A stretch of 62,540 bases of DNA, filler included, from Thermodesulfobacteriota bacterium (GTDB lineage: Bacteria; DASVDK01), in NCBI GenBank assembly GCA_036381125.1. It is 4 parts of 4 records of this genome, joined end to end, with 100 filler letters (N's around TTAATTAATTAA, not from the genome) between each part and the next. Parts side by side here need not be neighbours in the genome. Positions count along the whole stretch, not along the records: positions 1 to 21,860 come from DASVDK010000221.1; 3 more parts are not named here. One strand, given 5' to 3'. Below the pieces are notes generated by a model. It was not told where the DNA came from, did no database searches, and saw only the letters and a list, made by a program, of their open reading frames with translations. Of the stretch, positions 1 to 62,540 are shown piece by piece (the first letter of the stretch is position 1; the number at the start of each line of letters is the position of its first letter). A program made the translations under genes and the position numbers.

Positions 1-1271
1 CGGAGCTGGTTCACGAGGTAGCGCCGATAGGACTCCGGCACCCCCTCGGGCGAGTTGGCGACGACGGCGAAGGCGGGCGGCCGCACGCCGAGCTGCGAGG
101 CGTAGTAGAACTTGAGCCGCCGGTTCTTGTAGAAGGGCGGCTCGTTCCGCTCGACGGCCGCCGCGAGGACCCGGTTGAGCTGGCCGGTCGGGATGCGCCG
201 CCTTTGGGCGTCGGCGGCCCGCTCCGCGGCGGCGAGGACGCGGTGCACGCCGTGGCCGGTGGCGGCCGAGCAGAAGACGACCGGCGCGAAGGCGAGGTGC
301 CGGAACCGCTCGCGCACGTGCGCCTCCGCCTCGCGGCGCGCCGTCCGCCCCCTGGGGAGGAGGTCCGCCTTGTTCACGACGATCACGACGCCTCGTCCGC
401 TCTGCTCGGCGTACGCGCCGATCTGCTGGTCCTGGTCGGTGACCCCTTCGGCCGCGTCGACGACCACCGCCGCCACGTCGCAGCGCTCGAGCGCCTTCAG
501 GGCGGCCACGACGCTCACCTTCTCGAGCTTCCCCTCCACCCGCGCGCGGCGCCGGATCCCGGCCGTGTCGACGAGGACGACCGGCCGCCCGTTCCACAGG
601 AGCCGGGTGTCGATCGGGTCGCGCGTCGTGCCCGGGACCTCGCTCACGATGACCCGCTCGTAGCCGAGGATCCGGTTGACGAGCGACGACTTGCCGACGT
701 TCGGGCGCCCGATGACGGCCAGGCGCAGCGCCGCCGCGTCGCCCTCCTCCGGCGCCTCCGCCTCCGCCGGCCCCTCCGGCGGCAGGCGCGCCACCACCGC
801 GTCGAGCAGCGTCTCGATCCCCAGGTCGTGCTCGGCCGAGATCGCCAGGAGCGTGTCGGCGCCGAGCGCCTGGAAGTCGGCCAGCGAGGGGTCGACGTCC
901 TTGCGGTCGGCCTTGTTGACGGCCACGACGACCGGCTTGCCGGAACGCCGCAGGAAGCCGTACACCTCGCGATCGGGCGCCGTCAGGCCGGCCGTGCCGT
1001 CGACGACGAGGATCACGACGTCGGCCTCGGCCACCGCCACCTCCGCCTGGGCGCGCATGAGCGCCGGGATCGGCTCCCGGGAGGCGGGGTCGAAGCCGCC
1101 GGTGTCGATGACCGAGACGCGACGCCCGGCCCACTCGGCCGCGCCGTAGATCCGGTCGCGCGTCACCCCCGGCGTGTCCTCGACGATGGCGCGCCGCCGT
1201 CCGGTGAGGCGGTTGAAGAGGGTCGACTTGCCGACGTTCGGACGCCCGACGATGGCGATGGTGTCACTCAT
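1..1271 (-). CDS. der: Ribosome biogenesis GTPase Der (EngA), runs off window start
   Basis: Not in ORF track; manual translation from ATG at 1271 gives MSDTIAIVGRPNVGKSTLFNRLTG..., DTGG and NKAD motifs, then a second G-domain (VIGRPNVGKSSLVNRILG, DTAGIRR, NKAD); overlaps era stop. Confidence 0.95.
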   Translation of the reverse strand, partial: MSDTIAIVGRPNVGKSTLFNRLTGRRRAIVEDTPGVTRDRIYGAAEWAGRRVSVIDTGGFDPASREPIPALMRAQAEVAVAEADVVILVVDGTAGLTAPDREVYGFLRRSGKPVVVAVNKADRKDVDPSLADFQALGADTLLAISAEHDLGIETLLDAVVARLPPEGPAEAEAPEEGDAAALRLAVIGRPNVGKSSLVNRILGYERVIVSEVPGTTRDPIDTRLLWNGRPVVLVDTAGIRRRARVEGKLEKVSVVAALKALERCDVAAVVVDAAEGVTDQDQQIGAYAEQSGRGVVIVVNKADLLPRGRTARREAEAHVRERFRHLAFAPVVFCSAATGHGVHRVLAAAERAADAQRRRIPTGQLNRVLAAAVERNEPPFYKNRRLKFYYASQLGVRPPAFAVVANSPEGVPESYRRYLVNQL

Positions 1272-2157
1272 AGCCGAAGTCCCGCAGCGAGCGGGGGTCG
1301 CGCGTCCAGTTGCGCTGCACCCGCACGAACAGCTCGAGGTAGACCTGGCAGCCGAGGAGCCGCTCGAGCCCGGCGCGCGCCGCCGTGCCGACCGACTTGA
1401 TGCGCTGACCCCGCTTGCCGATGACGATCCCCTTCTGCGACTCCCGCTCGACGTGCACGGTGGCCGAGATGCGCACGAAGACGCGCCGGCCCGTCTCGTC
1501 GAACTCCTCGTCCCAGGCGTCCACGACGACGGCGGTCGTGTAGGGCAGCTCCTGCTCGGTCTGGAGCATGAGCTGCTCGCGGATCAGCTCCGCGGCGAGC
1601 GCCCGCTCCGACTGGTCGGTGAGCATGTCGGGCGGGAAGTAGCGCGGCCCCTCGGGCAGCCGGTCGACGAGCACCTCCACCAGCCGGTCCACGTTCTCGC
1701 CGGTCAGGGCCGAGATCGGCACGACCGCGTCGACCTCGGCGCTCTTCGCGAGCTGATCGAGCAGCGGCAGGAGCGCCCCCTTGTCGGCGAGCTGGTCCAC
1801 CTTGTTGACGGCGAGCACCTTCGGCTTGCGGGTCGCCGCGAGCGCGTCGAGGACGAGGCGGTCGTCGGGGTGCATCCGCGTCGCCTCCACGAGCGCGAGG
1901 ACGACGTCGACGTCGCCCACGGCCGCCATGGCCGTGCGGACCATGAACTCGTTCAGCCGCCCCCGGGGCCGGTGGATGCCGGGCGTGTCGACGAGGATCA
2001 GCTGCGCGTCCTCGCGGTTGACGATGCCGAGCAGCCGCGTGCGCGTCGTCTGCGGCTTCGGCGTGACGATGGCCAGCTTCGTGCCGAGCACCTGGTTGAG
2101 CAGCGTCGACTTGCCGACGTTCGGGCGCCCGACGATGGCGACGAAGCCCGACTTCAT
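1264..2157 (-). CDS. era: GTPase Era
   Basis: MKSGFVAIVGRPNVGKSTLLN, DTPG, NKVD, KH domain VIGKRGQRIK; true start inside ORF 1264..3051. Confidence 0.97.
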   Translation of the reverse strand: MKSGFVAIVGRPNVGKSTLLNQVLGTKLAIVTPKPQTTRTRLLGIVNREDAQLILVDTPGIHRPRGRLNEFMVRTAMAAVGDVDVVLALVEATRMHPDDRLVLDALAATRKPKVLAVNKVDQLADKGALLPLLDQLAKSAEVDAVVPISALTGENVDRLVEVLVDRLPEGPRYFPPDMLTDQSERALAAELIREQLMLQTEQELPYTTAVVVDAWDEEFDETGRRVFVRISATVHVERESQKGIVIGKRGQRIKSVGTAARAGLERLLGCQVYLELFVRVQRNWTRDPRSLRDFGYE

Positions 2158-2894
2158 CGCCCGGGTCCCGGCCGGTCCGGCGGCGCGTCGTCGCGAGGGG
2201 GGTCGGCCAGGGCGGCGAGCGCCGCCGCCGCTGCCTGCTGCTCGGCCTCCTTCTTGGTGCTGCCACGGCCGCGGCCGAGGACCTCGCCGCCGATGGCAAC
2301 CTCGACGTCGAAGACGCGCGCGTGGTCGGGACCCGAGGCCGCCGCCAGGGTGTAGACCGGTGCCGGCCCGCCCCGCTGGTGCTGCAGCTCCTGGAGGCGG
2401 GTCTTGTGGTCGGCGTCGATCCGCCCCGCGAGCGCGTCCTCGAGCGCCCCCGCGAGGTGGGCCTCGACGAGCGCCGACGCCGCGTCCCATCCGCCGTCCA
2501 GGAACACGGCCCCGACGAGCGCCTCGAACGTGTCGGCGAGGATGGAGGGCTTGTCGCGGCCGCCGCTGCGCTCCTCGCCCCGGCCGAGCCGCAGCGCCTC
2601 CCCGACCCCGAGGGCGCGAGCCGCCGCCGCGAGGCTCCGCTCGTTCACGACCGCCGCGCGGAGCGTGGAGAGCCGCCCCTCCGGGGCGTCGGGCAGCCGG
2701 ACGATCAGCATCCGCGAGACCGCGAGGTCCACGACCGCGTCGCCCAGGAACTCGAGCCGCTCGTTGTCCGCCGTCGGCTCGCCCCGCGCCGCCCGCTCCT
2801 CGGCGTAGGAGCGATGCGTCAGCGCCGTCTCGAGGAGCGCCGCGCGGGCGAACGCGTGGCCGAGCCGCTCGCCGAGCGTCGCCGGTCGGCTCAT
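2154..2894 (-). CDS. rnc: Ribonuclease III
   Basis: ALTHRSY, NERLEFLGDAVV signature, C-terminal dsRBD (KTRLQE...SGPDHARVF...KKEAEQQAA). Confidence 0.97.
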   Translation of the reverse strand: MSRPATLGERLGHAFARAALLETALTHRSYAEERAARGEPTADNERLEFLGDAVVDLAVSRMLIVRLPDAPEGRLSTLRAAVVNERSLAAAARALGVGEALRLGRGEERSGGRDKPSILADTFEALVGAVFLDGGWDAASALVEAHLAGALEDALAGRIDADHKTRLQELQHQRGGPAPVYTLAAASGPDHARVFDVEVAIGGEVLGRGRGSTKKEAEQQAAAAALAALADPPRDDAPPDRPGPGR

Positions 2895-4174
2895 TCGAGC
2901 GCCCGGGCGAGCACCGCCTCGCCGAGGTCGGCCGTGACCTCGGCCCTGACGAGGCGGCCGGCCGGCGGGGCGGGCCGGCCGTCGAAGCGGACCTTGAGGT
3001 ACTCGCGCGACCGCCCCTCCCCTCCCGCCTCGACCAGGACCTCCACCACACGGCCGATCGCCCGCCGGTGCCACGCCGCCCGCCGGCCGGCCGCCACCTC
3101 GCGCAGGCGCGCGGCGCGGCGTCGCACCTCGTCCGGCCGAAGCGCCCGGCCCTGCCGGGCCGCCGGCGTGCCGCGCCGCGCGGAGTACGGGAAAACGTGC
3201 AGGTAGCCGAACGGGAGCGACTCGACCAGTGACACCGTGGCCGCCGCCGCCTCGGGCGTCTCGCCCGGAAAGCCGGCGATCAGGTCGGCGCCGAGGCCCA
3301 CGTCGGGGACCCGCTCGACGAGGCGCCCGACCGCCCGCTCGACGTCGGCGCGCCGGTAGGGCCGCCGCATGCGGGCCAGCACGCCGTCGTCACCACTCTG
3401 GAGCGACAGGTGCACGTGCGGCACGAGGGCGGGGGCCGTCGCGAAGAGGCGCACGAGGTCGTCGGTGAGGTGACTCGGGAAGAGCGACGAGAGCCGAAGC
3501 CGCGGGACGACGTCGGCCTCCAGAAGGGCACGCACGAGGGAGACGAGGTCCGTGCCGGGGGCGAGGCCGCGGCCGTAGTCGCCGAGGTGGATCCCGGTGA
3601 CCGTGACCTCCCGGTACCCCTCGAGGGCGAGCGCGCGAAGGCGCGCCACGGCGGCGGCGATCGGCAGGCTCCGGCTGCGGCCCCGCGCGAACGGGACGAT
3701 GCAGAAGCTGCAGAAGGCGTCGCACCCGTCCTGGACCTTGAGGAACGCGCGGGTGCGCCCGTCGGCCGGCCCGTGGGCGAGCGGCTCGTCGTCGAGCCGG
3801 CGCGGCAGGGACGGCGCGAGGACGGTGACGCGGGACGGGCGGCCGAGGGCGATGAGCTCGGGGATGCGCCGGGCGGCGCCGTGCCCGACCACGTAGTGGA
3901 CGCCGGGCAGCGCCGCCGCCTGCGGCGACACCTGCGCATAGCAGCCGGTCACCAGGACGAGGGCGCCCGGCGCGGCCGCGACCGCGCGCCGGATGGCGCG
4001 GCGACTGTCGGCGTCGGCGCCGCTCGTGACGGTGCAGGTGTTGACGACGACCGCGTCGGCCGGCCCCGGGAAGGGGACGACCGTGAAGCCCTGGGCCGCG
4101 AGAAGGCGGGCGAGCGCCGAGCTCCCCTCCTGGTTGGTGCGGCAGCCGAGCGTCGTGATGGCGACCTGCGTCAC
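2891..4174 (-). CDS. mtaB: tRNA t6A37 methylthiotransferase (radical SAM, MtaB)
   Basis: [33 protein letters not shown] CxxxCxxC motif, [14 protein letters not shown] start overlapping mnmA stop. Confidence 0.9.
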
Positions 4175-5253
4175 CGCGCCGCCGCCCGGATCACGCCGCC
4201 CCCGAGGACGACGTCCCCGTCGTAGAACACGCCGGCCTGGCCGGGCGCGACGCCGGCCTGGGGCTCGTCGAAGCGGACGACGGCGCCCCCCTCGGGCGTC
4301 GGCGTGACGAGGGCGGTCGCTCCCGGGTGCCGCGCGCGGATCTTGACGACGGCACGCAGCGGGCCGGCCGGCGGCTCGCCGGAGACCCAGTGCGCCGGCG
4401 CGACCTCGCACCCGGCGCAGAGGAGCGCCGGCCGCGGGCCGACCGTTACGCGGGCCGCGGCCGCGTCGAGGGCGACCACGTACCGCGGCGTGCCGGGCGG
4501 GCCGGCAAGCGGCCCGAGGCCCCGGCGCTGGCCGACCGTGAAGCGGTGCACCCCCGTGTGGCGGCCGACCTCGCGCCCCTCGAGGTCGACCACCGCGCCC
4601 GGTCGCGGCGCCTCGGCGCCGGCGGCGCGCTCGACGAAGGCGGCGTGGTCGCCGTCGGGGACGAAGCAGATCTCCTGGCTGTCCGGCTTGTGGGCCACCG
4701 GCAGGCCGAGCCGCGCCGCCTCGGCGCGCACCTCGGCCTTGGTCATGTCGCCGAGCGGGAAGCGGGCGTGGCGCAGGGCGTCCTGGCCGAGCGGGTAGAG
4801 GTAGTACGACTGGTCCCTGGCCGGGTCCCGCCCCCTGAGCAGCCGGTACGGGCCGTTGCCGTCGACCCGCGCGTAGTGCCCCGTGGCGAGCGCCGTGGCG
4901 CCGAGGCCGCGGGCGAGGGCCAGCATCCGGTCGAACTTGAGGTGGCTGTTGCACGCGACGCAGGGGATCGGCGTGCGGCCGGCCAGGTACTCGCGGACGA
5001 AGGGGACGACGACCGCCTCGCGAAACGCCTCCTCGTAGTTCAGGACGTAATGGCGGAAGCCGAGGTGGTCGGCCACGCGGCGGGCGTCGCCGAGGTCGTC
5101 GGCGGAGCAGCAGCGGGAGGTCTCGCCCGACGGCGTGTAGAGGCGCATCGAGAGCCCGATCACCTCGTGCCCCTCGGCGACGAGGCGAGCGGCCGCGACC
5201 GAGGAGTCGACGCCGCCGCTCATGGCGACCGCGATGCGCGCGCGCGTGGCCAT
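4171..5253 (-). CDS. mnmA: tRNA 2-thiouridine(34) synthase MnmA
   Basis: [14 protein letters not shown]-loop, [33 protein letters not shown]. Confidence 0.97.
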
Positions 5254-5275
5254 CGGCGCCCCCGTTGCGGCCCGC

Positions 5276-6433
5276 CTACGCGGCGCCGGCCGGGGCGAGA
5301 GCGCGCAGCCGCTCGACGATCGCCGGCAGGACCTGCGCCACGTAGTCCACGTCCTCGTCCGTCGTGCCGTAGCCCAGGCTGAGCCGGACGCTTCCCTGCG
5401 CCGCCTCGCGCGTGAGCCCCATGGCGAGGAGGACGTGCGAGGGGTCGATCGATCCCGCCGCGCAGGCCGACCCGGACGACGCCGCGACGCCCTCGAGGTC
5501 GAGGGCGAGCAGGACCCCCTCCCCGTCCACCCCGTGGAAGGTGCAGTTCAGCGTGTTCGGCAGCCGCGGCGACCCGGCGCCGTTCACCTCCGACCGCGGG
5601 ACCATCTCGAGGAGCCGGGCCTCGAGGCGGTCGCGCAGCGCCGCCACGCGCGCCGGCGCCCCCTCGGCGAGGCGGCGGGCCGCGAGCTCCGCCGCGGCGC
5701 CGAGGCCCACGATGCCGGGCACGTTCTCCGTGCCGCCCCGGCGCCCCCCCTCCTGGCTGCCACCGGTCTGCTGGGCGGGAAGGCGAACGCCGCGGCGCAC
5801 GATCAACGCGCCGATCCCCTTCGGGCCGTTGAGCTTGTGACCGGACAGCGACAGGAGGTCGATGCCGATCGTCCGCATGTCGACCGGCACCTTCCCGACC
5901 GCCTGGGTGGCGTCGCAGTGGAACAGGACCCCGCGCGCCCGGCAGATGCGCGCCACCTCCGCCACCGGGAAGAGCACGCCGGTCTCGTTGTTGGCGAGCA
6001 TCACCGAGACGACGCGCGTGTCGTCGGTGATGGCCGCCTCGAGCGCCCCGAGGTCGAGGGCGCCCGTGCGGTCGACGCCGAGCCGGGTCACCCGGTGGCC
6101 CCGCCGCTCGAGGGCGTCGCACGTCGCCAGGACGGCGGAGTGCTCGACCGCGGTGGTGACGATGTGGCAGCCCGGCTCGCGCTCCGCGATGCCGCGCAGC
6201 GCAAGGTTGTCGCTCTCGGTGGCTCCGCTGGTGAAGATCACCTCGACCGGATCGGCCCCGACGAGCGCCGCGACCGCCTCACGGGCGCGGTTCACCGCCT
6301 GCCGCGCGGGACGCCCGGCGAAGTGGTGGCTCGAGGCGTTGCCGAAGGCCTCGCCGAAGAACGGCAGCATGGCCGCAACGACCGAGGGGTCGACCGGCGT
6401 GGTGGCGTTGTGATCGAGGTACACAGCCCGCAT
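5276..6433 (-). CDS. iscS: Cysteine desulfurase (IscS/NifS family)
   Basis: [39 protein letters not shown] (PLP Lys), SSGSAC. Confidence 0.93.
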
Positions 6434-6466
6434 AATGCGGGCAGGTTAGCACGGGGCCCGAAAAAT

Positions 6467-6850
6467 TCAACGAAGCCGGGCAGATGCGCGTGCGATCGCC
6501 TCGACCTCGGCCACGTCGAAGGGCTTGCGCACGACCGCCGCCGCGCCGAGGGCGCGGCTCTCGCGAAGAATCCCTTCGTCCACCGCCGCCGTGACCATGA
6601 CCACGGGAACCCCGCGGCTCCTGGCGCCGAGGCGGCGCAGGAAGTCGAGCCCGCTCTCGCCCTGGAGCCGGATGTCGAGGAAGACCAGGCTCGGCGCGGT
6701 GCTCTCGAAGAGGCGCAGCGCGGCATCGACGTTCGCGGCGTGCCGGAGATCGAACTCGTCGCCGAGGAGGACGTCGAGCGCCTCCCGGACGCCGCGGTCG
6801 TCCTCGACGATCAGAATGGGGCCCCGCTGCGGGGCGACTGCGGTCACCAT
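6467..6850 (-). CDS. Single-domain response regulator (CheY-like receiver)
   Basis: ILIVEDD...VFLDIRLQGESG...VMVTA...KPF; no output domain; ATG 6850 lies just downstream of a sigma54 promoter. Confidence 0.88.
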   Translation of the reverse strand: MVTAVAPQRGPILIVEDDRGVREALDVLLGDEFDLRHAANVDAALRLFESTAPSLVFLDIRLQGESGLDFLRRLGARSRGVPVVMVTAAVDEGILRESRALGAAAVVRKPFDVAEVEAIARASARLR

Positions 6851-6863
6851 GAGGCCGCGGCTG

Positions 6864-6879
6864 AGCAAGAAGGGTGCCC
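6864..6879 (-). promoter_or_regulatory. sigma54 (-24/-12) promoter of the single-domain receiver gene
   Basis: Minus strand GGGCACCCTTCTTGCT matches GGCAC-N5-TTGCW; nearly identical to the element at 10866-10881. Confidence 0.75.
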
Positions 6880-7018
6880 TCGGGCCCGACCCGGGGAAGT
6901 CCCCGAAGTTCCACGGTCGAGGCTGCAACGTCCGTTACCCGCTGCCTTGCGCCCGGTGCAGCGCGGCGTGCCGACTGCACAGCGCGGTGGGCACCGCCGC
7001 CGGACGCCGCCCGAACCG

Positions 7019-8881
7019 TCAGCTCGCCGCGGCAACCGGCAGCGTGATCACGAACAGAGTTCCCGCGCCGACCGTGCTCTGGACCGTGATGAGCCCGCCG
7101 TGCTCCTCGACGATCTTGTGCGTCAGCGCGAGCCCGAGACCGGTCCCTTTGGCCTTGGTCGTGAAGAAGGGGTTGAAGAGCTGGCTCACCGTCTGTGCGT
7201 CCATCCCGGCGCCCGTATCGGCGACGCGCACCTCGATCGCCCTGGCGCCCGACGGCAGGCGGGTGGCGGCCGGACCGGTGGCGACGACGACCCGCCCGCC
7301 GGAGGGCATCGCCTCGATCGCGTTCACGACGAGGTTCGAGAACGCCCGCAGGAGATACTCCGCGTCGGCCCGCGCGGCGGGCAGTGCCGGGTCGAGCCTG
7401 GGGTCGCACTCGATGCCGCGCTCTTCCATCTGTCGGCCGTAGAGGTCGAGCACGCGCCGGATGAGCCCGTTCACGTCGGTCGCCGCGAAGCTCATCCGCG
7501 GCGCGCGCGCCAGCTCGAGGAGGTTCTCGACGATGCCGTTCACCCGGTCCAGCTCGCGTGGGACCGTCACGTTGAACTTGTCGCGAAACGCCACGTTGTC
7601 GAACTTCCGGGGGATGAGCTGCACGAAGGTCTTGATGGCGGCGAGCGGGTTCTTGATCTCGTGGGCGAGCCCGGCCGACATGGTGCCGAGCGCGGCCAGC
7701 CGGTCGGCCCGGCGCATTCGCGCCTCGAGCGCCTTGATCTCGGTGAGGTCGCGGAAGAGGACGAGCAGCCCCAGCCTCGCCCCCTGCGGATCGCGCAGCG
7801 GGGCCGTCGAGACCCCGAGCGGCAGCGTCCCGCCGGGCGCCTGGTACTCCACCTCGGCGTGACCGACCACCTCGTCGCCCTCGAGCCCCCGGCGGATGAG
7901 CTGCTCGAGCGGGGCGCCGGCCGGCACGATGCTCTCGAGCGGCGGCCGGTCGGCCACGCGCTCGGCCGGGATCCCGAGGAGCGTGGCGCCGACACGGTTG
8001 ATGGTGACGACGCGGCCGTCGAGGTCGACGGTGAGGAGCCCCTCGTCCATCGACCGGAGGATGTCCTCCTGGTAGCGCCGCAGCGCGTCGACGAGCGCGA
8101 GGTTCTGGACGAGCGCCTCCTGCTTCGCCGCCAGCTCGGCGCTCATGTGGTTGAACGCCGTGGCCAGCGCCTCGAGCTCGTCGCCGGTGCGGATGTCGAG
8201 CTGGAGCCCCACCTCCCCCTTCGCGAGCCGCCGCGCCCCGGCGGCCAGCTCGGCGACCGGCCGCGTGATGCGGCCGACGAGGACCTGCGCGTAGGCGAGC
8301 CCCCCGAGGAGCGCGATCAGGCCGATGGCGACGAGCGCCCCCCAGGTGCGGCGCACCTCCACCTCGAGCGGCTCGAGCGAGAGGCCGATCCGTACGGTTC
8401 CCCACCGCTCCTCCGATTCCGCGAAGCGGACCGGCACCGCCACGTCGAGGACCCGCTCCTCGACGCCGGTGTCGGGCGAGCGCCACCTGGTCGTCTGCAC
8501 CAGGACGTCGTTCGCGGCGTCGACCGCGCGGCTGACCGGGTCGTCCAGGCGGGTGCCCTGCAGGTGGTCCTGGCCGCTGTAGGCGGCGACGATGTGCTCC
8601 TTGTCGAGGAAGATGACGTACCGGACGTCGGCCTCGCGGGCCGCCTTCTCGGCGTACTGCTCGAGGGCGATGTAGTTGTAGGTACGCAGGGCGGTGTCCG
8701 CCGTCGCCGCGAGGTTGTTCGCGACGGCGCGCGCACGCTTCTCGGCCTCCGTGCGGATCAGGCGCGTCTCGCGCCAGGCGACGAAGGCGACGACCGCCAG
8801 CGTGAGGCCCGCGACGAGGACCAGGAGCGAGAGGAAGACCCGGCGCGCGAGACCGGCCGGCTCCCCCGCGGTGCTCAGCAT
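7019..8881 (-). CDS. Sensor histidine kinase (TM-periplasmic sensor-TM-HAMP-PAS-HisKA-HATPase)
   Basis: Two TM segments, HAMP (ITRPVAEL...DELEALATAFNHM), PAS, H-box LAHEIKNPL, N/G boxes NLVVNAIEA, DTGAGM, FFTTKAKGTGLGL. Confidence 0.95.
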   Translation of the reverse strand: MLSTAGEPAGLARRVFLSLLVLVAGLTLAVVAFVAWRETRLIRTEAEKRARAVANNLAATADTALRTYNYIALEQYAEKAAREADVRYVIFLDKEHIVAAYSGQDHLQGTRLDDPVSRAVDAANDVLVQTTRWRSPDTGVEERVLDVAVPVRFAESEERWGTVRIGLSLEPLEVEVRRTWGALVAIGLIALLGGLAYAQVLVGRITRPVAELAAGARRLAKGEVGLQLDIRTGDELEALATAFNHMSAELAAKQEALVQNLALVDALRRYQEDILRSMDEGLLTVDLDGRVVTINRVGATLLGIPAERVADRPPLESIVPAGAPLEQLIRRGLEGDEVVGHAEVEYQAPGGTLPLGVSTAPLRDPQGARLGLLVLFRDLTEIKALEARMRRADRLAALGTMSAGLAHEIKNPLAAIKTFVQLIPRKFDNVAFRDKFNVTVPRELDRVNGIVENLLELARAPRMSFAATDVNGLIRRVLDLYGRQMEERGIECDPRLDPALPAARADAEYLLRAFSNLVVNAIEAMPSGGRVVVATGPAATRLPSGARAIEVRVADTGAGMDAQTVSQLFNPFFTTKAKGTGLGLALTHKIVEEHGGLITVQSTVGAGTLFVITLPVAAAS

Positions 8882-8889
8882 CGCCTCGG

Positions 8890-8919
8890 AGTCTATCGGT
8901 CGGCGCGAGGCCAGGTCAA
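8890..8919 (-). promoter_or_regulatory. Putative sigma70 promoter, 8 nt before the kinase ATG (probably leaderless)
   Basis: TTGACC-N18-TAGACT-ccgaggcg-ATG; no SD sequence. Confidence 0.5.
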
Positions 8920-10502
8920 GGCCGGTCGAGCCAGACCTTCCGCATCGGCACGTACGGGGCTCCCAGGGCGCTCACCTCGACCCCCCTGACCGACGGCTGG
9001 TAGGCCTGCTCGTACCAGATGTGGAGAATCGGGATGATCGGCACGTCCTCGAGCACCTGCGCCTCGACGCGGCGGTAGATCTCCGCACGGCGCACCGGGT
9101 TCAGCTCGCGCCGGCCCTCGTCGAGGAGCGCGTCGACCTGCGGGTTCGAATAGTGCCAGTAGTTGTACCGGGACTGCGAATGAAAGAGGATGCCGAGGAT
9201 GTTGTCGGGATCCGGCAGGTCGGCGAACCAGGCGTAGCGGAAGAGCGACATGCGGCCCTCGGTGAGGAACCGCTGGAACTGCGGCCAGTCGTCGGCGAAC
9301 CTCGGCTCGGCGGCGAGCCCCAGGGCGTGCGCGGCATCCGCGATCCCGTCGAACTCCGCCCGCTGTGCCTCGGAGCGGACGGCGGACCACATCTCGAAGC
9401 CGCGCACGGCCTCCGGCCCCCCCGCCTCCCCGAGGAGCGCCGCGGCCCGCGCGCGATCGACCCGCGGCACGTCGCGCGCCGGGTTGTAGCCGAGCACGCC
9501 GGGCGGCAGGATCCCCGCGGCGGGCCGGTGCTTGCCCTTCGTCCCCGCCTCGACGACCGCCGCCCGATCGAACGCGAGCAGGAGCGCCATGCGCACCCGC
9601 GGGTCCCTCCACTCCGGCCTGGAGAGGTTGAACCCGTAGAACTGCAGGGCGAGCGTCGGCCGCCGGACGACCGGGAACGTCCCCGACGCGAGCGCCTCGT
9701 CCCGCAGCTCGCTCGGGATGGGCGACTCGTCGAAGTCGCCCTTCCGGAACGCGCGGTAGATGTCCGCGTCGGTGGCCGTCGGCATGATCGCGTAGCGGAT
9801 CCGATCGAGATAGGGCCGGCCCCGGAAGTGGGCGGGGTTGGCTTCGAGGACGATCGCCTTGCCCTCGTCCCACCTGACGATCCTGAAGGGCCCCGTGCCG
9901 ACCGGCGCCCGCTCGAAGGGGACATCCTTCGACTCGACCGCCTCGCGGGGGACGATCTTGGCCTTGTTCGTGGCGAGCAGCGACAGGAACGGGGCGTAGG
10001 GCTCCTCGAGCGTGACCTCGACCCGATTCGGGGTCACGGCCCGCACACCGCGAAGCGTCTCGGTCCTGCCCTGCCGTACGTCCCTGGCGCCGACGATGAG
10101 ATCGAACGTCTCCCCGGCGGTCGACCGCGTCTCGGGCTTGAAGAGGCGCGTCAGCGAGTAGACGACGTCGTCGGCCGTGACGGCGCGGCCCGAGTGGAAG
10201 CGGACGTCCCGCCTGAGGTCGAAGGTGTAGACGCGACCGTCACGCGACACCCGCCAGGAGCGGGCAATGGCCGGGATGATGTTCAGATCGCGGTCGAAGT
10301 CGACCAGCCCGTCGAAGATCTGCTGGATGACGGTCACCGCGTAGTAGTCGGTCGACCGCGCGGGGTCGAGCGTCCGCGGGGAGTAGCGGAGCGGGAACCT
10401 GTAGGTTCCGCCGATTCTGGGCGTAGGATCACCCGCATGGCCGGACGGCGCCCCGACGTGGAGCAGGAGTGCCGTGAGGGCAAGCGCGAGCAACCGCAGC
10501 AT
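8916..10502 (-). CDS. Family-5 (OppA/DppA-like) extracellular solute-binding protein, orphan
   Basis: Signal peptide; TLDPA...QIFDGLV...PAIARSW...YTFDLRRDVRFHSG...TADDVVYS; PVGTGPF; W..DLPDPDN; no permease or ATPase genes adjacent. Confidence 0.93.
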   Translation of the reverse strand: MLRLLALALTALLLHVGAPSGHAGDPTPRIGGTYRFPLRYSPRTLDPARSTDYYAVTVIQQIFDGLVDFDRDLNIIPAIARSWRVSRDGRVYTFDLRRDVRFHSGRAVTADDVVYSLTRLFKPETRSTAGETFDLIVGARDVRQGRTETLRGVRAVTPNRVEVTLEEPYAPFLSLLATNKAKIVPREAVESKDVPFERAPVGTGPFRIVRWDEGKAIVLEANPAHFRGRPYLDRIRYAIMPTATDADIYRAFRKGDFDESPIPSELRDEALASGTFPVVRRPTLALQFYGFNLSRPEWRDPRVRMALLLAFDRAAVVEAGTKGKHRPAAGILPPGVLGYNPARDVPRVDRARAAALLGEAGGPEAVRGFEMWSAVRSEAQRAEFDGIADAAHALGLAAEPRFADDWPQFQRFLTEGRMSLFRYAWFADLPDPDNILGILFHSQSRYNYWHYSNPQVDALLDEGRRELNPVRRAEIYRRVEAQVLEDVPIIPILHIWYEQAYQPSVRGVEVSALGAPYVPMRKVWLDRP

Positions 10503-10578
10503 CGAGATGGCCTCGCTCCCGGTCGGGGGACCCGACCCGTGCGATGGCCGCGCGGGTCGGTTCCCCAGGAGGGCCGCG

Positions 10579-10608
10579 ACGTTACCCGCGTCACGCTCGG
10601 GGTGTCAA
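10579..10608 (-). promoter_or_regulatory. Putative sigma70 promoter for the solute-binding protein gene
   Basis: TTGACA-N18-TAACGT, immediately after the upstream terminator. Confidence 0.6.
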
Positions 10609-10612
10609 GGGC

Positions 10613-10647
10613 AAAAAAAATGACGGCCCCGGGAGAGTGACCGTCAT
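10613..10647 (-). terminator. Rho-independent terminator of the small peptide gene
   Basis: Minus strand ATGACGG...CCGTCAT stem followed by a run of T. Confidence 0.8.
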
Positions 10648-10703
10648 GCTGCAGATGCAGCCAGGAGAACTGGAAGATCAGGCTTGACGAAGCTCGAGGA
10701 AGA

Positions 10704-10805
10704 CTAGACGCCGCCGCCGCCCTCCGCGAGCGCCGGCAGCACGTACGCGGCAACCGTGGCGCCCGTAACGAACAGCGTGACGAGAACTCTGCGCAGACCC
10801 TTCAT
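10704..10805 (-). CDS. Unannotated 33-aa secreted peptide precursor MKGLRRVLVTLFVTGATVAAYVLPALA-EGGGGV
   Basis: GGGGAGG SD upstream of ATG; basic n-region, hydrophobic h-region, Pro then A-L-A signal peptidase site; flanked by its own sigma54 promoter and terminator; below the ORF-track length cutoff. Confidence 0.8.
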   Translation of the reverse strand: MKGLRRVLVTLFVTGATVAAYVLPALAEGGGGV

Positions 10806-10865
10806 CTCTCAACCCTCCCCAGGAAGCCATGCACGTGGAGCAAACCGGAATCGCCCACTGGCCTG

Positions 10866-10881
10866 AGCAAGGAGGGTGCCA
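10866..10881 (-). promoter_or_regulatory. sigma54 (-24/-12) promoter of the peptide gene
   Basis: TGGCACCCTCCTTGCT is a perfect TGGCAC-N5-TTGCW match; predicted TSS ~10855. Confidence 0.85.
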
Positions 10882-10918
10882 CCATTGCCGCGCCGCACCA
10901 TGGCGGGCAGGACGTCCG

Positions 10919-10931
10919 TAAACTATTGTTA
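10919..10931 (-). promoter_or_regulatory. Putative IHF binding site upstream of the sigma54 promoter
   Basis: TAACAATAGTTTA, one mismatch to WATCAA-N4-TTR, inside an isolated AT-rich patch. Confidence 0.55.
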
Positions 10932-11113
10932 TATCTATGGATTCTCCGAGCGGTGCCGAAGGCCGCCCGATGGCCGGGGTGCGAGGTGCCCAGCCGCCCG
11001 TGCAGCCCCCCTCGGCCGGACGCCTGGCCCGTACGCGAATCGCCGCGCCACGCGTGCTCCAGCGCACAACTGCCACGGAAACTGTGCAATGCCCTGTGGA
11101 GTGTGCAGCCGTG

Positions 11114-12613
11114 TCAGCGGAGGACTGGCGGGACCGGAACGGCCGGCGTGTCCTCGTCGTCGGGGTCGGCTTCGCCCGGCCCGAGGGTCCGTCGGTCGGC
11201 CGTCGAGAGCGCCTCGGCGCGGCGGCGGCGGCCGATCTCGCCGAGGTCTTCCCGGATGCCCAGCTCGTCGAGCTTGGCCATGAGGGTATTGCGGTGGATG
11301 CCGAGGATCTGTGCGGCCCGGCTCTGGTTGCCGCCGGTGTCCTCGAGGATGCGCAGGATGTAGCGCCGCTCGAAGCTCTCCCGCGCCTCCTTGAGCGTCC
11401 AGCGCTCGCCGGCGTCGGTTGCCGGCAGCTCGACGGCGCGGTCGAACAGCTCGGCCGGCAGCTCCTTGACGGTGATGAGCTGCTCGCCCGGGGCGAGGAC
11501 GACGAGGCGCTCGACCATGTTCTCGAGCTCGCGGATGTTCCCCGGCCAGGCGTACCGGCAGAGCACGTCCATGGCCTTGGCCGAGAAGCCGGGCACGCGC
11601 TTGCGGAAGCTCCGGGTGAAGCGCCCGAGGAAGTGCTCGGCGAGGAGCGGGATGTCCCCTCGCCGCTCCCTGAGGGGCGGCAGCGAGATCGGCACCACGT
11701 TGAGCCTGAAGTAGAGGTCGCTGCGGAAGAGCCCCCGGCGAACCGCCTCGGCGAGGTCGGTGTTCGTGGCGGACACGATCCGCACGTCCACCGGGATGGT
11801 CCGCGGGCTGCCGACCCGCTGGATCTCGCGCTCCTGCAGGACGCGCAGGAGCTTGGCCTGCAGGCTCATGGGGAGGGTCGCGATCTCGTCCAGGAACAGG
11901 GTGCCGCCGTGCGCGAACTCGAACTTGCCGATCTTGCGCTCGTACGCGCCGGTGAACGCCCCCTTCTCGTGGCCGAAGAACTCGCTCTCCATCAGCTCCT
12001 GCGGGATGGCGGCGCAGTTGACGGCCACGAAGGGCGCCGCCCGGCGCGGGCTCTCGCGGTGGATCGACCGGGCGATCAGCTCCTTGCCCGTCCCGCTCTC
12101 GCCCGTGATGAGCACGCTCGAGGTCGTCTGGGCCACCTTCCGCACGAGGCCGAAGATCTCGAGCATGCGGGGATCGCGCGAGACGATGTCGCCGAAGGTG
12201 CGGCCGGCAAGCTCGCTCCTGAGGAACGCGACCTCCCGCTCGAGGGCCTGCTTGGCGATGATCTTCTCGGACAGGGCGAGGAGGTCGTCCGGCGCGAAGG
12301 GCTTGACCAGGTAGTCGTAGGCCCCGAGCTTCATCGCCGCCACGGCCTTCTCGGCCGTGTTGACCGCCGACACCATCACCACCTCGACCGAGGGGTCGAG
12401 CATCTTGATGTCGGAGAGGACGGCGAGCCCGTCCCGGCCCGGCATGGTGATGTCCAGGAAGACGATGTTGACCGTGACGGTGCGCAGGACCTCGAGGGCG
12501 TCGCGGCCGTTCTCGGCCGAGAAGGTCTGGTAGTGATCCTCGAGCGTCAGCTCGATGGCCTGGCGAACGGCGGGCTCGTCGTCGACGACGAGGACGACGG
12601 GCTTGAGGTCCAT
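11114..12613 (-). CDS. sigma54-dependent response regulator (REC-AAA+-Fis HTH, NtrC/AtoC family)
   Basis: REC (VVDDE...FLDITMPG), GESGTGKE, ESEFFGHEKGAFTGA, FLDEI, WPGNIRELEN, HTH NQSRAAQILGIHRNTL. Confidence 0.96.
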   Translation of the reverse strand: MDLKPVVLVVDDEPAVRQAIELTLEDHYQTFSAENGRDALEVLRTVTVNIVFLDITMPGRDGLAVLSDIKMLDPSVEVVMVSAVNTAEKAVAAMKLGAYDYLVKPFAPDDLLALSEKIIAKQALEREVAFLRSELAGRTFGDIVSRDPRMLEIFGLVRKVAQTTSSVLITGESGTGKELIARSIHRESPRRAAPFVAVNCAAIPQELMESEFFGHEKGAFTGAYERKIGKFEFAHGGTLFLDEIATLPMSLQAKLLRVLQEREIQRVGSPRTIPVDVRIVSATNTDLAEAVRRGLFRSDLYFRLNVVPISLPPLRERRGDIPLLAEHFLGRFTRSFRKRVPGFSAKAMDVLCRYAWPGNIRELENMVERLVVLAPGEQLITVKELPAELFDRAVELPATDAGERWTLKEARESFERRYILRILEDTGGNQSRAAQILGIHRNTLMAKLDELGIREDLGEIGRRRRAEALSTADRRTLGPGEADPDDEDTPAVPVPPVLR

Positions 12614-12620
12614 GGAGAAG

Positions 12621-12649
12621 GGATTACCGCGGCCCCCAGGGGCTGTCAA
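12621..12649 (-). promoter_or_regulatory. Putative sigma70 promoter, 7 nt before the activator ATG (leaderless)
   Basis: TTGACA-N17-TAATCC-cttctcc-ATG. Confidence 0.55.
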
Positions 12650-14822
12650 ACGCGGGCAGGCGGACCCGGAAGACCGTCCCCTGCGCCAGCTCGCTCTCCA
12701 CCGTCACGGTCCCCCCGTGGGCCTCGACGATCTTCTTCACGATGGCGAGCCCGAGCCCGGTGCCGCCGTGCTTCCGGGTGGAGGATCCGTCCACCTGATA
12801 GAAGCGATCGAAGATCTTCGGCAGGTGCTCGGGCGGGATGCCGATGCCGTCGTCGGCCACCGCGATCTCCACCTCGTGCGCCGCGTGCCCCACCGCGTCG
12901 GCCGGCAGGATGGCGGCCCCCGCCCCGCTCGCGACGAGATCGGGTGCCAGCGCCTCGGTCGGCGCCGCGGCCACGGCCCGCACCGTGAGCGTGACGTGCC
13001 CGCCGGCCGGGGTGAACTTCACGGCGTTGCGCAGGAGGTTGGTCACCACCTGCATGAGCTTCGCCCGCTCCCCCCGGATGTCGGGGAGCCCTCGCGGCAC
13101 CGTGAGCGCCAGCTCGACCCCCTTCTGCTTGGCCAGCGGCTGGACCTCCCCGAGGCTGCTCTCCACCAGCTCGCCGGTCGTGACCCGCTCGAGCCTCGGG
13201 ACGTACTTGCCGACCTCGAGCCGCGTCAGCTCGAGGAGGTCCTCGATCAGGGTCTTGAGCCGGTCGGTGCTCTTGCGCATGGCCATCATGCAGTCGAGCT
13301 GGGCCGCGTTGAGCTCGCCGATCTCCTGGCTCACGAGGAGGTCGAGGTAGCCGACGATCGGCGAGATCGGCGTGATCAGCTCGTGGGAGATGTTCTGGAT
13401 GAACTCCCCCTTGAGCCGGTCGAGCTCCTTCAGCTCGTCGTGCGCCCGCGTCAGGTTCGAGAAGAGCTGCGCGTTCTCGAGGGCCACGGCGGCCTGGTTG
13501 GCGAGCGTGCCGAGCGTCTCGAGGTCCTCGCTCGAGTACGGGGTGCCGTCCGCGCGGGCGCCGAGGGCGAGGACGCCCGAGAGCCGGTCCTTGACCGCGA
13601 GGACGACCCCCACCTGCGCGTCGTTGGCCTCGAGCCAGGTCCCCTGCGCGACGCGCCGCGCGTCGGCGATCGGGCTCAGGAGGTCCTGGCGCACGAGGAT
13701 CCGCTCGGCCCCGCTGAAGCGCCGCTCCCACCCCTCGGGCTGGGGTGCGAGCGGCCTCAGGCCGACGCCGGCCTCGTACACGACCCCCGGCTCGCGATCG
13801 CCGATGAGCGCGAGCACGACACGCGGGCTCTCCATGGCGCGGCTCACCGTCTCCACGATCTTGCCGAGCAGCGTCCCGAGGTCGAGGATCGTCGTCATGG
13901 ACCGCGAGAGGTCGCGCAGGCTCTCGAGGTAGGCGTAGCGGCGGCGGAAGAGCGTCTGCTCGATCGTCTGCTCGGTCTTGAGCTTGAGGCTCGGGAAGAG
14001 GAGCGCGATGAAGAGGAACAGGACCGACATGACGAGCGAGAAGAGCAGGTTCACCTGGCCGAAGAAGAGCTGCTGCGCGATGATCGCGACGCCGAACGCC
14101 GGCAGGATCACGAGCACGGCCAGCGCCGTGAGGGTCAGCGACTTCTTGAGCACCAGCGTGATGTCCATGAGCTGGTACTTGAGGATCGCGTAGCCGAGCA
14201 CGGCGCAGTACAGGAACATGAAGTAGTTCCCGTACGGCACGATGTGGATCCCGAACATCGGGAGGAAGTTGGTCGACCCCCCGGCGAACCCGATCGCCGA
14301 CCCGACGATGACGTAGCGCGTCTGCGCCTTCTTGAGGCCGGTGACCTCGATGTGCGCGCGGACGAGCTGGAGCGTCGCCTGCGCGACGATGAAGACGTAG
14401 AAGGTGAGGAACACCGGGTAGAGCGGGCCGGCCTGCGGGAAGAAGGCGAACTCGCTGACCCGGTCGACGCGCGGGATGAAGGGGGGCGTCAGGGCCAGCA
14501 CGAAGAAGAGCACCGAGCAGACGTACGACGCGTCGAGCAGCCGGCTCTCCTCCCGCCGGCCGGTGAGCACCATGATGAAGTGCAGGTAGAGGGTCGGGAT
14601 GAAGGCCGCGGCCAGGTGGGCGAAGCGGCTCCACCAGAGCGCCGCCCCGGGGCTGTCCGCCAGGCTGTGCAGGAAGAGCGCCAGCGACCAGAGGCCGACG
14701 ACGGCCGACAGGAGCGAGAAGACCCGGTTCAGGCGGCTCTTGGCGTTCCGCCAGAAGACGAACGTCCCCAGCGCGATGCAGGAGATCGCCGTGAGCAGCG
14801 TCGAGGCGGAGTAGACGATCAC
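12624..14822 (-). CDS. Membrane sensor histidine kinase (multi-TM HisKA_7TM-like N-terminus, GAF, HisKA, HATPase)
   Basis: ~280 aa polytopic N-terminus; GAF (YSSEDLETLGTLANQAAVALENAQL); H-box ISHELITP; NLLRNAVKFT, DDGIGI, GGTGLGL; GGAGG SD before GTG. Confidence 0.93.
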   Translation of the reverse strand: MIVYSASTLLTAISCIALGTFVFWRNAKSRLNRVFSLLSAVVGLWSLALFLHSLADSPGAALWWSRFAHLAAAFIPTLYLHFIMVLTGRREESRLLDASYVCSVLFFVLALTPPFIPRVDRVSEFAFFPQAGPLYPVFLTFYVFIVAQATLQLVRAHIEVTGLKKAQTRYVIVGSAIGFAGGSTNFLPMFGIHIVPYGNYFMFLYCAVLGYAILKYQLMDITLVLKKSLTLTALAVLVILPAFGVAIIAQQLFFGQVNLLFSLVMSVLFLFIALLFPSLKLKTEQTIEQTLFRRRYAYLESLRDLSRSMTTILDLGTLLGKIVETVSRAMESPRVVLALIGDREPGVVYEAGVGLRPLAPQPEGWERRFSGAERILVRQDLLSPIADARRVAQGTWLEANDAQVGVVLAVKDRLSGVLALGARADGTPYSSEDLETLGTLANQAAVALENAQLFSNLTRAHDELKELDRLKGEFIQNISHELITPISPIVGYLDLLVSQEIGELNAAQLDCMMAMRKSTDRLKTLIEDLLELTRLEVGKYVPRLERVTTGELVESSLGEVQPLAKQKGVELALTVPRGLPDIRGERAKLMQVVTNLLRNAVKFTPAGGHVTLTVRAVAAAPTEALAPDLVASGAGAAILPADAVGHAAHEVEIAVADDGIGIPPEHLPKIFDRFYQVDGSSTRKHGGTGLGLAIVKKIVEAHGGTVTVESELAQGTVFRVRLPAFDSPWGPR

Positions 14823-14873
14823 GGCCGGCCCTCCGTCGTGTCCGTGCCCGTCACATGGCCGCCATCATAGCGA

Positions 14874-15602
14874 CTAGGCGATCTCCTGGGGATCGGGGTG
14901 CCCGGCGGGCGCGGCGACGGCGCGCTTGGGCATCGGCCAGAACGCCCAGTTCTCCCGCTGGAAGCGCCGGTAGTCCTCGCCGAAGAGCTCGAGCAGGCGG
15001 CGCTCCTCGAGGTAGCTGCGCAGGACCTGGAGGTTCACGTTGACCAGCAGCGCGAAGACGAGCGTGTACCAGGAGTTGGTCGCCAGCGGGATCCCCACCA
15101 CCTCGAGGAAGACGCCGCAGTAGATCGGGTGCCGCATGAGCCGGTAGGGCCCGGTGCGGACGAGCCGCCGGGGCACGTGCAGCTTGTTCTCGCCGAGGAT
15201 GTGGATGCCCCACTGGGGCCCCAGCGTGATCATCCCCCACCAGCGCAGCACGAAGGCCAGGCCGTAGAGGAGGAGCCCCGCCGCCGTGGCCGGCCAGAGG
15301 ATCGCCCGCTCCATGAAGAAGAACTCGAAGGTCGTGCCGTACATCATGATGATGTAGGCGGCCGACACGGCGGCGAGCGACCAGTCGCCGGACAGCGTGC
15401 GCGGCTCCCGTTCGTTCGTCGTGAAGAAGTTCTCCCAGAGCCGCTCGCTGCCGGCGAAGAGCAGGAAGAAGGTGAAGAACGTGTACGAGTGCTCGCGCCG
15501 CGTCGAGTACTGGGAGAAGTGCAGGTAGATGACGATCGCGAGCCCCACGATGGACACGAGGATCAGGAGCGGGATGACGTTGAGTCGACGAAGCGGTCTC
15601 AT
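14874..15602 (-). CDS. Isoprenylcysteine carboxyl methyltransferase (ICMT/PEMT) family membrane protein
   Basis: Multiple TMs; LVRTGPYRLMRHPIYCG and EERRLLELFGEDYRRF motifs; ATGA overlap with the ketosynthase stop. Confidence 0.88.
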   Translation of the reverse strand: MRPLRRLNVIPLLILVSIVGLAIVIYLHFSQYSTRREHSYTFFTFFLLFAGSERLWENFFTTNEREPRTLSGDWSLAAVSAAYIIMMYGTTFEFFFMERAILWPATAAGLLLYGLAFVLRWWGMITLGPQWGIHILGENKLHVPRRLVRTGPYRLMRHPIYCGVFLEVVGIPLATNSWYTLVFALLVNVNLQVLRSYLEERRLLELFGEDYRRFQRENWAFWPMPKRAVAAPAGHPDPQEIA

Positions 15603-16882
15603 GCGCTCCTCGCACCGTTGCGGCGCACGATGAGGGTCACGTTGCTGCCCCCGTAGCCGAACGCGTTGGCGAGAACCGTCCGGAGCCCCGGGGCCGGGCG
15701 GGCCTCGCCGGCGACCACGTGGACGTCGCAGTCCGGATCGGGGTCCTCGAAGTTGATCGTGGGGGTGATGACGCCGTGCTCGAGCATGAGGGCGCTGGCG
15801 ATGACCTGCAGCGCGCCCCCTGCCGCGAACGGCTGCCCCACCATCGACTTGATCGACGTGACCGGGACGGTGGCGCCCCGCGGACCGAAGACCTCGCGGA
15901 TGGCCGAGCACTCGTTCCGGTCGGTGAGCGGGATCGAGCCCGCGTGCGCGTTCACGAGGTCCACGTCGTCGGGCCCGAGGCCCGCGCTTTCGAGCGCGAG
16001 CGACATGCAGCGCGCGAAGCCGTCGCCGTGCGGGTCGACGCGGATCATCTCGTACGCGTTGGCCGTCGTCGCGTAGCCGGCGACCTCGGCGTAGACGTGG
16101 GCGCCGCGCGCGAGCGCCCGATCGAGCGCCTCGAGCACGACGACGCCGGCCGCCTCCGCCATGACGAGGCCGTCGCGCCCCCGGTCGAACGGCCTCGAGG
16201 CGCGCTCCGGCTCGTCGTTGCGCGTCGACAGGATCCGCGCGCTGGCGCCCGAGCCGATGCCGAACGGCGTGACCGGCGCCTCCGCGCCGCCCGCGAGCAT
16301 CGCGTCGGCCAGGCCGCTCGCGACCGCCTCGGCCGCCCATCCGATCGCGTTCGAGCCGGCCGAGCAGCCGGTCGACATCGTCATGAGCGGCCCCTTCGCG
16401 CCGCTCCGGATCGAGATCAGGCCGGCGGCCGCGTTCGGGAAGGCCGCCTCGAGGATCCAGGGGGGCAGCCGCCTGAGCCCCCGCTCGAGGTAGAGCGAGT
16501 AGGCGTACTCCGTGATGTCGAGCTGGCTCGTGCCGACCCCCATGGCGACGCCGACACGCGTGGCGTCCGCCGGGTCGATCGCGAACTTCGCGTCGGCCAT
16601 GGCGAGGGTCGCCGCCGCGGCGGCCAGGTGCACGGCCCGCCCCGAGCGGCGCAGCGTGACCGGGTCGAGGAACGCGGCCGGGTCGAAGTCACGGATCTCC
16701 CCGGCGATCCGGCAGGCGAGCCCCGAGGCGTCGAACCGCGTGATCGGGCCGATGCCGCTGCGTCCCGATACGAGCCCGGTCCAGAACGCGTCGCGCCCGA
16801 CGCCGATCGGCGTGACGGGGCCGAGCCCCGTGATGGCGACCCGCCGCCGCGCCGCACGCCGACCGTTGCCGTTGACCCCCAC
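15599..16882 (-). CDS. Beta-ketoacyl synthase (FabF-like) with Cys-His-Gln triad
   Basis: RRVAITGLGPVTPIG, STGCSAG, SRPFDRGRDG, NAHAGS, KSMVGQPFAAGG, NAFGYGGSN. Confidence 0.9.
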   Translation of the reverse strand: MGVNGNGRRAARRRVAITGLGPVTPIGVGRDAFWTGLVSGRSGIGPITRFDASGLACRIAGEIRDFDPAAFLDPVTLRRSGRAVHLAAAAATLAMADAKFAIDPADATRVGVAMGVGTSQLDITEYAYSLYLERGLRRLPPWILEAAFPNAAAGLISIRSGAKGPLMTMSTGCSAGSNAIGWAAEAVASGLADAMLAGGAEAPVTPFGIGSGASARILSTRNDEPERASRPFDRGRDGLVMAEAAGVVVLEALDRALARGAHVYAEVAGYATTANAYEMIRVDPHGDGFARCMSLALESAGLGPDDVDLVNAHAGSIPLTDRNECSAIREVFGPRGATVPVTSIKSMVGQPFAAGGALQVIASALMLEHGVITPTINFEDPDPDCDVHVVAGEARPAPGLRTVLANAFGYGGSNVTLIVRRNGARSA

Positions 16883-16958
16883 CGACGCTCACCCCCTTGG
16901 CGTCGACGCGCCGGCGGGCCCGATCGGGCCTCCGCCGGTCGATTCCGCAAGCCGAGGC

Positions 16959-16987
16959 ACGCTACCGGAGCCGGCCCGACCAGGCAA
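16959..16987 (-). promoter_or_regulatory. Putative sigma70 promoter of the KS-ICMT operon
   Basis: TTGCCT-N17-TAGCGT with an AT-rich GAAAATTTTC element just upstream. Confidence 0.5.
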
Positions 16988-17042
16988 GGAAAATTTTCGG
17001 CGGACGGGTCACATGAACCCATCTCGGGCTGCCGTGCCCGCT

Positions 17043-17690
17043 TCAGCGGTGCGCGCGGCCGCAGCGCGTGTCGGGCGCCGCCGCCGCGAAGGGCCCGACT
17101 GCCGCCGCCGTGGACGGGCCGACCCCCGGCACACGGACGAGCGCCTGCACGGACGTGAAGGGGCCGCGCCTGGCGCGGTCGGCCACGATCCGCGCGGCCA
17201 GGACCGGTCCGATCCCCGGCAGACGGTCGAGGTCGGCCGCGGCATCGGCGTTGAGGTCGAGCGGCAGGCCGAGCCGCAGCCGCCGGACCGCCGGCATGCA
17301 GCCGAGCGCCGCGCGGCCGGTCGGCGTGACGAGGAGGCGGGAGCCGGGCAGCAGCCTCGCCCGGGCGCTCCGCGAACCCGCCACCGGCGTCCCGGCCGGC
17401 AGGCCCGCCGCGGCGAGGAGGTCGGCGAGCCGCGCGCCGGCCGGCAGCGCCACCAGGCGGGGCCGGTCCCCGACCCGAACGACGTCGACCAGGATGCGCA
17501 TGGGGTCCGGTTCGAGGAGTGGGGCTGCGGCGCGGGAGTTCCGGGATGCCGGCGCCACTGCGGTCTGGAGTGGCGGCCGCCTCGCCCCGTCGCTCGATCC
17601 CCAGCCGGCGGCGGCCCGCCACCCGGCCGCGGCGCCGAGGATCGCCAGCGTCAGCGCCGCCGCCGCACCGATCGGTCCCGACCAGGCCAT
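17043..17690 (-). CDS. ComEA-family helix-hairpin-helix DNA-binding protein
   Basis: N-terminal TM; LDLNADAAADLDRLPGIGPVLAARIV...GPFTSVQALVRVPGVG HhH repeats. Confidence 0.82.
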   Translation of the reverse strand: MAWSGPIGAAAALTLAILGAAAGWRAAAGWGSSDGARRPPLQTAVAPASRNSRAAAPLLEPDPMRILVDVVRVGDRPRLVALPAGARLADLLAAAGLPAGTPVAGSRSARARLLPGSRLLVTPTGRAALGCMPAVRRLRLGLPLDLNADAAADLDRLPGIGPVLAARIVADRARRGPFTSVQALVRVPGVGPSTAAAVGPFAAAAPDTRCGRAHR

Positions 17691-17908
17691 CTCCCCTCCC
17701 CCGCCCCGGACGCCGAGGTGCCATCCGAGCGGTCGGAAGAGTGGAGGAGAACCGCTCCGTGCGAGAGTCTACCTCTCGCGGGCGCCGCTCGGCGACGGCC
17801 CCTGCGGCGGCGGGCTCTCGCCCCAGTACCACCCGAACGCCGGCGAGCCGTCGACGACGGTGCTCGTTGCACTCATCGGCGAGGCCAGCGCGCACGGGCT
17901 CACGCGCT

Positions 17909-18505
17909 TCAGTTGCATGGCGGCACGTCGCCGAAGAGTGCGGTGGCAAGATCGCCGGGTACACGATCCAGGCGGCGTTGCAGGTGCCTGGGGAGCCGGA
18001 GGCACTCCTGGTTCACCAGGCGGACCAGGTTCCGGATCCTGAGCCACTCGCGTCGGGACCAGCCCGATGGCCCGCTGGACCACGAGAGTACCGCCTGGAT
18101 CCCCATGATCTGCTCCGCCCACTCTTCTTCGGTCAGGATCTCCTTGTCCGGGTAGGGGTTGCTCTTCGGATCCCGAAGCTGCGGCACGATCGGCTTGCCG
18201 ATCTCGAACGGCTGGAGGCGAATCACCCGGCCGTTCATGGCCGCTCGGCGCGAGGCCGCCTCCCGCGGGTTGAAGCGTGGCCCGTAGCCGAACTCGGGAT
18301 CCTGATAGTTCGCGAACGACTCGGGCCAGTAGCCGGGCTTGAAGATGACCAGTCCAGGGTCGTACAGGTCGAGCCACTTGAACCAGGGGCGCCACTTCGG
18401 CCCCCACCCCGGAATCCGATAGCGCCCCTGGGCATCGGTCACCGCCTCGCGCACCTCGAGCCGCTCCTTCGCGTGGCCTTCCAGCGGCTGCGCGAGGACC
18501 CACTA
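17909..18505 (-). pseudogene. 5'-truncated exported/carboxypeptidase-regulatory-like domain protein remnant
   Basis: WVLAQPLEGHAKERLEVREAVTDAQGRYRIPGW...IFKPGY is preceded by an in-frame TAG (18503-18505); no proper start or signal sequence. Confidence 0.5.
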
Positions 18506-19077
18506 CGCAGACGCCGTATACCCGCAGGACCGACCAGCTCGACGACCGCTCTGGCACCGCCGACCCAGAGGCCGCCTTCAGAGGCGCCGCTCGCCGCACG
18601 CGACATTATGCGATTGGATGGATAGTGACTGGAACGGCCATGACGAACAGAATGGTGGCAATGAAACGGTCTTGCAGGCCACTGAACACGACGCGCACCT
18701 TCGAATGCGTACTTCGCGATCGACCTGTGACGAGTCACATATCGACGTGACTGATCTGAGAAGAAACCTCTCGGGGCTGCGTTAGATTCTCAATAGCTAT
18801 TCTGCTCGTCGAGCAGCCGGATGCACAGGGCATCAGGACATGATCGCGCGGATCGGTCCTCCTGGCTCGGGAAGCGTGGATCCTGCGGGATAGGCTGGTC
18901 GGACAGCATCCGAAACCAGGACAGCCGTGTCCCCGGCTCCAGGCGCGTGGAGGAACGCCTCGCCGCGTAGCCCCGGAGCGCATGGTACTCACGTCTCCGG
19001 TCATGCGGATAGGGGAGCGCGCCACCGCTGCGGGACAATCCCGCAGTAGGTCGCGGCGGCCTCGGTGAAGCCGCCGC

Positions 19078-20691
19078 CTAGGGCGCGACCGCCCTGGATC
19101 GCCCCGTGGCGGGCGCGCGTCTGGCCTGCTCCTTGGCGAGCTTGTACTCGATGGCGTCGATGAGGGCCTCCCAGGAGGCCTGGATGATGTTCTCGGAGAC
19201 GCCGACCGTCTCCCACTTGTCCTCGTGGTCGGCCGACTCGATGAGGACGCGCGTGACCGCGGCGGTGCCGTCGCGCCCGTTCAGGATGCGCACCTTGTAG
19301 TCGACGAGCCGCACCTCGCGCAGCTCGGGGTAGAAGCGCTCGAGCGCCTTGCGGAGCGCGCGGTCGAGGGCGTTGACCGGCCCGTCGCCGACGGCCGCGG
19401 TGTGCTCCACCTGGCCGTCGACCTTGACCATGACGGTCGCCTCGGCCAGGGTCGGCTCGTTCGGCGCGCGCTTCTCGTTGATGACCCGGAAGCCGACCAG
19501 CTCGAAGGCCGGCCCGTGCCGGCCGAGGGCGCGCTTCATGAGCAGCTCGAAGGAGCCCTCCGCGGCCTCGAACTGGTAGCCCCGGTTCTCGAGCCGCTTG
19601 ATCCGCTCGAGGACCTCCTGGACCACCGGGTCCTTGCCGGTGAGGTCGATCCCCATCTCGGCCGCCTTGGCCAGGATGTTGCTGCGGCCGGAGAGATCGG
19701 AGACGAGCACGCGCGTGCGGTTGCCGACCGCGCCGGGGTCGACGTGCTCGTAGGTACGCGAGTTGCGCTGCACGGCGCTCACGTGCACGCCCCCCTTGTG
19801 GGCGAACGCGGAGTCGCCGACGTAGGGCTGCCGCTTGAGCGGCTGGATGTTGGCCAGCTCGTACACGTAGCGCGAGACGTCCCGCAGCTTCGCGAGCTGC
19901 GCCGGGGTGACGACCTCGAAGCCGAGCTTGAGCTGGAGGTTCGCGATGATGGAGATCAGGTTCGCGTTGCCGCAGCGCTCGCCGAAGCCGTTGATGGTGC
20001 CCTGCACGTGGCGCGCGCCCGCCTCGACGGCGGCGAGGGCGTTGGCCACGGCCATCTCGGCGTCGTTGTGGGTGTGGATGCCGACCGGCCGGCCGAACCG
20101 GGCCGCCACCTCGCGCGTCAGGTCGGCGATGCGGCGCGGCATGCTGCCGCCGTTCGTGTCGCAGAGGACGAGGACGTCGGCGCCGGCCGAGGCGGCCGCC
20201 TCGAGCGTCCGCATGGCGTAGTCGGGGTTCGCCTCGTGGCCGTCGAAGAAGTGCTCGGCGTCGTAGACGACCTCGTCGACGCGGCCCTTGAGGAAGCGCA
20301 CCGAGTCGTGGATCAGCTCGAGGTTCTCCTCGAGCGGGATCCGGAGCGCCTCGCGGACGTGGAGGTCCCAGCTCTTGCCGAAGATCGTGACGACCGGCGT
20401 GTCGGCCTGGAGGAGCGCCTGGAGGTTCGGGTCGTCCTCGGCGCGGAGCTTCGAGCGCCGCGTCGAGCCGAAGGCGACCACGCGGGCCGCGGCGAAGCGC
20501 TCCTTGCGGACCGCGTCGAAGAAGTCGATGTCGCGCGGGTTCGAGCCGGGCCAGCCCCCCTCGATGTAGCGGATCCCGAGGTCGTCGAGCCGGTGGGCGA
20601 TCCGCACCTTGTCGGCCACCGAGAAGGCGACGTCCTCCCCTTGCGTGCCGTCGCGCAGCGTGGTGTCGTAGAGGTCGACCCGTTCGCCCAT
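19078..20691 (-). CDS. cimA: Citramalate synthase
   Basis: YDTTLRDGTQGE, EGGWPGSNPRD, YDAEHFFDG, HTHND, AFAHKGGVH, GDGPVNALD; follows lysC. Confidence 0.93.
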   Translation of the reverse strand: MGERVDLYDTTLRDGTQGEDVAFSVADKVRIAHRLDDLGIRYIEGGWPGSNPRDIDFFDAVRKERFAAARVVAFGSTRRSKLRAEDDPNLQALLQADTPVVTIFGKSWDLHVREALRIPLEENLELIHDSVRFLKGRVDEVVYDAEHFFDGHEANPDYAMRTLEAAASAGADVLVLCDTNGGSMPRRIADLTREVAARFGRPVGIHTHNDAEMAVANALAAVEAGARHVQGTINGFGERCGNANLISIIANLQLKLGFEVVTPAQLAKLRDVSRYVYELANIQPLKRQPYVGDSAFAHKGGVHVSAVQRNSRTYEHVDPGAVGNRTRVLVSDLSGRSNILAKAAEMGIDLTGKDPVVQEVLERIKRLENRGYQFEAAEGSFELLMKRALGRHGPAFELVGFRVINEKRAPNEPTLAEATVMVKVDGQVEHTAAVGDGPVNALDRALRKALERFYPELREVRLVDYKVRILNGRDGTAAVTRVLIESADHEDKWETVGVSENIIQASWEALIDAIEYKLAKEQARRAPATGRSRAVAP

Positions 20692-20695
20692 CCCG

Positions 20696-21860
<1,165 letters not shown>

Positions 21861-21960
21861 NNNNNNNNNNNNNNNNNNNNNNNNNNNNNNNNNNNNNNNN
21901 NNNNTTAATTAATTAANNNNNNNNNNNNNNNNNNNNNNNNNNNNNNNNNNNNNNNNNNNN
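21861..21960. other. Artificial contig-joining spacer N44-TTAATTAATTAA-N44
   Basis: N runs flanking an all-frame stop linker. Confidence 0.98.
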
Positions 21961-22418
21961 AGGGCCCGGACGGGCTGCGGGGCCGCCGCGTCCTCGTCCC
22001 GCGCGCCAGGGACGCCCGGGAGGTCGTGCCGGCCGCGCTGGCGGAGCGGGGGGCGCAGGTGGACGTCGTCACCGCCTATCGAAACGTCCTGCCCGACCGG
22101 AGCGCCGCCGCCGGCGTGCGCAGCCTCCTCGAAGCGGGACGGATCGACGCGGTAACCTTCACGTCCGCCTCCACCGTACGCAACCTGGTCGAGATGCTGG
22201 GACGCGAGGCGGCGCCGGCCCTCCTGGCGGGCACCGTGGTCGCCGCCATCGGGCCGCTGACGGCCGAGGCGGCGGCCGCCGCCGGCGTTCGGGTCGATCT
22301 CGTGCCCGAGGCCGCCACGATCCCGGCCCTCACGCGCGCCCTCGTTGCGCGGTTCGCCGGGGAGGCCGAGCGCGGCCGGGCGGCCTCCGCGGCCGGAGGC
22401 AGGGGAGGGATGCCATGA
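21961..22418 (+). CDS. hemD: Uroporphyrinogen-III synthase (HemD domain, 5' partial; possibly a CobA-HemD fusion)
   Basis: RVLVPRA..AREV, VDVVTAYRN, DAVTFTSASTVRN, AAIGPLTA; upstream of hemB. Confidence 0.88.
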
Positions 22419-23419
22419 TCGTCGGGACGAAGGACACGGCGCTGCCGCTCGTTCGGCGGCCGCGGCGCCTCAGGGCGACCGAGGGCCTGCGGGCCATGGC
22501 GCGCGAGACGACCCTGTCCGTGGATCGGCTCGTCTACCCGCTGTTCGCCACCGGCGGCCGGAGCGTCCGCCGGGAGATCGAGGCGATGCCGGGCGTGTAC
22601 CAGATGTCTGCCGAGCACCTGACCGAGGAGGCGGCGGCGGCGTTCGAGGCGGGCGTGCGGTACGTGCTCCTCTTCGGCGTGCCGGACCGCAAGGACGACG
22701 TGGCGTCGGCCGCGTACGACCCGAACGGCGTCGTGCCCGAGGCGGTGCGCGCGATCAAGCGCGCGGTCCCCGGCCTCACCGTGATCACCGACGTCTGCCT
22801 CTGCGCCTACACGAGCCACGGGCACTGCGGCGTGGTCCGCGACGGCGCGATCCACAACGACCAGTCCGTGGAGCTGCTCGCCCGAACGGCGCTGGCCCAC
22901 GCGAAGGCGGGGGCCGACATGGTGGCGCCCTCCGACATGATGGACGGCCGCGTCGGCGCGATGCGCCGGGCGCTCGACGCCGAGGGGCTCGAGACGACGC
23001 CCATCATGGCCTACTCGGCCAAGTTCGCGTCGGCCTTCTACGGCCCCTTCCGCGAGGCCCAGGACTCCGCGCCGGCCTTCGGCGACCGGCGCGGCTACCA
23101 GATGGACCCGGCCAACGCGCGCGAGGCGCTGGTCGAGGTGGCGCTCGACGTCGAGGAGGGGGCCGACATCGTCATGGTGAAGCCGGCGCTCGCGTACCTC
23201 GACGTGATCCGGCGGGTGCGGGAGGCCTGCGAGCTGCCGGTGGCCGCCTACAACGTGAGCGGCGAGTACGCGATGGTCAAGGCCGCGGCCGAGCGGGGCT
23301 GGATCGACCACGACCGGGTCGTGCTGGAGATGCTGACCGGCTTCCGGCGCGCCGGGGCCGACCTGATCATCACCTACTTCGCGAAGGACGCCGCGCGGCT
23401 CCTCTCGGGCGGGCGGTAG
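22415..23419 (+). CDS. hemB: Porphobilinogen synthase
   Basis: RPRRLR, DVCLCAYTSHGHCG, APSDMMDGR, YGPFREA, YQMDPAN, MVKP. Confidence 0.97.
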   Translation: MIVGTKDTALPLVRRPRRLRATEGLRAMARETTLSVDRLVYPLFATGGRSVRREIEAMPGVYQMSAEHLTEEAAAAFEAGVRYVLLFGVPDRKDDVASAAYDPNGVVPEAVRAIKRAVPGLTVITDVCLCAYTSHGHCGVVRDGAIHNDQSVELLARTALAHAKAGADMVAPSDMMDGRVGAMRRALDAEGLETTPIMAYSAKFASAFYGPFREAQDSAPAFGDRRGYQMDPANAREALVEVALDVEEGADIVMVKPALAYLDVIRRVREACELPVAAYNVSGEYAMVKAAAERGWIDHDRVVLEMLTGFRRAGADLIITYFAKDAARLLSGGR

Positions 23420-23423
23420 CGCG

Positions 23424-23615
23424 GTGGCGAAAGGGGTCTCCTACAAGGTGATCGAGGTCTCGACGGTCACCGACGAGGAGCTCGAGCGGGTGCTGAACGA
23501 GTGGACGCCCCAGGGGTGGGAGCTCGACCGGGTGCAGTTCGTCGTGCGCGAGGCGAGCAAGCGCCCCTCGATGGCGTTCGTCTTCCTCACCCGGGCGTCC
23601 GAGGACGCGGAATGA
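23424..23615 (+). CDS. Small DUF4177-like protein
   Basis: YKVIEV...LERVLNEWTPQGWEL pattern; coupled to neighbouring genes. Confidence 0.7.
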   Translation: MAKGVSYKVIEVSTVTDEELERVLNEWTPQGWELDRVQFVVREASKRPSMAFVFLTRASEDAE

Positions 23616-24028
23616 CCTTCAACCGCCTCCTCGCCAAGGTCCTCGACCTCCTCGTCGTGGCGGCGCTGGCGACCTTCCCCGGGTGGGTCGGCGACGCCGC
23701 CGGGCTCACCTACGCCCTCGTGGCCGACGGCCTCTTCGAGGGGCAGAGCCTCGGCAAGCGGGTCGTCGGCCTGCGGGTCGTGGGGGCGTCGGGCCTTCCC
23801 TGCACGTTCCTCCAGAGCGTCCAGCGCAACCTCACCGTGGCGGTCGGCGTGCTCCTCATGCTGCAGCGCGTGCCGTTCGTCTGGTGGCTCTTCTGGCTCG
23901 TCGGCGCGCTCGTCCTGCTGTTCGAAGCGTTCCTGGCCGCGACCGACGACGAGGCGCTCCGGCTGGGCGACCGGCTCGCCGAGACGCAGATCGTCGTCGC
24001 CCCTCGGCTCGGCGCGCCGCGCGTCTGA
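23612..24028 (+). CDS. RDD-family membrane protein
   Basis: RLLAKVLD, GQSLGKRVVGLRVV, RLGDRLAETQIV. Confidence 0.85.
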   Translation: MTFNRLLAKVLDLLVVAALATFPGWVGDAAGLTYALVADGLFEGQSLGKRVVGLRVVGASGLPCTFLQSVQRNLTVAVGVLLMLQRVPFVWWLFWLVGALVLLFEAFLAATDDEALRLGDRLAETQIVVAPRLGAPRV

Positions 24029-24244
24029 CGGCCGGCCCCTCCTTCCGCTCGTCGCGCTCGTCCGGACCGACGGCCTCCTCGCCGCGCGCGCCCGCGCGCG
24101 TCGGCGGCGCCCTGGCGCCGCGCGGCGCCGGGGCGAACGGTTCCTGACGCGGTCACGCGCCTGGTGTACACTCCGCGCACGATGTTGACGCGACGCGTGT
24201 GCGGCGCCCCCGCCGGCTTCCGACCGACCGCCATCCTTGCTGCG

Positions 24245-25108
24245 ATGGTCGCGACGAACTTCCGCCGCACCGTACCCGCACCGGGCGTCTACCGCCCCGC
24301 CCCGGCCGGCTCGCCGGGACAGGTCACGTACGTCGGCCACGCCACCTGCCTCGCCGAGCTGCCCGGATTCACCGCGCTCTTCGACCCGATCTGGTCGTCG
24401 CGGGTGATCCTGCCGAAGCGGCTCGTCGCACCGGGCGTCGCGCTCGAGGCGCTGCCGGACGTGGACGCCGTGCTGGTGACGCACGCACACCTCGACCACT
24501 GCGATCGGCCCTCGCTGAGGGCGCTCGCGCGCCGCGTCCCGTCGGCCACGCTCGTCACGCCTCGCGGCTTCGACGACCTCGCCCGCGATCTCGGCTTCGC
24601 CCGTCACGTCGAGCTGGCCATGTGGGAGTCCCGGGCGGTGGGCGCCGGGCGGGTGACGCTCGTGCCGGCGCGGCACTGGGGCAAGCGGAGCGGTTGGGAC
24701 ACCGGCAGGCGCGGCTTCGGCGGCTTCGTCGTCGAGGCGGGCGGCCGGGCCGTCATGCACGCGGGCGACACCGCCTACTTCGGCGGCTTCGCCGAGATCG
24801 GCGCCCGCTTCCCGCGGCTCGACGTCGCCATGCTGCCGATCGGCGCCTACTCGCCCCCCGCCTTCCGCAGCGTGCACTGCGACCCCGACGACGCCGTGCG
24901 CGCCTTCGTCGACCTCGGCGCCGCGCGCATGGTGCCGATCCACTGGGGGACGTTCGTCCTCTCCTGCGAGGCGGTCGACGAGCCGATGAGGCGACTCGCC
25001 GCGCTCGTCGCCGGCACGCCGCTCGAGGCGCGCGTCGCGCGCCTGCGCCACGGCGAGAGCGTCGTCCTCGATCCGCTGCCGGCCGCTCCCGCGCCGCCGG
25101 CCCGATAG
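24245..25108 (+). CDS. MBL-fold metallo-hydrolase (NAPE-PLD/RomA-like)
   Basis: YVGHAT, THAHLDHCD, HAGDTAY, LPIGAY, PIHWGTF; start codon uncertain. Confidence 0.88.
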   Translation: MVATNFRRTVPAPGVYRPAPAGSPGQVTYVGHATCLAELPGFTALFDPIWSSRVILPKRLVAPGVALEALPDVDAVLVTHAHLDHCDRPSLRALARRVPSATLVTPRGFDDLARDLGFARHVELAMWESRAVGAGRVTLVPARHWGKRSGWDTGRRGFGGFVVEAGGRAVMHAGDTAYFGGFAEIGARFPRLDVAMLPIGAYSPPAFRSVHCDPDDAVRAFVDLGAARMVPIHWGTFVLSCEAVDEPMRRLAALVAGTPLEARVARLRHGESVVLDPLPAAPAPPAR

Positions 25109-25161
25109 TCCGCGCGCCGACCGGCGCGCGGCGCGTCGTCGTGTCGCGATAGGATAGAGGC

Positions 25162-25647
25162 ATGCAGCAGCCGGCGCACCTCCGCCTGCGCGCCGCTCGC
25201 GAGGCGCTCGGTCTCTCGGATGCCGAGGTCGCCGGTCGTACCGGCCTCGCCCTTGCCGACTACGCACACCTCGAGGCCAGCGCCGACGCAGTGCGGCAGG
25301 GGGTCGACCTGCGGCACCTCAAGCGCGTCTGCGAGCTGCTCGGGCTCGACCTCTGGGACCTCCTCGGCCTGCGCTGCGGCTACTGCCGGGGCAAGGGGAG
25401 GCCGGCGCGCGAGCTCGCGAGCCCGGCGCGGCACGAACTGATCCGCGCGCGCCGCGACGCGCTCGGCCTGGCCCGCGACGCGCTCGCCGCACGCCTCGAC
25501 GTGCGGATCGAGGCCATCGACTCGATGATGCGCGACCCGAACTTCCTCGACACCTGGCCCGCCGCCTTCGTGGAGGACCTCGCCCGCACGCTCGAGGTGC
25601 CGGTGCAGGCGCTCCTCGACGTCCCCTGCCCGCGGTGCTGGCGGTGA
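25162..25647 (+). CDS. Tandem XRE-like HTH protein, each HTH followed by a CxxC motif
   Basis: LRAAREALGLSDAEVAGRTG...CGYC and IRARRDALGLARDALAARLD...CPRC. Confidence 0.72.
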   Translation: MQQPAHLRLRAAREALGLSDAEVAGRTGLALADYAHLEASADAVRQGVDLRHLKRVCELLGLDLWDLLGLRCGYCRGKGRPARELASPARHELIRARRDALGLARDALAARLDVRIEAIDSMMRDPNFLDTWPAAFVEDLARTLEVPVQALLDVPCPRCWR

Positions 25648-25842
25648 CTCCGTGCTGCCGGCGGCGGTTACGGCGGGCCGGCGTCCGGGAGCGCTCCCCG
25701 CAGGCGCGCTCGCCGCGTGATCCCGGGGATGCCGAGGCATGCGGTTGCGGCGATGCGTCTCGAGCGGCGCCGCGAACCCACGCGGCCCAGCGGCCGGCCG
25801 GCGGCCGAAGACGGCCGGGCGGCTCCGGCGGTGGACGACCCG

Positions 25843-26589
25843 TCAGCGAGGGGCGAGATGCAGCGCGAGGGAGACCTCGACCTCGTCCCGGACCTTGACG
25901 AGCCCTCCGGCCACGCGCTGCGGCTCGATGCCGAAGTCGGTCTGCCGGATGCGCGTCCGCCCCCGGGCGACGAGTCCGCCGTTCGACGCCTCCACCGCGA
26001 TGGGAAGGCTGACTCGTCTCGTCCGGCCGTGCAGCGTGAGGTCGCCGGTCACCCGGGTGATCGCCTCGGGTCCGGTCCCGACACCGTTCGGCTCGACGGC
26101 GGTCGGACGGAAGCGGATGACCGGGTAGCGGCCGGTGTCGAGGCCGTCGGGACCGTGGAAGATCCGCCGGACCTTCTCGAGGTCGTCGCCCGACGGACCC
26201 CCGCCGAGGGCGGCGCGTTGGCGCGCCTCCGGGGTGTCGATCTGGAGCGCCGTCGCGTCGATGACGATCTCCCCCTGGAGACGCTCCCCGGGCGGCGCGT
26301 CGGGCAGGTAGCGCATCGCCCCGGAGACCTGCCGCGCCTCGACGGCGTGGTCGTGGCCGAGGAACCCGAAGAGGCCGTCGGCCCCGGTGACGGCGAGGAG
26401 GTACGTGTCGGACGGCTCGACGGCGTAGCGTGCCGCTGCGGCGCGTGCCGCTGCGGCGCGTGCCGCTGTGGCGCGTGCCGCCGCGGCGGTCGTCGGGCCG
26501 GCGACGAGGACCGCCGAGAGCGCGAGGATCAGGAGTCGGGGAGCGATCGGCGCAGCTCGAGGGTGCACGCGAGCCTCCTGGGGCGCCAT
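25843..26589 (-). CDS. YceI-family lipid/polyisoprenoid-binding protein
   Basis: Signal peptide; GHDH; LDTGRYPVIRF; VTGDLTLHGRTR; IRQTDFGIEP. Confidence 0.88.
   Translation of the reverse strand: MAPQEARVHPRAAPIAPRLLILALSAVLVAGPTTAAAARATAARAAAARAAAARYAVEPSDTYLLAVTGADGLFGFLGHDHAVEARQVSGAMRYLPDAPPGERLQGEIVIDATALQIDTPEARQRAALGGGPSGDDLEKVRRIFHGPDGLDTGRYPVIRFRPTAVEPNGVGTGPEAITRVTGDLTLHGRTRRVSLPIAVEASNGGLVARGRTRIRQTDFGIEPQRVAGGLVKVRDEVEVSLALHLAPR
26428..26487. repeat. Four tandem 15-bp repeats (GCGTGCCGCTGCGGC) encoding AAARA units after the YceI signal peptide
   Basis: Units at 26428, 26443, 26458 and 26473. Confidence 0.85.
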
Positions 26590-26753
26590 GCGACGGTCTG
26601 CCGGGCTGCAGGGTGCAACGCGCCTGCCCAGGACCCGTGATCTCGGAGCCTGGACGCTGCGGCCCGCGGCGTGCGCGTCGCTCGCCTGCGGAGCGCGGCT
26701 CGCGGCGGCCTCGGGCCGCGCTCCGTCGGGGCCGAGCCGCCCCGACCGCGACG

Positions 26754-27590
26754 CTAGAACGTCAGCGCCTCGCCGGGGTCGATCGGGAACACCTTCGTCG
26801 CCGTCCCGCTGCCGAGCGCCGCCTGGTACTCCTGCGGCGTCCCCTTGAGGACCGGGAAGGTGCCGTAGTGGATCGGGAGGGCGAAGCTGGGCTTGAGCAT
26901 CTCGCGCGTCGCGTAGGCGGCGTCCTGCGGGCTCATGACGAAGTGGCCGCCGATGGGGATGAGGACGAGGTCGGGCTTGTAGTACTCGCCGATCAGCCGC
27001 ATGTCGCCGAAGAGGCCGGTGTCGCCCATGTGGTAGAGCGTGAACCCGTTCTCGAGCTCCACGATGAAGCCGACCGGCGTGCCGCCCGCGTAGATCCGCC
27101 GCTCCCTGGTCTTCGGGTCGGTCACCACGACCTCGGACGAGTGCTCGGCGCGCACCTGGGTGATCTTGATCCGCGGGCCGGCCGGCGTGACGGTGCCGCT
27201 CTTGTTGAAGCGGACGGTCTGCTCCAGGGGGACCCAGCCGAGGGTCACCATCGTGTCGATGAGCCCCGCGTTGCCGAGTACCCTGGCGCCGGTCCGCCTG
27301 GCGAGCTCCGCCACGTCGCCGGTGTGGTCGCCGTGGCCGTGCGTGACGAGGATCAGGTCGACCTTGCCGAGGGCGTCGAGCTTCCTGTACCGGTCGGGCG
27401 TCTTGGGGTTCTGGGTGAGGAAGGGGTCGATCACGATCACGGTGCCGCTCGGCGAGGTGATCCGCGTCGCGGCCTGGCCGAGCCAGAGGACCTCGGCCTT
27501 CGCGCCCTGCTGGGCGCGCACGGGACCCGCCGCCAGCGTGAAGGTGGCCGCGCCGGCCAGCTTGAGGAACTCACGTCGGTCGGTCAGCAT
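26754..27590 (-). CDS. Tat-exported metal-dependent hydrolase (UPF0173/MBL fold)
   Basis: MLTDRREFLK twin-arginine signal; IDPFL; THGHGDH; YHMGDTGLF; PIHYGTFP. Confidence 0.9.
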   Translation of the reverse strand: MLTDRREFLKLAGAATFTLAAGPVRAQQGAKAEVLWLGQAATRITSPSGTVIVIDPFLTQNPKTPDRYRKLDALGKVDLILVTHGHGDHTGDVAELARRTGARVLGNAGLIDTMVTLGWVPLEQTVRFNKSGTVTPAGPRIKITQVRAEHSSEVVVTDPKTRERRIYAGGTPVGFIVELENGFTLYHMGDTGLFGDMRLIGEYYKPDLVLIPIGGHFVMSPQDAAYATREMLKPSFALPIHYGTFPVLKGTPQEYQAALGSGTATKVFPIDPGEALTF

Positions 27591-27645
27591 GTCGCCTCCT
27601 TGGAGGGTGCCACGCCCCCATCCTACTACGGGCCCCGCTGCCCGG

Positions 27646-27674
27646 TTGACGCTTCGCGGCCCTCGTCTTACAGT
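27646..27674 (+). promoter_or_regulatory. sigma70 promoter of polA, 6 nt before ATG (leaderless)
   Basis: TTGACG-N17-TACAGT-cgcggg-ATG. Confidence 0.65.
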
Positions 27675-27680
27675 CGCGGG

Positions 27681-30455
27681 ATGGCCACCAGGCGGACCCT
27701 GGCCCTGATCGACGGCCACGCCTACATCTACCGGGCATTCCACGCGATCCAGTCCCTGTCGAACTCGCGCGGGTTCCCGACGAACGCCGTCTTCGGGTTC
27801 CACTCGATGATCCAGAAGGTCCTGTCGGACATCCGACCTGACGCGGCGGTCGTGTGCCTCGACGCGGGCGACTCGGGCCGGGTCACGGCGTACGCGGACT
27901 ACAAGGCGAACCGCGCCCCCATGGCCGACGACCTGTCGGTGCAGATCCCCAAGATCATGGCGCTGCTCGAGGGATGGCGGCTGCCGACGCTCGCCCTCGA
28001 GGGGTACGAGGCGGACGACGTCATCGGGACGCTGGCGCGCAAGGCGGTCGACGCCGGCTACGAGGTCGTGATCGTCTCCTCCGACAAGGACATGCTCCAG
28101 CTCGTCGGGCCGCACGTGCGGGTCTTCGAGGGGATGAAGGGCGTCCTGATGGCCGAGCCGGAGGTCGAGGCGAAGTTCGGCGTCGGGCCGGCGCAGGTGC
28201 CCGACGTGCTCGGGCTCGCGGGCGACGCGATCGACAACATCCCGGGCGTGCCCGGTATCGGCCTGAAGGGGGCGGCCGAGCTGATCAGGAAGTACGGCGA
28301 CATGGAGAACCTCCTCGCCCACGCCGACGAGGTCTCCGGCCCCAAGCGGCGCGAGAGCCTCAAGGCCAACGCCGAGACGGCGCGCCTGTCGCGCGAGCTG
28401 GCCCGCATCAGGACCGACCTGCCGATCGACTGCGACCTCGAGGCGTTCGCGCGCCGGGAGCCGGACGCGCCGGCCCTGGCGGCGCTCTACCGGGAGCTCG
28501 AGTTCGGTCGCGCCCTGCGCGACCTCCTGGCAAGGCACCCGGAGCTGGCCGATGCCCCGCAGACGACCGGGCCGGCTCTGCCGACCCACACGGGCAACGG
28601 GGCGGCGGCGAACGCCGCCGAGCCGTCGGTCGCCTCGGACGCCGGCGCCGGCCGTCCCTTCGGCTTCGCCCGCACGGCGGAGGACCTGGCGCGGCTCGCG
28701 GCCGACATCCGGGCGGCGGGATCGGTCGCCCTGTACGCGTTGATCGACCGCGACGACGCCGTGCGCGGGACCATCGTCGGGCTCGCCCTGCACCCGGCCG
28801 ACCACCCGGCCCGGTACGTCCCGCTGCGGCACGAGGGGGCGCTCGGCAGCGCGGCGCCGGGGCAGGCGTCGCAGGGCGACCTCGTGGACCACCTCGGGCC
28901 GGTCCTGGCCGACCCGGCGACGCGGGTGCTCGCGGCGGAGCTCAAGCCGGTGCTCCTCGCCCTCGGCCGCCTCGGGCTGCCGGCGCCGGCCGGGCCGCGC
29001 GACGACCTGTCGCTCGCCTCCTACCTCCTCGACCCGGGCAAGCGGCACGACCTGGACCACCTGGCGGCCGACCACCTCTCGGTCGCCCGGTCGCGTCCCG
29101 ACCTCGGCTCCGGCGCCAGGGCGCTCCCGCTCGCGCAACTGCCGGAGGACCGCGCGCGCGACGTCGCGTGCGAGTCCGCCGTGCTGGTGACGCGCCTTGC
29201 GGCCCGGCTGCTGCCGCGCCTCGAGCCGGAGGGGCTCGCGGGGCTCTACCACGACCTCGAGGTGCCGCTCGTGCCGGTGCTCGTGAAGATGGAGCGGGCC
29301 GGCATCGCGGTCGACCTCTCGCTCCTCGCCCGGCTCTCGAAGGAGATCGCGGCCGAGCTGGAGCGGATCACGAAGGAGATCTACGAGCTGGCGGGGCAGC
29401 GCTTCTCGATCGGGTCGCCCGTCCAGCTCCGCACGGTGCTCTTCGAGACGCTGAAGCTGCCGGTCATCAAGCGAACCAAGACCGGCCCTTCGACCGACGC
29501 CGACGTGCTCCGCCAGCTCGCCCCGCTGCATCCGCTCCCGGCGAAGATCCTCGAGCACCGCAGCCTCGACAAGCTCAGGGGCACGTACGTCGACGCGCTG
29601 CCGCTGCTCGTGGACCGCGAGACGGGCCGCGTCCACACGACCTTCAACCAGACGGTGGCCGAGACCGGGCGGCTCTCCTCCGACTCCCCGAACCTCCAGA
29701 ACATCCCGATCCGGACCGAGCTGGGCCGCCGCATCCGGAGCGCCTTCGTCGCGCCCCCCGGACACCGCCTCGTCTCGGTAGACTACTCGCAGATCGAGCT
29801 GCGGATCCTCGCGCACCTCTCGCAGGACCCGCTCCTCCTCGAGGCCTACCGGGAGGCGAAGGACATCCACGTCCGCACGGCGTGCCAGCTCTTCGACGTG
29901 ATGCCGTCGGAGGTGACGCCCGATCAGCGCCGGCAGGCGAAGACGGTGAACTTCGCCGTCATCTACGGCATCGGGGCCTTCAGCCTCGCCAACGACCTCG
30001 GGATCGAGGTCAAGGACGCGCAGGCCTTGATCACGCGGTACTTCGAGACGTACGCCGGCGTCCGCCGCTACCGGGAGCAGGCGCTGGCCGAGGCGCGGGC
30101 GACCGGCGTCGTCACGACGCTGTTCGGGCGCAAGCGATACGTCCCCGACCTGAACGCCGACAACCGCAACGTGCGCGCCTACGCCGAGCGCGTGGCGCTC
30201 AACACGCCGATCCAGGGCTCCGCCGCCGACTTCATCAAGCGCGCGATGCTGGTCGTCGATCGGCGGCTCACGGAGGAGCGCCTGGCCTCGCGGCTCCTGC
30301 TGCAGGTGCACGACGAGCTGCTCTTCGAGGCGCCGGAGGCGGAGGTCGAGCGGCTGGGAGCGCTCGCCAAGGCGGCCATGGAAGGGGTGGCCAGGTTGAC
30401 CGTGCCGCTGGTCGCCGAGGTCGGGGTCGGTCGGACGTGGGCCGAAGCGCACTAG
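27681..30455 (+). CDS. polA: DNA polymerase I
   Basis: LIDGHAYIYRAFHA, YKANR, EADDVIG, DNIPGVPGIG, TGRLSSDSPNLQNIP, DYSQIELRILAH, KTVNFAVIYG, QVHDEL. Confidence 0.98.
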   Translation: MATRRTLALIDGHAYIYRAFHAIQSLSNSRGFPTNAVFGFHSMIQKVLSDIRPDAAVVCLDAGDSGRVTAYADYKANRAPMADDLSVQIPKIMALLEGWRLPTLALEGYEADDVIGTLARKAVDAGYEVVIVSSDKDMLQLVGPHVRVFEGMKGVLMAEPEVEAKFGVGPAQVPDVLGLAGDAIDNIPGVPGIGLKGAAELIRKYGDMENLLAHADEVSGPKRRESLKANAETARLSRELARIRTDLPIDCDLEAFARREPDAPALAALYRELEFGRALRDLLARHPELADAPQTTGPALPTHTGNGAAANAAEPSVASDAGAGRPFGFARTAEDLARLAADIRAAGSVALYALIDRDDAVRGTIVGLALHPADHPARYVPLRHEGALGSAAPGQASQGDLVDHLGPVLADPATRVLAAELKPVLLALGRLGLPAPAGPRDDLSLASYLLDPGKRHDLDHLAADHLSVARSRPDLGSGARALPLAQLPEDRARDVACESAVLVTRLAARLLPRLEPEGLAGLYHDLEVPLVPVLVKMERAGIAVDLSLLARLSKEIAAELERITKEIYELAGQRFSIGSPVQLRTVLFETLKLPVIKRTKTGPSTDADVLRQLAPLHPLPAKILEHRSLDKLRGTYVDALPLLVDRETGRVHTTFNQTVAETGRLSSDSPNLQNIPIRTELGRRIRSAFVAPPGHRLVSVDYSQIELRILAHLSQDPLLLEAYREAKDIHVRTACQLFDVMPSEVTPDQRRQAKTVNFAVIYGIGAFSLANDLGIEVKDAQALITRYFETYAGVRRYREQALAEARATGVVTTLFGRKRYVPDLNADNRNVRAYAERVALNTPIQGSAADFIKRAMLVVDRRLTEERLASRLLLQVHDELLFEAPEAEVERLGALAKAAMEGVARLTVPLVAEVGVGRTWAEAH

Positions 30456-30481
30456 GGACGGGACGGCCATGGCCCGGCGTC

Positions 30482-30508
30482 GAATCGGTATCCCGACGCG
30501 CCGTCTAA
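30482..30508 (+). promoter_or_regulatory. Putative ECF (sigmaE-type) autoregulated promoter
   Basis: GAATC-N16-GTCTAA directly upstream of the ECF sigma gene. Confidence 0.55.
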
Positions 30509-30518
30509 CGGGCGTGAG

Positions 30519-31082
30519 ATGAGCCGGCCGCCCGGGGGGCCCTCGCCGGCCGACCACGACCTGGTAGCCAGGGCCCGAAACGGGGACCGCGAGGCGTTCC
30601 GGGTCCTGGTCGAGCGCTACGAGGGGCGGGCGTACGCCATCGCGTTCGGCCTCGTGGGACACCGCGAGGACGCGCGGGAGATCGTCCAGGAGGCGTTCCT
30701 CAAGGCATACCGCACACTCGGCGGCTTCCGCGGCGACTCGAGCTTCTACACCTGGCTCTACCGGATCGTCGTCAACCTGGCGATCGACGCGCGGCGCAAG
30801 GAGCGCCCGTCTCCCCTGGAAGCCCCTGACCGCCTCGAGGACCGGGGCGCCCCGAGCCCCTCGGACGACGCCTACCGCAGCGAGCTGCGCGCCGCGATCA
30901 TGGCCGCGATCGACGACCTGCCCCCGGAGCAGCGAGCGGCGATCGTTCTGCGCGAGCTGGAGGGGCTGTCGTACGCGGAGATCGCAGAGGTGGAGCAGGT
31001 GCCCATCGGGACGGTGATGTCCCGGTTGTTCTACGCGCGCCGGAAGCTCCAGAGCGCCCTGGCACGGTACCGGGGCACGTGA
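30519..31082 (+). CDS. ECF RNA polymerase sigma factor (RpoE-like)
   Basis: DAREIVQEAFLKAY, FRGDSSFYTWLYRI, SYAEIAEVEQVPIGTVMSRLFYAR. Confidence 0.95.
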   Translation: MSRPPGGPSPADHDLVARARNGDREAFRVLVERYEGRAYAIAFGLVGHREDAREIVQEAFLKAYRTLGGFRGDSSFYTWLYRIVVNLAIDARRKERPSPLEAPDRLEDRGAPSPSDDAYRSELRAAIMAAIDDLPPEQRAAIVLRELEGLSYAEIAEVEQVPIGTVMSRLFYARRKLQSALARYRGT

Positions 31083-31112
31083 TGGAGCCCGACCGTCCGG
31101 CCGCGACTATGT

Positions 31113-31649
31113 ATGATGGAGAGCATCGTGACCTGTAGCACTGTCGACGAGCAGATCCACGCCTACCTGGACGGAGAGCTGCCGGAGCCGGCCCGCGCGG
31201 CGGCCGAGCGGCACCTCGCCGGCTGCGCGGCCTGCCGCGAACGCCTCGCGGCCTTCCAGGGCCTCGGCCGGCTGCTCCGGCGCGAGCTGTCGGCCGCGGC
31301 CGGCGAGCCGCCGAGCCTCTGGCCCGCGATCGAGCGCCGGCTCGGCGACATCGCCGTCGACGCGCCCGCCCGGGTCCCGGCTCGGGGGCGCGCAGCCGTC
31401 GGCCGCCGGGCGTGGCGTGCCGTCGTCCCGGCCGCGGCCGCCGCCGCGGCCGTCATCGCGGCGGTGAGCCTCTTCCGGGAGCGCGAGCCGGCTGCGCCGT
31501 CCGAGGCGCCGGCGCAGGTCGCCTCCGTCGAGGGGGGCGACCGCTCCTCGGTCGTCCTGCTCGCCGGCACGCCCTCCGAGCCGCCGATCATCCTGGTCAC
31601 CGAGACGCCGGCGATCCCGCGCCTGTCGGAGGGAGACTCCTCGCTGTGA
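31113..31649 (+). CDS. Zinc-finger (zf-HC2) transmembrane anti-sigma factor
   Basis: YLDGEL...HLAGCAAC (HxxxCxxC) followed by a TM segment. Confidence 0.88.
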   Translation: MMESIVTCSTVDEQIHAYLDGELPEPARAAAERHLAGCAACRERLAAFQGLGRLLRRELSAAAGEPPSLWPAIERRLGDIAVDAPARVPARGRAAVGRRAWRAVVPAAAAAAAVIAAVSLFREREPAAPSEAPAQVASVEGGDRSSVVLLAGTPSEPPIILVTETPAIPRLSEGDSSL

Positions 31650-32092
31650 ATCGCGCCCGCGCCTGGTCGTTCGTGCTCGCTCTCGCCGCCGGCCTGGGTC
31701 TCGCGCAGCCGGCGTCGGCGATGTCCATCTCGGTGCAGGTGCAGGTCATCTACGCCACGAACAACGACACCGGTGTCGATCCGGCGCTGACCCCGCACGC
31801 ACGGAGCTTCTCGTCCTTCCGCTACAGCGCCTACAAGCGCGTCGGCGGTCGGACCCTCGAGCTCAGTGACACCTCGACCGCCTCCATGGAGCTGCCGGGC
31901 GGCCGGCGGCTCGACGTCTTTCCTCGCACCCTCACGCCCGACGGCGCGGACCTGCGCGTCGCCGTCTACGAAGGGGGGCAGAAGCTCGTGGTGAGCCTCG
32001 TGCGCCTGGTACCGGGGGGCCAGCCCATCATCGTCGGGGGCTTCAAGCACGAGGACGGCGCGCTGTTCCTGTCGATCCGGGCCCTGCGTTAG
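31646..32092 (+). CDS. Secreted hypothetical protein in the ECF operon
   Basis: GTGA overlap with the anti-sigma; signal peptide ...AQPASA; typical codon bias. Confidence 0.72.
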   Translation: MNRARAWSFVLALAAGLGLAQPASAMSISVQVQVIYATNNDTGVDPALTPHARSFSSFRYSAYKRVGGRTLELSDTSTASMELPGGRRLDVFPRTLTPDGADLRVAVYEGGQKLVVSLVRLVPGGQPIIVGGFKHEDGALFLSIRALR

Positions 32093-32152
32093 AAACCGGA
32101 CAGCGGGGGGCCCGGTTCCGTCGAAAGGGCTTCCCAAGGAGGTTGCAAAGAC

Positions 32153-32689
32153 ATGGGTACCGGGACACCTGTTGCCGGCCGGCCCGGCCGCCTCGTGCCG
32201 GCCGGCCCGGCCGCGGCGCACCGTGCCGCCGTGGCGGCGGCCTGCGCCTGCGCGCTGCTCCTCGGCGCCTGCGCGGCGGGACCGACGCGGTACCCCGGCC
32301 GGGCGGACGTCCGGGCGGGGGACGCGCCGGTCATCCGCATCGAGGAGACGAACTCCACCGACACCTCGCCGCGCGTGCTGCGGGTGCCGCCCGGCACGGA
32401 CGTCTCGTGGCTCAACGCCTCGGGGCAGATCGTGTTCGTCCGGTTCGTGCAGCCGGTGCGGGAGGCCTGCGGCGAGCCGGTGCGGTTCGATCGCAACTTC
32501 GACGGCACGAGCTACGTGACCCGGAACCTCGCCCCCTTCAACGAGGCCCGCCTCTGCTTTCCCGAGCCGGGGCGGTACGACTTCGTCGTCAGCTCGCTGG
32601 GCGGCGGCGGCGGGGGCGGCGACCAGGTGACCAACGGCCTGAACGGCTCGCCCTCACCGGTCCGTTACGGGACGGTGATCGTCGAGTAG
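32153..32689 (+). CDS. Lipoprotein, cupredoxin-like fold suspected
   Basis: AAGGAGG SD; lipobox LLLGAC; PRVLRVPPGTDVSWLN...FPEPGRYDF...GTVIVE pattern. Confidence 0.65.
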   Translation: MGTGTPVAGRPGRLVPAGPAAAHRAAVAAACACALLLGACAAGPTRYPGRADVRAGDAPVIRIEETNSTDTSPRVLRVPPGTDVSWLNASGQIVFVRFVQPVREACGEPVRFDRNFDGTSYVTRNLAPFNEARLCFPEPGRYDFVVSSLGGGGGGGDQVTNGLNGSPSPVRYGTVIVE

Positions 32690-32749
32690 GTCGTCCGAAA
32701 ACCGAACAACTCCGCGGGGTCACGCCGACGGCGTGACCCCAGGGAGTCG

Positions 32750-32779
32750 TTGACATTTCAACTCCTCTCCGAGTAACGT
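32750..32779 (+). promoter_or_regulatory. Putative sigma70 promoter of the GntR gene
   Basis: TTGACA-N18-TAACGT. Confidence 0.6.
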
Positions 32780-32836
32780 AGTCACGCCTCGTTCGGCTCC
32801 GTGCAGGTCGCACCATTCGCCGGGGTTATCGCCGCC

Positions 32837-33562
32837 ATGCGCGTCCACATGGCCGGGCTTCCGGCCGTCGACACCTCGCGGGCCCTCGAACGCCGTTCGC
32901 CGCCGCGCACGCTGCGCGACCGGGTGGTCGCGACGCTGCGGGAGTCCATCGTCTCGGGGCGCATCCCGCCCGGGGCCCGCCTGTCCGAGCCGTCGCTCGC
33001 GCGCGAGCTGCAGGTGAGCCGCGGGCCGATCCGCGAGGCGATCCGGGAGCTGGCCGCCGAGGGGCTCGTCCGGATCGAGGCGCGGATCGGCACGTTCGTG
33101 ACCCGTCCCGAGGCGAGGGAGATCGCGGAGGCCTTCGCCATCAAGTCGGTCCTCGAGGGGCTCGCGGCGCGCCTGGCCTGCGCCGAGGGGACCGAGGAGT
33201 CGCGCCGAGCCCATCTCGCGCCGCACCTCGCCGCGCTCGATCGGGTCGACCTGGCGTCCGACAGCCGCGCCTACCTCGCCGCGACGCGGAGCTTCCACGA
33301 GGCGATCCTCGAGCTGGCCGGCAACGCCCGGCTGGCCGCGCTCCACCGCACGCTGAACGACCAGCTCCAGCGCCTCTGCGGTCCACTCGTCACGCCCGAC
33401 CTCGTGATCCGCTACGCCCAGGAGCACCGCGCGATCGCGGCGGCCATCGCCGCCAACCGTCCGACCCAGGCCGAGCGGCTGTCGCGCCTGCACGTCGCGC
33501 GGTCCGGCGACCGGCTGCTCGAGATCGGCGCCAGAGGCCAGAGGCGCCGATTCGGGTCCTGA
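32837..33562 (+). CDS. GntR-family (FCD) transcriptional regulator
   Basis: LRESIVSGRIPPGARLSEPSLARELQVSRGPIREAIREL; FHEAILELAGN; EHRAI; start uncertain. Confidence 0.9.
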   Translation: MRVHMAGLPAVDTSRALERRSPPRTLRDRVVATLRESIVSGRIPPGARLSEPSLARELQVSRGPIREAIRELAAEGLVRIEARIGTFVTRPEAREIAEAFAIKSVLEGLAARLACAEGTEESRRAHLAPHLAALDRVDLASDSRAYLAATRSFHEAILELAGNARLAALHRTLNDQLQRLCGPLVTPDLVIRYAQEHRAIAAAIAANRPTQAERLSRLHVARSGDRLLEIGARGQRRRFGS

Positions 33563-33787
33563 TCGCGCCGGGTCGCGCCACCCGAATCGTCCCTTCCGGG
33601 GGGCGTCCCGGACGGGCCGCCCCGGCGTTGCGGCTGGACCGCCTCCGGTCTATACTTTCCCGGATTTTCGGGCTCTTCGGCCGGGCACCCCCTTCTTATC
33701 CGACACCCAGGGGCTCCCCGCGGGTCCACGAGGCGCGCGCGGAACCCGGGCTAAGGAGTGTCTCCGCGAATGGTACAGCGCAGCGCC

Positions 33788-34783
33788 GTGGCCACCGAAT
33801 CCGTCGAGCGCCTCGATCACAAGCTCCTCGAGTCCCTCCTCCACCAGATGCTCCTCATCCGCCGATTCGAAGAGAAGGCCGCCGAGATGTACGCGGCAGG
33901 CCGGATCGGCGGCTTCTGCCACCTGTACATCGGGCAGGAGGCCATCGCGGTGGGGGCCGTGCCGCTCTTGCGGGCCGACGACTACGTCATCGCGCCCTAC
34001 CGCGAGCACGGCCACGCCCTCGCCCGGGGCATGTCCGCCGACGTGATCATGGCCGAGCTCTACGGCAAGATCGGCGGCTGCTCGAAGGGGAAGGGGGGCT
34101 CCATGCACCTCTTCGACCGCGAGCTGAACTTCATGGGCGGGCACGGCATCGTGGGCGGACAGCTTCCGGTCGCCGTGGGGCTCGGCTTCGCCTCCCGCTA
34201 CCAGGACCGCGACTCCGTCACGCTGGCCTTCCTCGGCGACGGCGCCGTCCCGCAGGGCGCGTTCCACGAGTCGCTGAATCTCGCCGCGCTCTGGAAGCTG
34301 CCGATCGTCTTCCTGATCGAGAACAACCAGTACGCCATGGGGACGCCGCTTGCCAAGACCAACGCCGTGACCGACCTCTACAAGCAGGCGTCGGCGTACG
34401 GCATGGAGGGCGTCGTGGTGGACGGCATGGACGTCCTCGCGGTGCGCGCCGTGACCGAGAAGGCGCTCGCGCGCGCGCGCAAGGGGATGCCGGTGCTGAT
34501 CGAGGCGCGCACCTACCGGTACCGCGGTCACTCCATGAGCGATCCGACCTCCGGCACGTACCGCACGAGGGAGGAGCTCGAGGAGCACAAGAAGCGCGAC
34601 CCCATCGTCCTCTTCCGCGAGCGGCTGATGAAGGACGGCGTCATCGACGAGGCGAAGCTCAAGGCGCTCGACGAGCAGGTGAAGGCCACGGTGCAGCGCG
34701 CGGTCGACTTCGCGGAGCAGAGCCCGTACCCGCCGATCGAGTCGATGTACGAGGACGTCTACGCGGACGAGAGGGCCCACTAG
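33788..34783 (+). CDS. pdhA: Pyruvate dehydrogenase E1 alpha
   Basis: IGGFCHLYIGQEA, GKGGSMH, GDGA TPP motif, YRYRGHSMSDP; start uncertain (33758-33788). Confidence 0.95.
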   Translation: MATESVERLDHKLLESLLHQMLLIRRFEEKAAEMYAAGRIGGFCHLYIGQEAIAVGAVPLLRADDYVIAPYREHGHALARGMSADVIMAELYGKIGGCSKGKGGSMHLFDRELNFMGGHGIVGGQLPVAVGLGFASRYQDRDSVTLAFLGDGAVPQGAFHESLNLAALWKLPIVFLIENNQYAMGTPLAKTNAVTDLYKQASAYGMEGVVVDGMDVLAVRAVTEKALARARKGMPVLIEARTYRYRGHSMSDPTSGTYRTREELEEHKKRDPIVLFRERLMKDGVIDEAKLKALDEQVKATVQRAVDFAEQSPYPPIESMYEDVYADERAH

Positions 34784-35764
34784 ATGGCGGTCATCACCAT
34801 GCGCGAGGCGCTGAACCAGGCGCTCCGCGAGGAGATGGCGCGCGACCCCCGCGTGTTCCTGATGGGCGAGGAGGTCGGCGCCTACAACGGGGCGTACAAG
34901 GTCAGCCAGGGGCTCCTGAAGGAGTTCGGCGCGAAGCGGGTCATCGACACGCCGATCGCCGAGGAGGGCTTCGCGGGGGCCGGCATCGGCGCCGCGATCG
35001 CGGGGCTCAGGCCGATCGTCGAGATGATGACCTGGAACTTCGCGTTCCTCGCGCTCGACCAGATCGTCAACAACGCCGCGAAGATGCGGTACATGTCGGG
35101 CGGCCAGCTCGGCTGCCCCATCGTCTTCCGCGGCCCGAACGGCGCGGCGCACCAGCTCGCCTCGCAGCACAGTCAGGCCACCGAGACCTTCTGGTGTCAC
35201 GTGCCGGGGCTCAAGGTGGTGTCGCCGGCGACGCCGGCCGACGCGAAGGGGCTCCTCAAGTCGGCCGTCCGGGACGACAACCCCGTCATCATGCTCGAGA
35301 GCGAGACGCTCTACGGCCTCAAGGGGGAGGTGCCCGACGGCGAGCACCTGGTGCCCATCGGGGTGGCCGACGTGAAGCGCGCCGGCTCCGACGTGACGCT
35401 CATCGGCTGGAGCAAGACGCTCCACTACGCCCTCGAGGCGGCCAACGACCTCGCGCAGGAGGGGATCGAGGCGGAGGTCATCGACCTGCGCACGCTCCGG
35501 CCGCTCGACGTCGAGACCATCGTCCAGTCGGTCCGCAAGACCAACCGCGTGGTCGTGGTCCAGGAGGGCTGGCGGTATGCCGGCGTCGCCGCGGAGGTCG
35601 CGCAGGTGATCAGCGAGCATGCCTGGGACGACCTCGACGCGCCGGTCGCGCGGGTGACCGGCGCGGACGTGCCGATGCCCTACTCGAAGGACCTCGAGAA
35701 GGCGGCGATGCCCCACAAGGACCTGATCGTGGCGGCCGCGAAGAAGGTGCTCTATCGCGCCTAG
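34784..35764 (+). CDS. pdhB: Pyruvate dehydrogenase E1 beta
   Basis: GEEVGAYNGAYKVS, DTPIAE, QHSQ, IDLRTLRPLD. Confidence 0.96.
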   Translation: MAVITMREALNQALREEMARDPRVFLMGEEVGAYNGAYKVSQGLLKEFGAKRVIDTPIAEEGFAGAGIGAAIAGLRPIVEMMTWNFAFLALDQIVNNAAKMRYMSGGQLGCPIVFRGPNGAAHQLASQHSQATETFWCHVPGLKVVSPATPADAKGLLKSAVRDDNPVIMLESETLYGLKGEVPDGEHLVPIGVADVKRAGSDVTLIGWSKTLHYALEAANDLAQEGIEAEVIDLRTLRPLDVETIVQSVRKTNRVVVVQEGWRYAGVAAEVAQVISEHAWDDLDAPVARVTGADVPMPYSKDLEKAAMPHKDLIVAAAKKVLYRA

Positions 35765-35929
35765 GCGGTCGTCCCTCCGCGACGCTCCGGCGGCGGCCTG
35801 CCGCCCGGGGCTCGCGGCCCTCGGCCCTCTTCCCCCTCTGCCCGTTCGGCCGGCGGGCGCGGGCGGGCCCTGGCGCCGGTCCGTTGGAGTCGCGCAGCAC
35901 CCGGGTACGCTCACTCAGGGAGTCAGACG

Positions 35930-37336
35930 TTGGCGACGAAAGTCCTGATGCCCAAGCTCTCGGACACGATGACCGAGGGCACGATCAACGAGTGGCTGAA
36001 GAAGGAGGGCGACCGCGTCGAGGCGGGCGAGGCCCTGGCGACGGTCGAGACCGACAAGGCGACGATGGAGCTGGAGTCCTACTCGTCGGGCACCCTCCGG
36101 AAGGTCATCGTCCAGGCCGGCGCGTCGGCCCCGGTCGGCGCCCTCATCGCCGTCGTCGGCGAGCCGAACGAGGACATCGCCCCGATCCTCGCGGAGGCGC
36201 AGGCGCCCGCCGGCGCCGAGACCGCCGCGCCCGCGCCGGCACCGGCGGAGCCGGCCGCCGAGCGCGGGCCCGTCGCCACGGCTCCCGGCCCGAGGCCGAG
36301 CCCCGCCGGCCCTGGGCTCGTCGTGCCGCCCACGGAGCGCCCCACGATGCCGCAGGCGGCCGGCACGCCGCCGCCGGCCGTCACCGCCGAGCCCCACGGC
36401 CCCAACGGCGCGCGCGTGCCGGCCGACGGGCGCGTCAAGGCGTCGCCCCTCGCCCGGCGTCTTGCCGAGGCCAGGGGGATCGACCTCGCCATGGTGCGGG
36501 GCAGCGGCCCGGGCGGGCGCGTGATCAAGCGCGACATCGAGGCCTGGCAGCCGAGGCCGGCCGCGGCCCCGGCGCCCGCGGCGGCGCCGGCGGAGCGGAA
36601 AGTCGAGCCGCTGGTGGTGCCGCGGGCCCCCGTGCCGGTGACCGGCCCCACGCCGGGCGAGGACCGGCCCCTCACCTCCATGCGCAGGGTCGTCGCGCAG
36701 CGGATGGTCGAGTCCAAGACCACGGTCCCGCACTTCTACCTCACGGTCGAGGTCGACATGGACAGGGCCGTGGAGATGCGGGCCGCGCTCGTCGCCGCGG
36801 CGCCCGACATCAAGGTCACCTACACGGACATGATCCTGAAGGCCTGCGGGCTCGCGCTCGCGCGGCACCCGAAGGTGAACGCGTCGTTCCTCGGCGACCG
36901 GATCCGCGTGTGGCAGCGGGCCGACATCGGGCTCGCCGTGGCGCTCGACGACGGGCTCATCACGCCCATCGTCACCGGATGCGACGTGAAGAGCCTCGGC
37001 CAGATCGCCGTCGAGGCCAGGGCGCTGGCCGAGCGCGCGCGCGCCCGCCAGCTCAGGCCCGAGGAGTACCAGGGCGGCTCCTTCTCGGTCTCGAACCTCG
37101 GCATGTACGACGTCGAGGAGTTCTCGGCGATCATCAACCCGCCGCAGGGGGCGATCCTGGCGGTCGGCGCCGTCGCCAGGAAGGCGGTCGTCAAGGAGGA
37201 CGGCAGCCTCGCCGCGGGGCACCGCATGAAGATGACCCTCTCCTGCGACCACCGGGCCATCGACGGGGCCGTGGGGGCGGCGTTCCTGCGGGACGTGAAG
37301 CGCTTGCTGGAGCAGCCGGCAGCGCTCGCCCTGTAG
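35930..37336 (+). CDS. pdhC: Pyruvate dehydrogenase E2 dihydrolipoamide acetyltransferase
   Basis: Lipoyl domain ETDKATME; E3-binding ASPLARR...GSGPGGRVIKRD; catalytic DHRAIDG. Confidence 0.95.
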   Translation: MATKVLMPKLSDTMTEGTINEWLKKEGDRVEAGEALATVETDKATMELESYSSGTLRKVIVQAGASAPVGALIAVVGEPNEDIAPILAEAQAPAGAETAAPAPAPAEPAAERGPVATAPGPRPSPAGPGLVVPPTERPTMPQAAGTPPPAVTAEPHGPNGARVPADGRVKASPLARRLAEARGIDLAMVRGSGPGGRVIKRDIEAWQPRPAAAPAPAAAPAERKVEPLVVPRAPVPVTGPTPGEDRPLTSMRRVVAQRMVESKTTVPHFYLTVEVDMDRAVEMRAALVAAAPDIKVTYTDMILKACGLALARHPKVNASFLGDRIRVWQRADIGLAVALDDGLITPIVTGCDVKSLGQIAVEARALAERARARQLRPEEYQGGSFSVSNLGMYDVEEFSAIINPPQGAILAVGAVARKAVVKEDGSLAAGHRMKMTLSCDHRAIDGAVGAAFLRDVKRLLEQPAALAL

Positions 37337-37574
37337 GCCGGGCGGCCCGGGCACGCCCGGCCGCCCGGTGGGCGTGCCGGGCGGCCGCCGGCAGAGCGAG
37401 GCGTGCCCGTTCCGCGTGGGGGCGGTCCCCGGCGCCGGCGGCCGGCCGGCGTCCCTGGCGCTCAGGCGGGCGTACCTTGCAGCGACCGGGGCGGGGCGCT
37501 ACCCTGTTCCTGTCCCTGGAACTGCGCGAATTACCTCGCTTTACCGCGCGCGGGACGTCTTGTTTCACCTGTAA

Positions 37575-37592
37575 TTGTGAAGCCTTGCACGT
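37575..37592. promoter_or_regulatory. Possible Rex-like operator upstream of nuoB
   Basis: TTGTGAA-gcct-TGCACGT resembles TTGTGAA-N4-TTCACAA; downstream of TTGCAG-N17-TACCCT (37477-37505). Confidence 0.35.
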
Positions 37593-37643
37593 GCTCGGCG
37601 CGGCCGGGGCCGCGACCGGAGGCACGGCAGCGACGAGGCGCCT

Positions 37644-38177
37644 GTGGCCAACCCGATCCTGACACTCGGCAAGCCGGAGGAACGCGACCCGGAGCTCAGG
37701 GAGAACGTGCTCCTCACCCAGGTCGACAAGATCGTCAACTGGGCGCGCGCCAACTCGGTCTGGCCGCTCGGGTTCGGTCTCGCCTGCTGCGCCATCGAGA
37801 TGATGGCGGTGTCGGCCACCAAGTTCGACCTGGCACGCTTCGGCGCGGAGGTCTTCCGCTCCTCGCCGCGGCAGGCGGACCTCATGATCGTCGCCGGCCG
37901 GGTGAGCCAGAAGATGGCCCCGGTGCTGCGGCGCCTCTGGGAGCAGATGCCCGAGCCCAAGTGGGTCATCTCGATGGGCGCCTGCGCCTCCACGGGCGGC
38001 GTGTTCAACAACTACGCGCTCGTCCAGGGAGTCGACAAGGTGGTGCCGGTCGACGTCTACGCGCCCGGCTGCCCGCCGGGGCCCGAGACCCTCATGTACG
38101 CGATCATGCAGCTGCAGCGGAAGATCAAGGGCGAGGTCCCACGCCACGCCGTCATCAACACCCCGCTGCCGGCGTGA
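37644..38177 (+). CDS. nuoB: NADH-quinone oxidoreductase subunit B
   Basis: [36 protein letters not shown]. Confidence 0.97.
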
Positions 38178-38686
38178 TGCCGGAGAGTCCCATGCGCGAA
38201 CGAGCCGGCGAAGGCCATGTCGCGGTCGTCTCGGCCGAGGAGGCCGCCGAGGCCGTGAAGGCGACCTTCCCCGAGACCGTCGAGGAGACCACCCTCAAGG
38301 AGGACCTCCCCTGCCTGATCGTGCGGCGGGAGGACCTCGTGAACGCGATGCACGAACTGCGTCGCGCCGGCTTCGACTTCCTGGTCGATCTCACCGCCGT
38401 CGACTACCCGGGCCGCGCCGAGCGCTTCGAGGTCGTCTACCACCTCTACTCGTTCGCGGCCAACCAGCGGCTGCGGGTAAAGACGCGCGCCGCGGAGTCG
38501 ACACCCGTCCCGACGCTCACGGGCCTCTGGAAGTCGGCCAACTGGTTCGAGCGCGAGGTGTGGGACCTCTTCGGCGTCCGCTTCGAGGGACACCCGAATC
38601 TCACCCGCATCGTCCTGCCGGACGACTGGGTGGGGCACCCGCTCCGGAAGGACTTCCCGATCGGCGGCGAGAACGTCCAGTTCTGA
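38177..38686 (+). CDS. nuoC: NADH-quinone oxidoreductase subunit C
   Basis: DLTAVDYP, RFEVVYHL, ANWFEREVWDLFGVRFEGHPNLTRI, GHPLRKDFP; start uncertain. Confidence 0.95.
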   Translation: MPESPMRERAGEGHVAVVSAEEAAEAVKATFPETVEETTLKEDLPCLIVRREDLVNAMHELRRAGFDFLVDLTAVDYPGRAERFEVVYHLYSFAANQRLRVKTRAAESTPVPTLTGLWKSANWFEREVWDLFGVRFEGHPNLTRIVLPDDWVGHPLRKDFPIGGENVQF

Positions 38687-38774
38687 GCGGGACACGCGTA
38701 GGAAGCGAGGCCCGGGCGCACCACGGGCCGAGCGACTGGGGCGCGGAGGGACCGGCGGCGCCGACCCCCCGCGG

Positions 38775-40031
38775 ATGAGGCCAATGACGGTACCCAGCAC
38801 CAAGGTCACGGAACTCCACGTCGGCGAGGGCGCCGGGCGCGCGGTCGTCGAGCGGCCGCTCTTCGAGACGATGACCGTCAACATGGGGCCGCAGCACCCG
38901 TCCACCCACGGCGTGCTCCGACTGGTCCTCGAGCTCGACGGCGAGACCATCGTCAAGGCGACGCCGGTGATCGGCTACCTGCACACCGGCATCGAGAAGA
39001 CGATGGAGATGAAGAACTACAACCAGTCGCTCACGATGACCGACCGGGTCGACTACCTCTCGCCGCTCTCGAACAACCTCGCCTACTGCCTCGCCGCGGA
39101 GAAGCTCATCGGCTGCGAGATCCCCAAGCGGGTCCAGTACATCCGGGTGCTCCTCGCCGAGCTGACGCGCATCGGCTCGCACCTTGTCTGGCTCGGCACG
39201 CACGCGCTCGACATCGGCGCCGTCACGATCTTCCTCTGGTGCTGGCGGGAGCGCGAGCGGGTCCTCGCCCTCTTCGAGGAGGCGTCGGGCGTCCGGATGA
39301 TGACCTCGTTCATCCGCGTGGGCGGCATGTACGAGGACCTCCCGGTCGGCTGGCTCGACCGCGTGCGGGAGTTCGCCGAGACCTTCCCCGACGCGATCGA
39401 CGAGTACGACACGATGCTCACGAAGAACCCGATCTGGGTCCGGCGGACGAAGGGCGTCGGCGTGCTCTCGAAGGCGGACTGCCTGAACTACTCCCTCACC
39501 GGGCCGCTCCTGCGCGCCGCCGGCGTCAAGCACGACCTCAGGAAGGACCAGCCCTACTCCTCGTACGAGGAGTTCGAGTTCGACGTGCCGGTCCAGCAGG
39601 AGAGCGACGTCTACGCGCGCTACCTCGTGCGGATGGAGGAGCTGCGCCAGAGCGTGCGCATCATCGAGCAGGCGCTCGAGAAGATCACGCCGCCGCCCGG
39701 CCCCTACCAGACGACCGACCGGCGCTTCGCGCGGCCCCCGTTCAGCGACATCGACCAGTCGATGGAGTCGCTCATCTACCACTTCAAGATCGGGAGTGAG
39801 GGCTTCCGGGTGCCGGCCGGCGAGGCGTACGCCGCCGTCGAGAGCGCCCGCGGACAGCTCGGCGTCTTCATGGTGGCCGACGGCTCGAACAAGCCCTACC
39901 GGGTGCGGTTGCGGCCGCCGTCCTTCATCAACCTTCAGGCCCTGCCGCCGATGATCGAGGGGCGGCTCATCGCCGACGCGGTGGCCGCCATCGGCTCGAT
40001 CGACATCGTGCTCGGGGAGGTGGACCGGTAA
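38775..40031 (+). CDS. nuoD: NADH-quinone oxidoreductase subunit D
   Basis: NMGPQHPSTHGVLRL, GYLHTGIEK, DRVDY, SIDIVLGEVDR. Confidence 0.97.
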   Translation: MRPMTVPSTKVTELHVGEGAGRAVVERPLFETMTVNMGPQHPSTHGVLRLVLELDGETIVKATPVIGYLHTGIEKTMEMKNYNQSLTMTDRVDYLSPLSNNLAYCLAAEKLIGCEIPKRVQYIRVLLAELTRIGSHLVWLGTHALDIGAVTIFLWCWRERERVLALFEEASGVRMMTSFIRVGGMYEDLPVGWLDRVREFAETFPDAIDEYDTMLTKNPIWVRRTKGVGVLSKADCLNYSLTGPLLRAAGVKHDLRKDQPYSSYEEFEFDVPVQQESDVYARYLVRMEELRQSVRIIEQALEKITPPPGPYQTTDRRFARPPFSDIDQSMESLIYHFKIGSEGFRVPAGEAYAAVESARGQLGVFMVADGSNKPYRVRLRPPSFINLQALPPMIEGRLIADAVAAIGSIDIVLGEVDR

Positions 40032-40807
40032 TGGCCCACAAGCGGGGAAGCGGCAACGGCGCGGGGCCCGACGAAGGGCTCATCTCGATCGAGTCCTTCC
40101 TTACGCGCGGCCCCTTCAAGTCGACGGCCGACGGCGGGCACCCCACCGTGCCGCCCGATTACGAGGTCTGGGAGCCGGAGTTCGAGCACGACCAGCGCGG
40201 CCTCTCCGAGGAGGCGAAGGCCGCCATCGACCGGCTCGCCGCGCGGTACCCGTCGCGCAAGAGCGCGTCCCTGCCCGCGCTCTTCATCGCGCAGAACGAG
40301 CTGGGGTTCGTCACGCCGCGCGCCGTGGCCGAGGTGGCGGCGCTCGTCGACATGTCGCCGGCCGAGGTGCAGACGCTCCTGACGTTCTACCCGATGTTCC
40401 GCCGCCGGCCGGCGGGCCGGTACGTCATCAACGTCTGCACGACCATCTCCTGTCAGCTCAGGGGCGGCTACGACATCCTCGAGCACCTCGAGAAGAAGCT
40501 CGGCATCCACGCCGGCGAGACGACGCCGGACGGCGCCTTCACGCTGCAGACCTGGGAGTGCATCGCGGCCTGCGGCGGGGCGCCGGCCATCCAGGTCAAC
40601 CTCGAGTACGTGGAGCGGGTCGACGCCGAGCAGGTGGACCGGCTGATCGACGACCTCAGGCGCAAGGCCGAGGCCGACCGCCTCGCGGGCAAGGGAGGGC
40701 CGGCCGCGCCGCACGGGCCCACCGCCGCGTCGACGGTCGAGTGGCTCGACAAGGTCCCGGAGCCGGCCGACGGCGGGTCACCACGGAAGCTGGGCGGAGG
40801 CAAGTAG
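40031..40807 (+). CDS. nuoE: NADH-quinone oxidoreductase subunit E
   Basis: TFYPMF, CTTISC and CIAACGGAP 2Fe-2S motifs; N- and C-terminal extensions. Confidence 0.93.
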   Translation: MAHKRGSGNGAGPDEGLISIESFLTRGPFKSTADGGHPTVPPDYEVWEPEFEHDQRGLSEEAKAAIDRLAARYPSRKSASLPALFIAQNELGFVTPRAVAEVAALVDMSPAEVQTLLTFYPMFRRRPAGRYVINVCTTISCQLRGGYDILEHLEKKLGIHAGETTPDGAFTLQTWECIAACGGAPAIQVNLEYVERVDAEQVDRLIDDLRRKAEADRLAGKGGPAAPHGPTAASTVEWLDKVPEPADGGSPRKLGGGK

Positions 40808-40810
40808 GCC

Positions 40811-42211
40811 ATGGCGTTCGAGCCGGTCCTCACCAGGTACATCGAGCCGCGAGGGGTCTGGTACGGGCCGAAGGGCGACCACGACACCATCGACGGCTAT
40901 CTCCGCGCGGGGGGCTACGGCGCCTGGTCGAAGGTGCTCCGCGAGGGGATCACGCCGGAGCAGCTCATCGAGACGGTCAAGGCCTCGGGGCTGCGCGGGC
41001 GCGGCGGCGCCGGCTTCCCCACGGGGCTCAAGTGGTCGTTCGTCCCCAAGGCGCTGAACCCGAAGTACCTCTGCGTGAACGCCGACGAGAGCGAGCCGGG
41101 AACCTTCAAGGACCGGATGCTCATCGAGTGCGACCCGCACCAGGTCATCGAGGGGACGCTCATCTCGGCCTACGCCATCGGCGCGCAGCGGGCGTTCATC
41201 TACATCCGCGGCGAGATGGAGAAGGGGCGCCGGATCCTCGAACGCGCGGTGGCCGAGGCGTACGCCAGGGGCTACGTCGGCAAGAACATCCTCGGCAGCG
41301 GTTGGGACTGCGACGTGATGGTCCACCCGGGCGCCGGCGTGTACATCGCGGGCGAGGAGACCGGCCTCATCGAGTCGCTCGAGGGCAAGGCGGCCCAGCC
41401 GCGCGTGAAGCCGCCCTTCCCGGCCGTGGTCGGCCTCTACGGCAAGCCGACCGTGGTGAACAACGTCGAGACGCTCTGCAACGTCGTCCACATCGTCGAG
41501 CGGGGCGTCGAGTGGTACCGCACCATGGGGACCGAGAAGTCGCCCGGCCCCCGCGTCTTCTGCCTCTCCGGCCACGTGAACCGGCCGGGCAACTACGAGG
41601 CGCCGATGGGGATCCCGATGCGGCAGCTCATCTTCGACATGGGCGGCGGCATCTGGAAGAACCGGCGCTTCAAGGCGGTGATCCCCGGCGGCTCGTCGAC
41701 GGCGTTCCTCGTCGAGGAGCACCTCGACCTCACGCTCGATCACGAGGCCATGGCGGCGGCCGGCAGCGGCCTCGGCTCGGCCGGCGTCATCGTCGTGGAC
41801 GACACGACCTGCATCGTCGGCGTCTGCCACCGCCTCATGAAGTTCTACCGGCACGAGTCGTGCGGCAAGTGCACGCCCTGCCGGGAGGGGACCGGCTGGC
41901 TCGCCAAGCTCCTCGGCCGGATCGAGGCGGGGGGCGGCGAGATGGCCGACTTCGACGTGCTCGACCGGATCCCGAACCTCATGGCGGGGCACACCATCTG
42001 CGCCCTCGCCGACGGCGCCGTGCCGGCGCTCCTCAGCGCCCTCAGGCTCTTCAGGGGCGAGTTCGAACAGCACATCAAGGAAGGCCGCTGCCCGCTCACG
42101 ACCGGACGCGTGCCGGCCTGGGACATCCACGCGGTGAAAGGACCCATCTATGTCCGACCCCCGGAGCACCGTGACGCTCGTGATCGACGGGCGCTCGGTC
42201 ACGGCGCCTAA
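40811..42211 (+). CDS. nuoF: NADH-quinone oxidoreductase subunit F
   Basis: SGLRGRGGAGFPTGLKW, NADESEPGTFKDR, GEETGLIESLEG, ESCGKCTPCREG, TICAL. Confidence 0.97.
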   Translation: MAFEPVLTRYIEPRGVWYGPKGDHDTIDGYLRAGGYGAWSKVLREGITPEQLIETVKASGLRGRGGAGFPTGLKWSFVPKALNPKYLCVNADESEPGTFKDRMLIECDPHQVIEGTLISAYAIGAQRAFIYIRGEMEKGRRILERAVAEAYARGYVGKNILGSGWDCDVMVHPGAGVYIAGEETGLIESLEGKAAQPRVKPPFPAVVGLYGKPTVVNNVETLCNVVHIVERGVEWYRTMGTEKSPGPRVFCLSGHVNRPGNYEAPMGIPMRQLIFDMGGGIWKNRRFKAVIPGGSSTAFLVEEHLDLTLDHEAMAAAGSGLGSAGVIVVDDTTCIVGVCHRLMKFYRHESCGKCTPCREGTGWLAKLLGRIEAGGGEMADFDVLDRIPNLMAGHTICALADGAVPALLSALRLFRGEFEQHIKEGRCPLTTGRVPAWDIHAVKGPIYVRPPEHRDARDRRALGHGA

Positions 42212-44693
42212 GGGCGAGAACCTCGTCGAGGCCGCCAAGCGCGTCGGGATCGACATCCCGGTCTTCTGCTACCACCCGAAGCTCTCGGTGGTGGGCGCGT
42301 GCCGGATGTGCCTGGTCGAGATCGAGAAGACGCCGAAGCTCCAGGTGGCCTGCGCCACGCCGGTCGCCGAGGGGATGGTCGTCCACACGCAGTCGAAGAA
42401 GGCCGTGGACGGCAGGAGCGGCGTGATCGAGTTCCTCCTCGCCAACCACCCGCTCGACTGCCCCATCTGCGACAAGGGGGGCGAGTGCCCGCTGCAGGAC
42501 AACTCGTACCGCAACGGGCCCCCGGTGTCGCGCTTCCGCGAGGCGAAGCGCGACCTCCCCATCGTCACGCTCTCGCCGCTCGTCATGCTCGACATGGAGC
42601 GGTGCATCCACTGCTACCGCTGCACCCGCTTCTCGGCCGAGATCGGCGGGGACGCCGAGCTGGCGTTCGTGAACCGCGGCGACCACATCATGATCGCGCC
42701 GCTCGAGGGGAGCGAGTACCGATCGGTCTACTCGGGCAACGTCACCGAGATCTGCCCGGTCGGCGCCCTCATGAGCCGGCCGTACCGGTTCAAGGCGCGC
42801 CCCTGGGACCTCCAGAGCCAGGACTCGGTTTGCGGCCTCTGCGCCTGCGGCTGCACGATCACCGCGAACCTCCGCGAGGAGGGGGACCCGGTGGCCGCCC
42901 AGGTGGGGCGCAACCTGGGGCAGATGGCGATCGGTGCCGGCGCGCCGGCCGGCGGCGGAGCCCCCGCCCTGGCGATCAACGCGGGCGTGGCCGGCATCGA
43001 CCCGAGCCCCCTGACCGGGGCCCCCGCGAAGCCGAAGGCTTCGCGGGGTGGTCATGCGCGCATCGTCCGCTACCTCGGCGGCGACAACGACTTCGTCAAC
43101 GAGGGCTGGCTCTGTGACCGCGGCCGCTACGGCTTCGACGCCACGCGCGCCGACGACCGGCTGACGACGCCGCTCGCGCGCCCCGCGAAGGGGGCCCCGC
43201 TCGCGCCGGTCTCGTGGACGGAGGCGCTGGGACGGGTGGCCGACGGCCTCCGGACGGCCGGCACGTCGGTGGGCGCCCTCGGCGGCCCGTACCTCACCCT
43301 CGAGGAGGCCTACCTCCTCCAGAAGCTCGTCCGGGGCCTCGGCAGCCAGAACGTCGACGGCCGCGCCGGCTGGACGCAGGCGGCGCCGTCGGTGCTCGCC
43401 CGCGCCGGCTGGCTCGGGTCGGACTACCAGGCCCTCGAGAAGGCCGGCGCGATCGTCCTCGTGGCGACCGACCTCAAGGAGGAGCTGCCGATCGCGAACC
43501 TCCGCGTCCGCAAGGCGGCGCTCAGAGGGGTGCCGGTGGTCGTGGCGCACTGGCGTCCGGTGCGCCTGCCGGAGCGGGGCGCGGCCTTCGTCCGCTACGC
43601 GCCGGGCGAGGAGGGGGGCCTCCCCGCGCGGCTGCGCGACCTCGCGGCCGTCCGCGACGCGAAGGGCCCGGTCCACGTCATCGTCGGCGAGGAGGTGCTC
43701 CACGGGCCGGTCGATGCCGCGGCGCTCCTCGACGGCCTGGCCGGCATCGCGCCGAACGCCGTCGTCGGCCTGGCGCTCCGCGGCCCGAACGCGCGAGGCG
43801 TGCTCGAGGCGGGGCTCCTGCCGGGGTGGCTGCCGGGGATGAAGGCGGCGCCGGCCGGCGGTCTCGACGCGAGGGGGATGCTCGAGGCGGCGGCCGGCGG
43901 CCGGCTCTCGGCCCTCCTCTGCGTCGGCGCCGACCCGGCGGCCGACTTCCCCGACGCCGCGCTCGCGAAGCGGGCGCTCGCCGCCGTGCCGTTCCTCGTC
44001 GTGCAGGAGCTCTACCCGACGGCGACGGCGCAGCTCGCCGACGTGGTCCTCCCCGCGGCCGGGTTCGACGAGAAGGACGGCACGCTCGTCAACGTGGAGC
44101 GGCGCGTGCAGCGCGCGCGGCGGTTCGTCGACGCCCCCGGCCTCGCCATGGCCGACGGCCGGATCCTCGCGCGGCTCGGCCGGGCGCTCGGTCTCGGCTT
44201 CGCGTACACCGGGCCGGCCGACGTCTGGGCCGAGATGCACACCGAGGCGCCCGGCCTCGCGCCGGCGTCGCGGGTGACCGAGCTGCCCAGGACGGGGGCG
44301 CTCCTGCCGGCGCCGCCGGCGCCGCCCGCGGTGGCCGCCTCGCCGGCCGCCGCCGGCCCCGAGCCGGCGACCGCCCGGTTCCCGCTCCGGGTCGCCACCG
44401 GCCGGATGCTCTACGACGGCGGCACGCTCGTGTCGCGCTCGAGGTACCTCGCCGGCGTCATGCCGGAGGCGTTCGTCGCCGTGAACCCCGCCGACGCCGC
44501 GCGGCTGCGGGTGGCCGACGGCGCCGCGGTCGCCGCCGTGTCGGCCGCCGGCCGCCTCTCGCTCCTCGCGAAGGTCACGGCCGAGGTGCCGGCCGGCGTC
44601 GCGTACCTGCCGCTCGGCTTCGCGGACGCGCCGATCTCGGCGCTCGGCGACCCGACGCGGCCCCTGCACATCACGCTGGAGCCACAGTCATGA
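42150..44693 (+). CDS. nuoG: NADH-quinone oxidoreductase subunit G
   Basis: [54 protein letters not shown]...WLCDRGR. Confidence 0.95.
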
Positions 44694-45274
44694 TCGGCGA
44701 GCTCGTCAAGGGCCTCGCGACCAGCATCAAGCACGTCTTCCGCAAGCCGGTGACGGTGCAGTACCCGGAGGAGCCGGCGCCCATCTCGCCGCGCCACCGG
44801 GGCGTCCACCAGCTCATGCGCTACGAGAACGGCCTCGAGCGGTGCATCGGGTGCGAGCTCTGCTCCGCGGCCTGCCCGGCCGACTGCATCCTCGTCGTGT
44901 CCGAGGAGAACCCGCCGGACAGGCCGGTCTCGCCGGGCGAGCGGTACGCGAAGGTCTACGAGATCAACATGCTCCGGTGCATCTTCTGCGGCTACTGCCA
45001 GGAGGCCTGCCCGACCGGGGCAATCGTCCTCACGCCGCACTTCGAGATCGCGCCCTTCAACAAGGCGCACGCGATCTACACGAAGGAGCGGCTCCTCCTG
45101 CCGCCCGCGGAGCGGCCGCCCGAGTGGGAGCCGCTCGGCGAGCGCGACGGCCGCGAGTACCTGCCCCACCACGTGCAGCGCGTGGGACAGCGGCCCGACC
45201 TCGGGTTCGCGCCGGTCCGGGGCGAGCGGGTCGGGCAGATCCCGAAGGTGAATCTCCCGGAGGAGACGTGGTAA
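44690..45274 (+). CDS. nuoI: NADH-quinone oxidoreductase subunit I
   Basis: [32 protein letters not shown]. Confidence 0.96.
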
Positions 45275-46128
45275 CCGCGCCGCGCAAGCTCAGGCTCGGC
45301 CACAGCCCCGATCCGGACGACGCCTTCATGTTCCACGGCCTCGCCTGTGGGGCGGTGGCCGACCCCGCGTTCGAGTTCGAGCACCTCCTCCACGACATCC
45401 AGACGCTCAACGAGTGGGCCATGGAGGGGCGGCTCGAGATCACCGCGATCTCGCTCCACGCGTACGCCTACGTGGCCGACCGGTACGCCCTCCTGCCGCA
45501 CGGCGCCTCCGTGGGCCGCCGGTACGGCCCGCTCGTCGTGGCCCGGGGGCCGATGCCGCTCGACGCGCTCCGCGACCCGGGCACGACCATCGCCGTGCCG
45601 GGCGAGCTGACCACGGCCACGCTCGCGCTCCGGCTCGCCGTGGGGGAGGCGGCGCGCCGCGTCGTCGTGCCGTTCGACCGGATCTTCGCGTACGTCAAGG
45701 CGGGGGACGCCGACTGCGGCCTGATCATCCACGAGGGACAGCTCACCTACCGCAACGAAGGGCTCGCCAAGGTCCTCGACCTCGGGGAGTGGTGGGACGG
45801 GGAGACCGGGGGGCTCCCGCTGCCGCTCGGGGTGAACGCCGTCCGGCGGGACCTCGGTGCCGAGACGATGGTCAGGCTCTCGCGGCTCCTGCGGCAGTCG
45901 ATCGAGTACGGTCTCGCGCACCGCGAGGCGGCCATCGCGGCCGCGCTCCCCTATGCGCGCGACATGGGGGCCGACCTCGCCGACCGCTTCGTCGGCATGT
46001 ACGTCAACCGCGACACGCTCGACTATGGCCCCGACCTCCGCGAGGCGATCCGCCGCCTCCTCGCGGCGGCCCACGAGACCGGCATCGTGCCGAGACCGGT
46101 GCCGGTCGAGTTCGTCGGCGAGGGGTAG
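45268..46128 (+). CDS. mqnD: 1,4-dihydroxy-6-naphthoate synthase (futalosine pathway)
   Basis: [35 protein letters not shown]...LPLPLG, MYVN. Confidence 0.92.
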
Positions 46129-46139
46129 GGGGCGCGCCG

Positions 46140-46571
46140 GTGACGCTCGCCGCGCTCGGCCAGTGGCTCCACCTCGGGGCGGCCGTGGCCGCGGTGGGCG
46201 GCGTGCTCTACCTGCGCGTGGTGCTCCTCGGGTCGCTCGGCGCCGTGCCGGCCGAGCAGCGGGCGGCCGTTCTCAAGGCGGCGGGGCGGCGCTTCCATCC
46301 CGTCCTCTGGGCTTCGATCGCCGTCCTGCTCGTGACGGGGCTGCAGAACGTGGTGCTCGCGGCCGCCGAGCACGCCGCCGACCCGCTCTACTGGCGCCTG
46401 CTGAGCCTGAAGGTGGTCCTGGCGCTCGTCCTCTTCGCGCTCGCGCTCGGCCTCTCGCTGCCGCTGCCGGCCCTGGCCGGCCTCCAGCGGCGCCGGCCCC
46501 AGATCCTCGTCGTCAACCTGCTCCTCGCGGCCGCCATCCTCCTGCTGTCCGCCATCCTCCGCAGACTCTAG
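46140..46571 (+). CDS. CopD-like 4-TM membrane protein
   Basis: QWLHLGAAVAAVGG...LLVTG...LSLKVVL pattern. Confidence 0.7.
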   Translation: MTLAALGQWLHLGAAVAAVGGVLYLRVVLLGSLGAVPAEQRAAVLKAAGRRFHPVLWASIAVLLVTGLQNVVLAAAEHAADPLYWRLLSLKVVLALVLFALALGLSLPLPALAGLQRRRPQILVVNLLLAAAILLLSAILRRL

Positions 46572-46576
46572 GCCTC

Positions 46577-46672
46577 GGGGTCAGGGCTCTACCGCCGGGG
46601 CCAGGGCTCCACGCTTTCCGGGTTGGAAAACGGAAAGACCTGACCCCATGGAAAATGGAAAGACCTGACCCC
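46577..46672. repeat. REP-like GGGGTCAGG / CCTGACCCC repeat cluster
   Basis: GGGG(T/C)CAGGGCTC twice (46577, 46597), then TGGAAAAYGGAAAGACCTGACCCC twice (46624, 46649), between convergent genes. Confidence 0.75.
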
Positions 46673-46674
46673 GG

Positions 46675-47145
46675 CTAGACGGTTGCGGTGGCTTCGGTCG
46701 CCTGGATGAAGGCCACGAGGCGCTGGCGGTCGCGCTCGTCGAGCGTGACGAACTCCACGCCGCAGTGGTACTCGTCGGGGCGCTCGACCGACACGATGTC
46801 CGTCCACACCACGCGCGCCTCGCAGGCGATCGGGATCAGTACCGCCGCCAGCGTTGCCGCGGGCACGTAGACGGTCATGGCGAGCTTGGTGCCGACCGGG
46901 AGCCGCTCGCCGGTCGAGACGAGCAGGCCGCCGCCGCTCACCGACGTGGCGACGCTTTCGCGCACGCGAGCGCCGGGACGGGCGAGGCGCGCCGCCGGAA
47001 CCTCCGGGACGGCCGGCTCGGCGGCGATCCGGTACTCGACGCGCAGGCTGGCGCTCACCCGCGCGTGCCTGCGGCGCTGGAAGGGAGTGCCCCGACGCTC
47101 GGGCTGGGCGAGGTGGTCGTGGGAGCTGGCTTCCTGCAACGACAT
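46675..47145 (-). CDS. PilZ-domain protein
   Basis: RRRHAR (RxxxR), SVSGGG, ARVVW, GVEF; GGAGG SD; upstream TTGACG-N18-TATAAC promoter (47197-47226). Confidence 0.85.
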   Translation of the reverse strand: MSLQEASSHDHLAQPERRGTPFQRRRHARVSASLRVEYRIAAEPAVPEVPAARLARPGARVRESVATSVSGGGLLVSTGERLPVGTKLAMTVYVPAATLAAVLIPIACEARVVWTDIVSVERPDEYHCGVEFVTLDERDRQRLVAFIQATEATATV

Positions 47146-47401
47146 CCGGTGCCTCCGGAATGCTGGGAGTCTCCTGATCGTTCGTGAGAGCGGGGGGTTA
47201 TACCCGCATCGGGGAGCCGCCGTCAATTGTCACCTCGCACGCCCGAGGTTCCATGTCGCGGCACTCCCGTTCCAGGGTGGAGGCGCCGGTGAGGACAGGG
47301 CCATGGGGCCCGGAGCGCGGCGCGCGTCGGGTAACCAGACGTACCAAATGAATTCAACTGGTTAGAGAGCAGACGCGGCATCGACCGCGAGATGACCGAG
47401 T

Positions 47402-47417
47402 TGGTACGGCTCCTGCT
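47402..47417 (+). promoter_or_regulatory. sigma54 (-24/-12) promoter
   Basis: TGGTAC-GGCTC-CTGCT (GG-N10-GC); IHF-like ATTCAACTGGTTA at 47352-47364. Confidence 0.65.
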
Positions 47418-47427
47418 TTTGGAGCCG

Positions 47428-47506
47428 ATACCAACCTTTCACCGCCTTCCATCCCAACCCGCACTGGTTCGGCCCGGGTCGAGAGACGCCGGGCCGCTCT
47501 TTTTTT
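47428..47506 (+). ncRNA. Candidate sigma54-dependent small RNA (~80 nt)
   Basis: Lies between the sigma54 promoter and a GAGA-loop hairpin plus T7 terminator; C/U-rich body; no start codon. Confidence 0.45.
47470..47506 (+). terminator. Rho-independent terminator
   Basis: CGGCCCGG-GTC-GAGA-GAC-g-CCGGGCCG followed by CTC-TTTTTTT. Confidence 0.75.
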
Positions 47507-47582
47507 CGGCGTTCGGCGTCGGGTCAGGGCGTGACCGACACGAGGATCTGCGAGAGGAGGAGGAAGAGGTCGGCGTGGAGCG

Positions 47583-47682
47583 NNNNNNNNNNNNNNNNNN
47601 NNNNNNNNNNNNNNNNNNNNNNNNNNTTAATTAATTAANNNNNNNNNNNNNNNNNNNNNNNNNNNNNNNNNNNNNNNNNNNN
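47583..47682. other. Artificial contig-joining spacer
   Basis: N44-TTAATTAATTAA-N44. Confidence 0.98.
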
Positions 47683-48148
47683 CCGCGGGCAGCACGCGCT
47701 CGCCGGCCGGCACGTCCTGACCCGCCGGCCGGACGTGCGCGCCCCGCTCGGCCCCCGCGAGGAGCCGCACCCGGCCGTCACGCGGCTCCGCATCCTCGAT
47801 CGGGATCACCGTGTCGGCGCCCACCGGCAGGGGCGCACCCGTCATGATCCGGGCCGCCTCGCCGGGCCCGATGGCGCGCGTCGGCATCCGGCCGGCGGCG
47901 ATCTCGTCGACGACCGCCAGCTCGAGGGGCCGTTCGCGCGAGGGGGGTGCCGCGGCGAGGTCGTCGTGGCGGACCGCGAAGCCGTCCATCGCCGAGTTGG
48001 CCCAGGGGGGAATCGGCCGATCGGCCGTCACGTCCTCGGCGAGGACACGGCCCACCGCCGAGAGCAGGTCGGTCCGCTCGGTGCCGATCGGGGCCACGGC
48101 GCGCAGGATCTGCCGGATCGCCTCGTCGACGCTGAGGCTCGTCTGCAT
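47683..48148 (-). CDS. moeA: Molybdopterin molybdotransferase MoeA (3' end cut by gap)
   Basis: GRVLAEDV, PPWANSAMDGFAV, RIMTGAPLPVGADTVIPIED, VRPAGQD. Confidence 0.93.
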
Positions 48149-48225
48149 GGCCCAAACGATAGCAAAAGGCCCGGGGCGCCGAAGGGCGCGCCGGGCCCCG
48201 GTTTTCCGGCCGCGGACGCGGTCGC

Positions 48226-50493
48226 CTACGTCTCGCCGGCGACCTCGATGACGATCCGTTCCCCCGCCTTGAGCACGTGGCGACGGGAGAAGTTGTTCCA
48301 GCGCCGCAGGTCGGCGACGCTCACGTCGTAGCGGGCCGCGATCTCGCTGAGGGTGTCGCCGCGGCGCACCTCGTAGCGAATGGTGCGCGCGCGCTTCGAC
48401 GGCATGATGATCAGCGATTCGCCCGCCTTCAGCACGTGCCGGGGGGACAGGCGGTTCCACCGGCGGAGGTCCGCGACGCTGACGCCGTACCGCTCGCCGA
48501 TCTCCCAGAGGGTCTCGCCGCGGCGCACCCGGTGGCGCGTGGTCCCGGCAGCCGGCAACTCGCCGCGCGCCGAGAACCGCGCCGGCGCCCGCCGCGACGT
48601 GGCGACCGTGCGGCGTCCGGGCCTGACCTCGCCGTCACCGTCCTGGCCGCGCGCGATGTAGGCCCGATCGGCCGGGATCGGCACGATCAGGCTCTGGCCG
48701 ACCCGGATCAGGCTGCCCCGCAGGCCGTTCATGCGGCGCACCTGCGCGAGGTCGACGCCGTAGCGCGAGGCGATGCGCGAGAGCGTCTCGCCCGCCCGGA
48801 CGATGTGGCGGCGATAGGTGATCCGCTCCGACGGCGCGATGCGGCCGAAGTTCTTGAGGAACGTCTCCCGCGTGCCGAACGGGATCTTCACCTGGTAGCC
48901 GGGGTAGTTGGGCGGGGTGGCCCATCGCCGCAGCTCGGGGTTGAGCGCCTTGATCTCCTCGTACGTGGTCCCCGCCGCGCGGGCGATCACCGCGAGGTCG
49001 GTGGCGTCGGAGATCTCCACCTTGTCGTAGACCAGCGGCTCCTGGTACTCGATGTCCGTGAAGCCGTACTTCTCCGGGCTCTTCGCGATGAGGGCCGCCG
49101 CGATCAGCTTGGGCACGTAGTCGCGCGTCTCGGCCGCCAGGTAGCGCCGCTCGGCGATGTGCCAGAAGGCCGCGTCACGCGCCGCGGCGATCTCCTCCTC
49201 CTCCGCCTCCTCGACGTCGAGGTCCAGGCTGACCCGCCGCATGGCTCGCACGATGCGGCCCTCGCCGGCGTTGTAGCCGGCCGCGGCCAGGTACCAGGAG
49301 CCGAACATGTCGTGCAGGTCGCTCAGGTAGTTGGCGGCCGCGATGGTGGACTTCTCCGGGTCCCGCCGCTCGTCGATCCACCAGTCGATGCGCAGTCCGT
49401 AGCGCCGGGCGGTGCTCTTGATGAACTGCCAGGGGCCGACGGCCGAGGCGTGGCTGCGGGCTCGCGTGGAGAAGCCGCTCTCGATGAGCGCCAGGTAGAC
49501 GAGGTCCGACGGCAGCCCCTTCTCCTTGAGGATGGCCTGCATCATCGGGATGTACCGCTCGGAGCGGGCGAGCCAGACCACCATGTGCTTGCGGCCGACC
49601 GTCTGGAAGTAGTCGAGCCACCGCTCGACCTTCCGGTTCACGACGATCGGGATGTCGAACTCGGGCTCGGCGTCCGCGACCGCGTCGCCGGTCTCGGGGA
49701 CGGCCTCCTTGATCTTCTCGTTCTCGTCCTCGAGGCTCGGCAGGTCGAGCTCCACGCTCTCGGCCTGGCCGGTCTTGCCGCGGTCGACCTCGACCTCCAC
49801 CTTGTTCTTGTCGGGCGTCTCGTGGACGTCGACCGAGCTGGGCGTTGCGGCCGCCTCCGGCCGGGCCGGCGACGGAGACGGCGCAGCAGGCAGGGCCGAA
49901 GCGGCCACGCTGCCGACGGCCACCGCCCCCTCGCCGGTCGGCGACGCGCTCGGCGTGGCGACCGTCTCCGTTCCTGCCGGCGACGAACGAGGCGTGGCGC
50001 CCGCCGCCGCCCGTGCCGGCGACGGAGATGGTGCGGTCGGCAGAGCCGAAGGAGAGCTCCCGACCGTCTGATCCGAAGGAGACGGCGCGGCGGAAAGCGC
50101 CGGCGAGGCCGCCTCCCCGCCGACGACCGCCTCGACCGCCGGAGACGACGACTCCGGCCGGTTCACGGACGGCGACGGCACCGGCTCGGCGGCCGAGAAG
50201 GGGGAGGACATCGGGACCGGCGTGGGGGCGAACGCAGCAGGGGTGACGGGGACGACCGGGGCGGAACTCGGCAGGCCGGGCCGCGCCTCGACCGGCGCGT
50301 CGACGCGCGTCGGCGCGAGGGCGCCCGAGAGCCCGGGCGGCGCCGCCATCGGGACGACGAACTCGGCCGGCGCGGCGAACGCCTCGGCCGCCTCGAGCCC
50401 CGCCGCGAAGGCGCGCTCGCCGGAGACGAGCGGCATCGCGACCGTGGTCGCCACGAGCAGGAGTACTCTCGGGAGTCGGGTGGGGAGCGCCAA
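48226..50493 (-). CDS. mltD: Lytic murein transglycosylase D-like protein with three LysM domains
   Basis: [33 protein letters not shown]; three C-terminal LysM repeats; TTG start after GGAGG; long Pro/Ala/Ser N-terminal linker. Confidence 0.9.
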
Positions 50494-50710
50494 CGTGCAC
50501 ACCTCCGACGAAGTCGAACCCGTGGCCCCGGCCCGACTCCGCGGACCGTGCGCGGCTGCGTGCGAACGTACCCGAGCCGACCGCCGCCTGTCAACCCGAA
50601 ACAGGAGCGAAGTCGGCGGTTTGACAGCGATCCCCGCCGCGCTACGCTTCGCCGGAGAGCGATTCTCAGGGATCGGGGCCCATTTCTCGCCCGATCGCTG
50701 GAGGGAGCCC

Positions 50711-51400
50711 ATGACACGAGGGGCGCAGCTGGCACTCGTGGCCGCGGCGGTGGTGGTGACCGGGTGTGCCGGCAGCCCGCGTGCCGAGGCGCCGCAGCCG
50801 CCGCCCGCGCAGACGGTACGCGCGGGCGGCCTGGCGCTGACGGCGGTGGCCGATCAGTGGCGCGCCTTCCCGCCCGATCTCGATCGCTACTACCTGGCGA
50901 TCGAGACGACGGTCGAGAACTCGCGAGAGGCGCCGGTGGAGCTTCGCTTCGAGGACTTCGCGCTCCTCGATCCGTCCGGCGGCGTCCGCACCGCCGTCGC
51001 GCCTCGCGACGCGACGATCGCCCTCTTCGGCCACTACGGCCGCCAGCGCAGCGACGCAACGCCTCGGCTCCGCCCCGTCACGACCTATTTCGGCTTCGGC
51101 GCCCACTTCGGGTATCCGTACTACGGCTGGCCGTACTACTACGACCCGTACTACGATCCCTACTGGTACTGGCCGCCGCCCGGGTACTACTACCGGCCCG
51201 CGCCGCGCCGGCGGACGTACGAAGAGGCGACGGGCGACCTCATCCGATACGGTCTCAAGGCCGGGCCGGTCGCGGCCGGAGCCACCATCAGCGGCTTCCT
51301 CTACTTCCCGCGCGGCGAGGGAGAGGCGACGCACCTCCGCCTGCGCTGGTCGGCGCCCGGCCTCGAGGCGCCGCTCGTGGCGCCGGTCGCCGGCGACTGA
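50711..51400 (+). CDS. Hypothetical lipoprotein with a Tyr/Pro-rich segment
   Basis: GAGGGAG SD; lipobox [33 protein letters not shown]. Confidence 0.75.
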
Positions 51401-51486
51401 GCGGGGGTCAGGGCTCGACCCCGCCTTGCCGATCCCCCGCACCCCCGCTAGAATGCCCAAACTTTAGTCAGTCCTGTCGAGGTCCC

Positions 51487-52536
51487 ATGCAGATCGGTTC
51501 CCTCACGCTCGAGAACAACCTGGTCCTCTCGCCGATGGCGGGGGTAACCGACCTGGTCTACCGGCAGCTCGCCCGCGAGCACGGCTGCGCGCTGGCGCTC
51601 ACCGAGATGGTGAGCGCCGCAGGGCTCACGCGCGGCAGCGGCAAGTCGTTCGCCCTCATGCGCAAGCACGGGGCGGAGCGTCCGCTCGGCGTCCAGCTCT
51701 TCGGCGGCGTCCCGTCCGAGCTGGCCGAGGCGGCCAGGATCGCGGAGGCCGAAGGGGCCGATCTCATCGACGTGAACTTCGGCTGCCCGGTGAAGAAGGT
51801 GACGCGCTACGGCGCCGGCTCGGCGCTCCTGCGCGAGCCGCTCAAGGTGGCCGAGATCCTCCGGACCATCCGCGCGGCGATCCGCATCCCGCTCACGCTC
51901 AAGATCCGCATGGGGTGGGACGCGACCTCGCGCAACTACCGCGAGATCGGCCGCATCGCGGAGGCGGAGGGCGCGGCCGCGATCACGATGCACGGCCGGA
52001 CGGTCAAGCAGATGTACACGGGCCGGGCGGACTGGGAGGCCATCGGCGACCTCAAGCAGACCGTCCGCATCCCGGTGCTCGGCTCGGGCGACCTCTTCTC
52101 GGCCGACGCCATCGTCCGGATGCTTCGCGAGACCGGCGCCGACGGGGCGTTCGTCGCCCGCGGCTCCATGGGCAACCCGTGGATCTTCGAGGAGACCCTG
52201 GCGAAGCTCGGCCGACGGGGCCCGTTCCGGCCGCCGACGGCGGCCGAGATTCGCCGCCAGGTCCACCTCCACTACGACCTCCAGGTGGAGGTCTTCGGCG
52301 AGGCCCGGGCGGTGCGCGAGATGCGCAAGCACCTCGCGTGGTACACGAAGGGGCTGCCCGACGGCGGCGAGTTCCGCAACACCGTGAACCGGCTCGATCG
52401 CGCCGACGCCGTGCGCGAGACCATCGAGCGCTTCTTCGATCGGGTCGAGCGGATCAAGGGCGACGAGCCGCTGCCGCGCGGCGGCGCCGCCTCGGAACAG
52501 GACCGCTGCGACGCGCCGGCCGTCTGCGCCGTCTAG
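51487..52536 (+). CDS. dusB: tRNA-dihydrouridine synthase DusB (NifR3)
   Basis: LSPMAGVTD, DVNFGCPVKKV, GAGSALL, MHGRT, GNPWIF, RKHLAWY; promoter TTGCCG-N17-TAGAAT (51426-51454). Confidence 0.95.
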   Translation: MQIGSLTLENNLVLSPMAGVTDLVYRQLAREHGCALALTEMVSAAGLTRGSGKSFALMRKHGAERPLGVQLFGGVPSELAEAARIAEAEGADLIDVNFGCPVKKVTRYGAGSALLREPLKVAEILRTIRAAIRIPLTLKIRMGWDATSRNYREIGRIAEAEGAAAITMHGRTVKQMYTGRADWEAIGDLKQTVRIPVLGSGDLFSADAIVRMLRETGADGAFVARGSMGNPWIFEETLAKLGRRGPFRPPTAAEIRRQVHLHYDLQVEVFGEARAVREMRKHLAWYTKGLPDGGEFRNTVNRLDRADAVRETIERFFDRVERIKGDEPLPRGGAASEQDRCDAPAVCAV

Positions 52537-52544
52537 GGTTGGCG

Positions 52545-53672
52545 ATGCCGAGCGAGGGGTACTATGAGGACATCCTCGACTCGCTCGACGACGCCGTCGT
52601 CGTCCTCGACCCCGCCGGCGTGGTCGTCGCCGTGAACCAGTCGGCCGAGGCGCTGATGGGGCTGTCGCGCACGACGGCGATCGGCTCGAGGCTCGAGACC
52701 CTCCTCCCCCGGGCCGACGCCCTCCACGCGCTCGCGGCGCGCTGCCTCCAGTCGGGCCTCTCCTGCGCCGACCCGGACGTCGCGCTCGAGGGGCGCCGCG
52801 GCGCGCGCAGCTCGGTCTCGGTCGTCTGCTCGCCGCTCACGCGCCGCGACGGCTCGGCCGACGGCGCCGTGCTCGCGCTGCGGGACCTGTCGCGCCTCAG
52901 GGCGCTCGACGCCGAGGCCCGGCGCGCCGACCGGCTCGGCGGGTGGGCCACCCTGGCCGCCGGCATCGCGCACGAGGTCAAGAACCCCCTCGGCGGCATC
53001 AAGGGCGCGGCCCAGCTCCTGCGCGACGAGTTGGCCGGCCACGCGGCGCTCGACGGCTACCGGGAGTACATCGACGTCATGATCCGCGAGGTGGGTCGGA
53101 TCGACCGGCTCCTGACGGAGCTGCTCACCTTCTCGGAGCCGCGGCCGCCCCGCTTCGCGCCGGTCAACCTGAACGGCCTGCTCGACACGATCCTCCTCCT
53201 GCAGACGACGAGCGAAGCTCGCGGCCAGGCGACCATCGTGAAGGAGTTCGACCCGTCCCTCCCCGAGGTGCAGGGCGACGCCGAGCAGCTCACGCAGGTC
53301 TTCCTGAACCTCGTCAAGAACGGGCTCGAGGCCATGGGGGGGAAGGGCGTCCTGCGGGTCGTGTCACGGCTCGACACCGACTACCGGATCCGGTCCCGGG
53401 ACAGCCAGGGCGGGCGCCGCACGCAGGTGGTGGCCATCGACGTGTCGGACAGCGGACCGGGGATCTCGCCGGACGACCAGGCGAAGCTGTTCACCCCCTT
53501 CTTCACCACGAAGGGGCGCGGCACCGGCCTGGGGCTGGTTCTCTCGCACCGCATCGTCCACGCCCATCGCGGCACGATGGCCGTCGCGAGCACCCCCGGG
53601 CGGGGGACCACGTTCACGACCTGGCTGCCCGTGAGCCCGGAGGGGCTCGCGACCGGCGCCGACAACGGGTGA
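52545..53672 (+). CDS. ntrB: PAS histidine kinase, NtrB-like
   Basis: PAS; AAGIAHEVKNPLGGIKGAAQLL; EFDPSLP; FFTTKGRGTGLGL; dusB-ntrB-ntrC synteny. Confidence 0.8.
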   Translation: MPSEGYYEDILDSLDDAVVVLDPAGVVVAVNQSAEALMGLSRTTAIGSRLETLLPRADALHALAARCLQSGLSCADPDVALEGRRGARSSVSVVCSPLTRRDGSADGAVLALRDLSRLRALDAEARRADRLGGWATLAAGIAHEVKNPLGGIKGAAQLLRDELAGHAALDGYREYIDVMIREVGRIDRLLTELLTFSEPRPPRFAPVNLNGLLDTILLLQTTSEARGQATIVKEFDPSLPEVQGDAEQLTQVFLNLVKNGLEAMGGKGVLRVVSRLDTDYRIRSRDSQGGRRTQVVAIDVSDSGPGISPDDQAKLFTPFFTTKGRGTGLGLVLSHRIVHAHRGTMAVASTPGRGTTFTTWLPVSPEGLATGADNG

Positions 53673-53676
53673 CACG

Positions 53677-55233
53677 ATGGCCGAGCGGGTGCTGATCGTC
53701 GACGACGAAGAGAGCATGCGGTTCGTCCTGCGGCGGGCGCTCGAGAAGGAAGGCTACGACGTCGAGGTGGCGGCAACCGGCGAGGCGGCCCTCGCGCGGG
53801 CGGCCGAGCGGCGCTTCGACCTCGTGCTCCTCGACATCCGGATGCCCGGCCTCTCGGGGCTCGACGTCCTGACGACGCTCAGGAGCGACGGCGCCGCGTC
53901 CGCCGAGGCGAACGGCGCGCGGGGGCAGGCGCCGACCGGCCCCGAGGTCATCATCCTCACCGCGCAGAACACGATGAAGAACGCGGTCGAGGCGATGAAG
54001 CGGGGCGCCTACGACTACCTCACCAAGCCGGTCGACCTCGACGAGCTCAAGGTCCTCGTGCGCAAGGCGCTCGACGCCCGCGCCCTCGCCTCGCAGATCG
54101 AGACCCTCAAGGCGGAGGTGCGCGAGAAGTACGACCAGGGCTACTTGCTCGTCGGGCAGTCGGAGCCGATGCAGCAGATCTTCAAGCTCATCGGGAAGGT
54201 CGCCAAGAGCGACGTGACGGTGCTCATCGAGGGGGAGAGCGGCACCGGCAAGGAGCTGATCGCGCGGTCGCTCCACTACCACAGCGACCGGCTCGGCAAG
54301 CCCTTCGTCGCCGTCAACTGCGCCGCCATCCCGCGCGACCTCCTCGAGGCCGAGCTGTTCGGCTTCGAGAAGGGGTCCTTCACGGGGGCCGTGGAGCGCC
54401 GGATCGGCCGCTTCGAGCAGGCCCACGGCGGCACGCTCTTCCTCGACGAGATCGGCGAGATGCCGCTCGAGCTGCAGGCGAAGCTCCTGCGCGTCATCCA
54501 GGAGCGGGAGATCGACCGGGTCGGCTCGAAGGGGACCGTTCCGATCGACGTGCGGATCATCGCCGCCACGAACCAGGACCTCCGCGCCCTCGTCCAGCAG
54601 CGCCGCTTCCGCGAGGACCTCTTCTACCGGCTCGACGTGGCGCGCATCCCGGTGCCCCCGCTCAGGGACCGGCGCGAGGACATCCCCGCCCTCGCCGACT
54701 TCTTCCTCTCCCGCTTCCGCAGCGAGCTGGCCGCGGGCGGCAAGTCGCTCTCGAAGGAGGCCCTGCGGCTCCTCACGGCGCACCACTGGCCCGGCAACGT
54801 CCGCGAGCTCGAGAACGCCCTCAAGCGGGCCGTCGTCCTGTCGTCGAACCCGACGCTCCTGCCGGAGGACTTCCCCGAGCTGCTCGCCACGCGCGGCCAG
54901 GGCCCGCGCATCGACGACCTCTCGCTCGAGGAGCTGCTCGAGGTGAAGCTGCGGCGGTTCCTCGACCAGATGGAAGGGCTCTCGCTGTCGGGCATCTACG
55001 GACAGGTGATCGAGGTCGTCGAGCGGCCGCTCCTCAAGCTGATCCTCGAGCGGACCGGCGGCAACCAGGTGCGGGCGGCCGAGATCCTCGGCATCAACCG
55101 CAACACGCTGCGCAAGAAGCTGTCGGTGCTCGGCGTACCGGTCCGCGCGACGCGCGGCGGCTCGCGCGAGAACGGCGGCAAGGCGGCCCTCCCGCCGCGC
55201 GAGAGCGGCGGCCGCGGCGGCGCGGACCTCTGA
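53677..55233 (+). CDS. ntrC: sigma54-dependent response regulator, NtrC-like
   Basis: REC, GESGTGKE, GSFTGA, WPGNVRELEN, GNQVRAAEILGINRNTLRKK. Confidence 0.8.
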   Translation: MAERVLIVDDEESMRFVLRRALEKEGYDVEVAATGEAALARAAERRFDLVLLDIRMPGLSGLDVLTTLRSDGAASAEANGARGQAPTGPEVIILTAQNTMKNAVEAMKRGAYDYLTKPVDLDELKVLVRKALDARALASQIETLKAEVREKYDQGYLLVGQSEPMQQIFKLIGKVAKSDVTVLIEGESGTGKELIARSLHYHSDRLGKPFVAVNCAAIPRDLLEAELFGFEKGSFTGAVERRIGRFEQAHGGTLFLDEIGEMPLELQAKLLRVIQEREIDRVGSKGTVPIDVRIIAATNQDLRALVQQRRFREDLFYRLDVARIPVPPLRDRREDIPALADFFLSRFRSELAAGGKSLSKEALRLLTAHHWPGNVRELENALKRAVVLSSNPTLLPEDFPELLATRGQGPRIDDLSLEELLEVKLRRFLDQMEGLSLSGIYGQVIEVVERPLLKLILERTGGNQVRAAEILGINRNTLRKKLSVLGVPVRATRGGSRENGGKAALPPRESGGRGGADL

Positions 55234-55886
55234 TGCTCGCGCTGCCGCCCCTCTACCCCATCGTCGACCCGGCGGCGGCGCGAGGCGGCCGAGACCCGGT
55301 CGACCGCGCGCGGTCGCTCGCCCGGGCCGTCCTGGCCGGCGGCGCGAGGATCCTGCAACTCCGCATGAAGGGAGGGCCGGGCGGCGCGGACGCCGGGGAC
55401 GTCCTGGCCGCCGCGAAGGCGCTCCGCCGGCTCACGCGAGACGCCGGCTGCCTCTTCATCGTGAACGACCGCGTGGACGTGGCGCTCCTGGCCGACGCCG
55501 ACGGCGTCCACGTCGGCCAGGAGGACCTCCCCTGCGTGGAGGTGCGGCGCCTCGTCGGCACGCGGCGGCTCGTCGGCGTCTCCACCCACACCGTCGACGA
55601 GGCGCGGGCCGCCGAGGCCGACGGGGCGGACTACATCGGGTTCGGGCCGATGTTCCCCACCGCGACCAAGACCGACACCCGCCCCCAGCGGACGCTCGAC
55701 CTCCTCCGCGAGGTCAAGGCCGCCGTCGGCATCCCGCTCGTCGCGATCGGCGGGATCACCGACGCCCGGATCCGGGAGGTGCGGGCGGCCGGCGCCGACT
55801 CGGTCGCCGTCATCTCGGCCATCATGGGCGCGGAGGACCCCGAGGCGGCCACCCGGGCGCTCGGCCGCCTCGCGGCGGCGTCGTGA
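55233..55886 (+). CDS. thiE: Thiamine-phosphate synthase
   Basis: LQLRMK, IVNDRVDVA, GVHVGQED, GVSTH, DYIGFGPMFPTATK, AIGGI. Confidence 0.95.
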   Translation: MLALPPLYPIVDPAAARGGRDPVDRARSLARAVLAGGARILQLRMKGGPGGADAGDVLAAAKALRRLTRDAGCLFIVNDRVDVALLADADGVHVGQEDLPCVEVRRLVGTRRLVGVSTHTVDEARAAEADGADYIGFGPMFPTATKTDTRPQRTLDLLREVKAAVGIPLVAIGGITDARIREVRAAGADSVAVISAIMGAEDPEAATRALGRLAAAS

Positions 55887-57136
55887 GCGTCCCCGCCGTC
55901 CCCCCCTCGGCCGGCCTGAGCTGCCTCAAGGCCGACGCCGTCCGGCGGGCCCTCGAGCACATCGCCGCCACCGACGCCGAGACGCTGGCCGACCAGCTCG
56001 TGTTCACCGCCATCGCGGCGCCGACCGGCGACGAGGGGCCGCGCGCCCGCGCGCTGGCCGAGCGGCTCGTCGCCGCGGGACTCCCGGACGTGACGCTCGA
56101 TGCCGTCGGCAACGTGCTCGGCCGGTGGCCGGCGTCGCCCGCCGCCGGGGAGCGCCGGCCCGCGCTCGCCCTGATCGCCCACCTCGACACGGTCTTCCCC
56201 GCAGGGACCGACCTCGCCGTGCGGCGCGAAGGGCCCCGCTACGTCGCGCCCGGCATCGGCGACAACGCGCGCGGCCTGGCCGGCATGGCCGCCGTGGCGC
56301 GCGCCGTCGCGTCGGCCCGGATCGCCTGCCGCTCGGAGCTGCTCTTCATCGGGTCGGTCGGCGAGGAGGGGCTCGGGAACCTGCGCGGGGTGCGTCACGT
56401 CTTCGAGGCGAGCCCGATCGGGCGGACGATCGGCCAGGTGATCGCCGTCGACGGCTGCGACGCGCGGCGGATCGTGCGCCGGGCCGTCGGCAGCCGGCGC
56501 TACCGCGTGACCTTCACCGGCCCGGGCGGCCACTCCTGGGGCTCGGCCGGCGCCCCCTCGGCGCTCAACGCGCTCGGGGACCTCATCACCCGGCTCGCCG
56601 CCCTCCCGCTGCCGACCGAGCCGCGCACGACGCTCAACGTCGGGACGGCGGCCGGCGGATCGGCCGTGAACGCCGTCGCCGCGACGGCCGAGTGCCTGCT
56701 GGAGGTGCGCTCCACCGGCGAGGCCGCCCTCATGCGCCTCGACTCGGCGATCCGCGGCGCGGCCTCGCAGGCCGCCGAGGCCGAGACGCGCCGGGCCGCC
56801 GGCGCGCCGCGCCGCGGCGGCGACGGGCGGCCGCCCCTCTCGGCGGCGGTCGAGCTGGTCGGCGCGCGGCCGTGCGGCGAGACGCCCGCCGACGCCCCCC
56901 TCGTCCGCGCCGCGCGGGCCGCGACGCTCGCCCTCGGGCTCTCGCCGACCGAGCCCGAGTCCTCGACCGACGCCAACGTGCCGATCGCCCGCGGCATCCC
57001 TGCCGTGACGCTCGGCGCGGGCGGCGTCTCGGGAGGCGCGCACACGCTGCACGAGTGGTTCGAGAACGAGGACGGCGCTCGCGGCGTGCAGCGCCTCCTC
57101 CTGGTCGCGCTCGAGGCGGCGGGGGTCGTCGCCTAG
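55883..57136 (+). CDS. M20/M25/M40 family metallo-hydrolase
   Basis: AHLDTVF, GIGDN, GEEGLGN, GGHSW, STDANV, HTLHEW. Confidence 0.88.
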   Translation: MSVPAVPPSAGLSCLKADAVRRALEHIAATDAETLADQLVFTAIAAPTGDEGPRARALAERLVAAGLPDVTLDAVGNVLGRWPASPAAGERRPALALIAHLDTVFPAGTDLAVRREGPRYVAPGIGDNARGLAGMAAVARAVASARIACRSELLFIGSVGEEGLGNLRGVRHVFEASPIGRTIGQVIAVDGCDARRIVRRAVGSRRYRVTFTGPGGHSWGSAGAPSALNALGDLITRLAALPLPTEPRTTLNVGTAAGGSAVNAVAATAECLLEVRSTGEAALMRLDSAIRGAASQAAEAETRRAAGAPRRGGDGRPPLSAAVELVGARPCGETPADAPLVRAARAATLALGLSPTEPESSTDANVPIARGIPAVTLGAGGVSGGAHTLHEWFENEDGARGVQRLLLVALEAAGVVA

Positions 57137-57342
57137 TTTGCGTCGGCTGTCCGATACGGCTATGGTGTCCCCGTGGTGCGGCACGCGAACGAGACGCGAC
57201 AACGGATCCCCTGGCCCCATCGACGTCACGCGGATCGAGTGATCGACCAGCCTCCCGTCCGCCCGGCCGGCGCCAGCGTCCACGTCACGGCCGCGGGCGA
57301 TCCCGCCTTCCGGGGGCGCTTCGACGCCTCCGTGCGGCGAGC

Positions 57343-58329
57343 ATGCCCGTGATCCCCGGCCCCGACGACGTCCTCGCGGCGGCCGAGCGCCTCGCGCCGC
57401 ACGTCGTCACGACACCGCTCCTCGAGTCCCCCCTCCTCGACGCTCGGGTCGGCGGGCGCCTGCTCCTCAAGGCCGAGATGCTCCAGCGGACCGGGGCGTT
57501 CAAGTGGCGGGGCGCGATGAACCGGCTGCTCCAGCTCTCGGACGACGAGCGGCGGCGCGGCGTCGTGGCGTTCTCGTCGGGGAACCACGGGCAGGCCGTG
57601 GCCGCCGCCGCGCGGCGAGTCGGCACGTCGGCCGTCGTCGTCATGCCGGCCGACGCGCCGCGCATGAAGGTGGACCGGACGCGGGCGCACGGCGCCGAGG
57701 TCGTCCTCTACGACCGGCTCCGCGACGACCGGGAGGCCATCGGCCGGCGGCTCGCGGCCGAGCGCGGCCTCGTCCTCGTCCCGCCGTACGACGATCCGAT
57801 GATCGCCGCCGGCCAGGGGACGCTCGCCCTGGAGGTCGCGCGGCAGGCGTCGGGCCTCGGCGCGCGGCTCGACGCCTTCCTCGTCCCCTGCTCCGGCGGC
57901 GGCCTCGCGGCCGGCTGCGCGCTCGCCCTCGAGCGCGAGAGCCCCGGCACCGAGGTCTACACCGTCGAGCCCGCCGGCTTCGACGACATGGCGCGCTCGC
58001 TCGCCGAGGGGCGGCGCGTCGAGAACCGGGCCGGCGGCCGGTCGATCTGCGACGCCCTCCTCGCCGCCGCCCCCGGCGAGATGACCTTCGAGGTCAACCG
58101 GCCCCGGCTCGCCGGCGGGCTCGTCGTGAGCGACGAGCAGGTCCTCGACGCCATGGCGGCCGCCTTCGACGCGCTCAAGGTCGTCGTCGAACCGGGCGGC
58201 GCCGTCGCGCTGGCCGCCGCCCTCTCGGGCGCCCTCGACTGCCGCGGCAAGACCGTGGCGGTCGTCCTCTCGGGCGGCAACGTCGACCCGGAGACGTTCG
58301 CGCGGGCGTTGAGCCGATCCCCTGCCTGA
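57343..58329 (+). CDS. PLP-dependent threonine/serine dehydratase (catabolic type / serine racemase-like)
   Basis: KAEMLQRTGAFKWRGA, SSGNHGQ, AGQGT, GGGL, EPGGA, LSGGNVD; no regulatory domain. Confidence 0.9.
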   Translation: MPVIPGPDDVLAAAERLAPHVVTTPLLESPLLDARVGGRLLLKAEMLQRTGAFKWRGAMNRLLQLSDDERRRGVVAFSSGNHGQAVAAAARRVGTSAVVVMPADAPRMKVDRTRAHGAEVVLYDRLRDDREAIGRRLAAERGLVLVPPYDDPMIAAGQGTLALEVARQASGLGARLDAFLVPCSGGGLAAGCALALERESPGTEVYTVEPAGFDDMARSLAEGRRVENRAGGRSICDALLAAAPGEMTFEVNRPRLAGGLVVSDEQVLDAMAAAFDALKVVVEPGGAVALAAALSGALDCRGKTVAVVLSGGNVDPETFARALSRSPA

Positions 58330-58394
58330 TCCCGCTCGCCCACCGGCGACGTCTCCATCCGGGGCACGGGGCGCACCGAAGGCGGATCCCCGTC

Positions 58395-58443
58395 TGGAAA
58401 ATGGAAAGGCCTGACCCCCTGGAAAATGGAAAGGCCTGACCCC
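58395..58443. repeat. Two tandem TGGAAAATGGAAAGGCCTGACCCC repeats (same family as 46624-46672)
   Basis: 25-bp period, located at the contig end. Confidence 0.8.
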
Positions 58444-58463
58444 ACTACCCCTTCACCGCCCCT

Positions 58464-58563
58464 NNNNNNNNNNNNNNNNNNNNNNNNNNNNNNNNNNNNN
58501 NNNNNNNTTAATTAATTAANNNNNNNNNNNNNNNNNNNNNNNNNNNNNNNNNNNNNNNNNNNN
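58464..58563. other. Artificial contig-joining spacer
   Basis: N44-TTAATTAATTAA-N44. Confidence 0.98.
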
Positions 58564-58755
58564 GATCGCGGGCCGCACGCGCGCCACGTCGGCGAGGAGG
58601 CTGTCGACGGCAGGCGCCGGCAGCCAGCGCTCGAGGTAGAAGAACTCGTTCTGGGCCCGGTACGTCCGCCGGACCGCCTCGACGTCGAGGGCCGCCACCG
58701 CCCGGGCGACCTCGCCCGGCACAGCGCCATGCCCTGGCCGAATCGGCGCCTGCAT
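58564..58755 (-). CDS. N-terminus of a probable 2OG-Fe(II) oxygenase-like protein (cut by gap)
   Basis: GGAGAGGAG SD; ...AVAALDVEAVRRTYRAQNEFFYLERWLP... resembles the N-terminal helix/strand of such oxygenases; catalytic part not visible. Confidence 0.45.
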
Positions 58756-58891
58756 TGCTGCTCCTCTCCCCAGGTTCCCTTATGATACTCGGGATGCGCC
58801 CCGGGACTGCGGTCCGGACCGTTCCGCAGGATCCCGCACGGGTGCCACGCGGCATGCAATGACGCGAGCCAGCGCCGCGGTAAGGAGGCAC

Positions 58892-59839
58892 ATGCGCAAC
58901 GCACGAGACATCTCGACTCCGAACAAGGCCTCCGCGCTTCGGGCGCTCCTGGCGCAACCCGGCGCGGCCATCGCGATCGGCGCGCACGATGCGCTCAGCG
59001 CGCGCCTCGCCGAGGAGGCCGGGTTTCCGGTCGTCTGGGCGTCGAGCTTCACCGTGGCGGCCGCCCAGCGGGCCATGCCGGACATGAACCTCCTCACCAT
59101 GACCGAGAACCTCGACGCGGCCCGGTACATGAACGACGCCGTGGGCGTGCCGGTCATCGCCGACTGCGACAACGGGTACGGCAACGCGCTCAACGTCATC
59201 CGGACCGTCGAGGAGTACGAGCGGGCCGGCATCGCCGGGATCTCGGTCGAGGACAACGTCTTCCCGAAGCGCTCGAGCCTCTATACGAACATCAGGCGCG
59301 AGCTGGCGCCCGCCGAAGAGCACGTGGGCAAGATCCGCGCGGCCAAGCGAGCTCAGCGCAACCCCGACTTCGTGGTCATCGCCCGCACCGAGGCGCTCAT
59401 CGCCGGCTACGGCGTGCCCGAAGCGCTCGCCCGGGCCCGCGCGTACGCGCAGGCGGGCGCGGACATGATCCTCCTCCACCACAAGGGGCCGACGGCCGAC
59501 GAGGTCTTCGACTTCATGCGCCGTTGGGACCTCGCGACGCCCATCGTCGTGGTGCCCACCCTCTATCCGTCCGTGCGCGTCCAGGACCTGGAGGCGGCCG
59601 GCGTCAAGCTCGTGATCGTCGCCAACCACCTGCTCCGCGCGGCCGTCAAGGCGATGCGCGAGGCGCTGAGCGCCCTGGCCGGCGCGCACAGCATCGAGGC
59701 GGCCGCGCCGCACGTCGTGCCGCTCGAGGACATCTTCCAGCTCGTCGAGCTCGCCAAGTTCAGGGCGCGCGAGGCGGAGTTCGTGCAGAACGGGCCGGGC
59801 GCCGCGTCCCCCGACCGCCCCAGGGGCGGCGCGGCGTGA
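58892..59839 (+). CDS. Phosphoenolpyruvate mutase-like protein (ICL/PEPM superfamily), atypical motif
   Basis: TAAGGAGG SD; GAHDALSA, WASS, DCDNGYG, EDNVFPKRSSL, IARTEALIAG, VVVPT, ANHLLRA; operon with Ppd- and AepZ-like genes. Confidence 0.85.
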   Translation: MRNARDISTPNKASALRALLAQPGAAIAIGAHDALSARLAEEAGFPVVWASSFTVAAAQRAMPDMNLLTMTENLDAARYMNDAVGVPVIADCDNGYGNALNVIRTVEEYERAGIAGISVEDNVFPKRSSLYTNIRRELAPAEEHVGKIRAAKRAQRNPDFVVIARTEALIAGYGVPEALARARAYAQAGADMILLHHKGPTADEVFDFMRRWDLATPIVVVPTLYPSVRVQDLEAAGVKLVIVANHLLRAAVKAMREALSALAGAHSIEAAAPHVVPLEDIFQLVELAKFRAREAEFVQNGPGAASPDRPRGGAA

Positions 59840-60972
59840 CCGGCCGCGACCTCGCCGAGGTCCTCGAAGGGCTCGGGTACGACTTCTTCACCGGCGTCCC
59901 CTGCTCGCTCGTCGAGGGGCTCCTGCGCGCGCTCGAGACGCACCCGCGCCTGCCCTACGTGCCGGCGCCGCGCGAGGACGTGGCGCTGGGGCTCGCCGCC
60001 GGCGCCTGGCTCGGCGGCCGGCGTCCCGCGGTGATCATGCAGAACTCGGGGCTCGGCACCGGCATGAACGCCCTCGCGTCGCTCTCGCTCCTCTACAGGC
60101 TCCCGGCGCTCCTCCTCGTGACGTGGCGGGGGTACGGCGGGCGCGACGCCCCCGAGCACCTGCTGACCGGGGCCGTCACACCTCGGCTCCTCGACCTCCT
60201 CGGCATGGCGCACCGCGAGCTGACGCGGGAGGCGGCCGCGTCGACGCTCGAGTGGGCGGCGGCCGAGTCGACGCGCCGGATGGAGCCGGTCGCGGTTCTC
60301 GTGCCGCCCGGCGTCCTCGAGGAGACGCCGGGGCGCCCGCCCGCGGCGGACGGCCGGGCGCCGTCCGCGCCGGCGGCCGACGTCGCGCGGGGGAGCGCGC
60401 CGCCGGCCGTCCTCTCACGCCTCGAGGCGCTGCGCGCGGCGGTCGGCGCGATCGGCCGGGAGCCGGCGATCCACGCCAACGGCTACATCGGTCGGGAGTC
60501 GCACGCCGTGGCCGACCGGCCGGAGAACTTCTACATGATCGGCTCCATGGGGCTTGCGTCGGCCATCGGTCTCGGCCTGGCGCTGGCCCGGCCCGATCGC
60601 CGCGTCGTCGTCTTCGACGGCGACGGCAACCTCCTCATGGGCCTCGGGACGCTCGCCCTCGTGGCGGCGGTCGCCCCCGCGAACCTCGCCCACGTCGTCT
60701 TCGACAACGCGGTCTACGGCTCCACCGGCGGCCAGCGGTCGATCTCGGCCGACGTGCGGCTCGACCGCCTCGCGGCCGCGGCCGGCTACGCCTCGGCGCG
60801 TGCCGTGACGGCCGCAGGGGAGGTCCGCGACGCGGTCGAGGCCGCCCTCGCCGGCGCCGGCCCCCACTTCGTCCTCGTCAGGGTGACCGCGGCGCAGGCG
60901 GATGTGCCGCGCATCCCGTATCCGCCCGTGGCCATCCGGGACCGCTTCCGCGCCGCCGTCGGAGGTCGCTAG
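59836..60972 (+). CDS. Phosphonopyruvate decarboxylase (or fused sulfopyruvate decarboxylase-like TPP enzyme)
   Basis: FFTGVPCS, MQNSGLG, WRG, NFYMIGSMG, DGDG...DN..YGSTGGQ TPP motif. Confidence 0.88.
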   Translation: MTGRDLAEVLEGLGYDFFTGVPCSLVEGLLRALETHPRLPYVPAPREDVALGLAAGAWLGGRRPAVIMQNSGLGTGMNALASLSLLYRLPALLLVTWRGYGGRDAPEHLLTGAVTPRLLDLLGMAHRELTREAAASTLEWAAAESTRRMEPVAVLVPPGVLEETPGRPPAADGRAPSAPAADVARGSAPPAVLSRLEALRAAVGAIGREPAIHANGYIGRESHAVADRPENFYMIGSMGLASAIGLGLALARPDRRVVVFDGDGNLLMGLGTLALVAAVAPANLAHVVFDNAVYGSTGGQRSISADVRLDRLAAAAGYASARAVTAAGEVRDAVEAALAGAGPHFVLVRVTAAQADVPRIPYPPVAIRDRFRAAVGGR

Positions 60973-60973
60973 C

Positions 60974-62053
60974 GTGCCGAGCCGCCCCATCCTCCTCAAC
61001 CCGGGCCCGGTGAACCTGTCCGATCGCGTCCGCCGGGCGCTCCTGCGGCCCGACATCTGCCACCGTGAGCCCGAGTGCGCCGACCTCCTCGCCAGGATCC
61101 GCCGGCGCCTCTGCGAGGCGTTCGCGCCGCAGGGGTACACGTCGGTCCTCCTCACCGGCTCGGGAACGGCCGCGGTGGAGGCCGCCGTCGCCTCGTCGGT
61201 CGGCGAGGGGGGCGCCATGCTCGTCGTGAACAACGGCGTGTACGGCGACCGGATCGCGAAGATGGCCCGCGTCCACGGCATCCGCGTGGTCGAGGTCGCG
61301 GCGGAGTGGACGGCGCCGGCCGACCTTGCCGGCATCGAGGCGGCCCTGCGCGCCGAGCCGGACGTCCAGGCGGTCGCGCTCGTGCACCACGAGACGACCA
61401 CCGGCCTCGTGAACCCGGTGGACGAGGTCGGTCGGCTCGCGCGGGCCGCCGGCAAGCTCTTCGTCGTCGACTCGGTGTCCGGCCTCGGCGGCGAGCCGAT
61501 CGACCTGGCCGGCGCCGGCGTGGACCTCTGCGTCGGCACGGCGAACAAGTGCATCCAGGGGACGCCGGGGCTCGGGTTCGTCCTGGTCCGGCGCGACGCG
61601 ATGGACCGCCTCGCCGCCGTCCCGCCCCGCTCCGTTTACCTCGCCCTTCATGCCAACTGGCAGGCGCAGGAGCGAGGCGACACCCTCTTCACCCCTGCCG
61701 TGCAGACCGCCTACGCCCTCGACGAGGCGCTTGCCGAGCTGCTCGAGGAGACCGTGGCCGGGCGGATCGCCCGGTACGGCCGCGCCGCGGCGCTCCTGCG
61801 CGACGGCTTCGCCCGCCTCGGGCTCTCGTGCCTGCTGCCGCCCGAGCTGCGGAGCCACACGATCACGGCGCTCGACCTGCCGCGCGGCCTCACCTACGCC
61901 GAGCTGCACGATCGGCTCAAGGCGCGAGGGTTCGTCGTCTACGCGGGTCAGGGCCCGCTCGCCTCGCGGATCTTCCGCGTGGCGAACATGGGCGACGTCT
62001 CGCTCGACGAGTACCGGGAGTTCCTGGCGGCGCTCGAGTCGATCCTCGGCTGA
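60974..62053 (+). CDS. 2-aminoethylphosphonate aminotransferase (AepZ/PhnW family)
   Basis: LLNPGP, GSGTAAVEA, NGVYGDR, VHHETTTG, DSVS, ANKCIQGTPG, FTP, YAGQG, FRVANMG. Confidence 0.9.
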   Translation: MPSRPILLNPGPVNLSDRVRRALLRPDICHREPECADLLARIRRRLCEAFAPQGYTSVLLTGSGTAAVEAAVASSVGEGGAMLVVNNGVYGDRIAKMARVHGIRVVEVAAEWTAPADLAGIEAALRAEPDVQAVALVHHETTTGLVNPVDEVGRLARAAGKLFVVDSVSGLGGEPIDLAGAGVDLCVGTANKCIQGTPGLGFVLVRRDAMDRLAAVPPRSVYLALHANWQAQERGDTLFTPAVQTAYALDEALAELLEETVAGRIARYGRAAALLRDGFARLGLSCLLPPELRSHTITALDLPRGLTYAELHDRLKARGFVVYAGQGPLASRIFRVANMGDVSLDEYREFLAALESILG

Positions 62054-62095
62054 CGCCGCAGGCAGGGCCCTCCGCCTCCGCTACAATGCGGCGCG

Positions 62096-62540
62096 ATGCC
62101 GCCGCGCCCGAGCCCGTCCGACCCGACGTCTTCCTCTCTCTCACGCGGAGAACGGTTGCTCGCTCGGGTGGTGGACGCGTGCGCCGCGAGGCCGCTCCCG
62201 GTGCTCGCGGTGACGCTGCTCACCGTCGTCGCCTCGCTCTGGATCTCGGTGGCCAGGCTGTCGTTCCACGGCAGCCGCGACGACATCGCGACCGCCGACG
62301 CCATCCCGCACACGGCGCGTTACCTGGAGTACGTGCGGGAGTTCCCCGACGACGCCCTGTCGATCGTCGTCGTCGTGGACGGGCGCGACGCGGCGCGGGC
62401 CACCGCCTTCGCCGACGCCCTGGCCGGCCGCCTCACCCACCTGCCGCAGGTCGAGCGGATCTTCTACCGGGTCGATCCGGCGGCCCTGGGCGGCCGTGCG
62501 CTCCTCTACCTGCCGGTCGGCGACCTCGAGCGCCTCGAGG
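62096..62540 (+). CDS. MMPL/RND transporter N-terminus, HpnN-like (runs off window end)
   Basis: Not in ORF track; MPPR...RPLPVLAVTLLTVVASLWISVARL...YLEYVREFPDD...IVVVVDG..AARATAFADALAGRL...IFYRVD...ALLYL; TACAAT 8 nt before ATG. Confidence 0.72.
   Translation, partial: MPPRPSPSDPTSSSLSRGERLLARVVDACAARPLPVLAVTLLTVVASLWISVARLSFHGSRDDIATADAIPHTARYLEYVREFPDDALSIVVVVDGRDAARATAFADALAGRLTHLPQVERIFYRVDPAALGGRALLYLPVGDLERLE

What the first reader, a model, noticed from the sequence alone, without database searches (positions are those of the whole stretch)
6467..16882. Candidate undescribed peptide/lipid quorum-sensing cassette built on sigma54
Seen: eight co-oriented genes sit between comEA and the iscS-mnmA housekeeping operon. 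They are a variant ketosynthase, an ICMT-family methyltransferase, a multi-TM GAF kinase, a sigma54 activator, a 33-aa secreted peptide, an orphan family-5 peptide-binding protein, a HAMP/PAS kinase and a lone receiver. The peptide and receiver genes carry near-identical sigma54 promoters. Known: Vibrio quorum sensing feeds a binding-protein/kinase pair (LuxP-LuxQ) and polytopic kinases (LuxN, CqsS) into a sigma54 activator (LuxO); family-5 binding proteins such as PrgZ/TraC bind peptide pheromones. Inference: this is a two-input circuit. The activator drives the peptide (positive feedback sensed via the binding protein and kinase) and the receiver (phosphate sink), while KS plus ICMT make a lipid signal or modify the peptide. 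Peptide-pheromone signalling of this kind would be unusual in a diderm bacterium.
Basis: partly seen in the sequence, partly recalled or inferred. Interest (0 to 1): 0.92.

Follow-up and report, generated by a model that had tools for sequence, protein, structure and literature searches.

The report
Conserved sigma54 self-peptide sensing gene module
A tiny unannotated gene for an exported glycine-rich peptide sits, in bacteria from several phyla, beside a peptide-binding protein, a sensor kinase and the activator that switches the peptide gene on, which looks like a previously undescribed way for double-membraned bacteria to sense a peptide they make themselves.

Summary
All eight genes are real and lie on the minus strand. 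Both sigma54 promoters exist and share 17 of 17 specified bases, and each has the same upstream inverted repeat.

The cassette combines two modules.

Module 1 holds an AtoC-like activator, promoter P1 driving a 29-33 aa pre-peptide with its own terminator, an orphan Dpp/Opp-type binding protein with an sCache-HAMP-PAS kinase, and promoter P2 driving a lone receiver. It recurs in dozens of loci labelled Thermodesulfobacteriota, Methylomirabilota/Rokuibacteriota, Nitrospinota and Spirochaetota. In 46 of 46 loci with the activator upstream, a signal-peptide ORF with a Gly-rich tail lies between the activator and the binding protein.

The peptide family has 72 cluster representatives in 1.84 billion proteins. 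It has no Pfam or NCBIfam model, and I found no paper on it.

Module 2 (ketosynthase, ICMT-like methyltransferase, 7TM-GAF kinase) is a separate conserved unit. Elsewhere it carries a FadL porin and its own activator. Here it is fused upstream of module 1's activator.

Best reading (about 0.5): the peptide is exported and cleaved, and the binding protein plus kinase sense it, closing an autoinduction loop. Quorum sensing itself is unproven. A membrane-bound feedback micro-protein is the main rival.

The parts
15599..16882 (-). FabF-like ketosynthase with Cys-His-Gln instead of Cys-His-His
   Evidence: Pfam ketoacyl-synt N and C domains. It passes NCBIfam subfamily PRK07314 but not the fabF equivalog cut-off. 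The alignment to FabF 1e5m shows the second His replaced by Gln. Distant orthologues in L112 and L113 keep His.
14874..15602 (-). ICMT/PEMT-family membrane methyltransferase
   Evidence: Pfam PEMT 55 bits and ICMT 53 bits, both above cut-off. GC3 frame. Only 11 homologues at E<=1e-10 in the 5.8-billion-protein search.
12624..14822 (-). HisKA_7TM-GAF histidine kinase; its stop lies 10 nt before the activator ATG
   Evidence: Pfam HisKA_7TM, GAF, HisKA and HATPase_c. Relatives sit next to KS and ICMT in L112, L113, L115 and L116.
11114..12613 (-). AtoC-like sigma54 enhancer-binding response regulator
   Evidence: Pfam Response_reg, Sigma54_activat and HTH_8. The best NCBIfam hit is AtoC at 486 bits, below the 714 cut-off. 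It is 53-59% identical to the activators of module-1 loci and 44-48% to those of module-2 loci.
10987..11004 (.). Upstream activator-site candidate for P1 (TGCCCA-N7-GTGCA, about 115 nt before -24)
   Evidence: One of only two matches in the window, with 0.00 expected; the pattern was chosen after seeing the two sites. An analogous inverted repeat sits at the same distance in other loci.
10867..10881 (-). Sigma54 promoter P1 (-24/-12), 76 nt before the peptide ATG
   Evidence: Exact consensus match. A promoter is found at the same place in 27 of 35 loci. The distance from P1 to the ATG is 70-107 nt across loci.
10704..10805 (-). 33-aa pre-peptide: signal peptide ending P-A-L-A, then EGGGGV
   Evidence: Strong Shine-Dalgarno sequence. 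It is conserved in 46 of 46 loci with the activator upstream. Filter controls gave 0/80, 1/60 and 0/51. Codon-position differences show a coding signature. The family has 72 cluster representatives.
10613..10647 (-). Intrinsic terminator (hairpin plus T8) ending the peptide transcript
   Evidence: Read. RNAfold gives -20.5 kcal/mol. A hairpin with a T-run follows 49 of 58 peptide genes. The tool scan did not report it.
8916..10502 (-). Orphan periplasmic Dpp/Opp-type binding protein (SBP_bac_5)
   Evidence: Pfam hit at 254 bits. Nearest solved structures are peptide binding proteins: 8upi, DppA and OppA. Asp428 aligns with the Asp of the DppA/OppA W-x-x-D motif and is invariant in 18 of 18 aligned relatives. 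No permease gene is nearby.
7019..8881 (-). AtoS-like sCache_3_2-HAMP-PAS histidine kinase
   Evidence: Pfam. NCBIfam AtoS at 337 bits, below the 646 cut-off. A kinase follows the binding-protein gene in 76 of 86 loci with room downstream.
6976..6993 (.). Upstream activator-site candidate for P2 (about 105 nt before -24)
   Evidence: The second of the two matches in the window.
6865..6879 (-). Sigma54 promoter P2, only 14 nt before the receiver ATG
   Evidence: One mismatch to the consensus. It shares 17 of 17 specified bases with P1. A promoter sits after the kinase gene in 28 of 39 loci with at least 400 nt downstream.
6467..6850 (-). Lone CheY-like receiver (127 aa)
   Evidence: Pfam Response_reg. 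A homologous 119-126 aa receiver follows P2 in 24 of 28 loci judged by eye, and Pfam confirms three of them.

Best explanation
The region holds a conserved sigma54-dependent module that senses a peptide the cell itself makes. In this lineage it is fused to a second, lipid-type signalling module.

Shown:
- An AtoC-like activator is followed by sigma54 promoter P1, which has an upstream inverted repeat.
- P1 drives a short, separately terminated gene for a 33-aa pre-peptide.
- An orphan Dpp/Opp-type binding protein and an sCache-HAMP-PAS kinase follow.
- A second sigma54 promoter, P2, carries the same repeat and drives a lone receiver.

Inferred:
- The pre-peptide is exported by Sec and cut by signal peptidase I after the invariant P-x-x-A, which frees EGGGGV (5-6 residues in relatives) on the outer side of the inner membrane.
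- The binding protein grips the peptide, using its conserved alpha-amino-binding Asp.
- The binding protein then docks on the kinase's sCache domain and sets the kinase/phosphatase balance.
- The kinase controls phosphorylation of the activator, which drives P1 (the feedback loop) and P2 (a receiver that competes for phosphate).
- If the peptide crosses the outer membrane, the loop reports cell density.
- The 7TM-GAF kinase gene ends 10 nt before the activator gene. It gives a second input, probably tied to a hydrophobic product of the ketosynthase and methyltransferase.
For: Synteny:
- A kinase follows the binding-protein gene in 76 of 86 loci with room downstream.
- The activator lies upstream in 46 loci, and 46 of 46 of these hold the peptide ORF. 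Filter controls gave 0/80, 1/60 and 0/51.
- The peptide stays linked through three gene orders: L016, L046 and L058 with the activator downstream, and L050 and L051 with the peptide after a divergent activator.

Promoters:
- P1 is found in 27 of 35 loci.
- P2 is found in 28 of 39 loci.
- The same inverted repeat lies 105-125 nt upstream of both.

The peptide ORF is coding:
- Differences by codon position are 0.22/0.11/0.42.
- A Shine-Dalgarno sequence precedes it.

Export signal:
- The start is basic, the hydrophobic core is 13 residues, and Pro at -4 and Ala at -1 are invariant (28/28 and 11/11).
- No Pro at +1 was seen in the 58 short-form genes listed.
- The most variable positions are the first and last residues of the predicted mature peptide.
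- Long forms keep only the Gly-rich C-terminal tail.
- Tandem copies occur in L029, L048, L049, L054 and L078.

Binding protein:
- It is peptide-type.
- Asp428 is invariant.
- No permease gene is linked.
Against: - There is no expression, cleavage or binding evidence.
- A Gly-rich tail carries little side-chain information for a specific signal.
- The leader is more conserved than a mere export signal needs to be (Val15, Tyr18, Pro21 and Ala24 invariant). That would fit a role inside the membrane.
- Several lineages have Cys at +1 (V-M-A-C, V-L-A-C), which resembles a lipobox and would tether the peptide.
- Acidobacterial and some other loci have the binding protein, kinase and activator with no peptide and no sigma54 promoter nearby. 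The sensor can therefore work on another ligand.
- In the window P2 lies 14 nt before the ATG, which implies an almost leaderless mRNA.
- The tool's terminator scan found nothing.
Confidence: 0.5

Rival explanations
1. Membrane-bound feedback micro-protein, working like MgrB on PhoQ. The 29-33 aa product is not cleaved, or is lipid-anchored in the Cys variants. It stays in the inner membrane and modulates the sCache kinase directly. The binding protein senses an external ligand such as environmental or cell-wall peptides. P1 and P2 then encode two feedback brakes on the same two-component system.
For: - The leader is unusually conserved.
- Lipobox-like A-C junctions occur in L046, L048, L049, L058 and L078.
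- The peptide is a direct target of the system's own activator.
- Peptide-less triads show that the sensor has a ligand of its own.
Against: - The hydrophobic core is only about 13 residues and ends in an invariant Pro-x-x-Ala, which fits a signal-peptidase site better than a membrane anchor.
- Long forms in Methylomirabilota/Rokuibacteriota and Spirochaetota keep the tail, not the short anchor layout.
- The conserved Gly-rich tail and its variable end residues are left unexplained.
Confidence: 0.27
2. The peptide is only an output. The binding protein and kinase sense an environmental oligopeptide or other nutrient. The sigma54-driven small gene encodes an effector unrelated to sensing, such as a small membrane-active peptide, an envelope factor or a metal-chelating Gly peptide.
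For: - The binding protein is 40-49% identical to very many generic Dpp/Opp-like proteins.
- Triads without a peptide exist.
- A third copy of the inverted repeat exists in two genomes, so the regulon may be larger.
Against: - Linkage of the peptide gene to the sensor genes is strict, 46 of 46, and survives rearrangements.
- No other conserved target gene lies in the module.
- The third site sits beside a paralogous kinase-activator pair and may belong to that pair.
Confidence: 0.13
3. The small ORF is not a functional protein. Either it is a Gly-codon leader peptide attenuating read-through into the binding-protein and kinase genes, or the transcript acts as a sigma54-driven small RNA, as Qrr and Pxr do.
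For: - A terminator lies between the ORF and the binding-protein gene.
- Gly codons sit just before the stop codon.
- A sigma54 activator followed by a short terminated transcript recalls Qrr and Pxr (recalled, not tested).
Against: - Conservation is at the amino-acid level across genomes of very different G+C, with most change at third codon positions.
- Long and tandem forms exist.
- No Rfam family matched; the best hit had E 0.91.
Confidence: 0.03

Closest known systems
LuxP-LuxQ / LuxO of Vibrio (as recalled)
   Same: A periplasmic binding protein without a transporter sets the activity of a membrane kinase, which controls a sigma54 activator. A polytopic kinase tied to a lipid-type signal gives a second input, as CqsS does.
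   Different: - The binding protein is SBP_bac_5, not the LuxP type.
- The kinase has no receiver domain, and no Hpt gene is present.
- The activator scores 343 bits against a LuxO cut-off of 800.
- No Qrr-like RNA was found.
- The proposed signal is a ribosomal peptide whose gene is itself the sigma54 target.
Phr peptides with Opp and Rap in Bacillus (as recalled)
   Same: A short pre-peptide with a Sec signal carries the active penta- or hexapeptide at its C-terminus, and an OppA-family protein recognises it.
   Different: No permease genes are linked, so no import is expected. No cytoplasmic RRNPP receptor lies nearby. Detection would occur outside the cytoplasm through a kinase. The host is probably diderm.
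CBP-ChiS of Vibrio cholerae
   Same: An SBP_bac_5 protein controls a sensor kinase. It is listed in the review PMC8050422, of which I saw passages only.
   Different: The CBP ligand is chitin oligosaccharide. CBP is also linked to transporter genes. There is no self-made ligand and no sigma54 loop.
MgrB-PhoQ and SafA-PhoQ small membrane regulators (as recalled)
   Same: A very small membrane-targeted protein, induced by a two-component system, feeds back on a sensor kinase.
   Different: MgrB and SafA have no cleavable-looking signal, no conserved Gly-rich tail and no partner binding protein.
AtoS-AtoC of E. coli
   Same: These are the best NCBIfam matches for the kinase and the activator, and the domain order is the same.
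   Different: Both scores fall below the equivalog cut-offs (337 against 646, and 486 against 714). In E. coli no binding protein, peptide or lone receiver belongs to the system (as recalled).
PhcB-PhcS of Ralstonia and CqsA-CqsS of Vibrio (as recalled), for module 2
   Same: Fatty-acid-type enzymes, including a methyltransferase, lie next to a membrane kinase.
   Different: The enzyme families differ (FabF-like KS, SDR, ICMT-type). No product is known. The resemblance is an analogy from gene content only.

Membership tests
Sigma54 (-24/-12) promoter | GG and GC elements spaced as in TGGCAC-N5-TTGC, with an activator site upstream | tested here: met
   P1 matches exactly and P2 has one mismatch. 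A shared repeat lies 105-115 nt upstream of each. The positions are conserved in other loci.
LuxPQ-LuxO quorum-sensing system | LuxO equivalog, hybrid kinase with Hpt relay, Qrr small RNAs | tested here: not met
   LuxO scores 343.5 bits against a cut-off of 800. The kinase has no receiver domain and no Hpt gene is present. No Rfam hit was found.
AtoS/AtoC two-component system | NCBIfam equivalog scores | tested here: not met
   AtoS scores 336.9 against 646 and AtoC 486.2 against 714. The two proteins are AtoSC-like only.
Dpp/Opp ABC peptide importer | The binding-protein gene is linked to permease and ATPase genes | tested here: not met
   Permease hits occur in 6 of 101 sequences. None is in the window and none belongs to the module. 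Pfam annotation of 10 loci agrees.
Peptide-binding SBP_bac_5 (DppA/OppA type) | Family domain, plus the Asp that holds the ligand's alpha-amino group (its role is recalled) | tested here: met
   PF00496 at 254 bits. Asp428 aligns with the Asp of the DppA and OppA W-x-x-D motif. It is invariant in 18 of 18 aligned relatives.
Sec signal peptide cleaved by signal peptidase I | Basic n-region, hydrophobic core of 7-15 residues, small residues at -3 and -1, no Pro at +1 | tested here: inconclusive
   The sequence rules are met in all 58 short-form genes. No predictor or experiment was available, so cleavage is not shown.
Bacterial lipoprotein (lipobox) | L-x-x-C type box at the end of the signal peptide | tested here: inconclusive
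   The window peptide has no Cys. Some relatives have V-M-A-C or V-L-A-C. Pro at -4 does not fit the usual pattern (recalled).
FabF (beta-ketoacyl-ACP synthase II) | Cys-His-His catalytic triad and the equivalog score | tested here: not met
   The triad is Cys-His-Gln. TIGR03150 scores 446.5 against 493.75, while subfamily PRK07314 is passed.
ICMT/PEMT membrane methyltransferases | Pfam domain above the gathering score | tested here: met
   PEMT 55.4 against 25, and ICMT 53.1 against 24. The substrate is unknown.
Any curated small-protein family | A match of the peptide to a Pfam or NCBIfam model | tested here: not met
   No hit for the window peptide. Ten family members gave only chance-level hits, the best at E 0.0075 and far below cut-off.

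The most novel reading that the evidence does not exclude
Unmodified, ribosomally made penta- and hexapeptides with a Gly-rich core and variable end residues are diffusible autoinducers of diderm bacteria. They are exported by Sec and sensed outside the cytoplasm by an orphan OppA-like protein docked on a Cache kinase that controls a sigma54 activator. This would be a peptide quorum-sensing family spread over at least four phylum-level groups, with pherotype-like tail variation. In this lineage it is wired together with a lipid-signal module (KS, ICMT, 7TM kinase) at a single activator.
Probability: 0.3. Interest if true: 0.92.

Novelty: new variant of a known kind. Interest (0 to 1): 0.8.

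Why it matters
Linear peptide signalling is textbook for monoderm bacteria and is regarded as rare in diderms.

Here a 29-33 aa gene that curated family libraries do not recognise is tied to a binding protein, a kinase and a sigma54 activator. It is found in anaerobic syntrophs, Methylomirabilota/Rokuibacteriota, Nitrospinota and Spirochaetota.

If the peptide is the ligand, this gives a directly testable cell-cell or self-sensing system for poorly studied environmental lineages. The test needs only a synthetic pentapeptide, a purified binding protein and a two-promoter reporter. One cultured carrier is named in a record title, Desulforhabdus sp. TSK.

Even under the rival reading, it would be a new conserved micro-protein regulator of a sensor kinase.

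The fusion with the KS-ICMT-7TM kinase unit also shows how two signalling modules can be rewired onto one activator.

Tried and rejected
Complex prediction:
- I ran the binding protein (residues 24-528, alignment A1) with the 33-aa pre-peptide (alignment A2). The score was 0.01 and the verdict 'no answer'. This is no evidence either way.

Sequencing runs:
- The search for runs listed no RNA holder, so expression could not be tested.
Strain-level variation and synteny in near-identical relatives remain untested.

Tools or data not available:
- No whole genome is held for the window.
Linkage of ICMT and the binding protein in close relatives therefore rests only on equal contig lengths: 27320 for P0127, P0016 and P0021, and 11893 for P0213 and P0006.

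Searches that led nowhere:
- The metagenome scan gave no relative above 59% identity.
- Rfam gave no family.
- My first search for the inverted repeat used the wrong spacing (N6) and is uninformative. The corrected N4 search is.
- A PDB search with only the C-terminal 128 residues found nothing.
- A word-index search with the peptide alignment was too short to run.
- The third repeat site (L102) lies beside a paralogous kinase-activator pair, so the wider regulon stays open.

Readings considered and rejected:
- A RiPP precursor: no modifying enzyme is conserved next to the peptide.
- A nickel/metallophore sensor: NikA-type scores are far weaker than Dpp/Opp scores.

Literature:
- Six full-text searches found no description of this module or peptide.
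- Term searches in PMC12316311 and PMC4641369 (passages only) also found none.
- Supplements were not seen and could list such loci.
Full report
**What is there**

The window is about 72% G+C, so open frames alone mean little. Third-position G+C places every gene of the region on the minus strand. They are listed here from the upstream end of the minus strand:

| Gene | Coordinates | Note |
|---|---|---|
| FabF-like ketosynthase | 15599-16882 | |
| ICMT/PEMT-type membrane methyltransferase | 14874-15602 | start overlaps the KS stop; the 14851-15615 frame is spurious |
| HisKA_7TM-GAF kinase | 12624-14822 | |
| receiver-sigma54-HTH_8 activator | 11114-12613 | |
| 33-aa ORF | 10704-10805 | |
| SBP_bac_5 protein | 8916-10502 | |
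| sCache_3_2-HAMP-PAS kinase | 7019-8881 | |
| lone receiver | 6467-6850 | |

The rest of the 62.5-kb window is housekeeping and holds no ABC permease.

The ketosynthase is a true variant. Against FabF 1e5m it keeps the Cys and the first His but has Gln at the second His.

**The promoters**

The sequence on the minus strand shows, in order:
- an exact sigma54 promoter
- a strong ribosome-binding site 76 nt later
- the ORF MKGLRRVLVTLFVTGATVAAYVLPALAEGGGGV
- a hairpin followed by eight T

A near-identical promoter lies 14 nt before the receiver's ATG.

On its own the consensus is not significant in this window: 2 hits against 1.72 expected. The two sites share a 17-base core found nowhere else in the window. 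Each also has a TGCCCA-N7-GTGCA element 105-115 nt upstream. Both of those patterns were derived from the sites themselves, so they are descriptive only.

The tool's terminator scan found none.

**Related loci**

The binding protein has a small set of close relatives (62-88% identity) and very many at 40-50%. I fetched 80 loci from species-representative genomes and 20 from metagenomes. None exceeds 59% identity, so the window's close kin could not be read.

Synteny is nonetheless strong:
- A relative of the sCache kinase follows the binding-protein gene in 76 of 86 loci with room downstream.
- A relative of the activator (53-59% identical) lies upstream on the same strand in 46 loci.
- The activator lies downstream in 16 loci and is divergent in 3.

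A 29-33 aa ORF with a strong ribosome-binding site starts 70-107 nt after it.

With a broader filter, 46 of 46 loci with the activator upstream hold such an ORF. The same filter hits 0 of 80, 1 of 60 and 0 of 51 control regions.

A second sigma54 promoter follows the kinase gene in 28 of 39 loci with at least 400 nt downstream. In 24 of those 28 it is followed by a 119-126 aa receiver homologous to the window's. I judged this by eye, and Pfam confirmed three.

An inverted repeat, TGCCTAT-N4-ATAGGCA in one clade, lies 105-125 nt upstream of both promoters. In two genomes it occurs only at P1, at P2 and at one further place.

Permease genes of the Dpp/Opp type occur in 6 of 101 sequences. One is a separate operon in L006. 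The other five are the most distant binding-protein relatives, which have no kinase beside them.

**The peptide family**

I listed 58 short-form genes in 52 loci, the window included.

Evidence that they are coding:
- Pairwise differences per site are 0.22, 0.11 and 0.42 at codon positions 1, 2 and 3.
- The amino-acid sequence is kept between genomes of very different G+C.

Anatomy:
- The start is basic.
- The hydrophobic core has about 13 residues.
- Pro at -4 and Ala at -1 are invariant.
- Then come five or six residues.

In the 29-aa group the tail is mostly Glu/Asp, three small residues (mainly Gly) and Trp/Tyr. In the 30-33-aa groups it is one variable residue, four Gly and a variable last residue. 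The two end residues of the tail are the most variable positions of the whole peptide.

Forms in particular lineages:
- Loci labelled Methylomirabilota/Rokuibacteriota, NC10, Nitrospinota and Spirochaetota carry longer forms (44-57 aa) that share only a signal peptide and an acidic, Gly-rich C-terminus.
- Tandem copies occur in five loci.
- Several lineages have Cys at +1 in a lipobox-like context.

A terminator follows 49 of 58 genes.

A profile search of 1.84 billion representatives finds 72 clusters, all 29-100 aa with the match at the C-terminus. I read 60 of the 72 sequences.

No Pfam or NCBIfam model matches. The Atlas returns only unnamed clusters, with scores below 0.9.

**The sensor proteins**

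The nearest solved structures of the binding protein are peptide binders: 8upi, HbpA, DppA and OppA. Nickel binders score far lower.

Asp428 aligns with the Asp of the W-x-x-D motif of DppA and OppA. As I recall, that Asp holds the ligand's alpha-amino group. It is invariant in 18 of 18 aligned relatives. This fits a ligand with a free N-terminus.

The kinase and activator are AtoS- and AtoC-like, below the equivalog cut-offs.

**The second module**

The methyltransferase has only 11 homologues at E<=1e-10.

In a sample of 401 genomes from the phylum of one relative, 5 hold a 30-38% identical homologue. Around these the order is:
- FadL/TodX-type outer-membrane channel
- ketosynthase
- an SDR-type reductase
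- the methyltransferase
- a HisKA_7TM-GAF kinase
- a receiver-AAA-HisKA hybrid
- a sigma54 activator 44-48% identical to the window's

No binding protein or peptide lies there. Conversely, no KS, ICMT or 7TM kinase lies in any of the 100 module-1 loci.

The window's activator is closer to module-1 activators. The window is therefore best read as module 2, without its own activator, placed directly upstream of module 1. The kinase stop lies 10 nt before the activator ATG.

That is an inference only.

The His-to-Gln change in the ketosynthase is not shared by the distant orthologues in L112 and L113.

**How it most likely works**

Shown:
- the gene order
- two co-regulated sigma54 units with a common upstream repeat
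- a coding, exported-looking peptide gene
- an orphan peptide-type binding protein next to a Cache kinase

Inferred:
- export, and cleavage after the invariant Ala
- binding of the free tail by the binding protein
- control of the kinase by the loaded protein, and hence of the activator, closing a loop on P1
- damping by the P2 receiver

I put this at about 0.5. The stronger claim, a diffusible cell-density signal, I put at about 0.3.

Main rival (0.27): an uncleaved or lipid-anchored micro-protein acts on the kinase, as MgrB does on PhoQ. The very conserved leader and the Cys variants favour it.

Second rival (0.13): the peptide is a pure output. Peptide-less triads in Acidobacteriota and elsewhere support it, and these have no sigma54 promoter within the fetched 10 kb on either side.

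Third rival (0.03): a leader peptide or small RNA. The coding signature and the lack of any Rfam match argue against it.

**Comparison with known systems**

It works like LuxPQ-LuxO, with a binding protein, a kinase and a sigma54 activator. It also works like Phr/Opp, with a C-terminal oligopeptide from a Sec pre-peptide recognised by an OppA-type protein. It is a member of neither (see the membership table).

A 2021 review of binding proteins in signalling (PMC8050422) lists partners for SBP_bac_5 in the passages I saw:
- DppA with Tap
- AibA with TlpB
- CBP with ChiS

None of these involves a self-made peptide.

Six full-text searches found no description of the module. Supplements could not be seen.

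**Verdict**

The peptide, binding protein, kinase, activator and receiver form a real, widely conserved unit. Curated family libraries do not recognise the peptide, and no paper on the unit turned up in my searches. The ketosynthase, methyltransferase and 7TM kinase part is a separate module fused on in this lineage. Quorum sensing remains a hypothesis.

Novelty: a new variant of known kinds. Interest: 0.8.

Noticed in passing
L102:3733-4156 (genome G002, contig 14): A third perfect copy of the inverted repeat TGCCTAT-N4-ATAGGCA lies about 90 nt before a sigma54-type promoter and an 85-aa ORF with no Pfam family. A paralogous kinase-activator pair and a collagen-repeat protein lie nearby. It may be a further target, or it may belong to the paralogue.
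   Followed up: partly
L047:14797-15400: A sigma54-type promoter is followed by a signal-peptide protein carrying repeated units that each end in Gly-Asp-Gly-Gly-Ser. It lies next to kinases in a locus whose binding-protein, kinase and activator set lacks the short peptide. It could be a multi-copy precursor of a related Gly-rich peptide.
   Followed up: no
L012, L013, L018, L023, L024, L032, L033 and others, between the peptide stop and the terminator: The loci with the 33-aa peptide form share a conserved GGTTGGTTGGTG stretch in the 3' untranslated region, just before the terminator hairpin.
   Followed up: no
window 14874-15602 versus 8916-10502: Take the relatives that probably carry both genes on one contig. 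Between these and the window, the methyltransferase is 83-89% identical but the binding protein only 64-67%. The sensor protein therefore evolves much faster than the enzyme.
   Followed up: partly
window 6850-6879: Promoter P2 ends 14 nt before the receiver's ATG and there is no ribosome-binding site, which implies a nearly leaderless mRNA. In other loci the distance from the promoter to the ATG is 48-164 nt.
   Followed up: partly
window 10579-10608: Directly after the peptide terminator lies TTGACA, then 18 nt, then TAACGT. Seen by eye, this is a weak sigma70-like promoter candidate for the binding-protein and kinase genes. The tool scan did not report it.
   Followed up: no
window 53677-55233: A second receiver-sigma54-HTH_8 activator gene lies elsewhere in the window, next to thiamine and peptidase genes.
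   Followed up: no
L029:9228-9788; L048, L049, L078, L054: The peptide gene occurs as two or three tandem copies. The three copies in the NC10-labelled locus are identical.
   Followed up: partly

Follow-up and report, generated by a model that had tools for sequence, protein, structure and literature searches.

A 33-codon gene situated between the genes for an NtrC-type activator and an orphan OppA/DppA-like binding protein is a member of an unnamed family of short genes whose products join a conserved, signal-peptide-like leader to a small tail that varies between lineages and co-varies with one block of the adjacent binding protein. The gene was characterized in a stretch of 62,540 nucleotides from a Thermodesulfobacteriota bacterium (here, the window) and compared with relatives in genomes and metagenomes. 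As judged from sequence, these comparisons support the view that the tail, EGGGGV in the window, is the active, receptor-matched element of the product. We lean, with modest confidence, toward a reading in which signal peptidase would release EGGGGV and the binding protein together with a neighboring kinase would sense it, closing an autoinducing loop.

Gene structure and transcription signals

The short open reading frame (sORF) and the cassette around it comprise the following features, in window coordinates.

11114..12649, minus strand: NtrC/AtoC-type response regulator (REC-AAA+-HTH_8), a sigma-54 activator with an intact GAFTGA motif
11090..11107, unstranded: upstream activator site 1 (putative), exact match to the 18-bp palindrome TGC[AC]C-N8-G[GT]GCA
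11071..11088, unstranded: second putative activator-site copy, one mismatch, 1 nt from site 1 (read by eye)
10987..11004, unstranded: upstream activator site 2 (putative), exact palindrome match
10919..10931, minus strand: IHF-like, A+T-rich site TAACAATAGTTTA between the activator sites and the promoter, one mismatch to WATCAANNNNTTR
10866..10881, minus strand: sigma-54 (-24/-12) promoter TGGCACCCTCCTTGCT, a unique exact match with a predicted start at ~10855
10813..10820, minus strand: Shine-Dalgarno sequence GGGGAGGG, 7 nt ahead of the ATG
10805..10704, minus strand: 33-codon sORF, MKGLRRVLVTLFVTGATVAAYVLPALAEGGGGV
10725..10805, minus strand: leader, codons 1-27, MKGLRRVLVTLFVTGATVAAYVLPALA, signal-peptide-like (basic n-region, hydrophobic core, Pro at -4, Ala at -3 and -1)
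10707..10724, minus strand: tail EGGGGV, codons 28-33, the proposed released peptide (X-GGG(G)-X family pattern and co-variation with the binding protein)
10704..10706, minus strand: stop codon TAG of the sORF
10613..10647, minus strand: intrinsic terminator, hairpin 10647..10621 followed by T8 at 10620..10613
10603..10608, minus strand: TTGACA, a -35-like box just past the terminator (read by eye)
8916..10502, minus strand: orphan periplasmic binding protein, SBP_bac_5 (Pfam, 3.7e-75), OppA/DppA-like, 528 residues
7019..8881, minus strand: sensor histidine kinase, sCache_3_2-HAMP-PAS-HisKA-HATPase_c (Pfam)
6976..6993, unstranded: third exact match to the putative activator site, upstream of the REC-only gene
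6864..6879, minus strand: second sigma-54-like element GGGCACCCTTCTTGCT, one mismatch, 13 nt ahead of the ATG at 6850
6467..6850, minus strand: single-domain response regulator, REC only (domain scan)

Sequence comparison supports the sORF as a real, monocistronic, sigma-54-driven gene. An earlier note had reported an ORF, a sigma-54 promoter, a Shine-Dalgarno sequence, a terminator and an IHF-like site here, and all five were found in place. The promoter, TGGCAC-N5-TTGCT at 10881..10866 on the minus strand, has the GG at -24, the GC at -12 and the exact spacing of a sigma-54 element; it is the sole exact match in the window, and any match arose in 0/100 shuffles. Corresponding elements in relatives lie 43-88 nt ahead of the sORF ATG. 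Among the 82 sORFs with 130 nt of upstream sequence, 61 carry a strict GG-N10-GC element, and the remainder, inspected by eye, comprise 10 TTGCG variants, 1 other variant, 6 second tandem copies lacking a promoter of their own, 2 with TTGA at -12 and 2 with none. GGAGG occurs at the equivalent place in the relatives' sORFs, and a hairpin before a T-run, the presumptive terminator, in 74/76 relatives. RNAfold gives the window terminator -21.9 kcal/mol over 61 nt (z -2.65, equalled in 4/200 shuffles); a consensus scan of positions 10300-11300, whose accepted loop range of 3-8 is exceeded by the loop of this hairpin as read, called neither a terminator nor a sigma-70 promoter. Several relatives have TTGACA or TTGAAA after the terminator T-run, and the TTGACA in the window could be a separate promoter for the binding-protein operon, the consensus scan having called none there. 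The IHF-like site is indeed present at 10931..10919, and its position fits a sigma-54 promoter, but the match is not significant alone and favors the proposal weakly: with one mismatch allowed, the window holds 2 such sites against 0.96 expected, and 26/100 shuffles reach 2.

The promoter-ORF-terminator set recurs in distant relatives of 39-60% G+C, as against 72.5% in the window, and for this reason exceeds what chance would produce, bearing out the earlier proposal of a complete transcription unit. Conservation of the ORF, on which that proposal had been staked, is likewise evident. The peptide sequence is kept from 39% to 72.5% G+C, and the sORFs of loci L015 and L018 differ by 14 synonymous and 3 non-synonymous codon changes (4/2/14 nucleotide differences at the three codon positions), a protein-like pattern in which the concentration of substitutions at third positions indicates that the sORF is translated.

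Family distribution and synteny

Matches were found in 11 of 401 sampled Thermodesulfobacteriota genomes, one of them (L025) false, which leaves 10 true carriers. A further 70 representative protein clusters matched at E<=0.001, 68 of them short, and 80 loci were recovered from metagenomes by a scan that was seeded by a 12-row alignment and demanded Y[VA]LP[VA]LAxGG, so that conservation of those positions in the metagenome subset is by construction; many of these loci may also be near-duplicates from one population. The gene order is strongly kept. In the phylum genomes, every match whose contig is not cut short has the activator gene upstream and the binding-protein gene downstream, and among metagenome loci with room the binding protein follows in 67/69 and the activator precedes in 54/65. 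The usual place of the sORF is therefore between the NtrC-type activator gene and the orphan OppA/DppA-like gene, followed by the sCache histidine kinase gene, in agreement with the earlier note, which had put it directly upstream of a peptide-binding protein and had called for a search for orthologs; these share the P-x-L-A motif and have variable tails. Loci L001, L002 and L033 each have a kinase of the same architecture after the binding protein.

We consider the family unnamed. The exact 33-mer is recorded once in the protein collection, without a name, and the named cluster members are all annotated 'hypothetical protein'. The product has no Pfam match and a best NCBIfam E of 0.5, and the literature searched holds no published description of the cassette. 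Comparison of the window with L001, L002 and L033 identified no permease, ATPase, peptidase or modifying enzyme conserved in the cassette.

Regulatory sites and the second target

The 18-bp palindromes are probably binding sites of the NtrC-type activator, whose true start may be an internal Met. Exact palindromes number 3 in the window against 0.21 expected, a count reached in 1/100 shuffles, and each of the three falls upstream of one or other of the two sigma-54 elements in the cassette; those near the sORF promoter are 105-240 bp upstream of it, which, together with a GAFTGA-bearing activator, is the arrangement of a sigma-54 regulon. A like motif precedes the sORF in relatives, and L032 and L033 share the tandem arrangement with 1 nt between the sites. 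This tandem pattern occurs just once in each of genomes G149 and G394; G346, with its 2-nt spacer, lacks it. G001 has two more sites with one mismatch, both within long ORFs and with no sigma-54 element nearer than 2 kb; these were attributed to chance. The idea that the sORF is the activator's only target was dropped, as single sites with sigma-54 elements also precede REC-only genes; L001 and L002 have equivalent sigma-54-like elements before theirs, and the REC-only gene is probably a second target and output branch.

A conserved leader and a variable tail

The family plan is a signal peptide ending Y-V-L-P-V-L-A, then an X-G-G-G-(G)-X tail of 5-7 residues. In the window, MKGLRR, VLVTLFVTGATVAAYVL and PALA match the n, h and c regions of a Sec-type signal peptide. 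Among 138 unique peptides, Ala stands at -1 and Pro at -4 in all, and V, A or L at -3 in 135; the rule that divided leader from tail itself required this P and this A, and some of the peptides had been found through the motif, and the HMM-found sets likewise show it. Entropy is lowest at -7 to -1 (Y-V-L-P-V-L-A) and highest at +1 (3.39 bits), the first and last residues of the tail being the most variable. Tail length is 5 in 49, 6 in 71 and 7 in 13 of the peptides (133/138). The sequence features thus support the earlier assignment of 27 of the 33 residues to a signal, as far as signal-peptide likeness and a conserved P-x-L-A cleavage motif can do so on comparative grounds.

Leader and tail evolve differently. 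Seven identical 24-residue leaders bear 2-6 different tails each, and tails differ in 113/123 pairs with near-identical leaders. Tandem copies have the same tail in 6/6 loci while their leaders differ at 0-9 of 24 sites. At 92.9% identity, as against 89.9% for the activator, the leader is more conserved than is usual for generic signal peptides and may for that reason have a role of its own. A peptide of 29-33 residues would be complete before leaving the ribosome, so that export would be post-translational. Three other classifications were set aside. Cys at +1, which would allow a lipobox, occurs in only 11/138 peptides and is not a family feature; the type IV pilin-like N-terminus of low-G+C leaders (KIAIELLIV) has no Gly at -1, its Glu is Q or T in other clades including that of the window, and the protein ends at 29-33 residues; and no maturase is conserved nearby, as a RiPP or cofactor precursor would require.

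Co-variation of the tail with the binding protein

The binding protein scores 253.8 bits against the SBP_bac_5 cut-off of 32.4. In the PDB it is closest to peptide ABC binding proteins, HbpA, DppA and OppA, and agrocinopine- and heme-binding entries are also among its relatives there. A Pfam scan covering the cassette genes, with flanking ORFs, of the window, L001, L002 and L033 revealed no ABC-transporter component, neither permease nor ATPase, and NCBIfam transporter equivalogs score far under their cut-offs; without a transporter partner, the protein is best regarded as OppA-like in binding and is not classed as a transporter component. Within it, residues 30-124 sit between the sORF and a block spanning residues 125-185. 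Residues D428, W425 and R422 of the window protein align with OppA Asp419, Trp416 and Arg413, and W425 and D428 are invariant across 70 sequences. Passages of one source describe Asp419 of OppA as docking the N-terminal amine of the peptide ligand and OppA-type proteins of Gram-negative bacteria as taking 2-5-mers (PMC5736914), and an excerpt from a docking and molecular-dynamics study has OppA His161 hydrogen-bonding the side chain of ligand residue 1 (PMC6305025). Residues 179-181 of the binding protein directly follow the position aligned to His161.

Tail residue +1 co-varies with the block at residues 125-185. The motif at 179-181 predicts +1 in 42/46 rows, a level reached in 0/10,000 shuffles, according to the map KGA-D, NKF-E, NHF/ISS-Q, SDG-R and KSS-D/E; the four exceptions are D vs E within KSS. 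Lys179 shifts the same way in 5/5 phylogenetically independent D/E pairs (p 0.0625, 5 pairs only). On block trees that use 60-95 columns and a quick method and are accordingly noisy, D vs non-D requires 1 change for residues 125-185, 6 for 30-124 and 8 for 186-520. Tail residue +1 behaves in these comparisons as ligand residue 1 of the binding protein would, which lends cleavage and export indirect support. At ~84% activator identity, binding proteins are 78.6% identical where tails are the same (n=10) and 67.4% where they differ (n=38). The rule at 179-181 is not universal, since a 'GGGGP' clade of 10 rows keeps its motif (MYQAK/MYQAA in 7/10) while +1 is A, C, F, H, R, S or V. The last tail residue is also associated with columns of the binding protein; this follows phylogeny and was not counted as evidence. 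The match between tail and binding protein may also have come about by co-inheritance through recombination of linked alleles.

With the exception of the GGGGP clade, the tail varies between lineages, is fixed in a genome and tracks receptor residues, as expected of pherotypes. The co-variation thereby favors the earlier proposal of EGGGGV as the product, in that the adjacent binding protein is matched to the tail; the low information content of a Gly-rich tail counts against it as a signal. The suggestion that an N-terminal pyroglutamate characterizes the system is disfavored, because +1 is the most variable position (Glu in just 35/138 unique peptides) and the Asp that docks a free N-terminal amine is retained.

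Proposed mechanism and alternative explanations

We infer cleavage, export, binding, the sign of the regulation and any use of the peptide between cells from this arrangement. The 33-codon gene would encode a minimal pre-peptide, a 27-residue Sec-type signal peptide plus a hexapeptide, and signal peptidase I would cut after P-A-L-A to deliver EGGGGV into the periplasm, from which the peptide may exit and re-enter via porins. The orphan OppA-like protein would bind the free peptide with its N-terminal amine on Asp428, and the block at 125-185 would read the side chain of peptide residue 1. The peptide-bound protein would then modulate the adjacent sCache histidine kinase, and the kinase would control the NtrC-type activator, which, seated on the 18-bp palindromes, would fire the sigma-54 promoter of the peptide gene in positive feedback and probably that of the REC-only gene as well, as an output branch. 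Because the binding protein matches the first and last tail residues, which vary between lineages, the family would fall into 'pherotypes'.

Four other explanations were weighed. The best of them, which we still think unlikely, holds that the product is an uncleaved small membrane protein (N-in, C-out, with a 6-residue periplasmic tip) that feeds back on the kinase within the membrane in the manner of MgrB and PhoQ, and has the binding protein respond to a different, external ligand. Regulation of kinases by small membrane proteins is well established, the sORF is a dedicated target of a two-component system, its hydrophobic segment is about as conserved as the activator, and SBP_bac_5 proteins can take non-peptide ligands, as the agrocinopine and heme entries illustrate. 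However, variability peaks within the 5-7-residue tail, at positions that change in step with the binding protein rather than with the remainder of the locus, the small residues at -3 and -1 and the Pro at -4 are near-invariant, the Asp that would dock a free N-terminus is invariant, and the hydrophobic core, from a polar E/Q/T to Pro -4, is only ~13 residues long.

The same evidence for cleavage and binding would serve an autocrine explanation, which strikes us as quite improbable, in which the peptide is a private periplasmic ligand or competitor that sets the gain, timing or bistability of the sensor, the main input is an environmental peptide and there is no density signal. The binding protein is 37-50% identical to many relatives, some of which bear ordinary transporter names, as this explanation would have it. 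Lineage-specific, receptor-matched tails are nonetheless the pattern expected for self/non-self recognition, the gene has been amplified in tandem with its tail unchanged, and the peptide, at ~0.5 kDa by our own arithmetic, is small enough for porins as a passage of one source describes them (PMC5736914).

It is very unlikely that the active molecule is instead a fragment of the signal peptide (e.g. AYVLPALA), as for the enterococcal sex pheromones, with the Gly-rich tail a mere handle for signal peptidase. This option had been raised in the earlier note, and it draws on Y-V-L-P-V-L-A being the most conserved stretch, on the Gly run being poor in information and on the enterococcal pheromone receptor PrgZ, an SBP_bac_5 protein, being among the PDB relatives (4faj, 3.8e-24). 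It is disfavored because the tail, not the leader, tracks the binding protein and stays fixed in tandem copies: a constant ligand would leave both the fast-evolving block that tracks +1 and the identical tandem tails amid drifting leaders without explanation, and the cassette has no conserved Eep/RseP-type protease or exporter. Least credible of all is a role for the ~240-nt sigma-54 transcript chiefly as a regulatory RNA, with an incidental ORF, for which its short monocistronic form, strong terminator and place downstream of an NtrC-type activator recall Qrr and GlmY, the regulatory RNAs of short monocistronic sigma-54 units downstream of LuxO and GlrR, but against which stand the protein-like substitutions, an amino-acid sequence kept across widely differing G+C, a strong Shine-Dalgarno in all members and the lack of any Rfam match at E<=1.

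Relation to known systems

The autoinducing-loop reading has its closest analogy in the Phr/CSF pentapeptide pheromones of Bacillus, in which a Phr precursor is exported by Sec, taken up by Opp and recognized by a Rap receptor. Common to both are a small precursor that begins with a Sec signal peptide, 5-6 active residues at the C-terminus, recognition by the OppA (SBP_bac_5) family and lineage-specific peptide/receptor pairs. The cassette differs in its precursor of only 29-35 residues, which has no pro-region and would need no second processing step, in its diderm host and in its sigma-54-dependent expression. Neither an Opp permease nor an adjacent Rap/RNPP receptor is present at the locus, where the neighbors are a kinase and an NtrC-type regulator, so that Phr serves as an analogy only. 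Because the binding protein is an orphan adjoined by a histidine kinase, sensing would be extracytoplasmic.

In that respect the cassette resembles the Vibrio LuxP-LuxQ-LuxU-LuxO-sigma-54-Qrr circuit, which responds to AI-2 and whose short genes specify sRNAs: in both, a periplasmic binding protein is paired with a membrane kinase, and an NtrC-type sigma-54 activator drives very short, monocistronic, terminator-ended genes. However, AI-2 is not a ribosomal peptide, LuxP comes from another family of binding proteins, and the short gene of the cassette is translated and would itself encode the signal. The Salmonella and E. coli proteins OppA and DppA (9rd1, 1b05, 1dpp, 5f1q) share the Pfam family with the cassette binding protein (E 1e-39 to 1e-42), and the equivalents of Asp419, Trp416 and Arg413 are retained, whereas the cassette protein lacks a transporter partner, is encoded within a two-component cassette and has an allelic block at 125-185 that tracks a specific endogenous peptide.

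Other small peptides share single elements of this design. MgrB, in the MgrB-PhoQ pair, is similarly a tiny hydrophobic protein whose gene is targeted by the adjacent two-component system, but its functional periplasmic domain is ~20 residues with no cleavage site, whereas in the cassette peptide a canonical cleavage motif precedes an extracytoplasmic part of 5-7 residues. The enterococcal sex pheromones sensed by PrgZ/TraC also combine a short peptide, SBP_bac_5 recognition (PrgZ, 4faj) and a signal peptide; they themselves constitute the C-terminal end of a lipoprotein signal peptide and are taken into the cell, whereas the variable, receptor-matched part of the cassette product is the tail beyond the cleavage site. 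Anabaena PatS, a Gram-negative mini-ORF product whose C-terminal, Gly-containing pentapeptide RGSGR is a diffusible signal, acts on a cytoplasmic transcription factor and, unlike the cassette system, involves no signal peptide, binding protein or kinase.

Biological implications

Peptide quorum sensing with pherotypes is textbook knowledge for Gram-positive bacteria and, to our knowledge, is almost unknown in double-membraned bacteria. We propose, tentatively, that the cassettes make up a widespread class, as yet without a name, of autoinducers that diderm anaerobes (Thermodesulfobacteriota and their relatives) produce as ribosomal peptides, a class defined by secretion-only maturation, sensing by an OppA-like protein and a kinase, an NtrC/sigma-54 loop and pherotypes. 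The precursor of such a class, a signal peptide plus X-GGG(G)-X, would be the smallest possible and would depend on the general secretion machinery only, and its pherotypes would arise as the allelic receptor block 125-185 is swapped together with peptide residue 1. If these proposals are true, a peptide 'pheromone' loop would operate in double-membraned bacteria, and uncultured sediment and soil relatives of sulfate reducers would possess a sequence-predictable signal of 5-7 residues and its matched receptor. A minimal peptide signal could then be made without a protease, exporter or modification dedicated to it, gene callers and family databases would have left a conserved regulatory gene of 30 codons unnamed, and the family would constitute a natural collection of orthogonal peptide/receptor pairs.

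A complete transcription unit within a regulatory cassette

The earlier note had described, at positions 10613-10931 (minus strand), a hidden 33-codon gene (hereafter the sORF) encoding a 27-residue leader and the tail EGGGGV, and on re-reading the window sequence all of its features were present as described. Every gene in the cassette region lies on the minus strand, as judged by GC3 periodicity and Pfam matches, and the features are, in order:

14822-12624, minus: 7TM-GAF histidine kinase
12649-11114, minus: NtrC/AtoC-type REC-AAA+-HTH_8 activator, GAFTGA present
611-bp spacer, minus: contains the sORF
10931-10919, minus: A+T-rich IHF-like site, one mismatch
10881-10866, minus: sigma-54 -24/-12 element TGGCACCCTCCTTGCT, pattern TGGCAC-N5-TTGCW
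10820-10813, minus: Shine-Dalgarno sequence GGGGAGGG
10805-10704, minus: sORF, ATG start, 33 codons
10647-10621, minus: hairpin, then eight T, predicted terminator
10502-8916, minus: SBP_bac_5 binding protein
8881-7019, minus: sCache_3_2-HAMP-PAS histidine kinase
within 6864-6993, minus: sigma-54-like element GGGCACCCTTCTTGCT, one mismatch, upstream of the REC-only gene
thereafter, minus: REC-only protein, cysteine desulfurase, MnmA

The sigma-54 promoter is the sole exact match to its pattern in 62,540 bases, with none in any shuffle, and sigma-54 itself is expected in this organism because the cassette encodes an NtrC/AtoC-type activator with GAFTGA. The position of the IHF-like site was confirmed, but the site is not significant by itself (two in the window vs 0.96 expected). 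The GC1/GC2/GC3 pattern of the sORF codons matches that of the 72.5% G+C window. MnmA, encoded at the end of the gene row, shares 95% identity with a protein whose label gives a Thermodesulfobacteriota MAG as its origin. Folding of the hairpin region yielded -21.9 kcal/mol (z -2.65 against shuffles), as befits the proposed terminator; a simple consensus scan did not call this hairpin. In several members, a TTGACA/TTGAAA box lies directly 3' of the terminator T-run (window 10603-10608, minus strand; ~3140 and ~5840 in the related loci L001 and L002), which suggests that the operon of binding protein and kinase has its own, putative sigma-70 promoter, packed against the sORF terminator. The 7TM-GAF kinase gene and the activator ORF overlap by 26 nt at the start of the latter, and the window's activator may receive two inputs because of this extra kinase; L001 and L002 lack it at that place, where they have a divergent B3_4-domain gene.

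A family conserved in sequence and gene order

In reference genomes, the two loci with the closest binding proteins (46% identity; 42-52% G+C) share the order activator, sORF, binding protein and kinase, and their sORFs are MKKIAIELLIVAATVAAYVLPVLADGGGW and MKKIAIELVIIALSVMAYVLPVLAEGSGY. A three-peptide profile matched 11 of 401 genomes sampled from Thermodesulfobacteriota; one match proved to be a signal peptide belonging to a 258-aa protein that is unrelated and has no cassette neighbours, and in each of the other ten the sORF is flanked by the activator upstream and the binding protein downstream wherever the contig extends far enough. When 1.84 billion proteins were searched with a 12-sequence profile, 70 representative clusters were recovered at E<=0.001, 68 of them short and nearly all ending a few residues beyond the match. 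Each named member checked is labelled 'hypothetical protein', and Pfam, NCBIfam and Rfam hold no curated family for the sORF. A metagenome scan added 111 relatives, from which 80 loci, possibly redundant, were kept; where 500 nt or more were available, a binding-protein gene lies 3' of the sORF in 67/69 and an activator gene 5' in 54/65. Relatives differ mostly synonymously (14 synonymous and 3 non-synonymous codon changes between L015 and L018), and selection therefore acts on the protein. The search for relatives and synteny proposed in the earlier note yielded a family with a kept cleavage motif, variable tails and kept neighbours.

Some members depart from this plan. One sub-clade (L103, L106 and L110; also L074 and L083) has leaders of the MKKLM.QLFVIGV... 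type; a divergent REC-domain match replaces the upstream activator gene in L103 and L110, and L106 has no activator match upstream. The sub-clade retains the sigma-54 promoter, and the activator must be encoded elsewhere. The database members P0008, P0053 and P0057 do not end where the others do but run on into unrelated sequence (42-63 aa), and may be frameshifted, read-through or mis-assembled copies. Two different homologues of the binding protein, P0098 (64% identity to that of the window) and P0103 (54%), may represent two cassettes in one organism.

Promoters, activator sites and a local regulon

In the 82 sORFs for which 130 nt upstream were available, a strict GG-N10-GC element stands 43-88 nt 5' of the start codon in 61; by eye, ten more carry TTGCG at -12 and one another variant, six are second tandem copies without their own promoter, two have TTGA at -12 and two have no promoter element. 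The TTGA cases, L088 and L101 (TTGGCACCCATCTTGAA and TTGGCACTCATCTTGAT), replace TTGC, and their promoters may be weakened or altered. A hairpin followed by a T-run is found in 74/76 sORFs, and the complete transcription unit first noticed in the window is thus kept across relatives at both its promoter and its terminator.

Upstream of the sORFs are 18-bp palindromes, TGC[AC]C-N8-G[GT]GCA, which are predicted activator sites. The window has three exact matches vs 0.21 expected: two, with a one-mismatch neighbour, upstream of the sORF, and the third upstream of the REC-only gene, in the 6864-6993 (minus) region. There the -12 element ends only 13 nt 5' of the ATG at 6850, so that the REC-only mRNA would be nearly leaderless. 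The REC gene of L001 likewise has a palindrome (6847) and a sigma-54 promoter (6961) upstream, and that of L002 a sigma-54 promoter (9525). In genome G001, the exact palindrome occurs at the three cassette sites only, and two further sites with one mismatch fall within long ORFs and have no sigma-54 element. The predicted activator regulon therefore looks local, comprising the peptide gene and the REC-only output gene.

A conserved leader and a variable tail

Of 167 pooled sequences, 162 could be split at P-x-x-A, a rule demanding P at -4 and A at -1 (the last leader residue), giving 138 unique peptides with 95 different tails. Conservation is highest at positions -7 to -1 (Y-V-L-P-V-L-A); part of the set was ascertained by the motif Y[VA]LP[VA]LAxGG, and profile-found sets give the same pattern. 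Nowhere does the peptide vary more than at the first tail residue, +1 (3.39 bits, 16 residue types; D in 26), and with E in only 35/138 the suggestion that an N-terminal glutamate cyclises to pyroglutamate is disfavoured. Gly occupies positions +2 to +4, and the final position is again variable (P 39, W 24, Y 14, others); tail length is 5, 6 or 7 residues in 133/138. Read from sequence, this layout matches a Sec signal peptide that has a -3/-1 cleavage site and precedes a product of only a few residues.

Leader and tail evolve differently. Seven identical 24-residue leaders each occur with 2 to 6 different tails, and the tail differs in 113/123 near-identical-leader pairs. Between tandem copies within a locus, the tail is exactly the same in 6/6 loci, and the leaders differ at 0-9 of 24 sites. 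Two or three tandem sORFs stand behind a single sigma-54 promoter in L060, L061, L070, L082, L105 and L023/L026 (genome G394). The leader changes about as fast as the activator, and the binding protein faster: at 89.9% activator identity the leader is 92.9% and the binding protein 73.3% identical. With activator identity at ~84%, identity between binding proteins is 78.6% for pairs sharing a tail (n=10) and 67.4% for pairs with different tails (n=38).

The tail co-varies with the binding protein

The nearest solved relatives of the binding protein are peptide binders (8upi, HbpA, DppA, OppA and MppA). With numbering checked on those residues, window D428, W425 and R422 align with OppA Asp419, Trp416 and Arg413, and W425 and D428 are invariant among 70 relatives. 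[quoted passage not shown]

In 56 paired sequences, binding-protein residues 179-181 track tail +1: KGA with D, NKF with E, NHF/ISS with Q, SDG with R, FNS with G, and KSS with D or E; the window itself has NKA with E. When this block is left out of the tree, a minimum of 18 changes is needed for +1 and of 16 for the motif; +1 is correctly predicted by the motif in 42/46 rows, and phylogenetically independent D/E pairs agree in 5/5 (p 0.0625, the lowest value that five pairs can give). All of the columns with the strongest association to +1 fall within residues 128-181. Simple linkage of the neighbouring genes fails to explain the association, since D vs non-D requires one change on the tree of residues 125-185 vs six on that of residues 30-124, which sit physically between the sORF and this block, and eight on that of 186-520 (short segment trees, quick method). 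Residues 179-181 immediately follow the position aligned with OppA His161, which, in a docking and molecular dynamics study, forms a hydrogen bond to the side chain of the first ligand residue (PMC6305025). Taken together, these findings cast tail +1 as the probable first residue of a free peptide ligand, which would imply cleavage after L-A. That the signal peptide itself gives rise to the pheromone, the other option raised previously, is disfavoured: it is the tail, rather than the leader, that tracks the binding protein and stays identical in tandem copies.

The exception is a 10-row clade of mostly GGGGP-type tails (L031, L033, L059, L070, L078, L081, L083, L099, L106 and L111), in which the motif is MYQAK/MYQAA in 7/10 rows whatever the +1 residue (A, C, D, E, F, H, R, S or V); specificity, if any, must be read elsewhere.

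Relation to known systems and a proposed circuit

The finding is real and not ordinary, and independent comparative evidence supports the main idea from which it began, a pheromone-type precursor beside a peptide-binding protein. At the production end the cassette resembles Phr/Opp pheromone systems, but it lacks a Rap/RNPP receptor and a permease; at the sensing end it resembles LuxP-LuxQ-LuxO-sigma-54, but its ligand class differs. A literature search covering the main text of open-access articles returned no description of the cassette.

In the circuit we propose, the activator would bind the palindromes, possibly helped by IHF, and fire the sigma-54 promoter, giving a ~240-nt mRNA from which the 33-mer would be translated, steps to which the conserved sequence anatomy points. 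After post-translational membrane insertion, signal peptidase I would free EGGGGV, and the orphan binding protein would bind it, as the co-variation suggests. Gene order and domain types are consistent with the remaining steps, which we infer: the loaded binding protein would modulate the sCache kinase, the kinase would set activator phosphorylation and so close a feedback loop, and the REC-only protein, under the same control, would be the output carrier.

Follow-up and report, generated by a model that had tools for sequence, protein, structure and literature searches.

What does a ketosynthase with a changed catalytic triad do beside a membrane methyltransferase and a polytopic histidine kinase? 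This question is raised by a locus from a Thermodesulfobacteriota bacterium contained in a 62,540-nucleotide stretch of DNA, which we call the window. Every feature of the locus lies on the minus strand, within window positions 1-21860, which correspond to contig C221 of a genome totaling 4.33 Mb. This genome and all of the other sequence material used are metagenome-assembled genomes.

The ketosynthase has a Cys-His-Gln active site

The ketosynthase (KS) gene (15599..16882) is predicted from its ORF, motifs, and NCBIfam and Pfam matches to encode a FabF-derived protein 427 aa long. The preliminary description of this locus stated that the catalytic Cys and the first His are kept and that the second His is replaced. 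The ORF bears this out, with an active site of Cys173-His313-Gln350, conserved Lys345, Asp321, and Glu324, and the motifs STGCSAG, NAHAGS, and KSMVGQPFAAGG. It had also been allowed that Gln350 could be a sequencing error or a private change. This is ruled out by 13 clade proteins from several sources (P0001-P0013), which are 70-100% identical and all contain Gln350 within GQPF. Among the 106 other FabF hits compared with these 13 rows, 105 have His at this residue and P0015 is the sole protein with Gln; the 543-aa protein P0014, which is internally duplicated, was removed beforehand.

The protein has the same fold and length as FabF/KAS II, and KAS II enzymes are the best matches among its relatives with solved structures (1e5m, E 1.3e-110). 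The equivalents of Cys163, His303, Lys335, Asp311, and Glu314 of FabF are kept, whereas His340 is replaced by Gln. There are 34 clade-specific substitutions at positions at least 85% conserved among the 106 FabFs, including T305G, T307I, D265N, P272V, and F400Y, located within or adjacent to the two gating loops or the His pocket. The score against the NCBIfam fabF model (TIGR03150) is 446.5 bits, which is under the equivalog cut-off of 493.75, and the protein is above the cut-off of the looser subfamily model NF005589 (436.7 versus 387). The true fabF of this genome (657.6 bits) is on contig C172; the window gene is thus a second copy, a paralogue, and is not part of a fab cluster. The absence of adjacent ACP or other fab genes reported previously extends to the whole 21.9-kb contig, where we found none. 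In a quick tree with midpoint rooting and long branches, the protein is placed, together with other ketosynthases of the cassette type described below, outside the housekeeping FabF clade (SH-aLRT 98), and its own clade also contains ketosynthases fused to PilZ, PocR, PocR-GGDEF, REC, and ICMT.

Non-elongating KS domains are known as KS0. Chain-length factors (CLF) are relatives with the KS fold that are non-condensing (bioRxiv 10.64898/2026.05.19.726425). Both keep the KS fold but lack part of the Cys-His-His triad, and their role is other than standard elongation. The window KS differs from them in keeping Cys and one His, and no partner KS gene adjoins it. A limited literature search found no Cys-His-Gln ketosynthase in print. 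In Cys-His-Asn condensing enzymes (KAS III-type triads), the third residue, Asn, is a hydrogen-bond donor. By analogy, Gln could act as such a donor, and P0256, a relative of the window KS, carries Asn at the second-His site; normal decarboxylative condensation may therefore still occur. Six basic residues of FabF touch ACP (K65, R68, K69, R127, K128, and R206; PMC7138838). The equivalents in the window KS are V75, R78, R79, R137, R138, and R216, five of the six being basic.

The methyltransferase is translationally coupled to the ketosynthase

The next gene (14874..15602) is predicted to encode a polytopic membrane methyltransferase of the ICMT/PEMT family that is 242 aa long, with Pfam scores of 53.1 bits for ICMT and 55.4 bits for PEMT. 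We read the ATGA overlap between the KS stop codon and the ICMT start codon at 15602-15599, in agreement with the coupling described earlier, and by coordinates this overlap recurs in L033 and L019, two related loci that span the junction. The best solved relative of the ICMT profile is Ma-ICMT (4a2n, E 1.8e-19, profile positions 35-219). The whole five-helix fold aligns with 4a2n and with beetle ICMT (5vg9/5v7p), with RHPxY and EE kept. The window subfamily, which has the motifs ERxWETFFTSKE, LGxQWxIH, RHPIY, and EE, differs from these solved enzymes in an extra N-terminal part with the conserved motif ERxWETFFTSKE...GDW. In contrast to isoprenylcysteine methyltransferases, no prenylation context is evident around the window gene, and the score against the NCBIfam model for those enzymes is 46.9, far under its cut-off of 160. 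The ICMT family includes N-, S-, and phosphate-methylating enzymes too. Because of this range, the equally high PEMT score, and the presence of MddA and LmtA among the NCBIfam matches, carboxyl methylation is only the leading guess for this protein.

The kinase is followed by a regulator and a small peptide gene

The kinase gene (12624..14822) begins 51 nt past the ICMT stop codon and is predicted to encode a sensor histidine kinase 732 aa long with the Pfam domains HisKA_7TM, GAF, HisKA, and HATPase_c. The HisKA_7TM domain covers residues 9-222 and there is no sizeable extracytoplasmic domain. Overlapping the kinase gene by 26 nt is a gene (11114..12649) predicted to encode an NtrC-type sigma-54-dependent response regulator of 511 aa with REC, Sigma54_activat, and HTH_8 domains; GAFTGA and Walker A motifs were seen in the translation. 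A predicted sigma-54 promoter, TGGCACCCTCCTTGC (10867..10881), is located 233 nt downstream of the regulator stop codon. It was found in a scan for TGGCAC-N5-TTGC with 0 mismatches, of which it is the single match in the window and one of 21 in the genome. About 60 nt downstream of this promoter is the start codon of a gene (10704..10805) with GGGGAGGG as ribosome-binding site that is predicted to encode a hydrophobic 33-aa peptide (MKGLRR..., C-terminal EGGGGV) with one membrane helix and no Cys. This is the small peptide of the preliminary description. Past it is an intrinsic terminator (10612..10647) with an 11-base-pair hairpin and U8, assigned from fold and sequence. The terminator is absent from the list of a consensus scanner and was identified by its fold. 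We found no paralogue of the peptide in the 4.33-Mb genome, and a search of sister genome G001 (95% complete, 630 contigs) did not find the peptide region. Because this gene, which follows the regulator gene, is bounded by a sigma-54 promoter and a terminator of its own, the peptide is the probable output of the regulator.

The methyltransferase and kinase travel together across phyla

The preliminary description left room for such ketosynthases having no tie to ICMT or kinase genes elsewhere; we found that they do co-occur. We scored 18 loci for ICMT-kinase adjacency, and a HisKA_7TM kinase is directly after ICMT in 14 of these, with three not assessable and one exception. A KS gene is just upstream of ICMT in 13 of the 18. 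Among 20 further Omnitrophota loci, from each of which 6 kb was fetched, 13 have ICMT followed directly by a HisKA_7TM kinase and 19 have a same-strand kinase within the fetched 6 kb. The HisKA_7TM-GAF architecture is found beside ICMT in other phyla as well. The ICMT subfamily is patchy, being present in 25 of the 301 Omnitrophota genomes surveyed. The joint occurrence of this subfamily and the 7TM kinase in different phyla is a new result; we found no published description of a KS-ICMT-7TM kinase cassette.

The constant core of the cassette is the ICMT-type membrane methyltransferase and the kinase with a seven-helix sensor, and the variable part is at least one acyl-thioester enzyme, which in the window is the single KS with Cys-His-Gln. 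The exchangeable enzymes upstream include KS, two 4HBT_2 (hotdog) thioesterases, ACP, a FabG-like KR, a FabA-like DH, a NAD_binding_4 reductase, and a B12 radical SAM enzyme, all of which act on acyl thioesters or acyl chains. Larger cassettes combine ACP, KR, and DH with a KS/CLF-like pair, and in some the CLF-like partner has no Cys (L075_3949, L078_4012, L081_6159). One variant (L079) carries an Aminotran_1_2 enzyme. In Omnitrophota, the kinase-ICMT pair is accompanied by REC-KS or by REC and thioesterase genes, and in other cassettes generally the genes after the kinase encode REC proteins; no NtrC-type regulator with a peptide gene was seen there in a comparison of the larger ORFs. Fusion proteins include ICMT-KS (L082), REC-KS, REC-thioesterase (L076), and ICMT-class I methyltransferase (L076). 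The weight placed earlier on the His pair has a parallel in these cassettes, since the REC-KS fusions have Cys-Tyr-His in 9/9 rows and one ketosynthase (L083_811) has Cys-Phe-Gln. Several cassette ketosynthases, including L082, L083_2852, L073, L084, and L075_8055, keep Cys-His-His. Thus, the cassette does not require the loss of a His.

A putative lipid-linked two-component system

The explanation that we tentatively favor is that a lipid derived from an acyl thioester would be methylated by ICMT and sensed by the 7TM kinase. In this pathway, acyl-ACP would dock on the KS and load its chain onto Cys173. The remodeled malonyl/phosphopantetheine pocket and both gating loops may then favor a second half-reaction other than normal elongation, either a restricted condensation or a transfer or hydrolysis that frees a lipophilic carboxylate, for example a (beta-oxo/3-hydroxy) fatty acid. 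At the membrane, the coupled ICMT would methylate this product; a methyl ester would be the simplest outcome, given that relatives of ICMT methylate carboxyls. The HisKA_7TM-GAF kinase would sense the methylated lipid, or a membrane state arising from it, and phosphorylate the NtrC-type regulator, turning on the sigma-54 promoter of the peptide gene. The parts of this last step are present, and the adjacency of the genes suggests their wiring.

There is a comparable logic in the phc system of Ralstonia, where the methyltransferase PhcB makes methyl 3-hydroxymyristate and the kinase PhcS senses it (PMC8578825, PMC11960443). The likeness is one of logic: the gene of a methyltransferase that makes a methylated fatty-acid-type signal accompanies genes for response regulators and a membrane histidine kinase. 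PhcB is not known to belong among the ICMT-family membrane enzymes, and phc is not known to include a KS or thioesterase partner, REC-enzyme fusions, or a HisKA_7TM sensor. In the alpha-hydroxyketone systems CqsA/CqsS of Vibrio and LqsA/LqsS of Legionella, the gene for a synthase using acyl chains adjoins that of a polytopic membrane kinase to which the lipid signal binds. The cassette resembles these in placing an acyl-chain enzyme beside a polytopic kinase, and the Aminotran_1_2 enzyme of L079 is from a superfamily that includes alpha-oxoamine synthases. It differs in that the window synthase type is KS plus ICMT.

A possible but rather doubtful alternative is a membrane-lipid homeostasis loop in which the KS alters acyl chains, the ICMT/PEMT-like enzyme methylates bulk membrane lipid, and the 7TM kinase reads a bilayer property, either physical or compositional, without a diffusible signal. 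Control would be through phosphorylated REC-enzyme fusions or, in this genome, the sigma-54 regulator and small membrane peptide. Its model is DesK/DesR, a membrane-fluidity two-component system in which DesK controls desaturase transcription. Both couple an all-membrane-helix kinase sensor to a lipid-modifying enzyme. In the cassette, however, the enzyme is a KS, ICMT, or thioesterase, often in the form of a REC fusion, and the kinase has a GAF domain. The lack of a sizeable extracytoplasmic sensor domain and the PEMT score fit such a loop, as does the peptide, since small hydrophobic peptides under sigma-54 are found in envelope-stress regulons. The REC-KS and REC-thioesterase fusions set the enzymes downstream of the kinase, and this direction of signal flow is equally compatible with homeostasis and with autoinduction. 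However, catalytically standard enzymes would be expected in bulk remodeling, and many cassette ketosynthases have lost one catalytic His. The cassette is also patchy, and its upstream enzymes differ strongly among close cassettes (thioesterases, KS/CLF pairs, radical SAM, AOS-like aminotransferase), a pattern more typical of diversifying small-molecule pathways.

It is unlikely that the KS is a fully competent, specialized condensing enzyme in which Gln does the work of the second His, with ICMT tailoring an unusual lipid of the fatty-acid or polyketide type and the two-component system only regulating operon transcription. The conserved active-site residues, the Asn of P0256, and the larger cassettes, which look like working type II systems, are consistent with this. 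Against it, no ACP, KR, DH, or ER gene belongs to the window cassette, and no sigma-54 site (up to 3 mismatches to the extended consensus) was found in the 160-nt segment preceding the KS gene. Furthermore, the kinase-ICMT tie is far tighter than for a generic regulator, and the direct fusion of REC, PilZ, and PocR to KS points to post-translational control. Acylation and methylation of the 33-aa peptide by KS and ICMT to give a lipopeptide signal, as was also proposed, is very improbable. Proximity speaks for it, the peptide gene being about 300 nt past the regulator gene, but this gene is a separate transcription unit, the peptide has neither Cys nor a CAAX-like end for an ICMT-type reaction, and neither a paralogue in the genome nor the same arrangement among the larger ORFs of other cassettes was seen.

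The earlier interpretation is thus partly supported. Its peptide-modification part is unsupported; from gene order and the ICMT-KS fusion, it is well supported that KS, ICMT, and the polytopic kinase would form one functional unit dealing with lipid. In Omnitrophota, the enzyme itself is probably the direct target of the phosphorelay. We conclude that the cassette may well be a lipid-linked two-component system that both makes and senses a methylated lipid.

Organization of the locus

The window comes from a metagenome-assembled genome of 4.33 Mb in 382 contigs with roughly 72% G+C. It joins contigs, with positions 1-21860 from the contig that we call C221 and 21961-47582 from C223, and features cannot be read across the joins. 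The genes discussed here lie on the minus strand of C221. A ComEA-like HhH gene (17043..17690) is followed by a spacer of 160 nt (16883..17042) and then by a gene that encodes a ketosynthase (KS) 427 aa long (15599..16882). The KS stop codon TGA overlaps, as ATGA, the ATG of a gene for a 242-aa protein of the ICMT/PEMT family (14874..15602). After a gap of 51 nt comes a gene for a 732-aa histidine kinase with HisKA_7TM, GAF, HisKA, and HATPase_c domains (12624..14822), which overlaps by 26 nt the gene for an NtrC-type sigma-54 response regulator of 511 aa (11114..12649). The regulator gene is followed by a sigma-54 promoter that perfectly matches the consensus (TGGCACCCTCCTTGC, 10867-10881), an ORF for a hydrophobic peptide of 33 aa (10704..10805) with the ribosome-binding site GGGGAGGG, and a terminator consisting of a hairpin and U8 (10612-10647). 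Other genes on C221 are predicted to encode RNase III, MnmA, a NifS-like protein, a second two-component pair, a peptide-binding SBP, a LeuA/CimA-like synthase, and an aspartate kinase; no ACP or fab genes were found on this contig. Three ORFs on C221 have third-position G+C of 0.86-0.98 and no Pfam match (17909-18454 on the minus strand, 175-663 and 676-1149 on the plus strand).

The methyltransferase matches the ICMT family of Pfam (PF04140) with 53.1 bits against a gathering score of 24, and in the NCBIfam model for isoprenylcysteine methyltransferase it reaches only 46.9 bits, where 160 are required. A search for relatives gave 23 clusters at E ≤1e-3, eight of them 79-91% and three 39-49% identical. 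We take the RHPxY and EE motifs to be the cofactor-site motifs of the ICMT family. In an alignment of 26 rows of this subfamily, H158, P159, E199, and E200 never vary, and conservation is 90% or higher at R157 and Y161. The subfamily profile also aligns, over its positions 35-219 (E 1.8e-19), with the whole fold of Ma-ICMT (PDB 4a2n), a carboxyl methyltransferase of solved structure.

The kinase has Pfam matches to PF16927 (78.8 bits, residues 9-222), GAF, HisKA (52 bits), and HATPase_c (111.6 bits), and its N-terminal PF16927 domain together with HisKA and HATPase_c places it in the HisKA_7TM sensor class. In excerpts of one census-type paper, HisKA_7TM is simply listed among sensor domains and no ligand is named for it. 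The regulator matches PF00072, PF00158 (243.6 bits), and PF02954, and its translation contains GAFTGA; it thus has the receiver (REC), the sigma-54 AAA+ domain with GAFTGA, and the Fis-type HTH of an NtrC-type protein. Its scores are under the cut-offs of all named equivalogs, and it is therefore not AtoC, NtrC, or PrsR itself. The PrsK/PrsR pair of the PEP-CTERM system was considered and rejected, with the regulator scoring 439.8 bits against a cut-off of 502.6 and no PrsK among the best 25 of 82 kinase matches.

The promoter at 10867-10881 is the sole TGGCAC-N5-TTGC match with no mismatch in the window; the whole genome has 21 such matches. The terminator was identified by folding; a scan for consensus terminators gave nothing. 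No paralogue of the peptide was found in the source genome, and a comparison of the DNA at 10560-11300 with the sister genome (G001) gave only a spurious 40-nt match inside a TonB-like gene. No sigma-54 site was found upstream of the KS gene (16883-17042) at up to three mismatches to the extended consensus, and no activator-type inverted repeats were found between the regulator gene and the sigma-54 promoter. Between the regulator stop codon and this promoter lies an AT-rich patch (AAACTATTGTTATATCTATGGATT, 10915-10945) in this genome of 72% G+C, which could be a DNA-bending site.

Similar promoters occur elsewhere in the genome. A second sigma-54-like site (GGGCACCCTTCTTGCT, 6864-6879, minus strand) has two mismatches, resembles the peptide promoter, and lies upstream of a REC-only gene (6467-6928) that follows a gene for an sCache-HAMP-PAS histidine kinase (7019-8881). 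On the plus strand of another contig of the source genome, C59, the same perfect sigma-54 promoter (TGGCACATCTGTTGC) occurs twice, 980 nt apart (offsets 41981 and 42961), and each copy precedes a gene for a protein of ~170 aa with a start like that of a signal peptide.

The ketosynthase lacks the second catalytic histidine

Pfam matches to PF00109 (167.3 bits) and PF02801 (111.9 bits) identify the KS as a two-domain ketoacyl-synthase, and its best PDB matches are KAS II structures. It contains the motifs STGCSAG, NAHAGS, and KSMVGQPFAAGG. Its catalytic triad is Cys173-His313-Gln350, so it does not have the Cys-His-His triad of FabF/KAS II. In the NCBIfam fabF model (TIGR03150) it scores 446.5 bits, under the equivalog cut-off of 493.75; the true fabF of this genome is another gene, which lies on contig C172 and reaches 657.6 bits.

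When 5.8 billion protein clusters were searched, the window KS fell into a tight clade of 13 proteins with 70-100% identity, the next relatives being ~50% identical. We aligned 119 hits, omitting one protein with an internal duplication (P0014), and found Gln at position 350 in 13/13 clade rows. Among the other hits this residue is His in 105/106 and Gln in the one left, P0015. The preliminary description, which had noted the change from His to Gln, allowed that it might be a sequencing error or a private mutation; with Gln in every clade row it is neither. It is an old feature, kept by selection in a small lineage. The same alignment contains 34 positions at which the clade is fixed for one residue and a different one is common to 85% or more of the other FabFs.

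To place these changes we used E. coli FabF numbering, which differs from that of the window KS by a constant offset of 10 taken from the ranges of the PDB matches and anchored at C163, H303, H340, and F400 as these are named in PMC7138838. The clade changes include H340Q, T305G, T307I, D265N, P272V, and F400Y, and they fall in the His pocket and the two gating loops of FabF that the same paper describes. Neither the GFGG gate, which contains Phe400, nor loop 2, with Asp265 and Pro-Pro, is conserved, since F400Y, D265N, and P272V are all fixed in the clade. The contacts of FabF with ACP are six basic residues, K65, R68, K69, R127, K128, and R206, according to PMC7138838. The equivalents in the window KS are V75, R78, R79, R137, R138, and R216, all but the first of them basic, and the substrate of the KS is therefore likely still ACP-bound. 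A search of the published literature found no description of a Cys-His-Gln ketosynthase.

The cassette in other genomes

Because the phylum-level group of the source organism consists of only the source genome and G001, we drew the comparison from other phyla. An alignment of the ICMT relatives was scanned against metagenome contigs and against one genome per GTDB species, which gave 14 and 4 loci, respectively. These 18 loci include near-duplicates (L021/L022/L034, L023/L035, and L032/L036), and L033 is the G001 locus. A HisKA_7TM kinase gene directly follows the ICMT gene in 14 of the 18; L019, L026, and L029 end at a contig edge, and L020 has an unassigned ORF next. A KS gene lies within 1.2 kb upstream of ICMT in 13/18. 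The co-occurrence of KS, ICMT, and kinase genes that was first described from the window alone is thus borne out in other genomes. Outside the window clade, the KS in these loci is a fusion protein of ~560 aa with an N-terminal REC domain by Pfam, and this domain retains the acidic pocket, the acceptor Asp, the Thr, and the Lys. Four loci have a reductase of the Epimerase/NAD_binding_4 type between KS and ICMT. In L026 and L027 a REC gene and two genes for 4HBT_2 hotdog thioesterases stand in place of the KS.

The ICMT profile had a match at E ≤1e-25 in 25 of 301 Omnitrophota genomes, and we examined 20 loci from 19 genomes together with ~6 kb of flanking sequence in each direction, or less where a contig ended. 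The kinase gene is directly behind ICMT in 13/20, and in 19/20 it lies on the same strand somewhere in the sequence examined. In L082 (4276-6129, minus strand) a single 617-aa protein has an N-terminal ICMT and a C-terminal KS with Cys-His-His; this fusion lies between a NAD_binding_4 reductase gene upstream and genes for a 7TM kinase and a REC-REC protein downstream. The gene order is KS, an 81-aa ACP, ICMT, KS, and kinase in L083, and KS, a B12-binding radical-SAM enzyme, ICMT, and kinase in L084. A class I methyltransferase adjoins ICMT in L085 and is fused to it in L076, which also has a REC-thioesterase fusion. Larger sets in L075, L078, and L081 comprise a CLF-like KS without the Cys, a FabG-like reductase, ICMT, a standard KS, and a FabA-like dehydratase, and further a nitroreductase or FAD oxidoreductase. 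The ICMT-kinase pair of L079 (2115-10839) has upstream genes for a 407-aa Aminotran_1_2 protein (alpha-oxoamine synthase superfamily) and three Pfam-less proteins, with REC and GAF-HD genes downstream.

From the loci surveyed, therefore, ICMT and the 7TM kinase are the constant pair of the cassette, and the variable partner always handles acyl thioesters or acyl chains. A literature search found no report linking ICMT, a KS, and a kinase. We also observed in L075, L078, and L081 a class I methyltransferase or nitroreductase, plus an FAD amine-oxidase-like enzyme, and a conserved protein of ~350 aa with no Pfam hit that is encoded directly behind ICMT.

Active sites and fusions of related ketosynthases

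We compared the catalytic positions of 21 cassette KSs and 17 database relatives, the latter picked by eye from 48 shorter proteins among the best 150 hits of the clade profile. The REC-KS fusions have Cys-Tyr-His in 9/9 rows (8 distinct sequences), and the KS encoded between ICMT and kinase in L083 (L083_811) has Cys-Phe-Gln. Cys-His-His is kept in L082, the other KS of L083 (L083_2852), L073, L084, and the partners of the CLF-like proteins. Among the database relatives, the second His is replaced by Gln in P0015, P0148, P0191, P0207, P0215, and P0245, by Asn in P0256, and by Met in P0249.

The best 150 matches of the clade profile, from a search of 1.84 billion representatives, also contain KSs that Pfam identifies as fused to signaling domains, namely REC (P0228), PilZ (P0188, P0271), PocR (P0176, P0257), and PocR-GGDEF (P0194, P0197). 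In all seven proteins the fusion is N-terminal and the KS has the standard Cys-His-His. No literature on a KS fused to REC, PilZ, PocR, or GGDEF was found among the titles and abstracts listed.

We built a quick IQ-TREE phylogeny of 64 rows that kept every sixth FabF hit and omitted multi-domain PKSs, double-KS proteins, and P0014. A housekeeping FabF clade of 19 rows (SH-aLRT 100) holds the genome's own fabF and excludes the window KS, which lies in a separate clade of 35 rows (SH-aLRT 98). This second clade contains the window clade, all single-KS cassette enzymes, the ICMT-KS and REC-KS fusions, the PocR-KS and PocR-GGDEF-KS fusions, and P0271, one of the two PilZ-KS proteins; P0228 and P0188 are outside it. 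In an earlier quick tree of 55 rows the window clade and the REC-KS proteins were sisters (SH-aLRT 91). Both trees were searched only briefly, are rooted at the midpoint, and have long branches, and on this basis a single origin of the cassette KSs is plausible.

Discussion

The arrangement of these genes and its recurrence in other phyla, all read from metagenome-assembled genomes, make it likely that KS, ICMT, and the kinase form one lipid-linked functional unit. We propose a pathway of five steps. An acyl chain would move from ACP onto Cys173 of the KS, and the second half-reaction of the enzyme would then differ from ordinary elongation, because the enzyme has another residue in place of one His, no longer has Thr305 and Thr307, and is changed in both gates. 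Thioesterases can fill the KS slot in sister cassettes, and the simplest role common to both kinds of enzyme would therefore be to supply the membrane with a lipophilic carboxylate or a short condensation product. ICMT would methylate the KS product, a step suggested by the alignment across the whole Ma-ICMT fold, the retained RHPxY and EE motifs, the co-translation of KS and ICMT, and the fusion in L082. The 7TM kinase would sense the methylated lipid, and the NtrC-type regulator would then switch on the sigma-54 promoter ahead of the peptide gene. For the whole chain, from KS product through ICMT, kinase, and regulator to the peptide gene, our confidence is slightly short of even.

Other explanations lead to different roles for the same proteins. 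The cassette may serve membrane homeostasis in the manner of DesK, and both the fusions of REC to enzymes and a PEMT score as good as that for ICMT fit such a role; we consider this rather unlikely, yet the most serious of the alternatives. Alternatively, the KS may be a competent, specialized condensing enzyme under ordinary transcriptional control. Gln or Asn might stand in for the second His, and some cassettes have a full set of type II enzymes, but on balance we judge this improbable. The preliminary description also raised the idea that KS and ICMT modify the 33-aa peptide. We found no support for the peptide as their substrate, and this role is very improbable.

Returning to lipid signaling, we tentatively raise, and regard as doubtful in its entirety, the idea that the cassettes represent an undescribed class defined by three features together. 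The KSs of the FabF-derived clade would be output enzymes of signal transduction, as suggested by their fusions to REC, PilZ, PocR, PocR-GGDEF, or ICMT or by a 7TM kinase in the same cassette. An ICMT-type enzyme would add a methyl cap to the KS products, and the HisKA_7TM sensor would read the methylated lipids. If all of this were true, Omnitrophota and the two-genome lineage of the window would have a self-contained, species-diversifying autoinducer system, and loss of a His (Cys-His-Gln, Cys-Tyr-His, or Cys-Phe-Gln) would signal that an enzyme had gone over from elongation to a new reaction.

The logic proposed for the cassette resembles that of CqsA/CqsS. In the phc system of Ralstonia, a methyltransferase produces methyl 3-hydroxymyristate, which is sensed by a kinase, as stated in the abstracts of PMC8578825 and PMC11960443. 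The likeness of the cassette to phc is one of logic only. The cassette may be a further circuit of a lipid synthase and a membrane sensor kinase, with parts that appear unrelated to those of known examples as far as tested.

That the HisKA_7TM kinase is regularly partnered by a membrane methyltransferase and acyl-chain enzymes points to a concrete candidate class of ligands for this sensor family. In the fusions of KS to REC, PilZ, PocR, and GGDEF domains, a condensing enzyme would come under the direct control of phosphorylation and c-di-GMP, and the Cys-His-Gln, Cys-Tyr-His, and Cys-Phe-Gln triads are natural experiments on each catalytic His of KAS I/II-type enzymes. The phyla concerned are thought to live closely associated with other cells. 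Should the product be a methylated lipid that can diffuse, the cassette would provide cell-to-cell signaling in phyla without a cultured model.
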